A stretch of DNA of 64,000 bases. It comes from Anaerolineales bacterium. Its GTDB lineage: Bacteria > Chloroflexota > Anaerolineae > Anaerolineales > UBA11858. Positions within the stretch are counted from its first letter, which is position 1, and each line of letters begins with the position of its first letter. The translations under genes were made by a program, and so were the position numbers. The notes under the pieces are model-generated. The model was not told where the DNA came from, did no database searches, and was given only the letters and a program-made list of their open reading frames with translations. This document shows positions 1 to 64,000 of the stretch, one piece after another. The DNA lies in NCBI GenBank assembly GCA_046483045.1, contig JAWODY010000036.1, forward strand, positions 1,848-65,847, written 5' to 3'.

Positions 1-327
1 CATCTGCTCAGCAGTTTCCCCACGCGCTCCCGCGTAGGTCATCCCCAGGGCAACTGAAATGCTGTAAGGCGAATAAAAGAGATTCTTTTCCTTCTCTTCC
101 ACCTGATGGTACAAATCCAGCGCAAAAGCAAGGTTTCCATCGCTCAGCACAGCGAGATCCTCTCCAGGCACATCATCCGCAGAAGCCCGGTCCTGTTCAG
201 AACGCACCTCATCTACATCCCCGGGCCCTTGAGACTTCGGGGTGGATATCCCGCACCCAACCAGGGGGAAGATCAAGCTAAAGACAAGCAACACTCCCAG
301 ACCTTTCATCACAGCACGATTTTTCAT
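1..327 (-). CDS. Serpin (serine protease inhibitor) lipoprotein, N-terminal part, runs off window edge
   Basis: Manual translation from ATG at 327: MKNRAVMKGLGVLLVFSLIFPLVGC (lipobox-like) ... GNLAFALDLYHQVEEKEKNLFYSPYSISVALGMTYAGARGETAEQM, the typical serpin helix A/B signature. Not in the ORF track. Confidence 0.88.
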   Translation of the reverse strand, partial: MKNRAVMKGLGVLLVFSLIFPLVGCGISTPKSQGPGDVDEVRSEQDRASADDVPGEDLAVLSDGNLAFALDLYHQVEEKEKNLFYSPYSISVALGMTYAGARGETAEQM

Positions 328-477
328 GGGTTATCTCTCCTTCTCAAATATCTGATTCGAGCTTACTACATATATGACGATAGAATGGGACCATTTGTTC
401 CCCGGGAAAAGGGCCTTTGGTTTGGATGTCTCTCATCATTGAAAACGTGTTTCCAGGTAACCCCAAGGCGCAGGTCA

Positions 478-2856
478 TTAACGGCGAAACTGGACAACCG
501 TCACCCCGTCACCCCCTTCATTCGGATCCCCCGCCTGAAATGAGTCCACGTGAGGATGGCCCTTCAATTCCTGACGCACCGCGGACCGCAGACGTCCGGT
601 GCCCTTCCCATGGATGATCCGCACATAAGGCAGGCCGGACAGATACGCTTTATCCAGGTAATATTCCAGGTTCCTCAAGGCTTCGTCCGCGCGCTGGCCC
701 CGCAGGTCAATTTCTGTGCCCGGAGAAGCCACATCCTTAGGTTTCCTGACCGTAGAGCGGGGACCCTTTTCGTCCGGGATCCCTTCCCCGGTGGGTTCCA
801 AATCCTCCATGTCCGCCCGAACGCGCATGTTCCCCACCTGGACTTCAGCATTTCCCCCATCCATGGATTCCACAATACCTTTCTGGTCCAAGGTGCGGAT
901 ATAGACCCGGCTGCCCTCCAAGATCGGACCTTGCTTCTGGCGGTGAGGAATGTCTGGACGACGCCGGGGCACAGGTTGGGATAACTCCTCATCCACTTCC
1001 TCGATTTTATCCTCCACCTCTTCCAATTCCTGGGAGGGTTCCTCGTCCCGCTCCAGCATCTCCTTAATGTTCTGCACCTGACCCCGAAGTTCTTCCACTT
1101 CTTCCCGCGCATTCCTGCGGGCTTCCTTCATGGCCTGGCGGCGCTCCTCCTCAATTTTCTCCAACCGGTCCGCGAGTTCAGCCCGGATCTCTTTGGCTTC
1201 CTGCTCTGCTTTTTCCGCTGACTGCCTGGCTTCCTCAGCCATACGGCGCTGGTGGCGGATTTCGTCCAGCAAATCGTCAGCTTTGACGTCCGCCGGATTG
1301 ATTTTTTCCCTCGCCTCTGAAACGATCTCCTCGGGGAGGCCCAGCCGGCTGGCGATGGCCAGGGCATTGGAACGCCCAGGCAGGCCAACCGTAAGATGGT
1401 AGGTCGGTTCCAGGGTTTCCAGGTCAAACTCCACAGCAGCATTGACCACCCCCGGGGTGGTGTGGGCGTAAGCCTTTAAATCCGGATGATGCGTCGTGAC
1501 CAGGGTGGTGATCCCCCAATCCAAAATGTGCGTCATCAGGGCCCGGGCCAGCGCCGCTCCCTCCTGGGGGTCCGTACCTGCACCCAACTCATCCAGGATG
1601 ACCAGAGAGTGTGGATTCGCCTGCCCCAGGATGTCAATGATATTCGTGATGTGGGAAGAGAACGTGGACAGGGACTGTTCGATAGATTGTTCATCCCCGA
1701 TATCAGCAAAAACATCTTCAAACAGGCTCAATTCAGAACCGGACGCTGCCGGTATGTGCAGCCCCGTCTGGGCCATACAAGCCAAAAGCCCCACCGTCTT
1801 CAACGTGACAGTTTTTCCGCCCGTGTTCGGACCGGTGATGATCAAGGCATATGTCTGGTCGTCGAGAGCGATATCAATGGGCACCACATCCCCCTCAGGG
1901 AGAAGAGGATGCCGGGCGCCGTACAAACGCAGCACCACGCCGGGATGGACGCCCTCCGTCTTTTCCGGGAAGAGGTGCATCTGCGGCCGGTGGGCATCCA
2001 GCGACTGGGCGTACCGCCCGCGGGCCAAAGCCAGATCAAAATCAGCCAGGGTCCCAACCATTTCCTTCAACGTCAAACTCTGCTCTCCCACCTGTTTGGA
2101 AAGCGCTGACAAGATCCGGCGCTCTTCATTCCTTTCGTCCAGTTTCAACTGCCTGTGGCGGTTGTTCCCTTCCACCAAACGTTCGGGTTCAAGATATAAC
2201 GTAGCGCCGCTGGCTGATTTATCATGCACGATCCCCCGCACTTTTCCTTTGGCGTCTGCCCGGATGGGGAGCACATACCGGCCTTCCCGTTGGGTGTAAA
2301 TGGGCTCCTGTAAATATTTTGAGATCCGGGAGCTGTTGACCATGCTGCTCATCCGATCCCGCAAACGATCGTGCTGGACCCTCAACTCGCGACGGATGCG
2401 CGCCAGGTCCTCTGATGCTGAATCCAGAATCTCCCCCTCATCCGAGATGGCTTTTGATATAGCATCCACCAACCCCAGCGAAGCAGGTAAATGGGAGGAC
2501 ATACCGCTCAGGCGAGGATATGCATCCCGGGTGTCATCCATGAACCTGCCCAAATCTCGGGCTGCAATCAACGTGTATTTCACCCGCGTCAGGTGGTCCG
2601 GATCCAGGAGAATACCCCGGAGGGCGTCCTCGACAATGGACCGAAGATCTCTGGCACCCCCTATGCCGACGCCGGGATGGAGCGAAAGTAAGCGCACCGC
2701 CTCTTCTGTCTCCGCCTGTAGGTGATCTATTTCTTCCTTGTCCGTGGAGGGGTGTAACTCCAGCGCCCTCTCCCGGGCAACGCTGAAATGGCAATGATCA
2801 GCGAGCTGGTCGAGGATTTTATGGTATTCAAGTGTTTCCAACGCTTTTCGATTCAT
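478..2856 (-). CDS. mutS2: Endonuclease/ribosome-collision factor MutS2
   Basis: Walker A GPNTGGKT, DELGAGTDP, coiled coil, KOW-like region, C-terminal Smr domain (IDLRG...IIHGKGTG). Confidence 0.96.
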   Translation of the reverse strand: MNRKALETLEYHKILDQLADHCHFSVARERALELHPSTDKEEIDHLQAETEEAVRLLSLHPGVGIGGARDLRSIVEDALRGILLDPDHLTRVKYTLIAARDLGRFMDDTRDAYPRLSGMSSHLPASLGLVDAISKAISDEGEILDSASEDLARIRRELRVQHDRLRDRMSSMVNSSRISKYLQEPIYTQREGRYVLPIRADAKGKVRGIVHDKSASGATLYLEPERLVEGNNRHRQLKLDERNEERRILSALSKQVGEQSLTLKEMVGTLADFDLALARGRYAQSLDAHRPQMHLFPEKTEGVHPGVVLRLYGARHPLLPEGDVVPIDIALDDQTYALIITGPNTGGKTVTLKTVGLLACMAQTGLHIPAASGSELSLFEDVFADIGDEQSIEQSLSTFSSHITNIIDILGQANPHSLVILDELGAGTDPQEGAALARALMTHILDWGITTLVTTHHPDLKAYAHTTPGVVNAAVEFDLETLEPTYHLTVGLPGRSNALAIASRLGLPEEIVSEAREKINPADVKADDLLDEIRHQRRMAEEARQSAEKAEQEAKEIRAELADRLEKIEEERRQAMKEARRNAREEVEELRGQVQNIKEMLERDEEPSQELEEVEDKIEEVDEELSQPVPRRRPDIPHRQKQGPILEGSRVYIRTLDQKGIVESMDGGNAEVQVGNMRVRADMEDLEPTGEGIPDEKGPRSTVRKPKDVASPGTEIDLRGQRADEALRNLEYYLDKAYLSGLPYVRIIHGKGTGRLRSAVRQELKGHPHVDSFQAGDPNEGGDGVTVVQFRR

Positions 2857-3139
2857 CGATGACAGTGTACCACAAGGGGAGTGATTGGAAAGAGGTTGAA
2901 AAGTTGTTGGTGAAAATCATTGAACCTCACTGCCTTTCCCTCATTTTTCGTCCTGCTGAGTGATGGTTTGGAGAATCGACCTTCCCCATTTATCTGGGCC
3001 GATGATCCCAGGCAATCGTCGAATGGTCCTGAAATTCCTTTGGACCCAGGGTGACAAATATCGCTGGCTGGAAAACCTTTTCTTGGCTATAATCCTTCCA
3101 ATGCCTTGTTTTGTTATCCATACTTAATGGTAGGTATTT

Positions 3140-3955
3140 ATGGCTCGCCCTTTATGGTTCGTCAACCTCTTGAAATGGCTGTACCCCAGCCGGCGTATAT
3201 TCGCGAAAATGACCCGATTGCCAATGATTGGGCAGGTGGTCGATTACCTTTTCTTCCGGAAAGATGAGATCATATATCTACCCAAAGACAACACGGTAGC
3301 TATCCATGAAAACCTGGAAGACCCAACCAGTATGGTGCTGCCTTCACAGGTCGTGGACCATTTCATTCAACAAGCCACGCACCACTGGATTATGGACTTC
3401 TGCATCTGCCGGGAAGGGGAAGGATGCCGCGATTACCCCCATGATCTGGGGTGTATTTTTCTGGGGGAAAGCGTGACCAAAATTAACTCCGACCTGGGGA
3501 GAAGGGTGACCAAAGAAGAAGCGCTCCAGCACGCCAGACGCTGCCGTGAAGCAGGTTTGGTGCATACCATCGGGCGGAACCGCCTGGACGCCGTATGGTT
3601 AGGTGCCTTTCCCAGCCGCAAATTGATGACCATCTGCAACTGCTGCCCTTGCTGCTGCCTTTGGGGACTCGTCCCCCATCTTTCACCTGCCATCGGCGAT
3701 AAGATCACCAAGATGCCCGGGGTTCAGGTCTCGGTCAACGAACGCTGCACAGGCTGTGGTGAATGCCTCAACGGCATATGTGCCATGGAGGCTGTGGAAT
3801 GGAAAGACGGAAAAGCGGTCATCAATGGTGCCTGCCGGGGCTGCGGACGCTGCGTTGAAATTTGCCCCCAGGAGGCAATCCACCTCACCATTCAGGGGTC
3901 TCAGTCCCTTGAAAACACCGTCACCCGCATCTCCCCTTTGATTGATCTGGGATGA
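3140..3955 (+). CDS. 4Fe-4S dicluster (ferredoxin-domain) protein
   Basis: CTGCGECLNGIC and CRGCGRCVEIC motifs, plus CICR..C..C and CNCCPCCC cysteine clusters. Confidence 0.85.
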   Translation: MARPLWFVNLLKWLYPSRRIFAKMTRLPMIGQVVDYLFFRKDEIIYLPKDNTVAIHENLEDPTSMVLPSQVVDHFIQQATHHWIMDFCICREGEGCRDYPHDLGCIFLGESVTKINSDLGRRVTKEEALQHARRCREAGLVHTIGRNRLDAVWLGAFPSRKLMTICNCCPCCCLWGLVPHLSPAIGDKITKMPGVQVSVNERCTGCGECLNGICAMEAVEWKDGKAVINGACRGCGRCVEICPQEAIHLTIQGSQSLENTVTRISPLIDLG

Positions 3956-4032
3956 GCGGTTCTTGAAAATCCCCCCTCTGGAATGAACACTTTACTTAAT
4001 TTAAAGGGAAACCTGGACTCCATCTCCCGCTG

Positions 4033-5190
4033 TCAGCGGCGTTTCAAAATATGGGTCACTATCGTGGCTCCACTGCCGCCGATATTCTGGGCCATGCCCA
4101 CCTTCGCGCCATCGATTTGAGCCGGGCCCGCTTCACCACGCAGCTGCTTGACGACCTCTACGATCTGGTACATGCCCGTCGCCCCAACGGGATGGCCACG
4201 GGCTTTCAACCCGCCCATTGTCGTGATTGGAATCCTCCCATCCGGCCGGATCTCCCCCTCCTGTGCCAACCGGGGACCTTGTCCCCGCTCCGCGAACCCA
4301 CAGGCCTCTAAAGACAAAGCAGACATGATGGAAAAGGCATCGTGAATTTCAAAGAGGTCCATCTGCTCAGGACCCACGCCCGCCTGCCGGTATGCTTCCC
4401 GGGCAGATTTTTCAGCCGCAGCTAACCACAGGGGGTCATGGCGGTCATGAATGGCGACCGAATCCGTCGCCACCGCAGAGGCGTCAACGGTAATCAGCGA
4501 TCGTCCTCCACCCTTTTTCAAGGTATCAGCGGGGACGAGCAAAGACGCAGCTGCCCCGTCTCCCATAGGGGAGGCATCCATTAAATTGATAGGATCGCAA
4601 ATCATGCGCGCGTTCTTATACACTTTTTCTGTGATCGGTCGTTGAAATCGGGCAGAGGGATTGTTGGCGCCGTTGGCATGGGCGTTGACAGAGAAAGGTG
4701 CAAAATCCGCATGCTGCCAACCGTACTCGTACATATACCGGCGCATAATCAAAGCGTTTAGACCCACGAACGTCACCCCGTGGACCGTTTCCCAATTGGC
4801 GCTGGCAGCCGTGGCCAGGGCTGCGGTTGTCTCGCTGCTTGAGACATCGGTCATTTTTTCCAGGCCGACAGCGAGCACGCTGTCCATCATCCCCGAACCC
4901 ACCGCCATTAGTCCCGTCCTGAGAGCGAGTGCCCCCGAGCCGCAAGCAGCTTCCACTGTCATGGCTTCAATTCCCCGCATCCCAACCCAATCCGAGATCA
5001 AGGCGCCTAATTGAGTCTGCTTATCAACCTGACCCGCGAGCATGTTGCCCACATACAGGGCATCAACTTCCTCTCTTCCTGCATCATTCAAGGCCTGAAA
5101 AACAGCCTCGCCAGCCAGGTCCACCAAGGTTTTTTCCCAGTGTTCATCCACTGGAACCTGACCTATCCCTAAAATCGCTACCTCACGCAT
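4033..5190 (-). CDS. Thiolase (archaeal/SCP2-like acetyl-CoA acetyltransferase type)
   Basis: MREVAILGIG start with SD (aaagga); EAACGSG, FEIHDAF, GHPVGATG and NIGG motifs. Start moved from the track's 5274. Confidence 0.9.
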   Translation of the reverse strand: MREVAILGIGQVPVDEHWEKTLVDLAGEAVFQALNDAGREEVDALYVGNMLAGQVDKQTQLGALISDWVGMRGIEAMTVEAACGSGALALRTGLMAVGSGMMDSVLAVGLEKMTDVSSSETTAALATAASANWETVHGVTFVGLNALIMRRYMYEYGWQHADFAPFSVNAHANGANNPSARFQRPITEKVYKNARMICDPINLMDASPMGDGAAASLLVPADTLKKGGGRSLITVDASAVATDSVAIHDRHDPLWLAAAEKSAREAYRQAGVGPEQMDLFEIHDAFSIMSALSLEACGFAERGQGPRLAQEGEIRPDGRIPITTMGGLKARGHPVGATGMYQIVEVVKQLRGEAGPAQIDGAKVGMAQNIGGSGATIVTHILKRR

Positions 5191-5345
5191 ATAATCCTTT
5201 CTCGTCCTTCCTACCTTAAAAAGTCTCAACCAACACTTTGTTGAGTGTGTTCCTTTTCCAGCTTGCATTAACAATTATGCCCACGTCCGCTATCAAAAGC
5301 TATCAGTTTTGAGGAAGGGCATTTTCGCGGGAGAGCGGACTGCCG

Positions 5346-5525
5346 TTAAACCATCATCGCTAACAAATTCGCGATCACAATAACCCCAATGAATACCCAA
5401 ACCAGCCCCGCTGCCCCGTTGCCGGCCACAAAGTAGAGTCCAGCGCTGGGAAGGATCATGGCCAGGAAAACCATGATATGAACAGGGAAAGACCGCTCCC
5501 GGAGCCTCCGGAAAAAGACATTCAT
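5346..5525 (-). CDS. Small hydrophobic protein (59 aa, about 2 TM helices)
   Basis: MNVFFRRLRERSFPVHIMVFLAMILPSAGLYFVAGNGAAGLVWVFIGVIVIANLLAMMV. ATG overlaps the TGA of the upstream permease (ATGA). Below the ORF-track cutoff. Confidence 0.65.
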   Translation of the reverse strand: MNVFFRRLRERSFPVHIMVFLAMILPSAGLYFVAGNGAAGLVWVFIGVIVIANLLAMMV

Positions 5526-7051
5526 CGAAGGATAACTCCTATAACCGTCAGAGCGCTCATCAATGTCATCAACAAACCGATGTAGAGCAGCATTTTCCGC
5601 ATCACTTCCCCCTCCCGTCCGGCCATACCCGCTGTGCTTGCTCCCACGATGACTTTGGTAGGCGCGATCACTGAACCCAGGGCAGCCCCCGCGGTTTGGG
5701 CCGCCAGGATGATCGGCACGGAGATCCCTAATAAATCCGCAGTCCGCATCTGCAAGGCCGCAAATACCAGATTCGAGTTCGTATTGCTCCCCGTCATGAA
5801 GGCGCCCAGGGCGCCCATCCAGGGCGAAAGCAAGGGATACGCCTGACCGATAGTAGTGGAGACCCCACGGGCAAGGGTATCGGTCATCCCCGCGTGCTGC
5901 ATGATCACGGCCATCAAAACCATAGAGGAGACCCCCACGCTGGACGTAATCACCCGCTGGACGGTTCCACCCAGGATCCGCCTCAGAGCCCCTTTCTCAT
6001 ACCATCCCGCCCACCGGAAAATGAAGTAAGAAAGCAAGGAAGAAGTAAACAGGATCATCCCCGCATGGCGGAGAATATAAATTTGGTGACCCGGGCCAGG
6101 GTCCACGCCAAAGCCCAGAGCGGTCTCCGTTCCAGGAAAATCCCAGCCAATGACAATCCCGCTAAATATTTCCTGGACCTGGGGAATTAACTGGACACAC
6201 AAGGTTAATATAATCAGGATTCCGTAACCGGAGAGGGCTACCAGCAATCTGCCCCAGGCGACCTCACCTTCTTGATCCTCCTGACCCCGGAACCTGCGGG
6301 CGAGGGGGAAGCCTACCATCAGCCCCACCATTCCCCCGATGAATCCCCCGATGTTCCACAAACCGCCCGTAACAGTCAGAAATTGGCCGACGCCCATCGC
6401 AATTCCCATCACCATCACAGGTGCAAACAGACGACGCAGAGCTTTCCAACCCCCGGCGGCATGGGCCACCATAAATCCCACGCCCAAACCTGCAAACCCT
6501 AAAAACAACGCAGCGGGAGCAGCCAACGTATCCCACGTCAAACCAGTCGCTGCCATCAAAGCGTTAAAAGAGGAACCCAGAGATCCAAATGTCACCGACC
6601 AAGCATGACCCAGGGAGGGAATGACCACAGAGGTCAGAGCGGGAAATCCCAAGCCCCCCAGGATGGGGGCGATCACCGCGACAGGAACGCCAAACCCTCC
6701 CACCCCCTGCAAAAAGGATGCAAAAGCCCAGCCTATAACCAGGGCCTGCATGCCCCGGTCAGAGGTTAAATAAGGAAGCGCCTCACCGAGGATCTGAATG
6801 GCCCCAGCTTCATCCACGACACGGAAAAGCAAAAACGCGGTCCAGATGATGAGCAAGACATCAAGGATCAAAAACACCGCTTTGGCGTGCGCGTAGGCCA
6901 GAACCTCAGTCCCAGCTCCAAAGAAAGCGACAGCGATCAAAAGGGCGCTTAAGTATCCTGCTCCACCTGCCCGGGAAGCCCCCCACCGGAAGCCAACCAT
7001 CAAGAACAGAATGATGACAATAGGTAGGATAGCTAAAGCAAACATGGGCAC
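5522..7051 (-). CDS. L-lactate permease family transporter
   Basis: Highly hydrophobic; FLQGVGGFGVPVAV, MTGSNTNSN and GSVIAPTK motifs resemble LctP. Confidence 0.85.
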   Translation of the reverse strand: MPMFALAILPIVIILFLMVGFRWGASRAGGAGYLSALLIAVAFFGAGTEVLAYAHAKAVFLILDVLLIIWTAFLLFRVVDEAGAIQILGEALPYLTSDRGMQALVIGWAFASFLQGVGGFGVPVAVIAPILGGLGFPALTSVVIPSLGHAWSVTFGSLGSSFNALMAATGLTWDTLAAPAALFLGFAGLGVGFMVAHAAGGWKALRRLFAPVMVMGIAMGVGQFLTVTGGLWNIGGFIGGMVGLMVGFPLARRFRGQEDQEGEVAWGRLLVALSGYGILIILTLCVQLIPQVQEIFSGIVIGWDFPGTETALGFGVDPGPGHQIYILRHAGMILFTSSLLSYFIFRWAGWYEKGALRRILGGTVQRVITSSVGVSSMVLMAVIMQHAGMTDTLARGVSTTIGQAYPLLSPWMGALGAFMTGSNTNSNLVFAALQMRTADLLGISVPIILAAQTAGAALGSVIAPTKVIVGASTAGMAGREGEVMRKMLLYIGLLMTLMSALTVIGVILR

Positions 7052-7054
7052 AAG

Positions 7055-7996
7055 TTATCCTTTCTTGGACACGGTGTAGGCCCAGATGAGGAAAGAACCC
7101 AAAATCAAAGCTGGGAAGATCATCAATCCCGCATCGGGGCCAAAAATTCCTCCCGTCCACAAGGCAGGACCGTCCAGTTGTTGGATCAGCAAACCAGGCA
7201 CTTGAAGGCCATTGACCCGGAATCCAAAGAGGTTTCCCCCAAATACTTTCCAACCCAAGTGAAGCCCCAGCGGCAGCCACAACTGCCCCGAGGAAACCAG
7301 GGCATACCCATAGAAGAGCCCCAACACAAATAAGGCTGCCAAGGCTCTGACTGAAAAACCAGTACTGAATACATGGATGAGGGAGAAAACCAGGGCTGAT
7401 ATCCCTATCGCCCAATAATCCTGCAAGCCATCCTGAATATTCTTGAGCCAGTAGCCCCGAAAGAGTATTTCTTCCTGCCAGGCTTTCGCTAAAAAGACGA
7501 TCAGGAAAATAAACCAGAAGAGCGTGAATTGCTGGGGGACATCCACATTCCAGGCAAATCCCTGGAAATTCACCCAATCCAGGGCCCAAAAAACGAGAAA
7601 CAAAAATCCCGCTATCAAGAATGAAATCCCCATGCCCACTGCGAAATCAAGCCCGGCTTTGCTGTCAACGTGCAAACCAAGGCTCTTAAATGAACGATCG
7701 TCGAGAATCACCCGGGCGGCGAATACCGTCCCTATGATCCCCAAGAAGAGGATGAATCGGGAAATATAAAAATCATAAGAAAAAAGCGCAGGAAAATTGG
7801 AATACAGGTAATAGCGGAGGATGAACTGCATTCCCAATATAAAAGCGACCAAAACCAGGGACTGCAAGAGCAGGCGCCAGCCTGTCCTCAGGCGCCTCTC
7901 TTCCGGGGAGAAAAAGAGGGTATCTATAAAAGATCTATCTCTTTCGGCACGGTCTTGCTCCGGTGTCTCTTCAATCTGCGGATCATGTTCAGCCAT
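7055..7996 (-). CDS. CPBP (CAAX/Abi) intramembrane glutamic protease
   Basis: EEILFRGY, FSLIH and HLGW motifs; multiple TM segments. Confidence 0.88.
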   Translation of the reverse strand: MAEHDPQIEETPEQDRAERDRSFIDTLFFSPEERRLRTGWRLLLQSLVLVAFILGMQFILRYYLYSNFPALFSYDFYISRFILFLGIIGTVFAARVILDDRSFKSLGLHVDSKAGLDFAVGMGISFLIAGFLFLVFWALDWVNFQGFAWNVDVPQQFTLFWFIFLIVFLAKAWQEEILFRGYWLKNIQDGLQDYWAIGISALVFSLIHVFSTGFSVRALAALFVLGLFYGYALVSSGQLWLPLGLHLGWKVFGGNLFGFRVNGLQVPGLLIQQLDGPALWTGGIFGPDAGLMIFPALILGSFLIWAYTVSKKG

Positions 7997-8266
7997 AACT
8001 GGTTTCCTTTTCCTTATCATGTGTTTTTCTTAGGACACTGTGCCTATTCTAACATGGATAGACTTTCAGCGAGGGGGATGATCAACCACAGCCGCGGAAA
8101 TGGGAGAGCGTTTTCATGGAGGAAAAAGTGAGAAAAGGCCCCCATCCTCTCTGGAAATCAAATGTGGATTTCTTCCCCTGAAAACATGAAAGATGGTAGG
8201 TACGCGGAACTCACGGAAAGAGTAGAATAGACTTGGAGAATCATTCGCAAAACAAGGACCAGGAAT

Positions 8267-8947
8267 ATGGACCCTGTAATTTTAGATGACATCCCCTTCA
8301 ACCCTTCATACGAGCAGCTCGCCGAAGAGATGCGCGTCAGAAAGGGCAGCCCCCATGCGCTCGACCTGCAGCGTCTGCTGGAGGAAGCGAAGGAAATCGC
8401 GCGGCCCAAAGCTTTATATAAACTGGCTCCTATCGAAGAAAAAGGAGAAGATCTTGTGGTCCTGGATGGGACCCCTTTCCACAGCCGGGTTCTGCGCGTG
8501 AATCTTGATCCAGTCCACCGCGCCTTCCCTTATATATCTACCTGCGGCCGGGAGCTTAATGAGTGGAAAACCTCTCAAGAGGATACCATCTTAAACTACT
8601 ACGCGGGGGCCATCAACGACATCGCGCTGCGCGCTGCCCGGGATTATTTACAGGACCATCTCAGAGAAACCTACCAATTAGAAAAATCTTCCTATATGAG
8701 TCCCGGATCTTTGAAAGATTGGCCTCTCACCGAACAAAGAGCGCTGTTCAAGCTGCTGGGAAATCCCGAGAAATCGATCGGCGTTAATCTCAGTCCCAGC
8801 CTGATGATGATCCCAAGTCAAACCGTTTCCGGCATCCGCTTTTCTTCCGAAAAAGATTTCCAGAACTGCCAGCTCTGCCCCATGGAAAACTGCTCCCACC
8901 GCAAAGCGGCATACGACGAAGAACTCTACAAAAAACAATTTTCCTGA
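8267..8947 (+). CDS. Stand-alone B12-dependent methionine synthase activation-domain-like protein
   Basis: MSPGSLKDWPLTEQRALF, IGVNLSPSLMMIPSQTVSGI and C-terminal CQLCPMENCSHR match this family as recalled. Confidence 0.75.
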   Translation: MDPVILDDIPFNPSYEQLAEEMRVRKGSPHALDLQRLLEEAKEIARPKALYKLAPIEEKGEDLVVLDGTPFHSRVLRVNLDPVHRAFPYISTCGRELNEWKTSQEDTILNYYAGAINDIALRAARDYLQDHLRETYQLEKSSYMSPGSLKDWPLTEQRALFKLLGNPEKSIGVNLSPSLMMIPSQTVSGIRFSSEKDFQNCQLCPMENCSHRKAAYDEELYKKQFS

Positions 8948-9269
8948 CTGATCAGACCCCGGATGGAATCAACCACTTCGTTACCCGGGTCCCATTCTCC
9001 CTTTCGGGTAGCAATCCCCTGGGATGTAAACCGGTTGTAAGGTGACATCCGGGAGTTTTCCCCTATAAACATGCTCAGAAGCCCCCAAAACGTGTATATC
9101 CCACCATGCTGAGCGCTCTGAAATTGGCCGCAGAGCTGCCGTTTTTGCTATACTGGGGTGAAACCGGATAAAGAAGATGAACTGGAATGAACTTTCTGAA
9201 TCAATGGCTAACATTTTTTGTGTGCATGATCTGGAGATAGGCTAAGAGTGACAATCAGGGAAGACAAAC

Positions 9270-10145
9270 ATGCTGTCCCAATCATTCAAATATCAAGAAG
9301 CATTTTCTAGAAATATTGGCTTGATCACAGAAGAGGAACAAGAGCGTTTACGCAGTGCGTCAGCCGCCATCCCCGGAATGGGAGGAATGGGAGGAGCACA
9401 TGCCCTCACTTTGGCCCGGCTTGGTATTGGCCAGCTGACCATGGCGGATTTTGATCAATATGAAGTCGTCAATTTCAACCGCCAGGTGGGTGCAACTGTG
9501 AACACGGTGGGGAAGCGCAAACTGGATGTGATGGTGAAGCGGGTCAAAGAAATTAATCCAGAAATAGAGTTAAGGACCTTTGATGAAGCGATCACCTCCC
9601 AGAATGCGGGGGCCTTCCTGGAGGACGCAGATATTCTACTAGACGGCCTGGACTTTTTTTCTTTTGAAAACCGCCGGCATCTTTTCAATACCGCACGCAA
9701 GAAGGGGCTTCACGTCGTTTCCAGCGGTCCTATTGGGTTCAGTGCCATCCTGCAAATTTTCTCCCCGCACGGGATGAGCTTCGACCGCTACTTTGCCATC
9801 CAGGATGGGATGACCAAAGAGGAAAAGCTGCTTTCCTTCCTGGTCGGGATCGCGCCGGGCGGAACTCATCTGAGTTATATCAATTCGGATAAGGTCAGCC
9901 TGGGTGATGAAGCAGGGCCCTCTTTAGGACTGGCCGTCCAGATGGCAGCTGGATTGGCCGCCGCTCAGGTGGGAAAGATTCTGCTTGATCGGGGGCCCGT
10001 CCCCTGTGTTCCTTACTACTTCCAGGTGGACGCCTACACCATGCAGTGCAAAAAAGGACGGCTGTGGTGGGGCAACCGTAATCCCATTCAACGCCTGAAA
10101 CTGTGGTACGTAAAACGGCTACTTCAAGCCCAGCGTGAATCTTAA
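9270..10145 (+). CDS. ThiF/MoeB/HesA-family adenylyltransferase (no CxxC zinc motifs)
   Basis: GMGGMG, DFD..EVVNFNRQ, K and DGLD motifs; only two Cys residues, not in CxxC arrangement. Confidence 0.9.
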   Translation: MLSQSFKYQEAFSRNIGLITEEEQERLRSASAAIPGMGGMGGAHALTLARLGIGQLTMADFDQYEVVNFNRQVGATVNTVGKRKLDVMVKRVKEINPEIELRTFDEAITSQNAGAFLEDADILLDGLDFFSFENRRHLFNTARKKGLHVVSSGPIGFSAILQIFSPHGMSFDRYFAIQDGMTKEEKLLSFLVGIAPGGTHLSYINSDKVSLGDEAGPSLGLAVQMAAGLAAAQVGKILLDRGPVPCVPYYFQVDAYTMQCKKGRLWWGNRNPIQRLKLWYVKRLLQAQRES

Positions 10146-10238
10146 TCACCACCCATACGCCCATCCGGAGGCAAACTCAACACTGACCTCGGTGTTCTAA
10201 ATTGAATCCGCCCATTCTGTCACCTCCAGAGGATCACG

Positions 10239-11867
10239 ATGTTAGAAAGCATCAAAAAGTGGCTTCTGAAAAAATATTTGGGGAAATACCGCCTCCCCCG
10301 GGACATGGTCCGGGACGCTTTCCAGCGCTACCCCGATCGAGCAGCCCTTGTTACAGGACGGGGCCGGCTCATTTTTGCGGATCTCGAGAAGCGGGTCTAC
10401 TCCCTGGTCCAGGGCCTCGAAGCCCGGGGGATTAATAAGGGGGACCGGGTCTTCACCCTCCTGCCTGACGGCTGGGAACAGATTGAGGTCCGCCTGGCCT
10501 GTTTTGAATCCGGGTTTATCCTCACCCCTTTTCACAGCGCACACCCCAGGTCAGCCATCATGAAAGCAGCCCAATTGGCCACACCTACGGCCCTCATCGT
10601 TGACCCTGAGATCGGGCAGAAAGCGGCCCGGGATCTTGCTCAAAAGAACCCGGAGATGGTGGTCATATCCACCGGGGAGGAGGTCGAGTACGAAAGCATG
10701 CTGGAAACCCACAGACCCATCCCATCCAATCACACCATCCACCCGCAAGATGCAGCGAGTCTGGGATTCACATCCGGGACGACCGGGAAACCCAAAGCGC
10801 TCTTTACCAACCATGAGGTGATTGTCACCAGTTTGAAATTAACAGCCACCAACGTGTCGGTCACCCCCGGCCAGAGAGACACCTTTATGCTCGGCATCCC
10901 CCTGGTCGGGGCGGGCAGCGGCGTGGTGCTCCCCATGCTGTTTTCCGGCTCCACCCTGGTCATCCCCCCGGCATACACCGCCCGGCAGGTCATGGCAGCC
11001 ATCATCGAACACCGGGCCACCCGCACCTTTCTCACGCCCAGCCTGCTGATCGATTTCCTGGACATGCCGGAGGCAGACCTCAGTTCCCTCCGGAACGTGA
11101 TCTACGGCACAGCGCCCATGCCTGTCCCCAAGTTAGAAGAAGCCATCCGGCGCTGGGGACCGATTTTCCAGCAGGGTTACGGGATGGCGGAGGTGCTGCC
11201 GCCCGTCAGCCTGCTGCAAATGGATGACCACGGGACGCAGGACAATCCTGCCCCCCGCCCGGTCCTGCGCTCGGTGGGAAAAATCGTCCCCGAGGTTAAG
11301 GTCAAGATTGTCGACTCCCAGGGTGAGAAAGTGGAACCAGGGGAAAAGGGAGAAATCCTGATCGACAGCCCCACCACCTTTAACGGCTACTGGAAAGCCC
11401 CGGAGCTCAATCAGCGCGTGCTCCGCGACGGCTGGTACCACACCCGGGATATGGGCAGCATTCACCCCCAGGGATGGCTCCATGTCCTGGGACGCAGGGC
11501 TGACATCATCCACCAGAATGGAGAGGAAATATTCCCCTTACAGGTTGAAGAAATAGCCCACGACCACCCGGCCGTCAAAGAAGCCTGCCTGGTGGGTGAC
11601 TCCAAAAATCAAACTATGATCCTGGCCGTCTCCCTCCGCCAAAATCACCGCGGGGATGACCCCCGGAATGTGGCGGAGGATATCAAGCGTTGGATGGCAA
11701 AAAATCTTCCTGAAGCGAATCAACCCGATCAGGTAGCCATATTTAACGAGCTGCCGCGCAGCTATCTTGTCAAAGTGCTTCACAGGGAAGTCCGGGAACG
11801 GATCCTGGATCCCGAAATGGACAACAAGGAGAGAACCTATGAGCGCCTACTCACCACCACACCTTGA
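10239..11867 (+). CDS. AMP-binding (acyl-CoA/acyl-AMP ligase, ANL superfamily) enzyme
   Basis: FTSGTTGKPK P-loop, QGYGMAE, GWYHTRD, GRRADII. Confidence 0.9.
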   Translation: MLESIKKWLLKKYLGKYRLPRDMVRDAFQRYPDRAALVTGRGRLIFADLEKRVYSLVQGLEARGINKGDRVFTLLPDGWEQIEVRLACFESGFILTPFHSAHPRSAIMKAAQLATPTALIVDPEIGQKAARDLAQKNPEMVVISTGEEVEYESMLETHRPIPSNHTIHPQDAASLGFTSGTTGKPKALFTNHEVIVTSLKLTATNVSVTPGQRDTFMLGIPLVGAGSGVVLPMLFSGSTLVIPPAYTARQVMAAIIEHRATRTFLTPSLLIDFLDMPEADLSSLRNVIYGTAPMPVPKLEEAIRRWGPIFQQGYGMAEVLPPVSLLQMDDHGTQDNPAPRPVLRSVGKIVPEVKVKIVDSQGEKVEPGEKGEILIDSPTTFNGYWKAPELNQRVLRDGWYHTRDMGSIHPQGWLHVLGRRADIIHQNGEEIFPLQVEEIAHDHPAVKEACLVGDSKNQTMILAVSLRQNHRGDDPRNVAEDIKRWMAKNLPEANQPDQVAIFNELPRSYLVKVLHREVRERILDPEMDNKERTYERLLTTTP

Positions 11868-13218
11868 GTTGGGGGATGAAAAGCTGCCCCTGGGACTGAA
11901 GCTTGTTTATGCTGTGGGAAACCTGGGATTCACGCTGCTCATCTCAGCCATTGGTTTCTTCCTGCTCATTTTTTATACCGATGTGGCCCATATCCCGCCC
12001 GCCCTGGCCAGCACAGCATTATTGGTGGGAAAAGTGTGGGACATCGTCAACGATCCCCTCTTCGGATGGATTTCAGACCGCACAAAATCGCCTCTGGGCC
12101 GGCGCCGTGTATACCTGATCTACGGCGCGCTGCCGCTGGCTCTGGTCTCTTTTGCCCTCTGGGCCGTTCCCAGGGGATTGTCCTCCACCACAGCCTTCCT
12201 GTGGATCGTGCTCAGTTACGCGCTGTTTGATACCTTCTTCACCATCACCAATGTCCCCTTTAATTCTCTCACCGCGGAGCTGACCAAGGACTACGATGAG
12301 CGCACCAGCCTGATGGCCGTGGCTTCCATCGGGGCGGTCGTCGGCTACCTGTTGGGGGCTGTCCTGCCCCCCATGATCACAGGAGGATTTGAGGATGCTT
12401 CAACCGGTTACCTGGTGATGGGCGCTGTGTTTGGTGGAATCGTGGGTTTGAGCATCGCCCTTGTCGCCTGGCGGGTGAGAGAACCCTCGCAGGACAGGCA
12501 ATTGACAGCTGGGTTGCCCATTCTGGCCTCCATCCGGGCCACCTTCAGCAATAAACCATTTATTATGCTCCTGACTGCCTTTGCCATTGTGCGCCTCAGT
12601 TTCACCCTCATGCAGTCCAGCGTTCCTTATTACATCCGGTACTACCTCGGCGCGCCGGGCCGCATGTCGCTCATCCTGGCGCTGCTGATGGTGACGGTGG
12701 GCGTCTTCGTATATTTCTGGAAATGGGTCAGCGATAAAACCAGCAAAAGCAAAGCCTACGCCTTCGGGCTCCTGATCATGGGCAGCGGCGCCCTCGCCAC
12801 CTTCCTCATTCAAGAAGGACAGCTGATGTTCATGAACATCGCGGTCATCGTCATCGGCTTTGGCCTCTCCTCCCACTGGGTCGCGCCCTATGCCATGCTT
12901 CCCGATGTCATTGAACACGATGAAGCAGAAACCGGAGAACGGCGGGAAGGGATGTACTACGGGGTGTACGGATTAGTTGATAAAATAATGCGTACGCTGG
13001 GTGTGTTTCTGGTGGGTATGGGGTTAGACCTGGTGGATTATGTGCCCAATGCCGCGCAATCCGCGCGCTCGCTGCTCGGCATCCGCTTGATCTTCGGCCC
13101 CATCCCGGCCCTGCTCTTGATCTTCGTCTTTCCCCTGCTGCTGCGGTATCCCGTCACCCGCCAATCCCACACCGAGCTCCGGAAAGACCTGGCGCGCAAC
13201 AAACGAACTGAGGATTGA
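11839..13218 (+). CDS. MFS transporter, glycoside-pentoside-hexuronide (MelB-like) family
   Basis: WDIVNDPLFGWISDRT..GRRR, ELTKDYDERTSL, DVIEHDE..TGERREG. SD aaggag before ATG 11839; overlaps the ligase stop. Confidence 0.9.
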   Translation: MSAYSPPHLELGDEKLPLGLKLVYAVGNLGFTLLISAIGFFLLIFYTDVAHIPPALASTALLVGKVWDIVNDPLFGWISDRTKSPLGRRRVYLIYGALPLALVSFALWAVPRGLSSTTAFLWIVLSYALFDTFFTITNVPFNSLTAELTKDYDERTSLMAVASIGAVVGYLLGAVLPPMITGGFEDASTGYLVMGAVFGGIVGLSIALVAWRVREPSQDRQLTAGLPILASIRATFSNKPFIMLLTAFAIVRLSFTLMQSSVPYYIRYYLGAPGRMSLILALLMVTVGVFVYFWKWVSDKTSKSKAYAFGLLIMGSGALATFLIQEGQLMFMNIAVIVIGFGLSSHWVAPYAMLPDVIEHDEAETGERREGMYYGVYGLVDKIMRTLGVFLVGMGLDLVDYVPNAAQSARSLLGIRLIFGPIPALLLIFVFPLLLRYPVTRQSHTELRKDLARNKRTED

Positions 13219-13225
13219 AAAAGCC

Positions 13226-14041
13226 ATGACAGAACGAGAAGCCCGCCACCTTCACCCTGGACAAGGCCCGGTCAAACTCCCCTTTGAGGAGGGCAGAGAG
13301 GTTGTCCTCAAAGCAGGCCACCTGCGCAAAACATATCAAGTCGGGGATGTCGAGGTCCCGGCTTTGCGCGGCGTGGACCTGACGGTGAAAAAGGGCGAGT
13401 TTGTGGCCATCATGGGCCCTTCTGGCTCGGGAAAATCAACCCTGCTGCACCTGATCAGCGGCCTGGACCGGCCCAGCGGTGGAGATGTGATGCTGGCTAG
13501 ACAGCGGCTGTCAGACCTGGATGATGAAGCCTTGAGCATCCTCCGGCGCCGCAAGGTCGGTTTCGTGTTTCAAACCTTCAATCTCATCCCCATGCTGACC
13601 GCCAGGGAAAACGTGATGCTGCCGCTGCTGGTGGACGGCCGGGACCCGGACCAGGCCCAGGAACGCATGGAAAATTTGCTCCAATTGGTCCTGATCGCGG
13701 ACAGAAAAGATCACAAGCCCGATCAGCTTTCCGGCGGCCAGCAGCAGCGGGTGGCCATCGCCCGGGCCCTGATCACGGAGCCGGACATCGTCATGGCCGA
13801 TGAGCCCACCGGAAACCTGGACACCAAATCAGGCACCGTGGTCCTGGATCTGCTGCGCCGTGTGCGGGAGGGCTCCGGGACTTCGATCGTCATGGTCACC
13901 CACGACCCCCGCTCTTCCTCCTATGCGGACCGGGTGGTATACCTGCGGGATGGAAAGGTGATCGACGAGTCCTACAACCACGGCGATGAGACCGATACCC
14001 GGCGCATTGCCAGGCGCCTGGCCTACCTGGAGGAGATCTAG
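13226..14041 (+). CDS. ABC transporter ATP-binding protein (LolD/MacB type)
   Basis: [31 protein letters not shown]. Confidence 0.95.
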
Positions 14042-14043
14042 CC

Positions 14044-16662
14044 ATGGCTGCCTGGCGGCGTTTTTGGACCAATATCAGGCTGGCCCTGCGCAGCATGGCG
14101 GGGCATAAGACCCGCACGGCTTTGACCGCTCTGGGCATTTCCCTGGGCGTGGCTGTCGTGCTGGGCGTAAACATCACCAACGCTACCCTGATGGACTCCT
14201 TCAACAATGTCTTCGATGAAGCGGGAGGAAAGGCGGACCTCACCGTGCAGGATCAGGCCCGCAACGCGGACGGCTTCCCGGCATCCATTTTTCAGGAGGC
14301 CCGTGAGGTGGAAGGAATCACCGCCGCAGCCCCTTCCGTGATGTCCCGTTCCCTGGTGGCTGATGAACTCAGCGGTTGGCAGGCCAGCACCGGGGTGATG
14401 GGCACGCTCTCGGCGGGCAGCACGCTGATCACCATCGGCGTCGATCCGGAGATGGACCGCACAGTGCGGGACATTCATCTCACCGACGGCACCTACCTGA
14501 AACCTGGAGAGGACCGCTATGTGATGGTGCTGGGGGAATCCGTGGCCGAGGAAAAAGGATACGGCCTGGGGGAAGATATTCCCATTCTTTTGCCCGGCAG
14601 AAACGCCCCCTCGGAGTTCAAAATCATCGGCATCATCGACCCATCCGGAGCCGGTTTAATCAACGGAGGATCGATCGCGTTCATCCCTCTCAACGTGGCC
14701 CAGGAACTGATGGACCGCGCCGGCCGCTACGACCAGATCGACATCGTCGTCAACGATGAGATCGCGGAATCAGACACGGCCTTATCCGAGCTCAAGGAAG
14801 ACCTCTCCCGCCAGCTTGGAGAAGGGGTGCGGGTGGTCTACCCCGGCGCCCGGGGGGAAGAGCTCGCCAAACGCATGGCCTCCTACCGGCTGGGCCTGGA
14901 CCTGTTCAGCACGGTAGCCATGTTCATCGGCGGATTTCTAATTTACAACACATTTGCCATCAACGTGGCCGAGCGCACCCGGCAAATCGGCCTTTTCCGC
15001 ACCATCGGCATGACCAAAAAAGGGGTCCTGGTCCTGATCTTCACGGAAGCTGGCCTGCTGAGCGTTGTGGGGTCGGGAATTGGACTTTTGATGGGTATCG
15101 GCATGGCCCGGGGCATGTCCACCACCGTGGGATTCGCAGCCGGGACCACGGTCAATTCCCTCACCTTGCCCATGAAAGGTTTTGTGCGCAGTTTGTCCAT
15201 CGGCCTCCTGGTGACGATCGTCTCCGCCCTGTGGCCCGCCCTGCAGGCCATCCAGATCTCCCCCCTGGAAGCGCTGGGGGTCAAAGCCCAATCCCGGGGC
15301 ACCACCTGGCGGGATATCAGCTGGAAATTCGGTCCCGGTTTGTTATTTGTGGGCTGGGTCGTCTTTAACGACCTTCCCCTGCGGGATTCCATCGCCTGGA
15401 CCATCGTCAGCGTCGCTGCCATTTTATTCCTCTTCGGCGCGGCCTTCAGCGTGCCCATCGTGGACCGCTTCCTGGCCAACCTGCTGCAGCCTTTCATCCG
15501 ATCTGTGTTTGGGGGGGTGGGGAAAATTGGCGCATCCAATCTGAAACGGGCCCAGAGCCGGACTCTGCTGACCATCGCCACCCTGATGCTGGGCATTGCT
15601 GTCAACATTGGCACCGTTTCGCTGGGTGACAGTTTCCGATATGATCTCAGCCGCTGGACAAAAGCAGCCACAGGCGGGGATTTGATCGTGCAGTCCCCCA
15701 CCCGGCTGGATGATAATCATGCCCAGCGGCTTGCTGCCCTGGACGGGGTGGACACCGTCAGTCCAGAACGCAGTATTGAGGTCTGGACCAGCGGGGAAAA
15801 AGTGGAAGACGAGATCGTTTTCATCGCCATAGACCCCCAGACGCGGGGCGAGATCAGCCAGTTCCTGTTTGAGGAACCCGGTAAGGACGCCCAGCCCCGG
15901 GTCTTTCAGCAGCTGCAGCAGGGGGATCGGGTGATCATCAGCACCAGCATGGCCGAGCGCTACGACCTGGAGGTAGGGGAAGACATCACCCTGGAAACCC
16001 CGCGCGGGTTGGCGGATTTTGAGGTCATCGGCGTGGTACTGGATTTCAGCGGTAACGGGCTGATGGTGTACGGGAACTGGACAGATCTTTACCGCTATTT
16101 CGGGGTCAATACTGTGGACCGCTTTCTGCTTTCCGTCCATCCGGGGTATAATCCACAGGCAGTCGGCCGGGCGATTGAAGACATGCTGGGCACCCGGTTG
16201 AACCTGACCGTGGATGTCGTCGACAAGCTGCTGGAAGATGTCCTGGAAATCACAGACCGGTCATTCGTGATGTTCGACACCCTGGCTTTGCTGGTCGTCA
16301 GCGTCTCTGCCATGGGCGTGGTCAACACCATGGCCATCAGCGTCATGGAGCGGAGGCAGGAGCTGTCCATGCTGCGCAGCATCGGCATGACCCGCGCCCA
16401 GCTCCGGAAGATGATATTGGCAGAAGCGGGAGCGCTGGGTTTGATGGGCGGGGTTCTTGGTTTAGGCCTGGGAGTTGTCCTGGCCCAGATGTTTATTGTC
16501 GTCGTGCAGCATTTGATGGATTACGAGCTGACCAATCAGCTTTCTACCCGGGCCATCATCAGCAGCGCTGTCATCGCCCTGGTCATCTCTCAGGCAGCGG
16601 CGTTGATCCCTGCCATCCGGGCTTCACGGCAGCCGATCATTAAGGGACTGGCAGATCAATAA
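14044..16662 (+). CDS. ABC transporter permease with two FtsX/MacB repeats
   Basis: RTALTALGISLG, ERTRQIGLFRTIGMT and ERRQELSMLRSIGMT; two large extracytoplasmic loops. Confidence 0.92.
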   Translation: MAAWRRFWTNIRLALRSMAGHKTRTALTALGISLGVAVVLGVNITNATLMDSFNNVFDEAGGKADLTVQDQARNADGFPASIFQEAREVEGITAAAPSVMSRSLVADELSGWQASTGVMGTLSAGSTLITIGVDPEMDRTVRDIHLTDGTYLKPGEDRYVMVLGESVAEEKGYGLGEDIPILLPGRNAPSEFKIIGIIDPSGAGLINGGSIAFIPLNVAQELMDRAGRYDQIDIVVNDEIAESDTALSELKEDLSRQLGEGVRVVYPGARGEELAKRMASYRLGLDLFSTVAMFIGGFLIYNTFAINVAERTRQIGLFRTIGMTKKGVLVLIFTEAGLLSVVGSGIGLLMGIGMARGMSTTVGFAAGTTVNSLTLPMKGFVRSLSIGLLVTIVSALWPALQAIQISPLEALGVKAQSRGTTWRDISWKFGPGLLFVGWVVFNDLPLRDSIAWTIVSVAAILFLFGAAFSVPIVDRFLANLLQPFIRSVFGGVGKIGASNLKRAQSRTLLTIATLMLGIAVNIGTVSLGDSFRYDLSRWTKAATGGDLIVQSPTRLDDNHAQRLAALDGVDTVSPERSIEVWTSGEKVEDEIVFIAIDPQTRGEISQFLFEEPGKDAQPRVFQQLQQGDRVIISTSMAERYDLEVGEDITLETPRGLADFEVIGVVLDFSGNGLMVYGNWTDLYRYFGVNTVDRFLLSVHPGYNPQAVGRAIEDMLGTRLNLTVDVVDKLLEDVLEITDRSFVMFDTLALLVVSVSAMGVVNTMAISVMERRQELSMLRSIGMTRAQLRKMILAEAGALGLMGGVLGLGLGVVLAQMFIVVVQHLMDYELTNQLSTRAIISSAVIALVISQAAALIPAIRASRQPIIKGLADQ

Positions 16663-16676
16663 GGAGCGCAGTCATC

Positions 16677-17924
16677 ATGAACGCAAAGCGAATCCTGATT
16701 GGATTGATGATCATTCTCATCCTATCCTATTTTGGGTTCAGGGGATATCAAGAATATCTGGCCCCTGTTGAACCCACGCCAACCCCAGCTGCCATCGGTA
16801 CGCAGGTGATCACGGTGAACGCGGAAGGCCGAGTGGTCCCCCTCACCCATCTCGGCCAGGCCTTTGAACTTTCCGGCCGCATTTCTGAGATTCACGTCAG
16901 CGAGGGGGATCTGGTGGAGGAAGGTGACACCCTGCTCAGCCTGGAAAAAGACAGCCTGCAGGCCCAGGCTGCGCAAGCGAAAGCAGCCCTGAAAGCTGCC
17001 CGGGCCCAATTAGAGATGCTGCCTGACGCGGCCAGCGAGGAACGGGAAGAACAGGCGGAGGCCCAGGTGGAACAGGCGCAAGCATCCCTGGAGGCCGCTC
17101 AGATCCAGTTAAAGAAAACCGATCTGATAAGCTCTCTCACCGGCGTCGTCACCGCCATTGATATCGAAAAGGGCCAGGTCGTGGAAGCTGGCATGCCTGT
17201 GATCATCGTGGCCGACACCAGCCGCTGGCAGGTAGAAACGCTGGATCTTCTCGAGGAGGATGTCGTCAATATCCAGGTCGGACAACCCGCCACTGTGAAA
17301 TTTGCCGCTCATCCCGACAGCGCCCTGGAAGGAAGAGTGAGCAAGATCGCCCGCAGCGCATCCAGCTACCAGGGAAACGTCACCTACACGGTGACCGTAG
17401 ACCTGCCCGATCCCGGAGATCTATCCCTGCAGTGGGGGATGACATCCTTTGTGGAAATTGACCCTGAATCATCGACCATCCCTCCCCTCTTTTCCCCCAC
17501 ACCCACACCGGAACCGACAGCAGCGCCCACACAGACGCCCACACCCACTCCCGAACCTGAGGAAGACGAAGAAAGTGATAAAGGGGATATCCCGGCATCT
17601 TACACTGTGCGCCGGGGTGAATTTGTGTACTGCCTGGGGCGGCGTTTTGATATTAAACCAGCGGACATCCTGAGCTACAACGGCCTCCCCCCCGGATCGC
17701 AACTGTTCCCCGGGCAAATCATTAACCTCCCCTCCCGGGCTCGTCCCTTCCCGGTCACCCGGGCCTTGGCGCCCCACCCCACCACATATATCGTGCAGCC
17801 CTTTGATACCCTTCCCATCATCGCCTGTAAATTCGGGGATGTGACCCCGGGAGAAATTGCCCGGGAAAACGACCTTTCGCCTGACGCGCTCCTCACCCCG
17901 GGCCAGATTCTGGATATCCCTTAA
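16677..17924 (+). CDS. HlyD/MFP periplasmic adaptor fused via a Pro/Thr linker to two LysM domains
   Basis: N-terminal TM; lipoyl-like halves (GRISEIHVSEGD, GVVTAIDIEKGQ); PTPTP linker; YTVRRGE...GQIINLP and YIVQPFD...GQILDIP LysM-like repeats. Confidence 0.85.
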   Translation: MNAKRILIGLMIILILSYFGFRGYQEYLAPVEPTPTPAAIGTQVITVNAEGRVVPLTHLGQAFELSGRISEIHVSEGDLVEEGDTLLSLEKDSLQAQAAQAKAALKAARAQLEMLPDAASEEREEQAEAQVEQAQASLEAAQIQLKKTDLISSLTGVVTAIDIEKGQVVEAGMPVIIVADTSRWQVETLDLLEEDVVNIQVGQPATVKFAAHPDSALEGRVSKIARSASSYQGNVTYTVTVDLPDPGDLSLQWGMTSFVEIDPESSTIPPLFSPTPTPEPTAAPTQTPTPTPEPEEDEESDKGDIPASYTVRRGEFVYCLGRRFDIKPADILSYNGLPPGSQLFPGQIINLPSRARPFPVTRALAPHPTTYIVQPFDTLPIIACKFGDVTPGEIARENDLSPDALLTPGQILDIP

Positions 17925-17941
17925 ATTCTGCTGGTGTAAAT

Positions 17942-17975
17942 AAAAAAGCCCCTGCTCATTCGAAGGGGCTTTTTT
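17942..17975. terminator. Bidirectional intrinsic terminator
   Basis: aaaaaAGCCCCT-loop-AGGGGCTttttt between convergent genes. Confidence 0.85.
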
Positions 17976-18133
17976 ATTATTCCGTCCTCTCCCGCCTGAA
18001 GGTTGACCTCCGCCGGGAAGATCTTCATGTCTCCAAAAACGGGAAAACCTGTTCAATCAGCACCAAACCCTGGAAAAACCCCGGGGACTTCAAGGCAGTC
18101 ATCAGGGCCGCTTTGCCGACAATGGGGTGCTCC

Positions 18134-18370
18134 TTACCGGTCATTCTCTTCGCTCTCTTTTTCCCCCAAAACTTTGCGTAATGTTTGAAAACGGCCGGGT
18201 TTGGAGGACTTTCTCCCGCCCAACCTGTTAAGCAGAAAACTTAAAAAGATGAAACCAACCCCGCCCACACAAAAATAAAAGTGGTCCAAACCGAGTGAGG
18301 GAGAGGCGATAAAAACCACCAACAATAACAAACCGGACAACAAAAAGAAACTTGCCAAATGCTTCAACAT
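18134..18370 (-). CDS. Small membrane protein (78 aa, 2 TM)
   Basis: Two hydrophobic stretches and a basic tail; follows rpoD in the same orientation. Confidence 0.65.
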   Translation of the reverse strand: MLKHLASFFLLSGLLLLVVFIASPSLGLDHFYFCVGGVGFIFLSFLLNRLGGRKSSKPGRFQTLRKVLGEKESEENDR

Positions 18371-18416
18371 AAGCTATTTATGTGACCCCCGGGTTGAGAA
18401 GAAGATAGGCTGGGGA

Positions 18417-19835
<1,419 letters not shown>

Positions 19836-19915
19836 CCGGGTTGCCTCATTACTAAGCAAGGGAACAAGAGTAGTACGCAGACCTACAATGAATCCCGATC
19901 AAAACGTTGGTTATC

Positions 19916-21853
19916 TCATGGGTATTCCCGTAAAGCAGCTGTCCGACTGGTGTAACGGTTCATGGCCTGATCGATTTTCTTTCTTTCCTTTAGATTCTGG
20001 ATCATCGCTTCCCGAAACTGGGAGGCTTTCATGTCCCCATTTTCCTGGGTCGTCTCCATCAGATAGCGCAGGTGGGAGTTCCTGTTCAACACACGCCATT
20101 TTCGCAGACTGAGAAAAGCCCGCATCAAATCCTCCAGGACCTTATCGGCCCGGGGATTGAGGTCCATGCTGTTCTCAAGCAGCTCATGGGCGACCTCCAA
20201 CAAATCCCCTGAGAGATGGTCCATCACAAAAGAACTCGGCTCTGTCTGATTTTGCCGTAAAGCTTCCTTCATGGTCTTGATCATGATCTGATAATTCGTG
20301 TTTTGAAAATCCTTTTCGCTGCAGCGCTCTAATCCCGCTTTTCCCAACTGGCGGTCCACCCGGTACAGCAGTTCCGGATCGTGCAGCAGGATCCCCACAC
20401 AATGCGCTTCATATAAATCCCCTTTGCGGTGAAGCGGGGCTTCATCCCTTTCCGTTCTGGGGCGCTGAGGAGGAGTCCCGGGGTAACGAGCTCGGCGGGA
20501 TCGAGATGAAGAGGAGCTCTGAGGGAAATAGCCCAGCAAGGTGCGTTCATCCACTTCTAATATCCTTGCCAGACGCTGTTGATAGGTATCTCGCTCGATC
20601 GCGCTGGGCACATCTTCGATCAAGGGCAGCACCTGGGATGCCACTTCATTCTTGACTTTAGGATCCTCCAGGTTTCGCCCCTCAGCCAACGTTTCCATCA
20701 CATGGGTGACGATGGGATTCGCCTGGCTGATAATCTGCTGCCACCCTTCCGGATCCCGATTGACGACATCATCCGGATCCATGCCCGACGGCAGGGTTGC
20801 CACACGCAAGTCCGCCCGTAAGCGGGCCTCGCGGTGCAATAAGCCCCGGGCGTCAAATACCAAATCCTGCGTGCGATCCAGGGATTCCCGGGCCACTTCC
20901 AACCCCCGCAGGGTGGCTTTGACCCCCGCCGCGTCCGAATCCATGGCCAAAATGATGCGCTTGGTGTAGCGCTTCACTTTCCGCAGATGATCGTCTGTCA
21001 AGGCGGTGCCCATGGTAGCCACCACATTGTGATACCCGTGTTGATGGGGAAGGATGACCCCCATGTACCCTTCCACGATCACAACTTCGTCCTCCGAGCG
21101 AATCGCCTTCCGGGCCTGGTCCAACCCGTAAAGCAGCCTGCGTTTGTCAAAGAGCGGGGTCTGCGGTGAATTAAGGTATTTTGGGACATCCTCCGGGTCC
21201 AGGATCCGGGCCCCAAAACCCGCTATCCGGCCCCGGCGATCACGGATGGGAAACATCACCCGGCTGCGAAAGCGATCATACACGCCCCCGGTGTCGCGTT
21301 CCGAGACAAGTCCGGCCTGCAGGAGCTCCTCTTCCGTGTAGCCTTTGGATTGGAAGTACTCTCCGGCCGCTTCCCAGGAATCGGGCGCATAGCCGAGGCC
21401 AAATGTCTCAATCGTCTCGTCCGTGATATCACGCCCGTGCAAGTACGCTCGGGCTTCTTTTCCTGCCTCTGTTTTCAGCAGGTTGTGACGGTAAAAATTT
21501 ACCGCATCCTCCAGCAAAATCCGCAGCCTTTCGTACTCTTCTTTTTTCTCTTTTTCCTGGGGGGTAAGGGGTTTGAGGGTCACACCAGCGCGATCCGCCA
21601 GATACTGCAGGGCTTCCTGAAAATCCCAGCCCTCTTTTTTCATGACGAAGTTAAATACATCTCCTCCGTCGTCACATTCGCCAAAGCAGTGCCAGGTTTG
21701 GGTATCAGGGAAAACAGCGAAAGCAGGTGTATTTACATTGTGATGGAAGGGGCAATAGCCGGAGTAATTCTTTCCCGAATGGCGCAGTTCTACGCTCTCA
21801 GAAACCAGGTCAACGATATCAATCCGATCTTTGATTTCATCTGTAACGCTCAT
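19916..21853 (-). CDS. dnaG: DNA primase
   Basis: CPFH Zn finger, KYLNSPQTPLF, IVEGYM, Toprim MDSDAAG. Confidence 0.97.
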   Translation of the reverse strand: MSVTDEIKDRIDIVDLVSESVELRHSGKNYSGYCPFHHNVNTPAFAVFPDTQTWHCFGECDDGGDVFNFVMKKEGWDFQEALQYLADRAGVTLKPLTPQEKEKKEEYERLRILLEDAVNFYRHNLLKTEAGKEARAYLHGRDITDETIETFGLGYAPDSWEAAGEYFQSKGYTEEELLQAGLVSERDTGGVYDRFRSRVMFPIRDRRGRIAGFGARILDPEDVPKYLNSPQTPLFDKRRLLYGLDQARKAIRSEDEVVIVEGYMGVILPHQHGYHNVVATMGTALTDDHLRKVKRYTKRIILAMDSDAAGVKATLRGLEVARESLDRTQDLVFDARGLLHREARLRADLRVATLPSGMDPDDVVNRDPEGWQQIISQANPIVTHVMETLAEGRNLEDPKVKNEVASQVLPLIEDVPSAIERDTYQQRLARILEVDERTLLGYFPQSSSSSRSRRARYPGTPPQRPRTERDEAPLHRKGDLYEAHCVGILLHDPELLYRVDRQLGKAGLERCSEKDFQNTNYQIMIKTMKEALRQNQTEPSSFVMDHLSGDLLEVAHELLENSMDLNPRADKVLEDLMRAFLSLRKWRVLNRNSHLRYLMETTQENGDMKASQFREAMIQNLKERKKIDQAMNRYTSRTAALREYP

Positions 21854-22062
21854 AACAAACCACCAATCAAGACTCTAAAAAGAAAACCACTCAACGGCAA
21901 GACAAATTCGATTATACCAGCGAAGGTATTTTTTTACGGCAGATCAAGATGGACAGTGATACCTTAAAGCCTTAAAAGGGCAGGTGGATATTCAGCAGGG
22001 TTTGGGGCACTATACCGTGGACCTTCTCCCGGCTGGTTGTTAGCTGACCATGCTGGATGTGT

Positions 22063-25000
22063 TTAGAAACCCTCCAGGCGGGACATATCCACCACGCCGT
22101 CCGCAAGATCAGCGATGCGCTGCAGAAGGCCCAGCCGGTTTCGGCGCAGATCCTCATCTTCCGCCATCACCAATACATGATCGAAGAAGCGCGTGATGTT
22201 GGGGATGAGGGGTAGGAAACTCTGCAAGAAATCATCCACATCGCCGGTCCCCCGATCCACGTCCTCCGTCTCCCGGAGAGCCTGATACAGTGCCTGCTCT
22301 TCCTCTTCGACGAAATCATCGGGGTCCACAGGGTATTTACCTTCAAGATCCCGGGTGATTCGCACACACCGGGCATAGCTGTCCAGGATGTGTTCCCAAT
22401 CTTCCTTTTTAACCCACACGCTCAAGGATTCCACGGCCCTGTAGGTGCCGGCAGGATTTTCTCCCTGGGCAGCGACCACGGCGTCCACCACATCATACGC
22501 ATACCCCTGATCCCGGAGCATGTTATGCAGCCGGTCTCGGATAAAGTTCAGGCAGTCAGATTTCGACTCATCAGAGGCGGTCAGGGGGAGTTCTTGGGCT
22601 GCCTCTTCAATCCCCTCCTGGAGATCAAAATCCAAATCCCAGGCTATCAAATTGCCCACCAGGCCAAGCGCTGCCCGGCGCTGCCCGAAAGGATCCTTGC
22701 TGCCTGTGGGGATCACGCCAACTGCGAATAAGCCCACCAGCGTATCCAGACGGTCAGCGATGCTGAGGGCCAATCCGGGTTTCGTGGAAGGTGGGGCATC
22801 CCCGGCAGAACGGGGGCGATAATGTTCGCGAATCGCAGTCGCCACCTCCTTTGATTCCCCGGAATGGAGCGCATAATAATATCCCATCACGCCCTGAAGC
22901 GATGTCATTTCAACCACCATTTGGGTGGCCAAATCCGCCTTGCATAATGCTGCCGCCCGCCGGGTGACGTCCATTTCTGTTTCTGTGAGTTCCAGCTCTT
23001 CCCCCAGGCGGCCGACCAACTGCCGGATGCGGTCGGTCTTCTCCCGCATGGATCCCAGGTCTTCCTGAAAGGTGAGCAGGTCCAGATCCTCAACAAAGGC
23101 CTCCAGGTCTTTTTCTTTGTCCGCCTGGACGAAATACGCGGCATCAGAGAATCGGGCCAGGATCACATCCTCATTGCCCTGGGTTACGGCGCGATATTTC
23201 TCCGTGGCTGCTTCTTGACCCGGTTTATTGGCTACCGTGATGAAATTCGGCAGCAGTTCTCCCTCTTTTTCCACCGGAAAATACCGCTGGTGCTTTTTCA
23301 TCACCGAAATTAAGACTTCCCGGGGCAGATCCAGGTATTGGGGATCGAATTCCCCCATCAAGGCCAGAGGGGTCTCCACCAGATGGGTCACTTCAGTGAG
23401 CAGTTCCGGATCGGTAGGGATCTCCCCCTCCACTTCCGCGGCCAGCGTTTGCATTTGATTCACTATATCCTGCTTTCGTTCTTCCTGGTCCAGGAGAATG
23501 CCCTGATCCTCCAAAGCCCGGAAATACGCAGCCGGGGATTGAACCAAAATCCTTTTTGGATCCATAAACCGCAGGCCCCAGGTATACGGTTGGGAAACCA
23601 GGCCGGCATAAGAAAAGGGCAAGAGAAGGTGATCATGATAGGCGAGCAGCCAGCGCACGGGACGGGAGAATGATACTTGACTCTCATTCCAGCGCATGGT
23701 GAGCTCAAAACCGATTTCCGCGATCAGGTCCGGCAGTACCTCAGCAAGCACCATCCCGGCTGGCCGCCCCTGCTCTCGTTCCACAGCGACCACATATTCT
23801 CCCCCGTCCATTTCCCGAACTTCCAGCTCCTCCACCGATACCCCCTTGGACCGGGCGAACCCCTGTGCAGCCTGGGTGGGATTTCCCTCGGGGTCATAAG
23901 CCCTGTCCGCGGGAGGACCTTTGACCAGCTGTTCCAGATCCGTCTGCCGGGGAGCAAGTTCTTCCACGGTGACGACAAGCCGCCGTGGGGTGGCCATAAC
24001 CTTCATATCCCCATGAGGCAAACGGTGTTCTTCCAAATATCCAGGGACCAGCTCTCTCAGCTGGTCCAGGGCATCCTCCACATCGCCCGGAGGAAGCTCT
24101 TCCGTCCCGATCTCTAATAAGAAAGGAGCCGCCTCCTGGGGAAGATTTTCTGTGGGGAAATCGCTTCCCCCTTTTGCTTCCAGCCCCTTTCCCACTTTCT
24201 CCTCCAGCCAGGGGTACTCCAAGGCCTGGCGCTTTTCAAGATAAGCGTCTGCCACCTGACGGGAAAGGTCGCGCATGCGGTTGAAAAACCCCTGCCTTTC
24301 CGTCACCCCCACCGCGCCCCGCGTGTCCAGGACGTTAAAAGTATGGGAGCATTTTAAAACGTAATCATGGGCTGGCAGGACCTGATGTTCTCGCAGGCAG
24401 CGTTGTGCCTCCGCTTCATATCGATCATAGAGCTCCCGCAGCCGATCCACATCTGCCAGCTCAAAAGCATATTTGCTGAATTCCCGCTCACTCTGCAGCT
24501 GTATGCCGCCGTACGAATGTTCATCGTTCCAGCGGATGTCCCGGAAATCACGGACCCGCTGCAGGGCCATGGCAATGCGTTCCAACCCGTAGGTCAATTC
24601 CACGGAAACGGGATTGAGCTCCTGTCCTCCCGATTGTTGAAAATATGTGAACTGCGTGATCTCCAGCCCATTCAACCAGACCTCCCAACCCAAGCCCCAG
24701 GCGCCCAGCACCGGTGATTTCCAGTTATCCTCCACAAAGCGAATGTCATGAATCTCCGGGTCAATGCCCAGCGCTTCCAGGGAATCCAGATACACCTCCT
24801 GGGGGTTGCCGGGGTCAGGTTTCAATATCACCTGGTATTGGATATGCTGGTAAAACCGATTCGGGTTTTCTCCGTAACGCCCATCATCGGGTCGGATGGA
24901 AGGCTCCACGTATCCCACCCGCCAGGGTTCAGGCCCCAAGACACGCAGGGAGGTAGCCGGGTTCATCGTCCCGGCGCCGACCTCGGTGTGATAAGGCTGC

Positions 25001-25077
25001 CAGATCAAACATCCCCGGTCAGCCCAAAATTTCTCAAGGGTCATGATGATGGATTGAAAATCAAGTGCGTTCTCCAT
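22063..25077 (-). CDS. glyQS: Glycine-tRNA ligase, fused alpha+beta subunits
   Basis: Alpha part ([27 protein letters not shown]) continuous with beta part ([29 protein letters not shown]). ggag SD before ATG 25077. Confidence 0.96.
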
Positions 25078-25129
25078 AACCTTCTCCAAACCTTCCCGAC
25101 GGCAAATCGAATATAAATCCATTTTTGAT

Positions 25130-25214
25130 AAAAGCGGTTGACATCCCATGACTCAAGGCTGGAAACACCGCTTGCTGCCCGATGGTGCTTTTTCTCCCGC
25201 GTTTGAAAATTATA
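25130..25214 (-). promoter_or_regulatory. Extended -10 promoter and structured leader of glyQS
   Basis: TGaTATAAT (TATAAT at 25214-25209 on the minus strand), followed by two mutually exclusive hairpins sharing GGUG. Confidence 0.45.
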
Positions 25215-25434
25215 TCATGGGCTCTCTGATTATCCTGGCATGAATGGAACACCAGACCGACCGGATTTTGAATGACAAGCCGGGCAGCAGACGCTTTTTG
25301 AAAACCAACAGTCTGGACACAAACCACTGAGGAAAAAAATGCTGCCAACCTTTTAAAAGGAACAGATTTGAAGTATAATCGCATCTACTTGAAACGCCTT
25401 TGGTTAACTATCATCCAAGATAAGAGAGTGATTT

Positions 25435-27210
25435 ATGACAAACACATTTACCCAACAATCATGGAGCCTTGAAGATCTTTACCCCGGCCACGACACCGCT
25501 GAATACCAGCAGGCCAGAGAGGACCTGCACTCCAGCGTGGAGGCTTTCCAATCCTTCCGGGGCGAGCTAGACGATGATATCTCACGGGATACCTTCTTTG
25601 AGATCGTCCAGGCCTTGGAAGAATTGACGGAGCAAGCCCAACGGATCTCCTCCTTTGCTTTTCTGTGGTTTACAGAAGACACCCAGGATCAAGCAGCCCA
25701 GGCCCTGAGGGCTCAGATTGAGCAGCTCATGGCAGATATGCACAACAAGACCATGTTCTTTGAGCTGTGGTGGAAAAAGCTTGATCAGGAACACGCAGAC
25801 CGGTTGATGGAAGACAGCGGTGATTACCGGTACTGGCTGGAAGAGATGCGCCATTTCACGCCCTACACACTCTCCGAACCCGAGGAGAAGGTGATCAATA
25901 TCAAGGACGTCACCGGCTACAATGCCCTGGTCACGCTCTACGACTCGATCACCAACCGTTACACCTTCACCCTGGAGGTTGACGGAGAGGAAAAAGAACT
26001 CACCCGGGGAGAGTTGATGGTTTATGTCCGCCATCACGATCCCGATCTGCGCGCCGCTGCATATCAGGAGCTGTACCGCGTTTATGAGCAGGACAGCTCC
26101 ATCTTAGGGCAAATTTACCAGACCATCGCCCGCGATTGGCGCAATGAAAACGTGGATCTGCGGGACTACGACAGTCCCATTTCGGTGCGTAATTTGAGAA
26201 ACGATATCCCTGATCAAGCTGTGGACACCCTGCTGGACGTCTGCGAAGCGAACGCGCCGCTCTTCCAACGCTTCTTTAAACTAAAAGCAAAATGGCTGGA
26301 GATGGACCGCATTCGCCGCTATGATGTCTATGCCCCCGTCGCCAAATCGGATAAGACCTACGAATTTAACGAAGCTGTGGAAATGGTTTTAGATGCCTTC
26401 GACAACTTCGAGCCCAGAATCGCGGATCTCGCCCAGCGGGTGGTAGAGGAAGACCACATCGACAGTGAGATTCGAAAAGGGAAACAAAGCGGCGCCTTCT
26501 GCGCTTCCGTGACCCCGGACCTCTCCCCCTGGGTGAAACTCAATTACCAGGGACGCGCGGACGATGTGGCTACCATGGCCCACGAGTTGGGGCATGCCAT
26601 TCACGCTATGCTGGCCTCCGACCACAACGTTTTCACCTTCCACTCCAAACTGCCCCTGGCGGAGAACGCTTCCACGTTCGGTGAGATGCTGTTGATCGAC
26701 CGCCTTCTGGAGCAAGAGAACGACCCGGCTGTCCGGCGCGATATCCTCTTCCGCCAGATGGATGACGCCTATGCCACCATCATCCGCCAGGCTTTCTTCG
26801 CCCTCTTTGAACGCGAAGCGCACGAGATGATCAAAGAAGGGGCCATGGTGGACGAAATCGCGGAAGCCTATATGGAAAACCTAAAAACCCAGTTTGGAGA
26901 CTCCCTGACCCTGAGTGAGGATTTCAAGTGGGAATGGGTCCTCATCCCGCACTTCTACCACTACCCCTTCTACGTTTACGCCTACGCTTTCGGTCAGCTC
27001 CTGGTGCTATCCCTGTACAAGCGCTACCGGGAAGAGGGTGAAAGTTTCAAGCCCGGGTATTTGAAGATCCTGGAAGCCGGCGGCTCACGGGCCCCAGTGG
27101 AGATCCTTTCCGAAGCTGACATCGACATCACAGATGCCGATTTCTGGCAGGGAGGATTCGACGTCATCGAAAGCATGGTCGAAGAATTAGAAGCGCTGCC
27201 CATCGAGTAA
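25435..27210 (+). CDS. pepF: Oligoendopeptidase F (peptidase M3B)
   Basis: TMAHELGHAIH zincin motif, AENASTFGE, PHFYHYPFYVYAYAFG. Confidence 0.93.
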   Translation: MTNTFTQQSWSLEDLYPGHDTAEYQQAREDLHSSVEAFQSFRGELDDDISRDTFFEIVQALEELTEQAQRISSFAFLWFTEDTQDQAAQALRAQIEQLMADMHNKTMFFELWWKKLDQEHADRLMEDSGDYRYWLEEMRHFTPYTLSEPEEKVINIKDVTGYNALVTLYDSITNRYTFTLEVDGEEKELTRGELMVYVRHHDPDLRAAAYQELYRVYEQDSSILGQIYQTIARDWRNENVDLRDYDSPISVRNLRNDIPDQAVDTLLDVCEANAPLFQRFFKLKAKWLEMDRIRRYDVYAPVAKSDKTYEFNEAVEMVLDAFDNFEPRIADLAQRVVEEDHIDSEIRKGKQSGAFCASVTPDLSPWVKLNYQGRADDVATMAHELGHAIHAMLASDHNVFTFHSKLPLAENASTFGEMLLIDRLLEQENDPAVRRDILFRQMDDAYATIIRQAFFALFEREAHEMIKEGAMVDEIAEAYMENLKTQFGDSLTLSEDFKWEWVLIPHFYHYPFYVYAYAFGQLLVLSLYKRYREEGESFKPGYLKILEAGGSRAPVEILSEADIDITDADFWQGGFDVIESMVEELEALPIE

Positions 27211-27276
27211 GTATCGCGCCTTACCCTTCAGCCGTTCTTCTGCCAGTTTTCATTGAAGTACGCCCACCACCGAATG

Positions 27277-27314
27277 AAAAAAAAGACCGTTCCAACCCGG
27301 GAACGGTCTTTTTA
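27277..27314. terminator. Bidirectional intrinsic terminator
   Basis: aaaaaaaaGACCGTTCC-loop-GGAACGGTCtttttt. Confidence 0.88.
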
Positions 27315-27337
27315 TATACCCATCCTCCATTCCTGCC

Positions 27338-28500
27338 TTAACCCTTCTCTTTGACGAACACATACCGCAGGGCAATCAGAGCCAGTAAATTTACCCCCGC
27401 GGTCAGAGCTGCTGTTAAAGGGAAGCCTACATTGTAAATGGGTGCTGCTATCAGTGACCCCATCCCCCTTCCCAAAGAGGCGCTGGCGATGTTCAACGCC
27501 ATTAAGGTCGCCCGGGCCTCGGGGACAACCCCTGTCATGAGTGGAATAACACTCACAATTGTGAATTCAAAACTTAAGTAAAAAAAGAAGAGCCCGATCA
27601 CCGCGCCTGTCCGGGACCTTCCCAAAAAGGGAAGTGCAGCTGCTGAGAGGCTGCTTCCCAGCAGGCCCACCAAAACAGCTTTCTTCTTGCCCAGCCGGTC
27701 TGATATCAGACTCACACCCCCTTCTCCGATCAGCTCTGAGATCCCAATCACCGCGGAGGCTCCCCCTAAAGCGGTAATTTGAAAAGCAAATGATTCATTT
27801 AACCAGACTCCAAAAACCACATTGACCAGTTGATTTCCCAGACAAATCAGGGCCATCAGGCTCAATCCAGCCAGTGCAGCCTGAGAAGAAAGCACGGTTC
27901 CGAAGTTGGCCATCAACGAGGGTCGGCCCTGCCGGGGTTCAGGATCAGGGGGGAGGGAAACAATCACTAACAGGATGCCTATTAACCCCAGCATGGACAG
28001 CATCCAAAACGCGGATATCAAACCAAAGCGGTCCAATAAAAAACCGACCACCGGCACCCCGATGAAAAAAGCCCCTGACCAGCTCATCTCCGTCAGGGCT
28101 AAAACCAGCCCCGGCGCTGATAAGGGATCTGGTCGCCAAAATAGGCCTGGATGGAAGGGTCAAAGACAGATTTGCCCAGCAGGGAGAGAAGGATGAATAT
28201 AAAAAAGGTGATGACCGATTCATGAATAACGACAGCCAGAGAACCAATACTGAAAAGGAATAAGCCGACCAGCATCCCTGTTTTTCGACCCCGGCTGTCA
28301 GCCAGGGAAGCCAAAAAAGGGCTGAAGAGGCCAACGAACGATCGCCCGGCCAGCATCCTTGCCACCTGTTCCAACCCGATCCCAAACCCTCGCATGAAAA
28401 ACGGTTGAAATGGGAAGACCATCCGGAACCCCGTATTCAACACGGTCCGAATGATGGTGATCAGAGGGACCTGCAGCCAGTATTTTCTCTTCACTTTCAT
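27338..28500 (-). pseudogene. MFS transporter split by a 1-bp deletion near 28105 (pseudogene or sequence error)
   Basis: ORF 28500-28099 (LADSRGRK motif A) ends RRGWF*. The adjacent frame continues VLALTEMSWSG into ORF 28087-27338 (ISDRLGKK). Confidence 0.8.
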
Positions 28501-28643
28501 ATCACGTTACACCACTCTGCCGGGCAGCAATGTGTCTGCCCGGCACCTATCCTAGCACATGTTAGAAATGCTGCCGCTAAGCGGCGCTTCCGTTGCGGAA
28601 TATGCTCAGAAGGCAGCCTGTCGCTGGATGAACCCGTTTATGC

Positions 28644-29405
28644 TTATTCTTCAGGCAGTTCTAAATCCTTCGAAACCAGGGTCCATTCCTTGCTGTACTG
28701 GAACTGTCCAGAAAGGTCAGGATCGACCGTCTCCGTGGCACTCATCCCGCCAACCTGAATCTGGAATTCCCGGGTGGTGATGGACGGCGGGTAAAAAGGG
28801 ATGTAGGGTTGGGAGATATTGGGACAGTTCATAGATCCCCCGTACTCTTCATCAGGATCGAGTGTTTCGCTTAAAGTCAGCGTGATCACCCCATCTTCAC
28901 AAATCCCGTCCTCCAGGACGATGACCGCAAAGCCGTTAGCTTTGATATCACATTTCCCCTCATCGGTTTCCAGGTTGCCATGATTTGTAAAAGGGACCAC
29001 GCAGTCCTCCATGGTCACTTTATCGCGGACCACCGTAAGCGAACAACCAGCCAGAAGACCTGTTGAACCTTCCACGCTCATCATTTCCGTATCCCGGTTA
29101 GGGCTGAAGTTCCAGGTGTGATGCACAAACATGCTGATTTCCATCGGTTCCGCGGGGCATGACAGCGAGACAGGCGGCACATCATCCCCTGCGCCAGTTT
29201 GATCTTCTCCATCCGAGAGATCCAGCGGCTCAAATGCTCCCTCGTCCTGATTTTCTCCATCTCCGGGACCAGGTTCCTCTGCCCCATCAAACCCCGAAAA
29301 GCCCGCAAGCCTGCCGCAGGCGCTGAGGGCCAGGCTGAGGATCAAACATGAAAATAAAATAGTATACACAGGACTTCTGACACGGGACGAACTTTGAAAA
29401 GCCAT
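28644..29405 (-). CDS. Hypothetical lipoprotein
   Basis: Signal peptide with LSAC lipobox, acidic linker, Cys-containing globular C-terminus. Confidence 0.7.
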   Translation of the reverse strand: MAFQSSSRVRSPVYTILFSCLILSLALSACGRLAGFSGFDGAEEPGPGDGENQDEGAFEPLDLSDGEDQTGAGDDVPPVSLSCPAEPMEISMFVHHTWNFSPNRDTEMMSVEGSTGLLAGCSLTVVRDKVTMEDCVVPFTNHGNLETDEGKCDIKANGFAVIVLEDGICEDGVITLTLSETLDPDEEYGGSMNCPNISQPYIPFYPPSITTREFQIQVGGMSATETVDPDLSGQFQYSKEWTLVSKDLELPEE

Positions 29406-29593
29406 GGGTACCTCCCCGAGAGCAACATCATACAAGAGTCTATTTTATAAAGAGAGAGGAACCTCTCTCCCTGGCCATTCGCCTGTAAAGCATTGCAGGC
29501 GATATATGCCAAACCCAACCTATTACTAGTATACAAGCTTATCGAAATTTATTCTATGCACCTGCTCCAACTGCCGGACATCTGATTCCGGGA

Positions 29594-30583
29594 TCATGTC
29601 TGAAGCTCAACAACGTCCTCATCTGCCAGGATATGATCCCGGCTGACCATCTGACCATCGAAATCCGCGCTTTTCCCCCAAATCCGGGCTGATTTCAGGT
29701 TCTTCTCAAAGTCTTTATGCACTTTGGCAGCAAATTCAGCCACGGTGGCGCCTTTGCTGATCACAAAAGGGGCGTTTAGATCCGGCTCTTTTCCGGGCGG
29801 CTGGGAATACACCCTGATCACACCCAAACGGTCGAAGACAGCTTGTTTGAAGGTTTCCAGGTTATATCCCGTTTTCGTTGACACAGGCATTGTGGGACAG
29901 GACTGAACTTTCAACTCCCGGAATATCTGATAGTGCTCCTCATATTCCTTTCCATCATACTTATTGACCAGGATAAGGCAGGGGATGTAGAGGATATACC
30001 CTTCTTCATCGAGGTCCCCTTTCAAATGCAGCGGCGCGATCCTGTTTTCCTGTAAGGTGTCCAGGACATAATTTAACTGACCTACCGGATCCGCCTGCAG
30101 GTCGACCATAATCAGGATCAAATCCACCCGCCGAATGAGGTTCAATAACTCTGGATCGATGTATTCATCGCTCAATGGGGGCGTATCGATCAACTGGACC
30201 TGGATGTTTTCAATGGACATCATGCCCGGCGTGGGTCCCCAGGTTGTGAAAGGAGCCGGGGACACTTCCGGGGTAGCATTGCTGACCGCGTTGATCAAAG
30301 TCGATTTTCCAACGTTCGGCGGTCCGATGACCGCGATCTGACCGGCGCCTTCTTTATCGATGTGATAAGCGGAAACATAGCGCTTGACCCCCTTTTTTGA
30401 CCGCGCAGCGTCCTTGAGCTTGGAAAGCTTTTTCCGCAAATCAGCCCGGAGGTGATCTGTGCCTTTATGTTTCGGAATCAAGCTCAACATCTCTTCGAGA
30501 TGGCTGACCTTATCCGTCGGATTCGAGGCAGACCGGAACCTTTCTTCAGCTTTGTAATAGGAAGGGGGCAGATTCGTAGGCAT
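29594..30583 (-). CDS. OBG/DRG-like GTPase with TGS domain
   Basis: GPPNVGKST, DTPP, NKYD; C-terminal TGS (FAAKVHKDF...ARIWG...DVVEL). Confidence 0.88.
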   Translation of the reverse strand: MPTNLPPSYYKAEERFRSASNPTDKVSHLEEMLSLIPKHKGTDHLRADLRKKLSKLKDAARSKKGVKRYVSAYHIDKEGAGQIAVIGPPNVGKSTLINAVSNATPEVSPAPFTTWGPTPGMMSIENIQVQLIDTPPLSDEYIDPELLNLIRRVDLILIMVDLQADPVGQLNYVLDTLQENRIAPLHLKGDLDEEGYILYIPCLILVNKYDGKEYEEHYQIFRELKVQSCPTMPVSTKTGYNLETFKQAVFDRLGVIRVYSQPPGKEPDLNAPFVISKGATVAEFAAKVHKDFEKNLKSARIWGKSADFDGQMVSRDHILADEDVVELQT

Positions 30584-30722
30584 AATGTCTACAATGTACA
30601 CTGACTTATTACCATTTTACCCCAAACTCAAACAAATCTGCTTCAAACCTATCTTTTTTCTTAAGTAGGGGGGGCAGATACGGACTACAATCATAGTACG
30701 CAGACAGAAAAGGTTTTTGTCT

Positions 30723-31328
30723 ATGAAATTGATGCTGGGCACCAGCAACCAGGGAAAAATCAGAGAGTTTCAATCCCTATTAGAGGGGCTTGACATAGAA
30801 CTATATAAACCCGTCGAGGAATTGTTGGATTTAAACATCACCGAAGATGGGGAAACATATCGAGAAAACGCAGTCATCAAAGCAAAATCCTATGCACAGG
30901 CCGCGGGCATGTGGGCTTTGGCAGATGATACAGGGCTGGAGGTAGACGCTCTTGATGGGGCCCCTGGACTGCGCTCTGCACGTTATGTTCCCACGTCAAA
31001 TGCCACCGACGCGGATCGCCGCAGTTATCTTTTGGAAAACCTGAGGGACAAGCCCACACCCTGGACGGCTCGCTTCCGCTGCGTGGTCGCGCTTGCCCAT
31101 CCGGATGGCCTTGATTTCACTGCACAAGGAACCTGCTCCGGTCAGATTATCCCTGAAGAGCGAGGGAATCACGGCTTTGGTTACGACCCCATTTTTCTTG
31201 TCCTTGCCAAAGGTCGGACGATGGCTGAGCTTGACCTTGAGGAAAAGAATAAAATCAGCCATCGAGCACAAGCGGTCAGAAACCTAATAGCTCACCTCAA
31301 GGATTTAATGGCAGCAGAAGGCGCATAA
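30723..31328 (+). CDS. rdgB: Non-canonical purine NTP pyrophosphatase (dITP/XTPase)
   Basis: GTSNQGK, ADDTGLEVDALDGAPG..SARY, GFGYDPIF, KISHR. Confidence 0.95.
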   Translation: MKLMLGTSNQGKIREFQSLLEGLDIELYKPVEELLDLNITEDGETYRENAVIKAKSYAQAAGMWALADDTGLEVDALDGAPGLRSARYVPTSNATDADRRSYLLENLRDKPTPWTARFRCVVALAHPDGLDFTAQGTCSGQIIPEERGNHGFGYDPIFLVLAKGRTMAELDLEEKNKISHRAQAVRNLIAHLKDLMAAEGA

Positions 31329-31440
31329 ACGTGATGAAAACCGTGAGATCAGAAAGATTCATCCTCCCTGGTAATGGATGAAAAGTTCAAAGTTTTAAGA
31401 TATGATATAGAGACTAAACCCTTATCCACGGCAAACGACG

Positions 31441-32814
31441 ATGAACATCAATTCTCTCGACTTCATTATCATGATCAGTTTGACCGGTGTGACTGCCTTG
31501 ATCATCGGAGTCGGTGTAGGGTACCTTATCTTCTCAACGGATCAAAAACAGGAAAAAAATAAATCAAATTCTCATCCCGCACCTGCCAATAAAAAAGGTG
31601 AATCTTCCAGCCAACGGATGAGAAAGATGTATCAGCTGATCACGGATTTAACGACCACGCTGAATTATGAGCGCGTCTTGGAGAAGAGCCTGGATGCGAT
31701 CTTGATCGCTCTGCGTCTGTCTGACCATTCTACGGATCGTTTGATAAGCTCTGTCTTACTGTTCTCAGAAAACGATATCATGGAGCCTCCTGAATTATAT
31801 GTCGCCTACGGGCGTGGGTTGCCACGGACCGATTCACAGAGAAAGACACCGGGGATGGAAGGGCTCTTAGAAGCCGCCATCGAAAGCGGTGAATCCCAAC
31901 TCACAAAGGAAGCTCCAAAGGACCCGGAGTTGAAGAACTTCCTCGCATTTCGAGCCTGCCAATCGGCTTTCACCATCCCGCTCCGGGCCGGCCTGGACAC
32001 ATTCGGCGTCCTGCTCTTTGGACATCCTGAGGAAGATTATTTCAATACGGACTGCCAGGAAATCTTGGGCACGGTAGGGCATCAAGCGCAAATCGCCCTT
32101 CAAAATGCGCAATTATTCCAGGAATTGAAATCAGAAAAGGACCAAATCATCAAGGTCCAGGAGGAAGCACGCCGGAGGTTGGCAAGGGCTTTACATGATG
32201 GTCCCACTCAGACCGTAGCGGCCATCCCTATGCAGATCAGCCGGGCCCGTCACCTCCTCAACCGGGATGTGGACGCCGCCGCGGAGGCGCTTTATCAAAC
32301 GGAAGACCTGGCCCGTCGAACCTCCAAACAAATCCGGCACATGCTTTTCACCCTGAGGCCGTTGATCCTTGAGTCGGAAGGGCTGACCGCGGCTCTGGAA
32401 TCCATGGCCGAAAAGACGCGAGAGACCTTCGGGCAAAATGTGAGCATTAAGACCGATCCCTCCTTGATGGACGAGTTAAACATGAACGCCAAAACGGTGA
32501 TCTTCACAATTACAGAAGAGGCGGTCAACAACGCCCGAAAGCACGCCAATGCAGACCATATCCAGATCCGGCTCCAGCGCCTTCAGGAAGACCTGGCCTT
32601 GCTGGAGATCGAAGATGATGGCAAAGGGTTTGACGTAGAAAAAGTCACCGACAGTTATGAGGACCGGGACAGCCTGGGGATGATCAACATGCGAGAACGG
32701 GCTGAGCTGGTCGAAGGGGTTTTTCATATTAAATCCCAGCCAGGTCAGGGGACGACGATCCAGGTAGTCCTCCCTCTCACCGATGACGCTGCGGACCGGC
32801 TGCGGTTGATTTAA
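31441..32814 (+). CDS. GAF-domain sensor histidine kinase (HisKA_3 type)
   Basis: N-terminal TM, GAF, RLARALHDGPTQ, EAVNNARKHA, DDGKGF, GMINMRERA. Confidence 0.9.
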   Translation: MNINSLDFIIMISLTGVTALIIGVGVGYLIFSTDQKQEKNKSNSHPAPANKKGESSSQRMRKMYQLITDLTTTLNYERVLEKSLDAILIALRLSDHSTDRLISSVLLFSENDIMEPPELYVAYGRGLPRTDSQRKTPGMEGLLEAAIESGESQLTKEAPKDPELKNFLAFRACQSAFTIPLRAGLDTFGVLLFGHPEEDYFNTDCQEILGTVGHQAQIALQNAQLFQELKSEKDQIIKVQEEARRRLARALHDGPTQTVAAIPMQISRARHLLNRDVDAAAEALYQTEDLARRTSKQIRHMLFTLRPLILESEGLTAALESMAEKTRETFGQNVSIKTDPSLMDELNMNAKTVIFTITEEAVNNARKHANADHIQIRLQRLQEDLALLEIEDDGKGFDVEKVTDSYEDRDSLGMINMRERAELVEGVFHIKSQPGQGTTIQVVLPLTDDAADRLRLI

Positions 32815-32845
32815 TCCCCTGCTCATTGCATTTCCCATCCCACAC

Positions 32846-33616
32846 ATGCCTTTCCAAAACGGCTTATATTATTACGCATATCATCCCCAGGACAAAGACA
32901 GAGTTCCCCTGGTTTTGATCCACGGCGCTGGAGGCGATCACCTGCACTGGCCTGTGCAAATCCGCCGCCTTTCCAGATTCAGGATCTATGCCCTGGACCT
33001 GCCGGGACACGGAAAATCTGGGGGGCACGGCTTGCAGCGAATCGAAAACTATACACAGGCTGTGATCAGTTGGTTGAATGAAATGCACATCCCCAATGCG
33101 ATCTTGGTAGGGCATTCCATGGGAAGCGCCATCGCCCTCTGGATGGGGATTCACCACCCACAGCGGGTGTTAGGGCTGGGGCTGCTCGGATCCGGTCCCA
33201 GATTTCCCGTCAACCCAACCCTGTTAGAAGAAACTGGGTATCCATCGACCTTTCCCAATGCGGTTGAGAAGATCATCCGCTGGTCATTCAGTAGTAGCAC
33301 AGAACGGAAACTGATCGAAACAGCAAAAGAGAGGATGCTTGAAACGCGTCCCTCTGTTCTCCACGGGGACTTCCTGGCCTGTGAAAAATTCAACATCGCA
33401 GATCAAATATCACAGATCTGCGCCCCGGCCATGATCCTATGTGGTGAAGACGACAAGATGATCCCCTGCCGGTTATCCAAACAATTAGCGGAGGGAATGA
33501 CTGAAGCGGATCTTGAGATTATCCCGGAAGCTGGGCACATGCTGATGATCGAAAAGCCGGAAGCCTCGGCTTCCCAGCTGCGACACTTTCTGGAAGATCT
33601 CTCAGAGCGCTGGTAG
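32846..33616 (+). CDS. Alpha/beta hydrolase
   Basis: LIHGAGG, DLPGHG, GHSMG, D and GH triad motifs. Confidence 0.9.
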   Translation: MPFQNGLYYYAYHPQDKDRVPLVLIHGAGGDHLHWPVQIRRLSRFRIYALDLPGHGKSGGHGLQRIENYTQAVISWLNEMHIPNAILVGHSMGSAIALWMGIHHPQRVLGLGLLGSGPRFPVNPTLLEETGYPSTFPNAVEKIIRWSFSSSTERKLIETAKERMLETRPSVLHGDFLACEKFNIADQISQICAPAMILCGEDDKMIPCRLSKQLAEGMTEADLEIIPEAGHMLMIEKPEASASQLRHFLEDLSERW

Positions 33617-33631
33617 GCGAACCTCGAGGTA

Positions 33632-33660
33632 TTGCACATTCAAAGGGGACTGGGTATAAT
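33632..33660 (+). promoter_or_regulatory. Sigma-70 promoter of tRNA-Val
   Basis: TTGCAC-N17-TATAAT, 11 nt upstream of the tRNA. Confidence 0.8.
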
Positions 33661-33671
33661 GTCTCCCACAT

Positions 33672-33745
33672 GGGCGGTTAGCTCAGCTGGTAAGAGCGCT
33701 GCGTTGACATCGCAGAGGTCGTTGGTTCGAGTCCAATACCGCCCA
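33672..33745 (+). tRNA. tRNA-Val(GAC), CCA not encoded
   Basis: Acceptor GGGCGGT/ACCGCCC, D arm AGCTCAGCTGGTAAGAGC, anticodon stem CTGCG/CGCAG with TT-GAC-AT loop, T loop GGTTCGAGTCC. Confidence 0.96.
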
Positions 33746-33752
33746 CAACACG

Positions 33753-33780
33753 AACCGCTCTTCACCGGAAGAGCGGTTTT
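33753..33780 (+). terminator. Intrinsic terminator after tRNA
   Basis: AACCGCTCTTC-accg-GAAGAGCGGTTtt. Confidence 0.85.
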
Positions 33781-34029
33781 CTTATTTTTGGGGGGAGGGG
33801 AAGATATGAAATGTTCCTATCCATTCCAGGAATCCAACCCACATCAGCTGGAGAACAGATTGCTGATTAAAATTGTACTAGCGGTCAAATTGCGCATTCC
33901 TTCTGTAGAAAAACCTTTGTAACAAGAGTTATTTCCCTCAATGGCTACACTGAAAGTAAATTATCTATGATCACTCTCTACTGGATGGAAGGTGAAGATG
34001 GCCATTTCTTAGTGACATGATGAAGATAT

Positions 34030-34785
34030 ATGGATACAAAAGATAAGTGGTTTGCTGCCAGTACAATCGCTGTGATCCTGGGTAGTTTGCTTGGATTCAT
34101 GTTGATTCTCGGTATGGTGTGGGCGGATTTTGAAGGATCATTATTCCTCCCTAGTTTGATTGGGGAAAAGTACGTGGTTAAGAACCTGAACTGCCCTGCG
34201 CTCATGACCCGGAATGAAACCCGTCACATCAGCTTAACCTTGGGCAACTCAAGGGAGAATGAACAATCACGATTTATGGAAGGGATGATCTCCAAGGGCG
34301 ATATCAGGCAAACTCGCGTAATAAAACAAGAGGTCACAATCGCGCCCGGGGCAAAGGAAGAAGTCACCTGGGAAATCTATCCGGAAGATGCCGCATATGA
34401 CAAGGTCGTCCTTTTTCATGTCTACGTGAAACGAGCTTATTCTGCCCCCTCCTTGGAAGGGACCTGCGGTGTGTTGGTGTTGGACATCCCATTCTTAACT
34501 GGAATCCAGGTGATGGGCATTGTTTTAGGTTTAATCTTTTTCTTGATCCTGGGAGGAAATACCATCCTCTTGCTTCAGTACCAAAAAGACCTCATGGGAC
34601 CCCGCCGCCGGTATGTGTGGCGAGCGATGTTTGCCATGTCCATTCTCACCGTATTGGGGATATGGACCAGCATCATGGGCTACTGGGAATTCGGCTTTTT
34701 CTTCTGGTTCTCTTCATTCTCCATTCTTGTGTACCTGGCAGCCAGAACTTTTGTCAACATGGTGTTTGGATCTCAGAACACCTGA
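34030..34785 (+). CDS. Hypothetical membrane protein
   Basis: N-terminal TM, extracytoplasmic beta-rich segment bracketed by two Cys, three C-terminal TM segments. Confidence 0.7.
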   Translation: MDTKDKWFAASTIAVILGSLLGFMLILGMVWADFEGSLFLPSLIGEKYVVKNLNCPALMTRNETRHISLTLGNSRENEQSRFMEGMISKGDIRQTRVIKQEVTIAPGAKEEVTWEIYPEDAAYDKVVLFHVYVKRAYSAPSLEGTCGVLVLDIPFLTGIQVMGIVLGLIFFLILGGNTILLLQYQKDLMGPRRRYVWRAMFAMSILTVLGIWTSIMGYWEFGFFFWFSSFSILVYLAARTFVNMVFGSQNT

Positions 34786-35079
34786 CATGGTTTTTTTCAA
34801 GCGAGGTGATGCGCCACCAGCGGGTTAAAAGGGGAATCCTTTAAGTCAGGGCCGGGAAACTCTATCCAAGGAACATCGATCCTGTACGCGGCCTAATTGT
34901 TGACCTTTCACATGGGAAGAGAAACACTGACCACCGGTCGTCCATAAGGCTGCTCTTTTATAATGAAATTCTCTCTGCATTCGCTCTGCCACCGGAGGGC
35001 TCCCCGCACCTCACACCATCCGGAGACGCCAGTTCAGCTTTCCTAGAAAGGTCCTGAAAATTCAAGAAATTTTACACAT

Positions 35080-35111
35080 AAAAAAAACCGCCCCATAAGG
35101 GCGGTTTTTTT
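35080..35111. terminator. Bidirectional intrinsic terminator
   Basis: aaaaaaaaCCGCCC-cataa-GGGCGGttttttt. Confidence 0.85.
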
Positions 35112-35139
35112 ATCTTTATCTTATATCGGCTCAAGCATC

Positions 35140-35580
35140 TTACTTAGCTTCCCAGGCTTTGAGCATCCACAGATGAGCTTCAAGACCGTCTTTGACATCG
35201 TCCAGGAGGTTGGTCGTGGTCCGATCCTCAACGCCTTCCGCTTCCTCGATGACATCCTGGAGGGTGTCCGTCAAGGTTTCTATATCCTGGATCGCGCGGG
35301 TGACCATCACACCGGGCGCTGGCAAATCAGCGTCTTCTTGAAGGGTAGTCTCTTCCAGCATATGAGCCAGCGTGTGAAGCGGGACACCATCAAGTCCCAC
35401 CACGCGTTCAGCCAGTTCGTCGATCACGACCCCCACTTCAGTGTAAATCTCCTCAAACTTCTCATGCAGTTTAAAGAACTGAGGTCCCTTCACATTCCAG
35501 TGATAATGGCGGAGCTTCTGGTAAAACACGGTGAAGTCCGCAATCAGGATGTTTAGCTGTTTGTTTAATTTTTTCGACAT
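35140..35580 (-). CDS. dps: Dps family DNA-protection ferritin-like protein
   Basis: KLRHYHWNVKGPQFFKLHEKFEE, IDELAER, HLWML. Confidence 0.93.
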   Translation of the reverse strand: MSKKLNKQLNILIADFTVFYQKLRHYHWNVKGPQFFKLHEKFEEIYTEVGVVIDELAERVVGLDGVPLHTLAHMLEETTLQEDADLPAPGVMVTRAIQDIETLTDTLQDVIEEAEGVEDRTTTNLLDDVKDGLEAHLWMLKAWEAK

Positions 35581-35688
35581 ATTTCCTCCCGACAAAAGTC
35601 CGATAGATATATTTAAAAACCTCTCTTATCCTAACTCTAACAAAAGAATATAAGAGCATTATAAATAAATTTACCTGGAGGAATAGCT

Positions 35689-36687
35689 TTAAGATTCCCC
35701 ACCCAAAAATGTCAAGCCGTAGCAGGCAGCGCCCATCAGGGCGACTTTAGAATTGAGGATGACGTGAACAGGGATCTCAAAGAGCAGGTCAGAGAAGCGC
35801 CCTTTATCCTGAAAAGAATCCTGGAATTGCCCCTCTTCTAACAAAGAAAGGATGCGAGGGGGGATCCCTCCCGCCAAATAGACCCCGCCGGTTGCCATCA
35901 CTTTCAAGGCCAGATTACCGGCCTCAGCTCCCAGGATGGAAACGAACGTGTGCATCGTTTTCACACAAAGCTGACAGGGACGGTCATCCTCCATGGCTGC
36001 AGATGCGATCACCGGGGTCGGGTCTTCCACAGCGGCCAACTTTTCGGTTAACCAGGCAGGTTCCTCCGCATATCCGGTTTCCTTTAAGAATTCGTAGATA
36101 TTGGGGATCCCGATCCCGGAGCAAACCCGTTCATAACTGACCCGGTCATATCTTTCCTGAAGATAACGGAGTAAATCCAATTCCAGCGCAGAGGTGGGAC
36201 CAAAATCCGTATGTCCCCCCTCAGATGAATGAGCCCGGTGCCGTGATCCATCCCAGGTAAGAAAGCCCTCGCCAAGGCCTGTACCCGGGGCGATCACTGC
36301 CATATTTCCTTCTGGGACGGGTGTGCCAAGATTCAAAGGCTGCAGATCATCCCCATCCAGCAAGGGGACAGCATTGGAAACCGCTTCCAAATCATTGAGG
36401 AGATGAATGGAGGAAATATCCAGTTCATTTTCTAATTGCCTTTCGTCGATCACCCAGGGCAAATTCGTGACCTCCACCCGGCGGTTTACAACGGGTCCAG
36501 CGACCCCGAAGCTGGCCTGATCCACTTCCTGGTCAACTTGTTTTGAAAACTCCTTCACCATGTCTTCTAAGCTGCCATACTCACAGCTGGGATAAGTTTC
36601 TTCTACCAGGGGATCCCGGGGCCCCTTTTCATGCGAAAAGAGCGCCAATATCGTTTTCGTCCCTCCTATATCGCCAGCCAACAGCAT
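35689..36687 (-). CDS. glk: Glucokinase
   Basis: LAGDIGGTKT, FGVAGPV, LLNDLEA, APGTGLGE, SEGGH, GGVYLAGGI. Confidence 0.94.
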   Translation of the reverse strand: MLLAGDIGGTKTILALFSHEKGPRDPLVEETYPSCEYGSLEDMVKEFSKQVDQEVDQASFGVAGPVVNRRVEVTNLPWVIDERQLENELDISSIHLLNDLEAVSNAVPLLDGDDLQPLNLGTPVPEGNMAVIAPGTGLGEGFLTWDGSRHRAHSSEGGHTDFGPTSALELDLLRYLQERYDRVSYERVCSGIGIPNIYEFLKETGYAEEPAWLTEKLAAVEDPTPVIASAAMEDDRPCQLCVKTMHTFVSILGAEAGNLALKVMATGGVYLAGGIPPRILSLLEEGQFQDSFQDKGRFSDLLFEIPVHVILNSKVALMGAACYGLTFLGGES

Positions 36688-36962
36688 ATCAAAACCCCTT
36701 TTAGATCACTAAACAATACCCAAAAGTCAACACAGATTCTCGCCGGTTCAAATCTAACCACCATTGTATCAAGGAAATTAATATACTCCGTGTTGATTTG
36801 GACCCCAATAACCAACGCTTTGCCTATACATGTGTCCATTACAATCAATGGCCCCCTTCACCTAACAAGACAGGATATATATCGGAATCTGTGCCCATCG
36901 AGATCAACTCGATCTACATATACTCACGAGTTGCTGTGTTAGATTGAAACAAAGGAGATACA

Positions 36963-37237
36963 ATGACTATATTAGAATTCTTACTCTTACTGCTGATTGC
37001 TGGCCTCGCAGGATCGATTGACCAAGCATTGATAGGATTCAACGCACTGGCTGCCTGGTCACGATTGTCACGGGATTTATCAGGGCGCTTATCGGGCACT
37101 GGTTAGCCCAACAGATGGGATTACCAGCCTGGTTTACCTTTAATATCGGAGGACAAACCTTTCTGTTCTTATGGTCCGTGATCGGCTCCGCGCTTTTCGT
37201 GGCTGTCATCAGTCTGATCAGCCGGAACCGATTTTAA
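36963..37237 (+). pseudogene. GlsB/YeaQ/YmgE (transglycosylase-associated) membrane protein with a 1-bp deletion near 37042
   Basis: MTILEFLLLLLIAGLAGSIDQALIGF, then after a frameshift RTGCLVTIVTGFIRALIGHWLAQQMGLP...WSVIGSALFVAVISLISRNRF*. Span is 275 nt (92 codons minus 1 nt). Strong SD aaggag. Confidence 0.8.
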
Positions 37238-37307
37238 TCGAATCCGCAACACATGCACTGGCATTGTATGAGACGTCCGATCGAAATATTATTTTTGGAG
37301 GTAATCC

Positions 37308-37604
37308 ATGAATAATAAATGGCGTATCTCGATCACAATCCTGCTGCTATCAACCTTATTTTTCACAGCTTGCAGTGGTCAGATTTTTATTTCCGCGGCC
37401 GGTGAAACTGGGGATGGAAATAGTGGATCAGATGGAGAAATAGATATCGGCATAGGTGATGGAAGCAGCAATGGAGAGGGATTATCCAGCAATTCAAGCC
37501 AAACAGAGAAAAACAGTTCCCAACGGTCATCAACCATAAGATACTTCCTCATTTTAGCAGTAATTATTTTGGCATTGATCGTTTTTAGTTTCATAGTTCG
37601 TTAA
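37308..37604 (+). CDS. Small lipoprotein-like protein with C-terminal TM
   Basis: ggagg SD, FTAC lipobox-like motif, Gly/Ser/Asp-rich linker, hydrophobic C-terminus. Confidence 0.6.
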   Translation: MNNKWRISITILLLSTLFFTACSGQIFISAAGETGDGNSGSDGEIDIGIGDGSSNGEGLSSNSSQTEKNSSQRSSTIRYFLILAVIILALIVFSFIVR

Positions 37605-37615
37605 CTGGAGGAATC

Positions 37616-37975
37616 ATGGCTAATCAAACAGAGAATAGTGAACGGCAGACCGCACCAAAGCATACACACCAGATGGTTTTATCAAGCGGCACCATCCGTC
37701 TGATCCGGCTGGTCTGGGTATTGACCAGCGCAGTTGAGTTTTTCCTGCTCTTCCGTTTGTTATTGAAATTGTTCAAAGCCAATCCCGATAACCCCTTTGC
37801 AAACCTGATCTATACTGTCAGCGATGCTTTACTGATCCCTTTCCAGAATCTGGTCGCTAACCTGCACATCGGACGCTATGTGCTGGAAGGGAAGTCGCTA
37901 ATCGCGCTTCTGGCGTATATGGCACTTTCATCATTATTGGTGGGTTTAATAAGGGCGATAGCCTCTCGCCGGTAG
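37616..37975 (+). CDS. YggT family membrane protein
   Basis: RLLLKLFKANPDNPFANLIYTVSDALLIPF pattern; ggagg SD. Confidence 0.8.
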   Translation: MANQTENSERQTAPKHTHQMVLSSGTIRLIRLVWVLTSAVEFFLLFRLLLKLFKANPDNPFANLIYTVSDALLIPFQNLVANLHIGRYVLEGKSLIALLAYMALSSLLVGLIRAIASRR

Positions 37976-37986
37976 CCAGAACCGTT

Positions 37987-38015
37987 AAAAAACCACCCGT
38001 CTGGGTGGTTTTTTT
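37987..38015. terminator. Bidirectional intrinsic terminator
   Basis: aaaaaaCCACCC-gtct-GGGTGGttttttt. Confidence 0.85.
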
Positions 38016-38017
38016 AG

Positions 38018-38509
38018 TTAATTGCCCTCTGGATAAATTTCCGGCTCCGGATCCAACCGTCCCCCTCGGACAGTGCTCCCAATCACAAGGGCGGACCCAA
38101 TAATGACCAGATTTTTAATGATGTACTGGCCCTCCAGCGTCAACCCAAAGGGAAATTGAGTCCACACCGCGCTGGGTAAAAGCACCAAAGGAGAAAAAGT
38201 GCCTCCCATTTGTAGAAAGAGAAGCAATATGGTCAGGCGTAAAAATCGTCTGGAGATCATCCCTAAACCAATTATAATTTCCCAGACCGCAAGTACGGGG
38301 AGGAAGATGTCCGGATCGATGAAATAGATCGAGTTCCGGACCAGCTCTTCCGCGGGACTGAGACCTGGAATAAGCTTTAAGGCTCCAAACCAGACAAAGA
38401 CGATCCCCATCCCAAGCCGGGAAAAGGGGATCCCATATCTGGCCATCGTGACTGTGATTTTTCTATCAAGGTGTTCTAACCAGGGAACCTTATTAATTAA
38501 AAATATCAT
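38018..38509 (-). CDS. DoxX/DUF417-like membrane protein
   Basis: [31 protein letters not shown]. Confidence 0.8.
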
Positions 38510-38807
38510 AGTTATGTCCTTCCTTCTGATCAGAAATATTTGCTTACAACAATTTGATTATCAAATGTGCTTTCCGGGTTGTCAATAGCAGGCTTAGACC
38601 TCTAACATGGAATTAACATCAAAGAAAAGGTTGAGAAGGACACAATCAAAGTAGATTTGGAGATTCTCTATGTCCTCTTGATATCTCCTGGTTTCATCAG
38701 AGCTTAATCTCCGATGATTATAATTGTTTCACTAGAACCACTCTATGCCCGCAAGTTTCCCAACCTGATGATATGTATGGATCCTCTGCCTTGAGCAGGA
38801 GGCCGCC

Positions 38808-40451
38808 ATGAACAGAAAAAAAATCGCCACAGGTGCGCTTATCGGAGGGCTGATCACCACCCTGCTGATCGCAATCACCTTCCTGGCGGAACGTCTCGCC
38901 GGTTTTTCATTCCTCCCCTTCGATGTCTTCAGTTGGATGACCCGCGTCCTCCCCGGTCCCATCGTCACTTTTGGCATCGACCTGATGATCGACACGCTTC
39001 GCCTTCTGAACATCAACGTAGCGGATACTGCCAAGACAGCTGAACAGGCCATAGCCGTGCTCCAGTTCCTGGCCATTGGGGTGGTGGCTGGTGCTATCTA
39101 TTTCGGTTTCCTCCACATCCAACAGCGGAAAGCCACGATAACCACAGGGCTGCTTCTGATTTTGATCTTTGGTCTACCTGCCGTCCTCATCAGCCAGATA
39201 ATGGAAGACACCGCACTCAGCCCGGCCGTGAATGGGATCTGGCAGGCAGCACTCTTCCTATTATGGGGGGTAAGTATTTCCCTCATTTACAATCGTCTGC
39301 AGCGCTATCAAGAAGAAATAGAACCTCAAGAAACAGATCTGGAGCACCCCTTCGTTGAGAAACTTGACCGGCGTCAATTCTTAATTACACTCGGCGCAGG
39401 TGCGGCAACCATTACCGTGATCGGGGCGGGCCTGGGTACCCTGCTCAAAAGAGAAAAAGGCGATGGACAGCGAACTGCTGATGGAGATGGGGACACTTCA
39501 ATCTTCCCGGACCCCCGACCCCTTCCCAACGCAGATGACCAGGTGAAACCCGCGGCGGGTACCCGGCTGGAATACACGCCCGTTGCAGATCATTACAAGG
39601 TTTTTATCGGACTCCAGCCGGAAAATATCGACGCCAGCGCCTGGACTCTTCCCATCACCGGTTTGATAGATAATCCCCTCGAGCTTACACTGGAAGACAT
39701 CCAAACCAACTATGAACCCATGAGCCGCTATATCACGCTCTCCTGCATTTCCGGACGCATCCCAACTACCCTGATCTCCACCACGTATTGGACAGGCGTC
39801 AGCGTACAGGATATCCTGGAGGATGCAGGGGTGCAGGAAGAGGCAGCGTACCTTCATATCCGGTCGGAAGACGGGTTTTATGAAACCGTCCCTCTGGATT
39901 TGATCTATGCCGATCCACGGATCATGTTCTGCTATGGATGGGATGGTAAACCGCTCCCCAAGGATCACGGCTTCCCTCTCCGGATCTGGATACCGGACCG
40001 GTTCGGCATGAAACAGCCTAAATGGATCACCAGCGTTGAGGTCATCGGAGAGTACAAAGAAGGATACTGGGTAGAGAGGGATTGGGATCGAATCGCCAAG
40101 ATCAAAACGAGATCTGTGATCGACAGTGTAGCTGTTGAAGATATCTTTGAGGTTGACGGGCAGCGCTTTGTCCCCATCAGCGGGATTTCTTTCGCAGGAG
40201 ATCGGGGTATATCCAATGTCGAACTCAGGGTTGATGACGGCCCCTGGCAGGAAGCGCAGCTCCGCTCGCCTCTCTCCGATGCCACCTGGGTGATCTGGCG
40301 CTATGACTGGCCCTTCCAAACCGGGGAACATACTTTCCAGGTTCGCTGCTACGATGGAAAAGGGGAGCTTCAAGTGACAGAAGACTCTCCCCCTCGCCCA
40401 GACGGCGCGACCGGTATCCATACACTCGAGCAGAACATCCAAGATACCTGA
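38808..40451 (+). CDS. Membrane-anchored sulfite oxidase-family molybdopterin oxidoreductase (MsrP/YedY-like)
   Basis: About 5 N-terminal TMs, then an internal RRQFL Tat-like segment; Mo-binding TLSCIS, HGFPLRIWIPDRFGMKQPKWI; Ig-like dimerisation domain (SGISFAGDRGI..VE). Confidence 0.88.
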   Translation: MNRKKIATGALIGGLITTLLIAITFLAERLAGFSFLPFDVFSWMTRVLPGPIVTFGIDLMIDTLRLLNINVADTAKTAEQAIAVLQFLAIGVVAGAIYFGFLHIQQRKATITTGLLLILIFGLPAVLISQIMEDTALSPAVNGIWQAALFLLWGVSISLIYNRLQRYQEEIEPQETDLEHPFVEKLDRRQFLITLGAGAATITVIGAGLGTLLKREKGDGQRTADGDGDTSIFPDPRPLPNADDQVKPAAGTRLEYTPVADHYKVFIGLQPENIDASAWTLPITGLIDNPLELTLEDIQTNYEPMSRYITLSCISGRIPTTLISTTYWTGVSVQDILEDAGVQEEAAYLHIRSEDGFYETVPLDLIYADPRIMFCYGWDGKPLPKDHGFPLRIWIPDRFGMKQPKWITSVEVIGEYKEGYWVERDWDRIAKIKTRSVIDSVAVEDIFEVDGQRFVPISGISFAGDRGISNVELRVDDGPWQEAQLRSPLSDATWVIWRYDWPFQTGEHTFQVRCYDGKGELQVTEDSPPRPDGATGIHTLEQNIQDT

Positions 40452-40616
40452 TCCAAGCCAGTACATCTTCTTCAACTCCCCATATATAGAAATAAATGTG
40501 CCCCTCTGGAAAAGGGGCATATTTTGATTTCCGGGTGGGGAACCCCACAGAGAACCCATTTCAAGGGGCAACCTCTTATTTTGTAGAGGTATTGTAAATA
40601 TTAATCTTCCTTTAAC

Positions 40617-40645
40617 TTGACAAAACCTAAAATTATTGTCATAAT
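40617..40645 (+). promoter_or_regulatory. Sigma-70 promoter of fasciclin gene
   Basis: TTGACA-N17-CATAAT with TG extension. Confidence 0.65.
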
Positions 40646-40686
40646 ATGGGCAATAGTTATACAAAACCTATAGACAGGAGTGAAAA

Positions 40687-41652
40687 ATGAAGAGAAATAC
40701 CCTTTTAGTTGTAGTATTGGCCCTTGTTCTGGTAATCAGCGCTTGTGCAGCGCCGGAGACCGCTGAGGTTGTGACGGAAGAACCGCAGCCCACAGCAACT
40801 CCCCTGCCCGAGCCCACCGAGGAGCCCACAGAGGAACCCACACCTGAGCCAATGGACATCGTGGACACCGCCATTGCAGACGGACGTTTCACAACCCTAA
40901 TCACGGCTGTAGAAGCCGCCGGGCTGGTGGACGCACTCAAAGCCGAAGGCCCGCTGACGGTCTTTGCCCCCACAGATGACGCTTTCGCAGCGCTCCCGGA
41001 AGGCACAGTGGACGCCCTCTTGAACGACATCCCCGCCCTGACCGACATCCTCCTCTATCACGTAGTGGAAGGCAAAGTCATGTCTGAGGACGTGGTCGAG
41101 CTTGAAAAAGCGATGACCCTTCAGGGTCAATACGTCGATATCAAGGTCGAAGACGGCAATGTCTACATCGATGATGCTCAAGTGATCATCACCGACATCG
41201 AGACCTCCAACGGCGTGATCCACGTCATCGACGCGGTCATCCAGCCGGAAAGCCGCGACATCGTTCAGGTGGCCGCGGAAGACGGACGCTTCTCCACCCT
41301 GGTCACAGCTGTAGAGGCCGTCGGGTTGGTGGACGCACTCAAAGCCGAAGGCCCGTTGACGGTCTTTGCCCCCACGGATGACGCTTTCGCAGCGCTCCCC
41401 GAGGGCACCTTGGACTCCCTGCTGGCTGACATCCCCGTTCTGACGGATGTCCTCCTCTACCACGTAGTGGAAGGCAAAGTCATGGCAGAAGATGTCGTGG
41501 AACTCAGCGAGGCTGAGACACTGCTTGGTGAAAAAGTGAACATCACCGTCGAGGACGGAAAAGTGTTGGTGAATGACGCTGAAGTGATCATCACCGATAT
41601 CGAAACCTCCAATGGCGTGATCCACGTCATTGATGCAGTTTTAATTCCATAA
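40687..41652 (+). CDS. Lipoprotein with two fasciclin (FAS1) domains
   Basis: ISAC lipobox, PTEEP linker, two copies of [10 protein letters not shown]...LLYHVV...[10 protein letters not shown]. Confidence 0.93.
40860..41640 (+). repeat. Intragenic tandem duplication with about 402-bp period
   Basis: For example tggtggacgcactcaaagccgaaggcccg at 40925 and 41327, with near-identical flanks. Confidence 0.85.
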
Positions 41653-41682
41653 TTCGTATCTCCTCCTTTCGTATCTCCTCCT
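41653..41682 (+). repeat. Perfect 15-bp tandem duplication (ttcgtatctcctcct)x2
   Basis: Seen directly at 41653-41667 and 41668-41682. Confidence 0.9.
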
Positions 41683-41690
41683 TAAGAATC

Positions 41691-41722
41691 GGAAAAAGTG
41701 GAGCGTGACGCTCCACTTTTCC
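41691..41722. terminator. Bidirectional intrinsic terminator
   Basis: ggaaaaAGTGGAGCG-tga-CGCTCCACTtttcc. Confidence 0.8.
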
Positions 41723-41763
41723 CTTTTAATATGGCCCATGACCCAGGCATCAACAAATCCAAT

Positions 41764-42597
41764 TCAACGCAGATAAGCAATCGACATTCCGCCGTCCACG
41801 GTCAGGGCAGCCCCATTAATTTTCTGACTGCGGGGGCTGCATAAAAAGAGGATGGCCTCTGCCACATCCTCCGGGGTCACAGACACATTCATCGCATTCC
41901 GCTTCCGGTAATAATCATAAATATCTTCAAACGGGACACCATGGCGGTCGGCGCTCTTCCGTAATTCCTCCTCCGAGAGGAGTTTTGTACCCCGGATCAC
42001 AGCATCGGGAAGCACAGAATTCGTCCGGATACCGTGCGGCCCACCCTCCTCTGCCAAACAGCGCGCCAGGTGCTGCACGGCAGCTTTCGCCGAGGCATAC
42101 GCACTTGCCCCAGGGCTGGGCGCGACCGCGTTTTTGCTGGATGTGAAGACCAAACGACCGGGAATATCACGCTGGAGCCAATGCCGGAACGCTTCCCGGG
42201 CCGTCAAAAAACTCCCCGCAGCCAGGACATCAAACATCTCCTGCCAGAGCGACAAAGAGGTTTCGTGAATGGGGGCCACTTTCATAGAGCCGGCATTTGC
42301 GATCACGATCTGGATCTCGCCCAGCGCATTGACCGCCTGCTGAAAAGCATCTTTAACCTGGCCTTCTCGGGTGACATCGCAGGGGATGGGGACCATGCGC
42401 TCTTCCCCCGTCTTTTCACGAATCAATCTTTTGGTTTCCTCCAGATCCCCTTCCGTGCGGGCGATGCCCGCCACATACGCCCCCGCTTGTGCAAGGCGGA
42501 TCGCAGCTGCCCGCCCAATCCCGGATGAAGCTCCGGTTAGAAAAACATGCTCTCCTTTCAATTCACCTTTATCCGTGTTTGCTTTGTCTCCCATCAC
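41764..42597 (-). CDS. Short-chain dehydrogenase/reductase (similar to the RhaD-fusion SDR domain)
   Basis: TGASSGIG, NAG, SSKNAV, YASAK, NSVLPDAV, TVDGG. Confidence 0.88.
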   Translation of the reverse strand: MMGDKANTDKGELKGEHVFLTGASSGIGRAAAIRLAQAGAYVAGIARTEGDLEETKRLIREKTGEERMVPIPCDVTREGQVKDAFQQAVNALGEIQIVIANAGSMKVAPIHETSLSLWQEMFDVLAAGSFLTAREAFRHWLQRDIPGRLVFTSSKNAVAPSPGASAYASAKAAVQHLARCLAEEGGPHGIRTNSVLPDAVIRGTKLLSEEELRKSADRHGVPFEDIYDYYRKRNAMNVSVTPEDVAEAILFLCSPRSQKINGAALTVDGGMSIAYLR

Positions 42598-43019
42598 TCT
42601 CCCTCCACCTCTATCATGTTATGTGTTTCCTCTCCATTGTAAGGCAAAAAAAGTCTCGCGTCCTTCAGCAGCTAATCTAATTATTTTCTGGAACACATAC
42701 TTGAGTTAATTTACGGAAATATGGCAGAATGTGGATTCCCGAACAGCTCCTCCTGTTTCGAATTCGGTTTCATATCCGGGGACTGCCAACCTTACCCGGC
42801 AGCCAGGGGGATGTCTCGCCACAGCCAAAACCAAACTGTCTCCTCCCACCCGTTTTTACCCTCCTGAGATCAGATCATCCCTTCTCTTCCCTGGACATAA
42901 AACCCTTAAAGGCCTTTAATCCTGCTCACCTGGATTTGTGTTAGGATATTGATTAGAAATTGTATACGCGTTCTTGAGCTACATCCCTAACCCGTACTTG
43001 TGGTCTCTAAGGAGTCAGG

Positions 43020-44345
43020 ATGATGAGTAAAAACCTATCACACAACCAACAAGACACATCACGGATCATCGAATCCGCCCAACGCCTGGGCATCGAATTA
43101 AACGAAGATGAGGCCGCACAGTGGATGGAAGCCATCAGCACCTCCCAGGAAGGGGAGGATGTGGTGTTTGACAGGCGCAGCGGCGTCTTTGGGCACAAGG
43201 TCAGCATGCTCGATTTCAGCGAAAAGGACCTGGACCATTTCCGGAAGCTGGGCGCGCTGGTTGAGTTTGAGGACATCCCCGGGGAAGTGGAAACCGCACT
43301 GGCTCTTTCTGGATCGGCCGCCCAGTCGAAAATCCAGACCTATCCCGGGGACGCGGACTATTTTGAGCGCATGAACATCCTCTCCGAAAGCCGGGACGAG
43401 GCCTGCCAGGTCCTGGCCCAGTTAATACGCGATAAGGCCCTGGCAACCATGACAGGGCCAACCTACCAGCTCATGGAAGTTCACTTCGGGTCTTACCCCC
43501 GGGACGTGATCGTCAATGGGCAGCAGCGCCAGAAAGGAGGTTCCATCTCCTGGACCCCAGAAGAGTTGGAGATTGGCGAGATCCAAGCTCAAACGCTGGA
43601 AGGTGAGCATATCACGTTGAGGTGGGAAAACGTGGCCCATGATCCCGGTTGGTGCAAATTGGACTGGGTGGTCGCGGATCCCCTCAGGAACGAATTGGTC
43701 AACGCCAGCAACATGCTGGACGTGACCTGGGAAGCGCCAGATGGAACCATCACACCTCTGGACGGTTTCCTCGACCCTTACTTCCAGGAGGTCTATTTGC
43801 AGGAAGAATCGGTGCCCATCTTTGAGAAATTATCCCAGCATGTATCCGCCAACGCGCTTGAGGTATATGTGGAGCAGCTGGAAAAGGAAGTCAACAAATA
43901 CCTCAACAAAGACATCAATTACGGCAAAGCAGCCAAGCGGATGTATAACATCTTCCGCCTCACAGGGCGTTATCAAGAAGCCGCCCTGATCCGAGAGTTG
44001 TTTGACGAGCCAGCTTCCATGCTCTATCAGGTCTGGTCCCTGATCCGCACCATGGACGAGAGCAGCCAGCCGGATTCCAGCATCTCCATCGAGCGGATCC
44101 AGAGCCAGGCAGACCGGTTGATCATGTCAGTGATTACAGGTCTTGAAGGAGAAGAAGAATCAGTCGTCGTCCGACACCTGCTGCATTTACGGGATGTTCT
44201 TGAAGACCAGAAAGCGGGCCAGTCCTTGACGGATGAAGTAGAAACCGCCCGGGACGAAGTGATCAATATCGTGAACAACTTTTTCTACGAAAAATTGACC
44301 ACGGTGCCTGAAATCAAAGGCTACATGGAAGCCTTTTCAGGGTAG
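43020..44345 (+). CDS. Hypothetical protein with Pol-beta-type nucleotidyltransferase signature
   Basis: LSGS-x11-DAD motif (GS at 43311, DAD at 43350-43358); later KLDW; helical C-terminus with YGKAAKRMY. Confidence 0.55.
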   Translation: MMSKNLSHNQQDTSRIIESAQRLGIELNEDEAAQWMEAISTSQEGEDVVFDRRSGVFGHKVSMLDFSEKDLDHFRKLGALVEFEDIPGEVETALALSGSAAQSKIQTYPGDADYFERMNILSESRDEACQVLAQLIRDKALATMTGPTYQLMEVHFGSYPRDVIVNGQQRQKGGSISWTPEELEIGEIQAQTLEGEHITLRWENVAHDPGWCKLDWVVADPLRNELVNASNMLDVTWEAPDGTITPLDGFLDPYFQEVYLQEESVPIFEKLSQHVSANALEVYVEQLEKEVNKYLNKDINYGKAAKRMYNIFRLTGRYQEAALIRELFDEPASMLYQVWSLIRTMDESSQPDSSISIERIQSQADRLIMSVITGLEGEEESVVVRHLLHLRDVLEDQKAGQSLTDEVETARDEVINIVNNFFYEKLTTVPEIKGYMEAFSG

Positions 44346-44439
44346 CGAAACGTACGGAAGGCATTTCGCTCCACCCCCTGAAGCAAGCCGTGAACCCCTC
44401 CGCTGTCCGGGTTGTTAACAATACGCTAACATCCTGCGC

Positions 44440-44467
44440 TTGCATTTCCCGTAAAAATAGTTATAAT
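44440..44467 (+). promoter_or_regulatory. Sigma-70 promoter of thrS leader
   Basis: TTGCAT-N16-TATAAT. Confidence 0.7.
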
Positions 44468-44489
44468 TTAAGCGTATTGAATAGGAAAA

Positions 44490-44730
44490 GCGTAGATCGG
44501 GACGAGTAACGGTTCCCTGTTCTGCCAGAGAAAGAAGGTCATTGGTTGAGAGCCTTCCCCAGAACTTGGCCGCGAAAACCACCCGTGAGCAAACACCGGA
44601 ACGTGATCAAGCAAGTATGGTGGCTCGGTTGGCCCCGTTATCAGCCCAAAGAGGCGCCCTGAATGTCAGGGTAAATCTGGGTGGAACCGCGAGTGAGCTC
44701 TTGCCCCAGTTGGCAGGAGTTTTTTGTTTG
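44490..44730 (+). ncRNA. T-box riboswitch (Thr)
   Basis: Stem I with GAGTA, AGAGA and GGTTGAGAGCC; specifier ACC at 44578-44580; CCGTTA; T-box AATCTGGGTGGAACCGCG at 44674-44691; terminator CTCTTGCC/GGCAGGAG followed by a T tract. Confidence 0.93.
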
Positions 44731-44740
44731 GAGGTGCAGC

Positions 44741-46546
44741 ATGGGACAAAATAAGAATGGCCAAGGAAACGGATACGAAGAATCGAAAATCTATCGCATC
44801 CGGCATTCAGCAGCACATGTCATGGCCCAGGCGGTGATGGACATGTTCCCAGAAGGAGAGGCGAAAGTGGCCATTGGCCCACCCATTGAAGACGGTTTTT
44901 ACTACGACTTCGACCTCCCGCGACCGCTGACCCCTGAAGACCTGGAGGTCATCGAAGAGAAGATGCGGGAGACCTTGTCCGAGGACCACGAGTTCAAGCG
45001 CAGGGAGTTATCCGCGGAAGAGGCCCGGGAGATCTTTAAAGACCAACCCTATAAACAAGAATTGATTGACGGGTTGGAATCCGGCGGCGTGGATGAGCAC
45101 GGGAAACCTTTGGATGAAAAACCCGTCATCTCCATCTACAAGCACGATGATTTTGTGGACCTTTGCCGGGGGCCCCACGTGGAAAGCACAGAAGAGATCG
45201 ATTCTGATGCGGTGAAACTCCTCAACGTAGCCGGGGCTTACTGGCGGGGAGATGAAAACAACCCCATGCTGCAGCGCATCTACGGCACGGCGTGGGAAAG
45301 CCGCGAAGCGCTAGAAAAATACCTCAACAAGCTGGAAGAAGCCAAACGGCGAGATCACCGTAAAGTGGGAAAGGAACTCGATCTGTACAGCACCACGCCA
45401 GAAGTGGGCAGCGGGTTGGTGCTCTGGCATCCCAAGGGTGCCATGATTCGCCACATGGCGGAGGAATACTGCAAAGAGGAACACCTGGCCAACGGGTACG
45501 AATTCGTCTACTCCCCCCACATCGGCAAAAAGAGCCTGTGGGAGACCAGCGGGCACCTGACCTGGTATGACGAAAACATGTATTCCCCCATCGAGATCGA
45601 TGAGGAAGAATACTTCCTAAAACCCATGAACTGCCCTTTCCACATTATGATGTACAAGAACGATCTCCACAGCTACCGGGATCTGCCTCTGCGCTGGGCG
45701 GAATGGGGTACGGTGTACCGCTACGAGCGCAGCGGTGTGCTGCACGGCCTGATGCGCGTGCGCGGTTTCACGCAGGACGACGCGCACATCTTCTGCAATC
45801 CGGAACAGATGCCGGAGGAGATCGACCGCGTCCTGAACTTCTGTTTGCACATCTTACGCGGGTTCGGTATTCACGACTTCCACGCCTACCTCTCCACCCG
45901 GGATCCGGAAAAATCTGCCGGAGATGTAGAACGCTGGGACGACGCCACAGAAGCGCTCCGCGGGGCCTTGGAACGGGCAGAGCTCAACTACGAAGTGGAT
46001 GAAGGCGGCGCTGCTTTCTATGGGCCAAAGATCGATTTGAAAATGATCGATGCCTTAGAACGTGAATGGCAGCTGAGCACAATCCAATTTGACTTCAACC
46101 TTCCGGATCGTTTCGATCTGGTTTACATTGGGGAAGACGGAGAGCAGCACCGTCCTTACATGATCCACCGGGCGCTGTTGGGGTCGATGGAACGCTTCAT
46201 CGGCGTCCTGATCGAACACTACGGGGGCGACTTCCCCCTCTGGTTGGCCCCTGTGCAGGCTGTGATGATCCCCATCACCGACCGCAACATCCCTTACGTG
46301 GAGAAGATCGCAAAGCAGCTCCGGTCCCAAGGCATCCGTGTGGAAGTGGACGACAGCAGCGACCGCATGGGCGCAAAAATCCGTGACGCTGAAAAACAAA
46401 AGATCCCCTACATGCTGGTTGTCGGGGACCGCGAGGAAGAAGCCAACACGGTCGCTCCCCGCCTTCGCAGCGGAGAGCAGCTGGACCCCATGAGCGTTGA
46501 GGATTTATGGGAGCGCATGGAACACGAAATCGAAGAACACAAATAA
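44741..46546 (+). CDS. thrS: Threonine-tRNA ligase
   Basis: RHSAAHVMAQAV, DLCRGPH, RDHRKVG, KPMNCPFH, RVRGFTQDDAH, FYGPKID. ggagg SD before ATG 44741. Confidence 0.97.
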   Translation: MGQNKNGQGNGYEESKIYRIRHSAAHVMAQAVMDMFPEGEAKVAIGPPIEDGFYYDFDLPRPLTPEDLEVIEEKMRETLSEDHEFKRRELSAEEAREIFKDQPYKQELIDGLESGGVDEHGKPLDEKPVISIYKHDDFVDLCRGPHVESTEEIDSDAVKLLNVAGAYWRGDENNPMLQRIYGTAWESREALEKYLNKLEEAKRRDHRKVGKELDLYSTTPEVGSGLVLWHPKGAMIRHMAEEYCKEEHLANGYEFVYSPHIGKKSLWETSGHLTWYDENMYSPIEIDEEEYFLKPMNCPFHIMMYKNDLHSYRDLPLRWAEWGTVYRYERSGVLHGLMRVRGFTQDDAHIFCNPEQMPEEIDRVLNFCLHILRGFGIHDFHAYLSTRDPEKSAGDVERWDDATEALRGALERAELNYEVDEGGAAFYGPKIDLKMIDALEREWQLSTIQFDFNLPDRFDLVYIGEDGEQHRPYMIHRALLGSMERFIGVLIEHYGGDFPLWLAPVQAVMIPITDRNIPYVEKIAKQLRSQGIRVEVDDSSDRMGAKIRDAEKQKIPYMLVVGDREEEANTVAPRLRSGEQLDPMSVEDLWERMEHEIEEHK

Positions 46547-46565
46547 GGTTTCAGAGCAAAAAATG

Positions 46566-46603
46566 AATCAGGGGCTGCTTTTTGACGCGGTCCCTGATTT
46601 TTT
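46566..46603 (+). terminator. Probable intrinsic terminator after thrS
   Basis: AATCAGGGG...TCCCTGATT followed by a T run. Confidence 0.6.
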
Positions 46604-46648
46604 AAGTCATGAAAAGCACAAAGTACGAAGCACGATCACGCCTACCTG

Positions 46649-46678
46649 TTGACGAGCCTCCCCTCTCTATGGTATTAT
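46649..46678 (+). promoter_or_regulatory. Promoter of infC
   Basis: TTGACG-N18-TATTAT with TG extension. Confidence 0.6.
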
Positions 46679-46720
46679 CCAAGTCTGAAGAGACAGCTAT
46701 TTAGGAAAAGGAGAGAGAAA

Positions 46721-47236
46721 ATAGCGGACACAAACTACAGAGCGAATACGCGGATTCGGGCCAAAGAGGTTCGTGTGATTGATCCCGAAGGTAAGAACCG
46801 AGGTGTTCACCCCCTTTCAAAGGCATTGGCGACAGCTCGTGCAAATGACTTAGACCTCGTTGAGATCGCTCCCAACGCCAACCCTCCCGTGTGTAAAGTG
46901 ATGGATTTGGGGAAATTTCTTTACGAACAGGAGAAGAAACGGCAGAAAGCGAAAAAGTCTCAAAAGACCATCGAAGTCAAAGAAATTCGTTTGCGCCCCA
47001 AGACCACCGAACACCACCGCAATTTCAAAGTCAGAGATGCAAGAAGGTGGTTGAAGGAAAACAAAAAGGTCAATGTCCGCATCCAATTCCGGGGCCGGGA
47101 AATACACTATCCGGAAATTGCCCTGGACATCATGAGGGACATAGCAGAAGAACTGAGTGATGTCGGAGAAGTGGAGCAAAGGCCTTCCCGAGAGGGACAT
47201 TCCATGCTCATGGTATTGGCTCCCAAAAAGGATTAA
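46721..47236 (+). CDS. infC: Translation initiation factor IF-3, non-canonical ATA start
   Basis: aaggagag SD then ATA GCG GAC ACA; NTRIRAKEVRVID, DLVEIAPNANPPVCKVMD, VKEIRLRP, FRGRE. Confidence 0.94.
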   Translation: MADTNYRANTRIRAKEVRVIDPEGKNRGVHPLSKALATARANDLDLVEIAPNANPPVCKVMDLGKFLYEQEKKRQKAKKSQKTIEVKEIRLRPKTTEHHRNFKVRDARRWLKENKKVNVRIQFRGREIHYPEIALDIMRDIAEELSDVGEVEQRPSREGHSMLMVLAPKKD

Positions 47237-47429
47237 CCTTTCCCATTCCAAGAGCAGGTCCGATCAGATGCGCCTGATGTGGCGGCAGAGTTGACCCCGA
47301 CCACACCCCATAGGGTTGTATCAGAATGAGTGAGAATAGAATAGATTAACGCAACCGTTGTGCGCAAACAACAGGTGCCTAGGATCAGAAAGGTAACCGG
47401 CGTACAGGGGATTGCAGGAGAGTGAAACG

Positions 47430-47786
47430 ATGGCACGTGTAAAAACAGGTACAAAACGCAGGAAACGACATAAGAAAATCATCAAGCGAGCCAAAGGCAA
47501 GTACGGCACCCGCAGCCGCCTTTTCAAGCGCGCGAATGAAGCCATGCTCAAAAGCCAATGGTACGAATATCGCGATCGCCGCACGCGGAAACGCGATCTG
47601 CGCCGTTTATGGATCACCCGCATCAATGCCGCTTCACGGCAAAACGGCCTCCCCTACAGCCGCTTGATTTATGGATTGAAAGAAGCAGATATCAAACTAA
47701 ACAGAAAGATGCTGGCTGATTTAGCGGTCCGGGACCCGGATGCATTTTCCGAAATTGTGGTCCGCGCCAAAGAGGCCATCGGCTGA
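47430..47786 (+). CDS. rplT: 50S ribosomal protein L20
   Basis: MARVKTG...[21 protein letters not shown]...[11 protein letters not shown]. Confidence 0.97.
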
Positions 47787-47878
47787 GGATTTCGGACAAA
47801 TTAGGGTAAAGAAGAAAGAGCTTCGCGATAGGCTGCGGAGTTCTTTTCAGTTAATGCTACAATCGAACCTGGAGGTGG

Positions 47879-48445
47879 ATGATGAGCGAAATGCTGCGCC
47901 AAACTGAACTATCTACAAAACTTAACCTCCAGCTCGTGCAGGGTGACATCACCCGGCAGGACGTGGACGCCATCGTCAATGCAGCCAATGAGAGGCTCCA
48001 GCACGGTGGAGGCGTGGCAGCGGCCATCGCCCGGGCCGGCGGATCCGCGATCCAAACGGAGAGCAACCGCTGGATCGAGGAACATGGACCAGTAGGTCAC
48101 GCCAACCCCGCCTTCACATCCGGTGGTAATTTACCCTCTCAATTCATCATCCATGCGGTCGGTCCCCGGTGGGGATCCGGGAATGAGGATCAAAAACTTC
48201 AGGAAGCTGTTCAGGGGTCTCTGCGTTTAGCGGATGACCTCGGCTTACATTCCCTCGCCCTGCCAGCGATATCGACGGGAATCTACGGGTTCCCCACCAA
48301 CCGGGCAGCAAAAGTCATCCTGCATGCCGTTGAGTCCTACGCATCCACACACCCCCAATCAAAGTTAACCCTGATCCGCATCGTGCTCTACGGCGACGCC
48401 ACCGCGAAGGCATTCACTGAGGTTTGGGACCAAATCATATCATGA
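47879..48445 (+). CDS. Macro domain (ADP-ribose-binding/hydrolase, YmdB-like) protein
   Basis: GDIT..DVDAIVNAAN..L.HGGGVA, IIHAVGP, LPAISTGIYGFP. Confidence 0.92.
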   Translation: MMSEMLRQTELSTKLNLQLVQGDITRQDVDAIVNAANERLQHGGGVAAAIARAGGSAIQTESNRWIEEHGPVGHANPAFTSGGNLPSQFIIHAVGPRWGSGNEDQKLQEAVQGSLRLADDLGLHSLALPAISTGIYGFPTNRAAKVILHAVESYASTHPQSKLTLIRIVLYGDATAKAFTEVWDQIIS

Positions 48446-49215
48446 TCACCTCCCCCCAAAACGAGTCCATAAAACGCATCCGTCACCTGCAGGACCGGTC
48501 CAAAGCCCGCGAGGAAGAAGAAGCCTTTATCATCGAAGGCCTCCGGCTGTTGGAAGAAGCTCTGCAGCACGGTTGGGCTCCGGAATTGGTCCTCTTCACA
48601 GACGATATTGACCAACGCGGTTGGGACGTGATTAACGGATTCCGCGGGCAGGGCGTCCTTACCCGAAAGGTCTCTCCAGAAGTGATGGCCGCCGCCAGCG
48701 ACACACAAACCCCCCAGGGTTTGCTGGCAGTGCTCCCCCTTCAAGGCCAACCTCAGCCCCAGAAGATAGATTTTGTCCTCCTGGTCGATCAAATCCGGGA
48801 CCCTGGAAACCTGGGCACCCTGCTCCGCACCTCATTGGCCGCCGGGGTGGATGCCGTCTATCTAACCCCAGGGACCGTGGATCCCCACTCTCCCAAAGCG
48901 GTCCGGGCCGGGATGGGGGCCCATTTCCAACTCCCTGTGGCAAAGATGACCTGGGAGAACATCAAGGAAAAGATCAAAGGCCTGACCGTTTACGTCGCGG
49001 ACGCGGAAAAGGGAATACCCCATACAGAAGCGGACTTAACCCAGCCTTTAGCCCTGATCATCGGGAATGAAGCCCGGGGGGCAGGCGAGAAAGCCTGGAA
49101 TTGGGCTGACCAACCGCTGCACATCCCTATGCCCGGAGACGCGGAATCCCTCAACGCAGCTGTCGCCGGCGCGATTTTGATCTTTGAAGTGGTCCGCCAA
49201 AGAAGGCTCCGATAA
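48442..49215 (+). CDS. TrmH/SpoU family RNA 2'-O-methyltransferase
   Basis: MITS..N start (ATGA overlap), IRDPGNLGTLLR, IGNEARG, IPMPGDAESLNAAVA. Confidence 0.93.
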   Translation: MITSPQNESIKRIRHLQDRSKAREEEEAFIIEGLRLLEEALQHGWAPELVLFTDDIDQRGWDVINGFRGQGVLTRKVSPEVMAAASDTQTPQGLLAVLPLQGQPQPQKIDFVLLVDQIRDPGNLGTLLRTSLAAGVDAVYLTPGTVDPHSPKAVRAGMGAHFQLPVAKMTWENIKEKIKGLTVYVADAEKGIPHTEADLTQPLALIIGNEARGAGEKAWNWADQPLHIPMPGDAESLNAAVAGAILIFEVVRQRRLR

Positions 49216-49278
49216 CCTCACAGAGGAGATCAATAAATACACTCCTCTCGCTGAAAGATGTCAGGAAACAATCAATAG

Positions 49279-50373
49279 ATGACTGAAAATAAATCTTTAC
49301 CGATCAACGAAATCGTCCGGGGGGATGCGGTGGAGGTCATGAACTCCCTTCCCCCGGGATCAATAGACCTCCTCTTCGCGGACCCTCCTTATAACTTGCA
49401 GCTGGAGGACGAGCTGTGGCGCCCGGATCTCAGTAAAGTCGATGCCGTCAATGAAGCCTGGGATCAATTCGACGACTTCAAAGCCTACGACCGCTTTACG
49501 CAGGCCTGGCTGACAGCCGCCAAACGGCTTTTGAACGAAACAGGCAGCCTGTGGGTCATCGGCTCTTATCATAATATTTACCGGGTGGGAAAAATCCTCC
49601 AGGATCTCGGGTTTTGGATATTGAACGAGGTCGCCTGGATCAAGACCAACCCCATGCCTAATTTTCACGGTGTGCGTTTTACCAACGCGCACGAGACGCT
49701 GATCTGGGCTAAAAAGTCCAAGGACTGCCACTACACGTTCAATTACCACGCCATGAAATCCTTCAATGACGAGAAACAAATGCGCAGCGACTGGCTTCTT
49801 CCCGTTTGCAAAGGGAAGGAGAGAATCCGCATTGAGGGTGAAACAGCCCACCCCACCCAAAAACCGGAAGCGTTGCTGTACCGCGTCCTGGTCTCCTCCA
49901 CCAACGCGGGAGATATCGTGCTCGATCCCTTTTTTGGCACAGGGACCACAGGCGTGGTCGCCAAACGCCTGCACCGCCGTTGGATCGGCGTGGAACGCAA
50001 CCCCACCTATATTAAGGTTGCTCAAGAGAGGGTTGACAGCGTCCAGCCCGAGCCTTACGCGGAAGGGGCATTTGACCTGCGGGACAAAAAGCGCCTCGCC
50101 CCCCGGGTCCCGTTTGCACATCTTTTAGAACAGGGCTATTTGGATCCCGGACAGGAACTATTCTTTCAAAAGGACCCTGCCCAAAAAGCAATCCTCAAAC
50201 CCAATGGGAAACTGCGCTACGGCGAATATGAAGGGTCAATCCACCAAACTGCGAGATACATTCAGGACGGGAGCCCCATCAACGGCTGGGAACACTGGTA
50301 TTACAAATCCGAGGAAGGAGAATGGGTCGTCATTGACCATTTACGCGAACAAATCCGGGAAAATATGAAATGA
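49279..50373 (+). CDS. Beta-class N6-adenine DNA methyltransferase, CcrM/M.HinfI-like
   Basis: FADPPYNLQL, GSYHNI, NPMPNF.G.RFTNAHETLIW, HPTQKPEALL, DPFFGTGTT; C-terminal RVPF...SIH...NGWEHW domain. Confidence 0.88.
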   Translation: MTENKSLPINEIVRGDAVEVMNSLPPGSIDLLFADPPYNLQLEDELWRPDLSKVDAVNEAWDQFDDFKAYDRFTQAWLTAAKRLLNETGSLWVIGSYHNIYRVGKILQDLGFWILNEVAWIKTNPMPNFHGVRFTNAHETLIWAKKSKDCHYTFNYHAMKSFNDEKQMRSDWLLPVCKGKERIRIEGETAHPTQKPEALLYRVLVSSTNAGDIVLDPFFGTGTTGVVAKRLHRRWIGVERNPTYIKVAQERVDSVQPEPYAEGAFDLRDKKRLAPRVPFAHLLEQGYLDPGQELFFQKDPAQKAILKPNGKLRYGEYEGSIHQTARYIQDGSPINGWEHWYYKSEEGEWVVIDHLREQIRENMK

Positions 50374-51590
50374 ACATTCGATCCGTAACCTATTTTGACA
50401 ACCCCCACCACCCTATCGATCAGGCCGTCCTGGATCGGGCCGGGGAATGTATCAACCAGGCAAGATCCGCATTTAAGGAAGCGGGCTATGAAGTCCAGAC
50501 CGTGCGCTTTGCCACCCCTCCCTTCCCGCGCTTCCTACCTGAGCTGGAAAAGGATAAGGCCCTTTCCTACGCACAGGCTCTGGAATCCGAGCTGACTCAG
50601 CGCGGGTTTGACTATCTGTCTTTGGGACCCGCCCTCCCCTCTCACCCCCACAGTTATCCACTCATCCCCCGCATCCTCCAGGAAACCGAAAATGTCTTTC
50701 TGTCCGGGTCCTTAACCGATCCCGAGAGGGGGATCTCTCTGGCAGCTGTAAAGGCCTGCGGAGAGATCATCCACACCCTGGCCCCTCTGGACCCCAACGG
50801 TTTCGCCAACCTCTACTTCGCCGCCCTGGGAAACGTGCCCCCGGGGGCTCCTTTTTTCCCGGCTGCTTACCACCACCTGGGTCCTCCCGGGTTTGCACTG
50901 GCCATCGAGTGCGCTGACCTTGCCCTGGACGCTTTCCAAAACGCGGAAAGCTTTCAACAGGCCAGGCGGAAACTGATCCAGGACCTGGAAGCCCACAGCG
51001 AAGCACTCACGGCCCGGTCAGCCATCCTTGAAAACACCTTTGGGGTCAGATTTCAAGGCATCGACTACTCCCCGGCCCCCTTCCCGGAAGAAAGCCGCTC
51101 GCTGGGCGCGGCTCTGGAAAGCCTCGGCATCAAAGCCCTCGGAAATCACGGGTCTTTGGCAGCAGCTGCGTTTTTGACGGACAGCATCGACAGGGCGAAA
51201 TTCCCCAGGACAGGTTTCAGCGGCCTGATGGCCCCGGTCTTGGAGGACACGATTCTGGCAGCCCGCGCCGGGGAAGGGTCCCTGACTGTCAAGGATCTCT
51301 TACTCTACTCCGCTGTGTGCGGGACCGGGTTGGATACCCTCCCCTTACCGGGTGATCTCACCGGAGAAGAGATCGGCGCCGTGCTGCTGGATATCGCGGC
51401 CCTCTCACTGCGGCTTGACAAACCTCTTACTGCACGACTGATGCCCATCCCCGGCAAAAAAGCCGGAGATGTCACAAATTTTGATTTCCCCTATTTTGCA
51501 AACAGCAAAGTCATGGCGTTGGAAGCCGAAAAGCTGGACGGGTTGATGAACAGAGATGGGTTTCTCGATATCCAGAGCCAGAACAGGTGA
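50370..51590 (+). CDS. DUF711 (UPF0210) family protein
   Basis: TGFSGLMAPVLED..L, LLYSAVCGTGLDTLPLPGD, KPLTARLMPIPG. ATGA overlap with the MTase stop. Confidence 0.85.
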   Translation: MNIRSVTYFDNPHHPIDQAVLDRAGECINQARSAFKEAGYEVQTVRFATPPFPRFLPELEKDKALSYAQALESELTQRGFDYLSLGPALPSHPHSYPLIPRILQETENVFLSGSLTDPERGISLAAVKACGEIIHTLAPLDPNGFANLYFAALGNVPPGAPFFPAAYHHLGPPGFALAIECADLALDAFQNAESFQQARRKLIQDLEAHSEALTARSAILENTFGVRFQGIDYSPAPFPEESRSLGAALESLGIKALGNHGSLAAAAFLTDSIDRAKFPRTGFSGLMAPVLEDTILAARAGEGSLTVKDLLLYSAVCGTGLDTLPLPGDLTGEEIGAVLLDIAALSLRLDKPLTARLMPIPGKKAGDVTNFDFPYFANSKVMALEAEKLDGLMNRDGFLDIQSQNR

Positions 51591-51634
51591 CAAATTCTGA
51601 ACTGCTCACCCCCATTTTTGTGCGAATCCACATA

Positions 51635-52663
51635 TTAGACTTCTCGCACTGAACCCCTGAGGTACTCCAGGCGAGCCTGGGGAAGTCCAGGCAGGGCATC
51701 CAGGGCATAAAATGGGGTGTCCCCCTCTTCAACCAGGGAGGAGCTGACGTTCCCATATAAAACCGCTTCCAAGGGGTCATAGGTGCGCTGGTAGCCAGCC
51801 AGAAACCCACCGCAGAACGCATCCCCTGCGCCAGTGGGATTGTGGACCCGGGCTGGATAGGCAGGTATCTCCCATCTTCTCCCCCTGTCCGCATCATACA
51901 AAAGCTGGCCCTGCTCACCCCGCCGGATGACGACCACCTGACATCCACAACAGCCAATTTCCGCAGCCATTTTCCACAGATCCACTTCCAGACCGCGGAA
52001 GATCCTCCGCAGATCTTCCTCACGGGGCATGAAAGCGGTGAGGCCGGTTACCAGGCCGGGGAGATCACCGTAGTAGGTAGGTTCCATGTAATCCGGAGCC
52101 GGATCGAGCGTGACCGTGGTGAACCCCATCTGACGTAAGACAGCAGGTAACAAATTATGCGTATGGTAATCAAGGGGGCAAAGGTGAGCCGTGGTTGCTG
52201 ACTGGTAGCTGCCGGGGAGATCATCTTTCCGTAAAGAACGCGCTCCCACCCCTTTTTCAGCTCCCATATTCGATCTCTCAGGATCATAATCCAGGAGAGC
52301 TTTAGGCAACGGGCGCCCAATGCGAGCAAAATTGGACATTGGTTGATCCTCCACCCGGGTCATTTTGTCTGTGTATATATAGAATTTCCTGAGGTCAACC
52401 ACCCGGGGTAGAATCTTTACCCCCTCCACATTTACCCGCCTCCGGGCGAAATCGTCCAGCCAAGACTGCGGATAATTTTCTCCCACTTTGGTAAGGATGC
52501 CCGGCGGAGGATCCTGGTCCCAGACAAGATATCCAACGGCAGCGTAAAGCGCATTTCCCCCCGGGATATCCAAGACAGGATGGTCATCCACGGTAATAAA
52601 AAATTCCCGGGACAGCGCTCCCGCAAAGATCACCCTGGGAGCAGGTAAATCCAGATCCGTCAT
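51635..52663 (-). CDS. PfkB family carbohydrate kinase
   Basis: PGGNALYAAVG; NPTGAGDAFCGGFLAG. Confidence 0.88.
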   Translation of the reverse strand: MTDLDLPAPRVIFAGALSREFFITVDDHPVLDIPGGNALYAAVGYLVWDQDPPPGILTKVGENYPQSWLDDFARRRVNVEGVKILPRVVDLRKFYIYTDKMTRVEDQPMSNFARIGRPLPKALLDYDPERSNMGAEKGVGARSLRKDDLPGSYQSATTAHLCPLDYHTHNLLPAVLRQMGFTTVTLDPAPDYMEPTYYGDLPGLVTGLTAFMPREEDLRRIFRGLEVDLWKMAAEIGCCGCQVVVIRRGEQGQLLYDADRGRRWEIPAYPARVHNPTGAGDAFCGGFLAGYQRTYDPLEAVLYGNVSSSLVEEGDTPFYALDALPGLPQARLEYLRGSVREV

Positions 52664-52687
52664 CGTATTTGCATAGTTTTTAGCGGG

Positions 52688-52906
52688 TCACTTCCCAATT
52701 TTTGACACCTGGCGCATAAGGGAAAGGAGAGATCCCCCTAATTTCAGTCCATCGCGCGCTGAAAAATGGATCTCATCCTCTTCCTCCAGACGGCTGACCA
52801 GCAAATAACCCGCCCCTGCACCCGTCAAAGCGCCGATCAATGCGCCCAAGAATATGATTTTGGACTGGTTCGTTTCTTTGATTTGGATTTCTTTATTCGT
52901 TGTCAT
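52688..52906 (-). CDS. Small membrane protein (YtxH-like N-terminus)
   Basis: FLGALIGALTGAGAGYLL TM; SD-like aaggtg. Confidence 0.65.
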   Translation of the reverse strand: MTTNKEIQIKETNQSKIIFLGALIGALTGAGAGYLLVSRLEEEDEIHFSARDGLKLGGSLLSLMRQVSKIGK

Positions 52907-52951
52907 ACGTCACCTTTTGGTAAAAGTGTGAAACTAGATGGAGTAAAAAAG

Positions 52952-53347
52952 TTACTTTCTCTTTCTAAATACGGATTTCAACCCCGCCCTGATGGACTTC
53001 ATGCGTAAAATGGGCTCAACTGCCTTCTCCGAAAAATTAACCACCCCTTGGTTCATCCGGTCCAAGAATGTCCGCACCCGCGCTGTACCTTTGGGTAGAA
53101 TTTTTATCAACCGCAGCAACCCATAGATTAACACGCCCAGCAAAGCCAGAGGGATCAGAGAAAAAACCAGGACAGGGATGATCAGGACCACGGCAGAGGT
53201 ATCCGCGAAGCGGCTCACATCCGCCCCTCCTGCCGCCGCGGCCACAGCCCAAACCCCCAACCCCAGGATGGCTGCGCTGCCGATAATCAGGGGGAGATAA
53301 ACCTGCCAAAACGCTGCTTTTCGATGAGTCTGTATTTTTTCATCCAT
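52952..53347 (-). CDS. Hypothetical 2-TM membrane protein
   Basis: Start moved to MDEKIQ; two hydrophobic helices and an amphipathic C-terminus. Confidence 0.65.
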   Translation of the reverse strand: MDEKIQTHRKAAFWQVYLPLIIGSAAILGLGVWAVAAAAGGADVSRFADTSAVVLIIPVLVFSLIPLALLGVLIYGLLRLIKILPKGTARVRTFLDRMNQGVVNFSEKAVEPILRMKSIRAGLKSVFRKRK

Positions 53348-53570
53348 GATGATGATATTGTAGCATGCTTTTTTTCTCTGGCCACATCTGCGGTGAAATC
53401 CATTTTTCAGGCCCGGCCCTTCTCGCCTAAAACGTACACAGGACATGTTATACTGAACAAAAGACCCATCCAGAAACACGCTCGTTCGACGCCCGAGAAT
53501 GGAGGGGAAACGCTCAAAACCCGGACGGCGTCCCATAGCTGATCATTCTTTAGTAGGCAGGAGTGGACCC

Positions 53571-54503
53571 ATGATAGAAGTAGCTTTGATGGTAGAAGGA
53601 CAAAATGGACTGACCTGGAAGCGCTGGAAACGCATGGTTACGGACGCGGAGGACTTAGGTTTTGTGGGCTTGTTTCGATCCGATCACTTTACCAACGCCA
53701 GCCCACCGGACAAACCCTCCCTGGAATTATGGACCTCGCTGACCTGGCTTGCTGACAACACCAGCCGGATTGAATTCGGCCCCCTTGTCTCCCCGGTCTC
53801 ATTCCGGCATCCCACCCTCACAGCCCGGATGGCGGCGGCTGTGGACGATCTCTCAGCAGGGAGATTGATCCTGGGGCTTGGGGCTGGATGGCAGGAACGG
53901 GAACACCACAAATTTGGACACGACTTGCTGGAGGTACCCCAACGATTCGACCGCTTTGAAGAGGGAGTGGAGGTGATTACCAAACTACTGCAGAACGAGG
54001 AACCTTCCACGTTTGAAGGGGAGTATTTCCAGATCCGGGAGGCCCAGCTGCTGCCCCGGCCCCAACGGGACGGCGGCCCTCCCATTTTAATCGGCGGAAA
54101 CGGCCCCCAACGCACGCTGCCCCTCACAGCGCGCTTTGCAGACGAATGGAACGGGTTGTTCAATCCCCCCGAGAAATTTGGGGAGTTAAACCAGCGGCTG
54201 GACGAACTGCTGCAGGAGGAAGATCGAGAGCCCGGGAAAGTTCGGCGTTCCCTGATGACCGGCTGTATTTACGGTGATAGCGATGAGGAAGTGACCTCGA
54301 AAGTGGAACAGCGCGCGAATGGAAAATACACAGCGGATCAGCTGCGCGACCGGGGGTTGATCGTCGGCACTTCTGAGCAAATCGTGAAACAATTGGAAGG
54401 ATATGCAGAAGCAGGAGCAGACCGGGTCATGCTGCAGTGGCTCGACCTCAATGACATGGACGGTTTGCAATCCCTGGCGGAAGGGGTGCTGCCCCGGGTA
54501 TGA
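53571..54503 (+). CDS. LLM-class (luciferase-like), probably F420-dependent oxidoreductase
   Basis: MVEGQNGLTW, FRSDHF, GPLVSP..FRHP, GRLILGLGAGWQEREH, ILIGGNG..RTL. Confidence 0.88.
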   Translation: MIEVALMVEGQNGLTWKRWKRMVTDAEDLGFVGLFRSDHFTNASPPDKPSLELWTSLTWLADNTSRIEFGPLVSPVSFRHPTLTARMAAAVDDLSAGRLILGLGAGWQEREHHKFGHDLLEVPQRFDRFEEGVEVITKLLQNEEPSTFEGEYFQIREAQLLPRPQRDGGPPILIGGNGPQRTLPLTARFADEWNGLFNPPEKFGELNQRLDELLQEEDREPGKVRRSLMTGCIYGDSDEEVTSKVEQRANGKYTADQLRDRGLIVGTSEQIVKQLEGYAEAGADRVMLQWLDLNDMDGLQSLAEGVLPRV

Positions 54504-54546
54504 ATCGGCCTTCAGATTCCCCACTTAACTCCCTTCTGGTTGAAAG

Positions 54547-56232
54547 ATGAAACGAAAAGAAACATGGAATCGCATTCGTAAAGACCCGGAGGTCTCCGTC
54601 CTCATCATCGGGGCCGGGATCAACGGCATCGGCACGTTCCGGGATTTGGCACTGCAAGGCGTGGATTGCTTGATCGTCGACCAGGGAGATTTCTGCTCCG
54701 GAGCGAGCATGGCATCCTCCCACATGCTGCACGGCGGCATCCGCTACCTTGAAAACGGCGAATTTCGCCTGGTCCGGGAGGCGCTCCATGAGCGGAATAA
54801 CCTGCTCCGCAACGCCCCCCACCTCACCCGTCCTCTGCCCACGACCATCCCCATCTTCAAATGGTTTTCCGGCTTGTTCAACGCCCCCTTAAAATTCATC
54901 GGCCTGCTTGACAAACCCGCGGAGCGGGGCGCGATCATCATCAAAATAGGCTTGATGCTCTACGATGCCTATGTGCGCGGTGACAGCCCGATGCCCGGAC
55001 ACCACATGGACAACCGTCAGGAAGCGCTGAGGAAATGGCCCCAGCTCAATCCCCGGATCCGATTCGCTGCCACCTATTACGATGGGGCTATGCCCTCCCC
55101 GGAACGCCTGTCTATGGAGATATTGCAGGATGGAGAAGCGGAAGGGGACCACGCCGCGGCTCTCAATTATGTCAGCGCTGTGGGCTCTACGGAGGGCGCA
55201 GTCCTGCTCAGGGACGAACTCAGTGGGGAAGAACTTCCCGTCCGCCCGCAGATCGTGGTCAATGCCGGGGGTCCCTGGATCGATTTCGTCAACGCCAGGG
55301 TCGACGGGAAGACCCAGTTCATAGGGGGAACCAAAGGATCCCATCTGATCATCGATCACCCGGGATTGAGAGAGGCCATCGGGGACCACGAATTCTTCTT
55401 CGAATATGTTGACGGCCGGATTGTGCTCATCTTCCCTTTCCGGGACCAAGTGCTGCTGGGGACGACGGACATCCGCATCGAGGATCCCGATCAGGCCGCC
55501 TGCACGGAGGAGGAAATTGAGTATATTCTGGGCATGGTGCCCCATGTCTTCCCTGAACTCGAGGTTAGGCGCCAGGACATCATCTTCCAGTTTTCCGGCG
55601 TCCGCCCCCTACCCCCGGCCAGGGGGGCCACCGGGCAGATCAGCCGGGACCATTCCATTGAGATCGTCGAAAAGAACCCCGGACAACCCTGGCCCATCCT
55701 CAGCCTGGTGGGCGGAAAATGGACCAGCTACCGGGCCCTCTCCGAAGAGACGTCCGATGAAGTTCTCCAGCGGCTGGGTAAAAGGCGCCGAGCGAGCACC
55801 GAGTCTCTGCCCATCGGGGGCGGTGCTGGATATCCATCGAATGAAGAAAAACAAAAGGCCTGGATTGAGGACCTGGCTGCTCAAACTAACCTCTCCACAA
55901 ACCGCGCCCGCATCCTGTTTGCACGCTACGGCACCCGGGCGGAGGAGATCGCCTCGTACCTGGCCCAGGGGCAGGACCGTCCTCTGGAACACCATTCCAG
56001 ATACAGCTGGCGTGAGATCGCTTACCTAGTAAAAAACGAGATGGTCACCCATCTCGATGATCTCATCCTGCGCCGCTCGCTCCTGGCCTGGCTGGGACAA
56101 CTCACCCCAGATCTTTTAAAGGAACTGGCGGAGATCACAGCCCAGCAGTTGAATTGGTCTCGAGAAAGGGTAGAAAAAGAAATCGAGCGGACCCGGGAGA
56201 TCCTTTCCCACGACCACGGGGTGACATTCTAG
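54547..56232 (+). CDS. glpD: FAD-dependent glycerol-3-phosphate dehydrogenase
   Basis: IIGAGING, SSHMLHGGIRYLE, GTKGSHL, FSGVRPL, GGKWTSYR. Confidence 0.92.
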   Translation: MKRKETWNRIRKDPEVSVLIIGAGINGIGTFRDLALQGVDCLIVDQGDFCSGASMASSHMLHGGIRYLENGEFRLVREALHERNNLLRNAPHLTRPLPTTIPIFKWFSGLFNAPLKFIGLLDKPAERGAIIIKIGLMLYDAYVRGDSPMPGHHMDNRQEALRKWPQLNPRIRFAATYYDGAMPSPERLSMEILQDGEAEGDHAAALNYVSAVGSTEGAVLLRDELSGEELPVRPQIVVNAGGPWIDFVNARVDGKTQFIGGTKGSHLIIDHPGLREAIGDHEFFFEYVDGRIVLIFPFRDQVLLGTTDIRIEDPDQAACTEEEIEYILGMVPHVFPELEVRRQDIIFQFSGVRPLPPARGATGQISRDHSIEIVEKNPGQPWPILSLVGGKWTSYRALSEETSDEVLQRLGKRRRASTESLPIGGGAGYPSNEEKQKAWIEDLAAQTNLSTNRARILFARYGTRAEEIASYLAQGQDRPLEHHSRYSWREIAYLVKNEMVTHLDDLILRRSLLAWLGQLTPDLLKELAEITAQQLNWSRERVEKEIERTREILSHDHGVTF

Positions 56233-56367
56233 AGCTCTGAAATTCATATCCGCTCCATAATAGTGTCCCCATTTCAAGATCCATAACAGCGGTAGGCGGT
56301 TTTTCACCCATATCGAGACTCATTTAAAATCCAGTTAAGACCCTTAAAACCCAAAAGGAAGATTGGA

Positions 56368-56565
56368 ATGACCGAATTCTTAAAGATCGCCCACCTTGGT
56401 GAGGATGATGTCAAACGCCTTAAAACAGCAGAAAAAGAAATGGGCGTGCACATCATGGCCTTTGAATCAGGCCTGGACATCGCGGACCTTTCCGAGGAAC
56501 AAATTGACCGCGTCCAACGTCTCGAGGAAGAGCTGGGCTTGACGCTTGTCGTTTATCAAAAATGA
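56368..56565 (+). CDS. Small hypothetical protein (65 aa)
   Basis: aaggaag SD; two internally similar halves (IAHLGEDDVKRLK..EKEMG and IADLSEEQIDRVQ.LEEELG). Confidence 0.7.
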   Translation: MTEFLKIAHLGEDDVKRLKTAEKEMGVHIMAFESGLDIADLSEEQIDRVQRLEEELGLTLVVYQK

Positions 56566-56662
56566 ATGGACATTCAGCAGATCGCTGATCACCGGCTGAG
56601 ACGTCTGACCGGTTTATCCCCTATGGACGTTTCAGGAAGATAATGTGGTGAAACAAAACCGC

Positions 56663-57427
56663 CTACTCTTCCGAGGACTCCGTTGTAGGAGTGGTTGGAT
56701 CAGGGCTGGGCGTGGCCTCGGGGGTGGGGGTTTCCGTGGGGGTGGGTGTGATCGTCGGCGTCTCGCTGGCGGTCGGTGTTTGCGTGGGCGTGGGAGTCGC
56801 GGTCGCGCTGCTTGTGACCTCAATTTCCACGTAAAAGGTATTTCCGAACGAGAACCCACTCTCATTCATGATCGTCCAGGTCCCGGTATACGTTCCCGCT
56901 TCGAAGGGGGCTTTCATGTCGATCGAAACATCGTACGTCTCCCCCGGCTGGACCGTTCCGCTGATTTGAATCGACTCTCCCTCCAGCTTATCCCCACTTA
57001 GAAAGTTGACGCTGTAGTCCTCCGTCCACTCACAGGTCCCCGTATTTTCGATGCGCCACGTCTTGGTGAAGGTTTCCCCGGGGCCCATCTCCGTGCCGTC
57101 CGGGATGGAGACATCCGTCACAAAGCGGGCGTCGTCGCAGGGATCGCCTGACGACCCGGACGTGGGGGTGGCAAACGGGGTGGAGGTGCCGGAGGTGCTG
57201 ACCGGCGTGAAGGACGGGGGAGGGGTGTCAGTGGGCGGGAGGGAAGTGGTTGGCACCGCGGTCCCGGTAGACTGGGGGGTGAGGGAAAGGGAAGCGACCA
57301 GCGTCTGCGCGCCCCGGATCTGGGTCACCTGGGCTGTTTCCGTGAGCATCCTCTGATTCTGCAGGCGGCAGCCACTGAGAAGGACAAGAACCAGAATCAA
57401 AATCCATATTCTCCGTTTAACTGCCAT
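56663..57427 (-). CDS. Lipoprotein with NBR1-like Ig domain and Pro/Thr-rich flanks
   Basis: LSGC lipobox; C.DARFVTDVSIPDGT...FTKTWRIENTGTCEW; ggagg SD. Confidence 0.85.
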   Translation of the reverse strand: MAVKRRIWILILVLVLLSGCRLQNQRMLTETAQVTQIRGAQTLVASLSLTPQSTGTAVPTTSLPPTDTPPPSFTPVSTSGTSTPFATPTSGSSGDPCDDARFVTDVSIPDGTEMGPGETFTKTWRIENTGTCEWTEDYSVNFLSGDKLEGESIQISGTVQPGETYDVSIDMKAPFEAGTYTGTWTIMNESGFSFGNTFYVEIEVTSSATATPTPTQTPTASETPTITPTPTETPTPEATPSPDPTTPTTESSEE

Positions 57428-57550
57428 CTGTTCCTCCTTCCACATCACCTCGATCCAACCGATATACCTATACGCAACTCACACCAACCGGTCTGAAATA
57501 GGAAAGACAGTATAACAGAAAAAAGTCAATCAGAACACATTCCCTCGTTC

Positions 57551-57579
57551 TTGACAGTCAATTTGATGCATGTTATAGT
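57551..57579 (+). promoter_or_regulatory. Sigma-70 promoter of Trp T-box leader
   Basis: TTGACA-N17-TATAGT with TG extension. Confidence 0.8.
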
Positions 57580-57599
57580 TAGGCCCAAGTGAATAAAGA

Positions 57600-57950
57600 A
57601 AGATCGTGAAGAGGAAGAGTAAACCCCAGAACGGCGGTCCAGAGAGTGAGGCCCAGGTGAGATCCTTACCCGTCCGCTGAGGTTGAATGGCCCTCGGAAT
57701 CGCCCAGGCGAACCGCTGGAAACGGCGTATTAACCTGAGCCGGAGGTACTCCGTTATCACAGTACGGCAGTTGCCATAAAAGGAACGTGAACCCTTTTAG
57801 TAGACTGCACAAAGAAGTGAGGCTGGCTTTGATGGATTCCCCGTCGTGTTTCATCGACGGGTTTTTGTTTTAACCTCGACCAGCCTAACCAAGGTGGCAC
57901 CGCGAACGCCTTCTCTCGCCCTTGATGCGTGAGAAGGCGTTTTTGTTTTC
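57600..57950 (+). ncRNA. T-box riboswitch (Trp)
   Basis: GAGGAAGAGTA, AGAGAG, GGTGAGA; specifier GAA-TGG at 57685-57690; CCGTTATCA; T-box AACCAAGGTGGCACCGCG at about 57887-57904; terminator AACGCCTTCTC/GAGAAGGCGTT followed by a T tract. Confidence 0.93.
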
Positions 57951-58076
57951 AGCTCATCAATACGGACACCGATCAAGGAGGTTCTCCCATGGAAAAGTGC
58001 ACTTAAGTCCATCTCTTATGCATTCAGAACCTAAAAAAAACAGGCTTTACCACACATTTCAACTGAGGAGAAGAAC

Positions 58077-59312
58077 ATGAACATAAAAGAAAACGGAAAG
58101 GGAATTTTCGGGCAGTTCGGAGGCGTGTACCTCCCGGAAGGACTGGCAGCCATTTTGGAAAACCTGGCACAAGGATATGAAAGGCTGCGATCGGACCCGA
58201 CATTCCAAAAAGAATTGAAAAAACTCTACCGTGAATACGCCAACCGCCCCAGCTTGCTGTACTTCGCGGAACGGTTGACCGAAGACATCGGAGGTCCCAA
58301 GGTCTATCTCAAACGGGAGGACCTCAACCACACCGGGGCCCATAAGATCAACAACGTCATCGGCCAGGGCTTGGTGGCCCGCTCTCTGGGGAAAACGAAA
58401 CTGATCGCTGAAACGGGCGCCGGGCAGCATGGGACAGCGACCGCCACCATCGCCGCCTACCTGGGGTTGGAGTGCGAGATCTTCATGGGCCAGCGGGACA
58501 TCAAAGCCCAGAAACCCAACGTGTACCGCATGCGGGCCCTGGGGGCCAAAGTGACGCCCGTCTCCCAGGGACAGGGCACCTTGAAGGACGCCGTGGACGC
58601 GGCCCTGATGACTTATGCCAAAGAGGTAGATCAGGCCTATTATCTGCTCGGTTCCGCGGTCGGCCCCCACCCCTACCCGACCATGGTCAGGGATTTTCAG
58701 AAAATCATCGGCGAGGAGATCAAGGAACAGATCCAGGAAACAGAAAACCGCCTCCCCACCGCGGTCATCGCCTGCGTGGGCGGGGGCAGCAACGCCCTGG
58801 GCGCTTTCACGGCCTTTATCCCCGACCGCGGTGTGGAGATCGTGGCCGTGGAGCCGGCCGGGAAAGGCAAGCTGACCGGGCAGCACGGCCTGGCCCTCGG
58901 CACAGGGCTGCCGGGCGTCATCCACGGCTTTAAGACCCTGGTCTTGAGCGATGAAAACGGCGAGGTCAAGCAGTCCTACAGCGCAGCCTCCGGGCTGGAT
59001 TATCCGGGCGTGAGTCCCATTCTCTCCCACCTCAAGGAAACCGGGCGCCTGACCCTCGGGGAGGTCACGGATCAAGAGGCCGTGCAGGCCCTCCTCCATC
59101 TCTCAAGACTGGAGGGCATCATCCCCGCCCTGGAATCCGCCCACGCCGTGGCTTACCTGCTTCAAAACCCTGAGCGGTATGGACCGGAGGATATGGTGGT
59201 CATCAACCTCTCCGGCCGGGGCGACAAAGATGTGGAAAACGTCTTTGAAAACCTGCTGGAGGAATCCAGTGAAACAGCTCCCGTCGGGATGCAGATTGAA
59301 GAAATAAGCTAA
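58077..59312 (+). CDS. trpB: Tryptophan synthase beta subunit (TrpB1 type), no adjacent trpA
   Basis: FGQFGG.Y, LKREDLNHTGAHKINN, AETGAGQHG, GGGSNA, SAASGLDYPGV, EGIIPALESAHA, NLSGRGDKD. Confidence 0.96.
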   Translation: MNIKENGKGIFGQFGGVYLPEGLAAILENLAQGYERLRSDPTFQKELKKLYREYANRPSLLYFAERLTEDIGGPKVYLKREDLNHTGAHKINNVIGQGLVARSLGKTKLIAETGAGQHGTATATIAAYLGLECEIFMGQRDIKAQKPNVYRMRALGAKVTPVSQGQGTLKDAVDAALMTYAKEVDQAYYLLGSAVGPHPYPTMVRDFQKIIGEEIKEQIQETENRLPTAVIACVGGGSNALGAFTAFIPDRGVEIVAVEPAGKGKLTGQHGLALGTGLPGVIHGFKTLVLSDENGEVKQSYSAASGLDYPGVSPILSHLKETGRLTLGEVTDQEAVQALLHLSRLEGIIPALESAHAVAYLLQNPERYGPEDMVVINLSGRGDKDVENVFENLLEESSETAPVGMQIEEIS

Positions 59313-59342
59313 AAATCTCAATCGAACCAAACCTGGAATGCA

Positions 59343-59375
59343 AAGTGGGGGCGATCCTGGAGATCGCCCCCACTT
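59343..59375. other. Perfect 14-bp hairpin without U tract
   Basis: AAGTGGGGGCGATC-ctgga-GATCGCCCCCACTT. Confidence 0.8.
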
Positions 59376-59581
59376 CATCTCACTTCAGCAGCTTGAGTGT
59401 GCTGTCTTTTCATCCAAAACATTCAGGACAGACAAAGGTTTGAGGGATACAGCAGCACAAACGCCAATCCGTAAGTATAATAATTCCACTCACAATCAAC
59501 AATTAACGGTAAACTCCGCGGCCAAAGTACATCTGTGCCCCTGCCATTCATCCTTCCTGATCACCTTAGGAGATCTTCCCC

Positions 59582-60874
59582 ATGAAAAAACAAGCCAACC
59601 CTCATCCCTTTGGCTTCGCGACCCGGCAGATCCACGCCGGGTACCAGCCCGACCCCACCACGGGCTCCAGCGCCGTCCCCATCTACCAGACCACTTCCTA
59701 TGCTTTCAAAAGCACGGAACACGCCGCGGGCCTGTTCTCTCACGAGGAGGAGGGGAATATTTACACCCGGATCATGAACCCCACGACGGATGTCCTGGAA
59801 CGGCGCCTGGCGGACCTGGAAGGGGGATCAGGAGCACTGGCCGCCAGCTCGGGGCATGCCGCCCAGGTCATGGCAGTCCTCACCCTGTGCAATGCCGGGG
59901 ACCACATCGTGGCAGCCTCCACGCTTTATGGAGGGACCATCAGCCAGCTGGCTTACACATTCCCCCGCCTGGAGATCGAAACCACCTTTGTCGACCCTGA
60001 CCATCCGGAGGACTTTCGGTGCGCCATTCAGCCCAACACAAAATTGATCTGGGGGGAAATCCTGGGCAACCCCAGCATCAATGTTTTCCCCCTGGAAGAG
60101 GTGTCAGACATCGCCCGGGAGCACGGCTTGCCCCTAGTGGTGGATAACACCTTCGCCACTCCCTACCTGTGCCGCCCCCTGGAATGGGGAGCGAACATCG
60201 TGGTCCACTCCACGACCAAGTTCATTAGCGGACACGGCACCACCATCGGCGGCATAGTCATCGACGGCGGGAATTTCGACTGGGCCGGAAGCCGCCGCTT
60301 CCCCGATTTCACCACCCCGGACCCGGGCAACCAGGGGCTGGTGTATGCCGAGGAGGGTGAGGAAGCCTTCATCACCAAGGCCCGGTCCCAGATCCTGCGC
60401 GACCTGGGCGCTTCCCAGGCTCCTTTCAATTCCTGGCTGACCATCCAGGGACTGCAAACTCTCAGCGTGCGCATGGACCGCCACGTTGAGAACACCCAGA
60501 TGTTAGCTGAATTTTTAGAGGGCCACCCCGGTGTGGAGTGGGTGTCCTATCCAGGATTGAAAAACCATCCTGATCACGAGAAGGCCCGGAAGTATTTGCC
60601 CCAGGGACCGGGAGGGATTCTGGGGTTCGGAATTGCCGGCGGCAGGGAGGCGGGAGAGCGGTTCATCAACAGCCTACAGCTCATCACCCACCTGGCCAAT
60701 GTGGGGGACACGCGCAGCCTGGCCATCCACCCCGCCAGCACCACCCACAGCCAGCTCTCGCCGCAGCAGCTGGCGGACGCCGGCGTATCTCCCAACTACA
60801 TCCGCCTCAGCATCGGCCTGGAGGACATCGACGACCTGCTCTGGGACCTGGAGCAGGTCCTAGGAAGTACATGA
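59582..60874 (+). CDS. metY: O-acetylhomoserine/O-acetylserine sulfhydrylase
   Basis: VPIYQTTSY, IYTRIMNPT, DNTFATPY, HSTTKF.SGHG, HLANVGD.RSL.IHPASTTH. Confidence 0.92.
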   Translation: MKKQANPHPFGFATRQIHAGYQPDPTTGSSAVPIYQTTSYAFKSTEHAAGLFSHEEEGNIYTRIMNPTTDVLERRLADLEGGSGALAASSGHAAQVMAVLTLCNAGDHIVAASTLYGGTISQLAYTFPRLEIETTFVDPDHPEDFRCAIQPNTKLIWGEILGNPSINVFPLEEVSDIAREHGLPLVVDNTFATPYLCRPLEWGANIVVHSTTKFISGHGTTIGGIVIDGGNFDWAGSRRFPDFTTPDPGNQGLVYAEEGEEAFITKARSQILRDLGASQAPFNSWLTIQGLQTLSVRMDRHVENTQMLAEFLEGHPGVEWVSYPGLKNHPDHEKARKYLPQGPGGILGFGIAGGREAGERFINSLQLITHLANVGDTRSLAIHPASTTHSQLSPQQLADAGVSPNYIRLSIGLEDIDDLLWDLEQVLGST

Positions 60875-60951
60875 AATAAGAAAACCAAGGAAAGCAAGTA
60901 CTGGTTATTTGACAGGGGTTTAAATAATAGATGTTGAGTTTCAAATAAACC

Positions 60952-61969
60952 TTACCACCCCTTCTTGGCAAATTGGAGAGGAAATTCTCTCTCCGCTACC
61001 AAGCGAAGATCATCATCATTGGGCTCCACATAAATATTTAGATGTTCATGATAGACATCAAGTTTGGCCAGTACATAGGTGTTGATAAGTGATTTGTCTA
61101 GCTCTACAAGCTCTTTAAAAATCCGGACTGCGGGAATCGTTCTTCCTTCGTCGTCGTGTTCTTGCACCAAACGGATGAGGTAGATGAGCATGCCATCTTC
61201 AGGTTGAAAGGGATTCAGAAAGATATCCTGCCAAGCAAAGTCCTGGTGCAATGTCTCGCCAGGTAACTCCTCCGGTGGGTTACGGTGTACAGCCGCTGGC
61301 TAGTGGTATAGCGCCGATAGGCTTCTTCAAACTCGGATACGGTCTCGTCGACTTCTTCCACATCTTGGAAGTCGAAACGGTTCCACACCTTACGAGCAAA
61401 GACACTGTGGATTACTTCCACGGAACCATTCATCTAGGGCTTTTACGGTGTACAGCCAGCTAGTTGGGAGCAATGAGAAGAGGTGTGGCACCCACCTGGA
61501 GGAAGTACTGGATGCAAGGAGAAATGACCCTGGGGCTCCTGCTGGAAGCGGTAAGCCCAAAACCATTGTCTCTGCTGAGCACATCGGGGAGAGGATAGGC
61601 CTTGAGGTGCAAAGCCCGTAGGCTTAGTCCTCTGCAAAGGTGTCTAAAATGGTCTCTGAGCCCTCATCAGGCACCCGTTTGATGAGCCTGAGTGTAAAAG
61701 GATCTTTGTATACGCGGGTAAATAAAATGCAAAGGAGCGCTTCTCCCCTGAATATACTTCTTCCCAAGGAAATCAATCTCTTCCTGGATCTCCCCCAGGG
61801 TAGAGATTGTTTCTATCGGATAGTCCTGTTCTTTGACCGCTTTCAGTGTTCCTCTTCTGCTCATGGGAAAATGTCTGGATATGACACGGGTAACAAAACT
61901 TCGACTCAAATTAGGATCTTCGGGATACCGTTTGTTATATTCATCAAGGATTGTATCAGGACCATAGAA
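60952..61969 (-). pseudogene. Degenerate DDE (rve-core, IS481-like) transposase
   Basis: Fragments across several frames: FYGPDTILDEY..YP..SRSFVTRVI, EEIDFLGKKYIQG..PLHF, LRLIKRVP, LPDVLSRDNG, FLQVGATPLLIAP, MNGSVEVIHSVF..KVW. Several stops and frameshifts. Confidence 0.75.
61280..61457 (+). repeat. 15-bp direct repeat ttacggtgtacagcc inside the transposase remnant
   Basis: Copies at 61280-61294 and 61443-61457. Confidence 0.8.
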
Positions 61970-61970
61970 T

Positions 61971-62223
61971 CAAAAGAGGGCCTTTCCCCGCAGCTTGCTG
62001 CGCAAAATAAAAGGTAAGATGAAGCGATGAGTAAGCTGGTAAGAAAGAGCCATAAAGTATCGGTGTTGGTTTATCATTACGTTTGTCCTACAAGGTATCG
62101 ATATGTGCAGGAACACGGAATACAAGAAGAGTACCAGAAACCACATGGACAGCAACTCAAGTTATTTGGATAAGTCAATGTGGTCTACTGGATACCCCGC
62201 AGCAAGCTGCGGGGAGGGTTCAT
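61971..62223 (+). mobile_element. Internally deleted IS200/IS605-family element (PATE/MITE-like) with both hairpin ends
   Basis: Left hairpin CCCCGCAGCTTGCTGCG (about 61986-62002); right hairpin CCCCGCAGCAAGCTGCGGGG (about 62195-62214) ending in TTCAT at 62223; tnpA remnant between them. Exact left end uncertain. Confidence 0.85.
62027..62173 (+). pseudogene. tnpA: IS200 TnpA (Y1) remnant, N- and C-termini fused in frame (48 aa)
   Basis: MSKLVRKSHKVSVLVYHYVCPTRYR|YVQEHGIQEEYQKPHGQQLKLFG*. The HUH-containing middle is missing. Confidence 0.85.
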
Positions 62224-62462
62224 TACCATTTATTCACTGCCAGCCCCGGATAAGACTCGAAATCCGGCGGATGGTGTTAAGGCCGGATACCTCAGGGCGC
62301 CTAACCAATAACACTGAATAGGGAGCTATCTCCGCCACAGAACCCGCTGGAGTGAAACAGGGAAGATCAGGGAGACCTATTTCTGTACGTTATGAAGTAC
62401 GTCGTGTTGTAAAAAAGCAGGCTGGGTCCCCCTTCCCCGGGTGACCCAGCGCCATGTCCAGG

Positions 62463-62960
62463 TTATTCTTCTTCTGTCCCAGCGGCCAGGTTTTTACTGC
62501 GCTCGATGGATTGCAAGGCGAGGTAATTATCACCGAACTTGCCCAAGTTCTCCATTTCGACATCGAACTGGTCGAAGTGGCGCTCCTCATCCGCGACCAG
62601 ACCTTCGAAGACCTTCCGCGAACCAGCGTCGTTATTGGAAGCGCATTCGTTAGCCCATTTGTTGTAATCAGCGACGCTCTCTTCCTCCATCCCCCGCGCT
62701 TTTTTCAGCATCGCTTCAGGGTCCTGGATGGTTTCCACATCCATCGAGGCTTCCATGACCACATCCCCTCCCAGGAAAAGCACCCGCTCTGCACAGCGCT
62801 CGATATGGTTCATTTCCTCGATGGCGGTCTTCATGAATAAGCCAGCCAGCAGTTCGTACCCCTGATCCTCCGCATGAAAATGAAAATACATATACTGATG
62901 AACCGCGGACATTTCATCGGCTACTGCCTTATTTAACAATTCAATACTCTTTTCATGCAT
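62463..62960 (-). CDS. bfr: Bacterioferritin
   Basis: ADEMSAVHQY, IEEMNH.ERCAERVLFLGG, EEESVADY, DEERH ferroxidase pattern. Confidence 0.88.
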   Translation of the reverse strand: MHEKSIELLNKAVADEMSAVHQYMYFHFHAEDQGYELLAGLFMKTAIEEMNHIERCAERVLFLGGDVVMEASMDVETIQDPEAMLKKARGMEEESVADYNKWANECASNNDAGSRKVFEGLVADEERHFDQFDVEMENLGKFGDNYLALQSIERSKNLAAGTEEE

Positions 62961-63038
62961 ATTGTTTTCCTCCTAATGTGTGTAGAGAATAACCTAACTT
63001 CCATTATATCCAAAGAAACTCACTTGGTGGATGGATTT

Positions 63039-63734
63039 TCACTCTCCCATCGCGAAATCCACTGCGGCTGCAGCGTGGAGGACAGTGGTGTCAAAGGAAG
63101 GAACAACGACATCTTCCTCCTGGACCAGCATTCCGATCTCAGTGCATCCCAAAATGATGCCCTCCGCTCCTTCTGTAACGAGTTCGTTAATGATTTCTAT
63201 GTAGGCTTGTTTGGAAAGAGATAATCTGTTCCCCTTCACCAATTCATCAAAAATCACCCGATCCACGATCTCCCTGCCCTTTTCACCAGGAACCAAAACC
63301 TGCAAACCGTATTTCTCCTTCAAGCGTTTGCGGTAGAAGTCCTCCTCCATTACAAAACGCGTGCCCAGCAATCCCACTTTGTGGATCCCCTCTTCTCTCA
63401 CTGCCTGGGCAGTGGCATCGGCAATATGCAAGAGGGGAATGGCGATCGCCGCTTCCACTTCCTCCGCCATGCGGTGCATGGTATTGGCGCAGATTACAAT
63501 GAAATCAGCATTTGCTTTTTGGAGATAGATAGCGGCGTTGATCATCTTCCTTGTGGCTTCATCCCAATCCCCCTGCCGCTGCAGCTCCTCGATCTCCGCG
63601 AAATCAAAGGAATACATCACGCTCTTGGCGGAGTGATGTCCCCCTAACCTCTGGCGCACCAGTTGATTGATAATCCGGTAATATTTTATGGAAGATTCCC
63701 AGCTAATCCCGCCGATCAATCCTATGTTTTTCAT
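63039..63734 (-). CDS. Aspartate/glutamate racemase family (YgeA/RacX-like)
   Basis: IGLIGGISWESS..YY, ICANTMH, LLHIADAT, GLLGTRF.ME, ILGCTEI. Confidence 0.92.
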   Translation of the reverse strand: MKNIGLIGGISWESSIKYYRIINQLVRQRLGGHHSAKSVMYSFDFAEIEELQRQGDWDEATRKMINAAIYLQKANADFIVICANTMHRMAEEVEAAIAIPLLHIADATAQAVREEGIHKVGLLGTRFVMEEDFYRKRLKEKYGLQVLVPGEKGREIVDRVIFDELVKGNRLSLSKQAYIEIINELVTEGAEGIILGCTEIGMLVQEEDVVVPSFDTTVLHAAAAVDFAMGE

Positions 63735-63863
63735 GTGCATCGCTCCTTTTCATGCAGTTTCGTATGTTTATTATACTTCGGCACCTCGCGTTATTTACAC
63801 TGTCACGTTTTGCGTCGAAATTCAGAAATAACGCCCCCCTGCAAAGGAATATCTACCATGGCT

Positions 63864-64000
63864 TTATTGACATAGGCACCCTGATTCCACTTCTTTGCCC
63901 TTTTCAAATGCTAGAGGATAGGGTGTTGTGACGGATAAAACCCGGAATTCATCCGGGTTCTCTTCTTTCCCTTTATAGCAGCTTGTCAGGTAGACTTCAG
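63864..64000 (-). CDS. 3' end of an unidentified CDS entering from the right edge
   Basis: Open frame ...EVYLTSCYKGKEENPDEFRVLSVTTPYPLAFEKGKEVESGCLCQ*. Too short to identify. Confidence 0.35.
   Translation of the reverse strand, partial: EVYLTSCYKGKEENPDEFRVLSVTTPYPLAFEKGKEVESGCLCQ

What the first reader, a model, noticed from the sequence alone, without database searches (positions are those of the whole stretch)
9270..17975. Candidate undescribed biosynthesis/export operon: ThiF + acyl-AMP ligase + GPH-MFS + FtsX-ABC + MFP-LysM
Seen: six co-oriented genes with gaps of 93, -29, 7, 2 and 14 nt, closed by one terminator at 17942-17975. Two different adenylating enzymes are followed by two different transport systems. 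No ACP, PKS/NRPS, ThiS/MoaD or obvious precursor is present. Known: ThiF-fold and ANL enzymes both activate carboxylates as acyl-AMP; GPH carriers move glycosides or lysolipids; MacB/FtsX-MFP systems export lipophilic or peptidic compounds. Inference: the operon activates and condenses two acids (for example an acyl-amide or amphiphile) and exports the product to the cell surface, or it imports and salvages such a molecule. I know no characterised cluster with this layout.
Basis: partly seen in the sequence, partly recalled or inferred. Interest (0 to 1): 0.72.

Follow-up and report, generated by a model that had tools for sequence, protein, structure and literature searches.

The report
Variant lipoamino-acid synthesis and export operon
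The six genes are a real, conserved operon whose ThiF enzyme belongs to the family that cyclises N-acyl amino acids into oxazolone lipids, but here an ANL ligase, a lysolipid-type carrier and a MacB-type pump stand where the usual partner enzymes would be, so it is probably an untested variant of that pathway.

Summary
Six co-oriented genes lie at 9270-17924, with gaps of 93, -29, 7, 2 and 14 nt, and one 12-bp-stem terminator at 17942-17975.

The same six genes recur in at least seven other Anaerolineales-type contigs, in three different gene orders, and all six proteins diverge together.

The layout is not wholly unknown. The ThiF passes NCBIfam model PRK08223. The same model covers the ThiF halves of ThiF-nitroreductase fusions and the ThiF of a Stieleria N-acyl-tyrosine-type cluster. 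That makes it kin of the OxzB/TyzB cyclases, which turn N-acyl amino acids into oxazolones.

In a tree of 89 family members, every ANL-linked ThiF falls in one supported clade. This clade has neither the nitroreductase-type oxidase (0/9 loci against 54/78 outside) nor the FeeM-type N-acyl synthase (0/9 against 43/78). The window's genome has neither gene anywhere.

Three modules are combined:
- an OxzB-type ThiF;
- a widespread ANL-MFS pair, whose MFS is nearest to the lysolipid carrier MFSD2A;
- a MacB-like ABC/FtsX/adaptor triad that also occurs alone.

Best reading (about 0.5): the ANL makes an N-acyl or N-aroyl amino acid, ThiF activates or cyclises it, and the carriers export it. Uptake and salvage is the main rival. 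No chemistry has been shown.

Verdict: a new variant of a known kind, of moderate interest.

The parts
9025..9040 (+). Conserved upstream direct repeat TGTAAACCGGTTGTAA (TGTAA-N6-TGTAA), a candidate regulator binding site
   Evidence: It is the only match in the 64-kb window; 0.09 are expected by chance. It is conserved upstream of ThiF in G023 and G018, although G018 has a different upstream gene. Its function is inferred.
9146..9154 (+). Candidate extended -10 promoter element TGcTATACT, about 115 nt upstream of the ThiF start
   Evidence: The block TTTTTG(C/T)TATACT is conserved in the window, L033, G023 and G018. No Rfam family matches the leader. Promoter function is inferred.
9270..10145 (+). 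ThiF-like adenylating enzyme / cyclase, 291 aa, OxzB/TyzB-type (NCBIfam PRK08223), of the ANL-linked subclade
   Evidence: PRK08223 scores 372 bits against a cut-off of 266. The same model is passed by ThiF-nitroreductase fusions and by the Stieleria ThiF. All ATP-binding residues are kept. The AF2 model has pLDDT 92 and an E1/ThiF fold. The tree clade has support 97/97.
10239..11867 (+). ANL-superfamily adenylate-forming ligase, 542 aa, of unknown product type (CoA ligase or amide synthetase)
   Evidence: Pfam AMP-binding and AMP-binding_C are present; no NCBIfam equivalog cut-off is reached. The motifs TSGTTGKPK, GRRAD and the A10 Lys in PRSYLVK are intact. The nearest solved structures are FadD8 (190 bits) and the amide-bond synthetase McbA (181 bits).
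11839..13218 (+). GPH/MFS_2 carrier, 459 aa, overlapping the ANL gene by 29 nt
   Evidence: TIGR00792 is above its cut-off. The best solved relative is the lysophosphatidylcholine symporter MFSD2A (5.5e-49), ahead of MelB (1.5e-34). It shares contigs with the ANL family in at least 20 protein clusters, and in L130 the two genes overlap by 4 nt.
13226..14041 (+). ABC ATPase of the LolD/MacB/DevA type, 271 aa
   Evidence: It is 56-60% identical to the ATPases of stand-alone ABC-FtsX-MFP triads in other families of the order.
14044..16662 (+). Duplicated MacB-type permease, 872 aa (MacB_PCD+FtsX twice in one chain)
   Evidence: Pfam. The nearest solved structures are MacB, the S. pneumoniae Spr0694-0695 type permease and LolC.
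16677..17924 (+). Membrane-fusion adaptor with two C-terminal LysM domains, 415 aa
   Evidence: Pfam HlyD_D23, HlyD_3 and 2 LysM. The nearest solved structures are the MacA, EmrA and Spr0693 types. LysM is kept in L113, L117 and L120 and is absent in L127.
17942..17975 (.). Bidirectional intrinsic terminator that closes the operon
   Evidence: A perfect 12-nt inverted repeat with A and T runs and a 10-nt loop.

Best explanation
This is a biosynthesis-and-export operon for an amino-acid-derived amphiphile. [quoted passage not shown]

Proposed steps:
1. The ANL enzyme adenylates a fatty or aromatic acid and couples it to an amino acid. It may do this directly, as a stand-alone amide synthetase, or through a CoA thioester. 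This step is inferred.
2. The ThiF-like enzyme adenylates the free carboxylate of that N-acyl amino acid. This drives cyclisation to a saturated 5(4H)-oxazolone, or capture of the activated carboxylate by another nucleophile. The step is inferred from homology to enzymes that do this. No flavin oxidase is present, so the unsaturated oxazolone of the known pathways is not expected.
3. The MFSD2A-like carrier moves the single-chain amphiphile across the cytoplasmic membrane. The MacB-type ABC/FtsX permease, with its peptidoglycan-anchored adaptor, then expels it from the outer face through the wall. This step is inferred.

What is shown: the gene set, its conservation as a unit, the family membership of each protein, the absence of the canonical partners, and low-level transcripts in situ.
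For: 1. Conserved as a unit.
- The six genes are intact in G023 and in G018, the latter with different flanks.
- L117 and L127 have ThiF-MarR-ANL-MFS-ABC-FtsX-MFP. L113 and L120 have MarR-MFS-ANL-ABC-FtsX-ThiF-MFP.
- All six proteins are closer in L117 than in L113/L120, so they diverge together.

2. ThiF family.
- The window's ThiF passes PRK08223, as do the ThiF halves of ThiF-nitroreductase fusions and the Stieleria ThiF.
- Of 78 family loci outside the ANL clade, 54 have the nitroreductase-type partner and 43 a FeeM-type N-acyl synthase.
- The literature shows ATP-dependent cyclisation of N-acyl amino acids by OxzB, TyzB and TrzS.

3. The ANL takes the synthase's place.
- All ANL-linked ThiFs form one clade with support 97/97.
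- The window-type ANL is present in 7/9 loci inside the clade and 0/78 outside (p = 6e-9). FeeM is 0/9 and the nitroreductase 0/9 inside.
- The window's genome has no FeeM and no OxzB-type nitroreductase.
- Only 3 alignment positions set the clade apart, and the catalytic residues are kept.

4. The ANL could make amides. McbA, a stand-alone amide synthetase, is its second-best solved relative.

5. Lipid-type transport.
- MFSD2A is the nearest solved carrier.
- The ThiF family and the ANL family both recur beside MMPL, LolA-like, DUF1302 and FtsX/ABC genes.
- L119 has LolA-like-ANL-ThiF-MMPL.
- The tyz cluster in M. tuberculosis is flanked by mmpL9.

6. The cyclase can work without the oxidase.
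- A TrzS oxidase mutant, or low oxygen, yields the saturated cyclised species.
- Ten loci pair FeeM with ThiF but have no nitroreductase.

7. Transcripts. Salt-lake metatranscriptome contigs at about 99-100% identity lie in ThiF, ANL, MFS and FtsX. One of them crosses the ANL/MFS overlap.
Against: - No chemistry is shown.
- The ANL is as close to CoA ligases (FadD8) as to McbA. No sequence feature tells the two apart.
- The ANL-MFS pair is widespread without ThiF. In L130 it sits after a BenE-type benzoate carrier, which fits uptake plus activation equally well.
- MFSD2A and LplT are inward flippases.
- The ABC-FtsX-MFP triad also exists alone as a generic efflux module.
- The full six-gene instances are few, and most come from related Anaerolineales. 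Part of the co-occurrence is therefore shared descent.
- One clade member, from Armatimonadota (L115), is solitary.
- Transcript evidence is thin. Depths are low and DNA carry-over cannot be excluded.
Confidence: 0.5

Rival explanations
1. Uptake and salvage. The MFSD2A-like carrier imports an exogenous or envelope-derived amphiphilic or aromatic carboxylic acid. The translationally coupled ANL traps it as an acyl-CoA or adenylate, as in LplT-Aas or BaiG-BaiB. ThiF and the pump process or remove a by-product.
For: - The ANL-MFS pair is a widespread two-gene module found without ThiF.
- In L130 it follows a BenE carrier.
- The nearest solved carrier, MFSD2A, is an importer.
- The ANL's best PDB match is the CoA ligase FadD8.
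- MarR regulators in L113, L117 and L120 are typical of acid-responsive catabolic or efflux operons.
Against: - It does not explain why an OxzB-type cyclase and a MacB-type exporter are co-inherited with the pair in three gene orders.
- No beta-oxidation or acyltransferase gene follows. The PlsC domain that defines Aas is absent.
- Both the ThiF family and the ANL family are elsewhere tied to exporters (MMPL, LolA-like, DUF1302), not to catabolic genes.
Confidence: 0.2
2. Defence against membrane-active compounds. The ABC-FtsX-MFP triad (like YknXYZ or Spr0693-0695) expels foreign amphiphiles such as neighbours' N-acyl amino acids. ThiF and ANL modify or inactivate them.
For: - The triad occurs alone in related genomes as a generic efflux unit.
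- Its solved relatives are drug and peptide efflux pumps.
- N-acyl tyrosines of Planctomycetota are reported to be antimicrobial.
- The block is patchy within the genus, found in 3-4 of 25 genomes. It is also the most GC-rich 8.6 kb of the window, as for an acquired accessory trait.
Against: - No known resistance mechanism uses a ThiF cyclase.
- The ThiF family is otherwise found in producer clusters, next to N-acyl synthases.
Confidence: 0.1
3. There is no joint function. Two or three independent units (ThiF; ANL-MFS; the ABC pump) happen to lie together on an acquired island.
For: Each module exists separately elsewhere. The composition of the block is slightly atypical.
Against: - The same six families are kept together in three different orders.
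- In L113 and L120 ThiF is inserted between the permease and its adaptor.
- ThiF-ANL adjacency recurs in a gammaproteobacterium (L070) and, with a different exporter, in L119.
- The gaps are tight and there is a single terminator.
Confidence: 0.07
4. Classical E1-like role. ThiF adenylates a protein or peptide C-terminus, either a sulfur carrier of the ThiS/MoaD type or a microcin-C-like precursor exported by the MFS.
For: - The E1/ThiF fold is clear.
- Microcin C clusters also pair a ThiF-like enzyme with an MFS pump (my own knowledge).
- The Armatimonadota homologue lies a few kb from Moco genes.
Against: - No ThiS/MoaD-like frame and no conserved small ORF is present.
- There are no CxxC zinc pairs and no conserved Cys.
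- All ThiF/MoeB models score far below their cut-offs.
- The MccB-type N-terminal peptide clamp is absent: the Rossmann motif starts at residue 36 of 291.
Confidence: 0.03

Closest known systems
OxzAB (Pseudoalteromonas rubra), TyzABC and TrzAS (Mycobacterium tuberculosis): N-acyl amino acid to oxazolone pathways
   Same: [quoted passage not shown]
- The window's ThiF passes the same NCBIfam model (PRK08223) as the ThiF halves of ThiF-nitroreductase fusions.
- A lipid exporter lies next to the genes (mmpL9 beside tyz; MMPL and LolA-like genes in many loci).
   Different: - There is no flavin oxidase of the nitroreductase superfamily and no GNAT/FeeM-type N-acyltransferase, either in the operon or in the genome.
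- An ANL ligase stands in the synthase's place.
- The operon adds an MFS carrier and a MacB-type pump.
- TrzS itself is only a distant relative (72 bits to the Rv1355c model).
- I could not align directly to OxzB or TyzB, because their sequences were not at hand.
Stieleriacine / kyonggic acid / thalassotalic acid clusters (N-acyl synthase + ThiF + nitroreductase, with or without a methyltransferase)
   Same: The ThiF is about 46% identical to that of Stieleria mannarensis (L077). That ThiF lies with a nitroreductase, a methyltransferase and an N-acyl synthase, as described for S. neptunia and S. maiorica.
   Different: The partners are lacking here. The products of those clusters are N-acyl dehydrotyrosines, which need the oxidase.
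MacAB-TolC, B. subtilis YknXYZ and S. pneumoniae Spr0693-0695 (MacB-type tripartite ABC pumps)
   Same: An ABC ATPase, an FtsX/MacB_PCD permease and a membrane-fusion adaptor, in that order.
   Different: - The permease is a tandem duplication in one 872-aa chain.
- The adaptor carries two LysM domains.
- No outer-membrane channel gene is present.
- The triad is embedded in a biosynthetic context.
MFSD2A (lysolipid symporter) and the LplT-Aas lysophospholipid salvage pair
   Same: The MFS is nearest to MFSD2A among solved structures. An MFS is coupled to an adenylate-forming enzyme, as in LplT-Aas.
   Different: - The ANL has no acyltransferase (PlsC) domain.
- The MFS belongs to the GPH/MFS_2 family, not the LplT family.
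- The direction of transport is unknown.
McbA / ShABS stand-alone amide-bond synthetases (ANL superfamily)
   Same: Similarity is 181 bits over residues 37-475, and the core ANL motifs are shared.
   Different: The ANL is equally similar to the CoA ligase FadD8. It has family-specific motifs of its own (N-terminal F/Y-R-V/L-P-R-D, and GIPLVGAGSG). Amide formation is untested.
TcdA (tRNA t6A dehydratase)
   Same: It is the best sequence match among solved structures (3e-16). It too closes an oxazolone ring from an N-carbamoyl amino acid carboxylate.
   Different: TcdA acts on tRNA. The match covers only the N-terminal Rossmann half.

Membership tests
OxzB/TyzB-type ThiF-like cyclase (NCBIfam NF006077 / PRK08223) | Sequence passes the family model, together with ThiF domains that are fused to or adjacent to the flavin oxidase | tested here: met
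   The window scores 372 bits against a cut-off of 266. The fusions L052 and L084 score 387 and 395 bits, and the Stieleria ThiF 415 bits. In the tree the window's protein is nested within the family.
OxzB/TyzB-type ThiF-like cyclase (NCBIfam NF006077 / PRK08223) | Intact E1/ThiF ATP-binding and adenylation residues (Arg finger, GxGGxG, DxD, NRQ, Lys, and the Asp of the adenylation motif mutated in TrzS D217A) | tested here: met
   R14, G36/38/39/41, D60, D62, N70-R71-Q72, K84, D125 and D128 are invariant across the family and present in the window's protein. The AF2 model has pLDDT 92 and an E1 fold.
OxzB/TyzB-type ThiF-like cyclase (NCBIfam NF006077 / PRK08223) | Fused or adjacent flavin-dependent oxidase of the nitroreductase superfamily | tested here: not met
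   None is present in the operon. There is no significant match in the window's genome or in G023, G018 or G006. The count is 0/9 loci of the ANL clade.
OxzB/TyzB-type ThiF-like cyclase (NCBIfam NF006077 / PRK08223) | Adjacent N-acyl amino acid synthase (FeeM/OxzA/TyzA/NasY) | tested here: not met
   PF21926 has no match in the window's genome. The count is 0/9 loci of the ANL clade against 43/78 outside.
OxzB/TyzB-type ThiF-like cyclase (NCBIfam NF006077 / PRK08223) | ATP-dependent cyclisation of an N-acyl amino acid | not testable with these tools
   This needs an enzyme assay.
ThiF/MoeB sulfur-carrier adenylyltransferases | Passes a ThiF/MoeB equivalog model, has a ThiS/MoaD partner with a GG terminus, and has zinc CxxC pairs | tested here: not met
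   The best ThiF/MoeB models score 94 bits or less against cut-offs of 159-650. No GG-ended small ORF is present. There is no conserved Cys.
MccB-type peptide adenylyltransferase (microcin C) | N-terminal peptide-clamp domain and a short precursor gene | tested here: not met
   The Rossmann motif begins at residue 36 of 291. No conserved small ORF lies in the upstream region.
MacB-type tripartite ABC efflux pump | LolD/MacB-clade ATPase, FtsX + MacB_PCD permease and membrane-fusion adaptor encoded together | tested here: met
   No specific equivalog (LolCDE, MacB, DevABC) reaches its cut-off, so this is a family-level assignment only.
GPH / MFS_2 carriers | Passes TIGR00792 and PF13347 | tested here: met
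   273 bits against a cut-off of 231, and PF13347 at 2.5e-92. The substrate class is not testable; the nearest solved member is MFSD2A.
ANL adenylate-forming enzymes | Core motifs A3, A7, A8 and the A10 lysine | tested here: met
   TSGTTGKPK, the conserved Asp of A7, GRRAD, and PRSYLVK with the Lys kept in all eight orthologues.
ANL adenylate-forming enzymes | Assignment to a named ligase (FadD, MenE, DhbE and others) or to the amide synthetases | tested here: inconclusive
   No NCBIfam equivalog cut-off is reached; the best is 292 bits against 476. FadD8 and McbA are about equally near.
LplT-Aas lysophospholipid salvage | ANL domain fused or coupled to a PlsC-type acyltransferase, and an LplT-family MFS | tested here: not met
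   No acyltransferase domain is present, and the MFS is of the GPH type.

The most novel reading that the evidence does not exclude
An oxidase-independent, ANL-primed branch of oxazolone chemistry. A stand-alone ANL amide synthetase replaces the GNAT-type N-acyl synthase. The ThiF-like enzyme then makes a reactive saturated 5(4H)-oxazolone, or another cyclic or activated head group such as a lactone or lactam. This serves as an exported signal, or as an acyl-aminoacyl donor for the cell envelope. It is handed from an MFSD2A-like flippase to a wall-anchored MacB-type pump. This would be a new class of secreted lipoamino-acid metabolite in Chloroflexota, and a second natural route to N-acyl amino acids.
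Probability: 0.25. Interest if true: 0.75.

Novelty: new variant of a known kind. Interest (0 to 1): 0.58.

Why it matters
ThiF-like enzymes that act on small molecules are known from one pathway type only: N-acyl synthase plus ThiF plus flavin oxidase, giving oxazolones or dehydro-amino-acid lipids. The physiological role of these lipids is still open.

This operon defines a supported subclade in which both canonical partners are replaced. If the proposed steps hold, three things follow:
- N-acyl or N-aroyl amino acids can be made by an ANL enzyme in this setting.
- The cyclase has a function of its own, without the oxidase.
- These metabolites have dedicated export machinery, which bears directly on what they are for.

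It also gives enzymologists a compact two-enzyme system for amide formation plus carboxylate activation. And it gives a functional lead for the widespread ANL-MFS gene pair.

Tried and rejected
- Sulfur-carrier (ThiS/MoaD) and microcin-C-like readings: no carrier or precursor ORF, no Cys or zinc motifs, and models below cut-off.
- Riboswitch or known RNA in the leader: no Rfam match down to E = 1.
- Wider distribution in the phylum: 0 of 400 other sampled genomes of the phylum carry this ThiF at E <= 1e-50.
- Rce1/CPBP protease as a conserved seventh gene. One lies upstream here and in L113/L120, but tblastn finds no orthology between them. Not counted as part of the system.
- The 226-aa upstream gene (8267-8947) as a member: it is conserved only in G023 and L033 and absent from G018, L117 and L113.
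- Metatranscriptome test of co-transcription: only scattered low-depth contigs. The one depth peak, at 13718-13771, is cross-mapping of the conserved ABC signature from other organisms.
- Literature on AclA (PDB 9EGB, the top fold match): nothing found in the library.
The link rests on the shared NCBIfam model, the fused or adjacent oxidase, and the published cluster descriptions.

Full report

Six + strand ORFs lie at 9270-10145, 10239-11867, 11839-13218, 13226-14041, 14044-16662 and 16677-17924. The gaps are 93, -29, 7, 2 and 14 nt. Each start has a Shine-Dalgarno-like motif. This includes the ATG at 11839, which lies inside the end of the ANL gene.

- ThiF;
- AMP-binding plus its C-terminal domain;
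- MFS_2/GPH, above the TIGR00792 cut-off;
- a LolD/MacB-type ABC ATPase;
- an 872-aa permease with MacB_PCD+FtsX twice;
- a membrane-fusion adaptor with two LysM domains.

The terminator at 17942-17975 is a perfect 12-nt inverted repeat with A and T runs. The pattern scan missed it only because its loop is 10 nt. No ThiS/MoaD-like frame, ACP or PKS/NRPS gene is present.

**2. Who is it, and is the block conserved?**

The nearest public record is an Anaerolineales MAG (L033, 98% identity). DNA of this organism is found in salt-lake, microbialite, tidal-flat and sediment metagenomes.

Within the genus the block is patchy. Of 24 other congeneric genomes searched (25 with the window's own), two carry the true ThiF orthologue, G023 (84% identity) and G018 (74%). 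A fragmented third, G006, carries the permease. In G023 and G018 all six genes are present in the same order, and G018 has different flanks.

None of 400 other sampled genomes of the phylum has this ThiF. The operon is also the most GC-rich 8.6 kb of the window, at 58.3% against 53.1% for the rest. This looks like an accessory, probably transferred, unit.

**3. The same gene set occurs in other orders.**

| Contig | Gene order |
|---|---|
| L117 | ThiF-MarR-ANL-MFS-ABC-FtsX-MFP/LysM |
| L127 | same order; ThiF, MarR and MFS called in pieces; adaptor lacks LysM |
| L129 | partial: ThiF, an unassigned 148-aa gene, then a gene cut by the contig end |
| L113, L120 | MarR-MFS-ANL-ABC-FtsX-ThiF-MFP/LysM (ThiF between the permease and its adaptor) |

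All six proteins are more similar to the window's in L117 than in L113/L120.

| Protein | Identity in L117 | Identity in L113/L120 |
|---|---|---|
| ThiF | 63% | 59-60% |
| ANL | 61% | 52-55% |
| MFS | 75% | 55-56% |
| ABC | 66% | 66-68% |
| FtsX | 68% | 58% |
| MFP | 56% | 47% |

So the set diverges as one unit, apart from the ABC ATPase, which is about equally similar in both (66% against 66-68%). Retention through rearrangement is the classical sign of functional coupling.

**4. What the ThiF is.**

It passes NCBIfam model PRK08223 (372 bits, cut-off 266). Every ThiF, MoeB, TcdA and E1 model is far below its cut-off.

The family is widespread at 42-53% identity: Planctomycetota, Thermodesulfobacteriota, Pseudomonadota, Nitrospirota and ANME archaea. 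It has 394 clusters at 50% identity with E <= 1e-30. By my rough reading of the listed lengths, most of the best 150 are proteins of about 650-700 aa.

I clustered the neighbours in 80 genome loci and named the recurrent ones with Pfam:
- a nitroreductase-like protein of about 360 aa, which is also the second half of the 680-aa fusions;
- FeeM-type N-acyl amino acid synthases;
- MMPL/RND exporters;
- LolA-like proteins;
- DUF1302;
- a LolD-like ATPase plus FtsX permeases;
- a methyltransferase.

The fusions and the ThiF of Stieleria mannarensis pass the same PRK08223 model. Their second halves match the Acg-family FMN oxidoreductase model and the C-terminal part of the Rv1355c-family model.

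This is the gene set of the oxazolone and N-acyl-tyrosine pathways:
- OxzA (N-acyltransferase) plus OxzB (ThiF-nitroreductase) (de Rond et al.);
- TyzA, TyzB and TyzC, with TyzB as the ATP-dependent cyclase (Grigg et al.);
- TrzA and TrzS (Kleetz et al.);
- the N-acyl synthase-ThiF-nitroreductase clusters of Stieleria, Massilia and Thalassotalea (Sauer et al.).

A 2025 review calls OxzB the only ThiF-like enzyme known to act on a small molecule.

The nearest solved structure by sequence is TcdA, which also closes an oxazolone ring. The AlphaFold model (pLDDT 92) matches ThiF, MoeB, PaaA and AclA folds.

**5. What is different here.**

A maximum-likelihood tree of 89 family members and 3 outgroups puts every ANL-linked ThiF in one clade with support 97/97. 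The clade holds the window, G023, G018, L117, L113, L119 and three tandem copies in the gammaproteobacterial L070. It also holds a solitary Armatimonadota copy (L115) and L083, whose ThiF sits at a contig end. The clade is nested inside the oxidase-linked family.

Counts by locus:

| Neighbour | Inside the clade | Outside | Fisher p |
|---|---|---|---|
| Nitroreductase partner | 0/9 | 54/78 | 7.5e-5 |
| FeeM-type synthase | 0/9 | 43/78 | 2.5e-3 |
| Window-type ANL | 7/9 | 0/78 | 6e-9 |

The loci are not phylogenetically independent, so these p-values describe the pattern rather than prove it.

The window's genome (91% complete) has no FeeM domain and no OxzB-type nitroreductase. G023, G018 and G006 lack the nitroreductase too.

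Only three alignment positions separate the clade from the rest, and all catalytic residues are kept. The same kind of chemistry is therefore expected. In short, an ANL ligase stands where the N-acyl synthase normally stands, and the oxidase is gone.

**6. The other modules.**

*ANL.* It has intact adenylation motifs, including the A10 lysine. It reaches no named equivalog. Its best solved relatives are FadD8 (190 bits) and McbA (181 bits). McbA is a stand-alone amide-bond synthetase, and I confirmed that PDB 6SQ8 is McbA.

Orthologues at 42-59% identity also occur without ThiF:
- beside LolA-like, DUF1302, two FtsX permeases, an ABC ATPase and a methyltransferase (L121, L128);
- alone (L122);
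- as an ANL-MFS pair with a 4-nt overlap, after a BenE carrier (L130).

Matching contig lengths between the ANL and MFS homologue lists show the two on the same contigs in at least 20 protein clusters. ANL-MFS is thus a widespread two-gene module.

*MFS.* It is nearer to the lysolipid symporter MFSD2A (5.5e-49) than to MelB (1.5e-34).

*ABC-FtsX-MFP triad.* It resembles MacAB and the pneumococcal Spr0693-0695 pump. It occurs alone, at about 40% permease identity, in other families of the order.

The operon is therefore a mosaic of three modules. In this lineage they have been joined and kept together.

**7. Regulation and expression.**

A direct repeat, TGTAAACCnnTTGTAA, and a TGnTATACT element lie 115-245 nt upstream of ThiF. 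They are conserved in the window, G023 and G018, even where the upstream gene differs. The repeat is unique in the window. The lineages with a MarR gene have different upstream repeats. No Rfam family matches the leader.

Salt-lake metatranscriptome contigs with 0-1 mismatches lie in ThiF, ANL, MFS and FtsX. One spans 11666-11894, across the ANL/MFS overlap. Depths are low and DNA carry-over cannot be excluded. This shows presence in RNA libraries, not proof of one transcript.

**8. Most likely mechanism (confidence about 0.5).**

1. The ANL activates a fatty or aromatic acid and couples it to an amino acid. This is inferred from the ANL's displacement of the synthase in otherwise similar neighbourhoods, and from its kinship with amide synthetases.
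2. ThiF adenylates the conjugate's carboxylate. Without the oxidase the expected product is a saturated 5(4H)-oxazolone. TrzS makes this species when its oxidase is disabled. It is a reactive azlactone that may be the product, may racemise, or may acylate another nucleophile.
3. The MFSD2A-like carrier flips the amphiphile outward. The MacB-type pump takes substrates from the outer face (my own knowledge of MacB and LolCDE). With its LysM-anchored adaptor, it expels the amphiphile through the wall.

Support for export comes from the repeated pairing of both enzyme families with MMPL, LolA-like, DUF1302 and FtsX systems. It also comes from mmpL9 beside tyz.

Against this: the amide step is unproven, the MFS relatives are importers, and the ANL-MFS pair alone looks like an uptake-activation unit. 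The rivals are therefore uptake/salvage (0.2), defence by efflux (0.1), mere adjacency (0.07) and a protein/peptide E1 role (0.03).

**9. Novelty and verdict.**

The enzyme family and the pump types are known. The ANL-linked ThiF clade, free of the oxidase and the synthase, is not described in the five papers on this chemistry that the library holds. Nor is its fixed association with an MFSD2A-like carrier and a LysM-anchored MacB pump. The 2025 neighbourhood analysis of the family mentions only oxidase and acyltransferase neighbours.

I rate it a new variant of a known kind, with interest 0.58. It gives a concrete, testable two-enzyme hypothesis and a lead on what these lipids are for. No product is known, and the instances are few.

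**Limits.**
- OxzB and TyzB sequences could not be aligned directly.
- The counts rest on 87 loci, many with short flanks.

Noticed in passing
window 18138-18371 (- strand): A frame of about 78 aa with two hydrophobic stretches (MLKHLASFFLLSGLLLLVVF...). It lies just downstream of rpoD, between rpoD and the operon's bidirectional terminator. It may be a small membrane protein.
   Followed up: no
window 8267-8947 (+): A 226-aa protein with only a weak match to the activation (SAM-binding) domain of B12-dependent methionine synthase. It is conserved upstream of the operon in G023 (62%) and L033, but not in G018, L117 or L113.
   Followed up: partly
window 7055-8020 (-); L113 574-1512; L120 5053-5976: An Rce1/CPBP-type intramembrane protease lies divergently upstream of the cluster in three lineages. 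In L113 and L120 a DUF72 gene accompanies it. tblastn finds no orthology between the window's copy and the other two, so this may be coincidence.
   Followed up: partly
L070 4822-10550 (Methylophagaceae MAG): Three tandem ThiF paralogues of the ANL-linked clade are followed by ANL and MFS genes. By eye, I read the upstream gene as a TonB-dependent receptor and one on the opposite strand as an MFP. Multiple cyclases suggest several substrates or steps.
   Followed up: partly
L121 and L128 (ANL homologue, 49% identity): The ANL family sits, without ThiF, between a LolA-like gene and a methyltransferase. Upstream lie ABC, DUF1302(SPOR) and two FtsX permease genes. In L121 the block is followed by FAS/PKS-like genes, an NAD_binding_4 reductase and an aldehyde-decarbonylase-like gene. 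This looks like a lipid or hydrocarbon export context.
   Followed up: no
L075, L094, L099, L101, L108 (Candidatus Thiodiazotropha): A FeeM/GNAT-type synthase lies directly next to the ThiF (1-35 nt apart), with no nitroreductase within reach. This is a second lineage of this cyclase family without the oxidase.
   Followed up: no
L115 5780-10918 (Armatimonadota MAG): The closest relative of the L113 ThiF is solitary. It lies a few kb downstream of the molybdenum-cofactor genes moeA and moaC and a MoCF_biosynth gene. Coincidence or a different role is not resolved.
   Followed up: no
window 22063-25149 (-): The glycyl-tRNA synthetase alpha and beta subunits are fused in one 1028-aa protein.
   Followed up: no
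window 13718-13771: A sharp depth peak in three metatranscriptomes comes from contigs of other organisms. They match only the conserved ABC signature/Walker B stretch at 90-95% identity. It is not expression of this gene.
   Followed up: yes
P0230: An ANL homologue (43% identity) is annotated in the amoeba Naegleria lovaniensis on a 784-kb contig. It may be a transfer or a contaminant.
   Followed up: no
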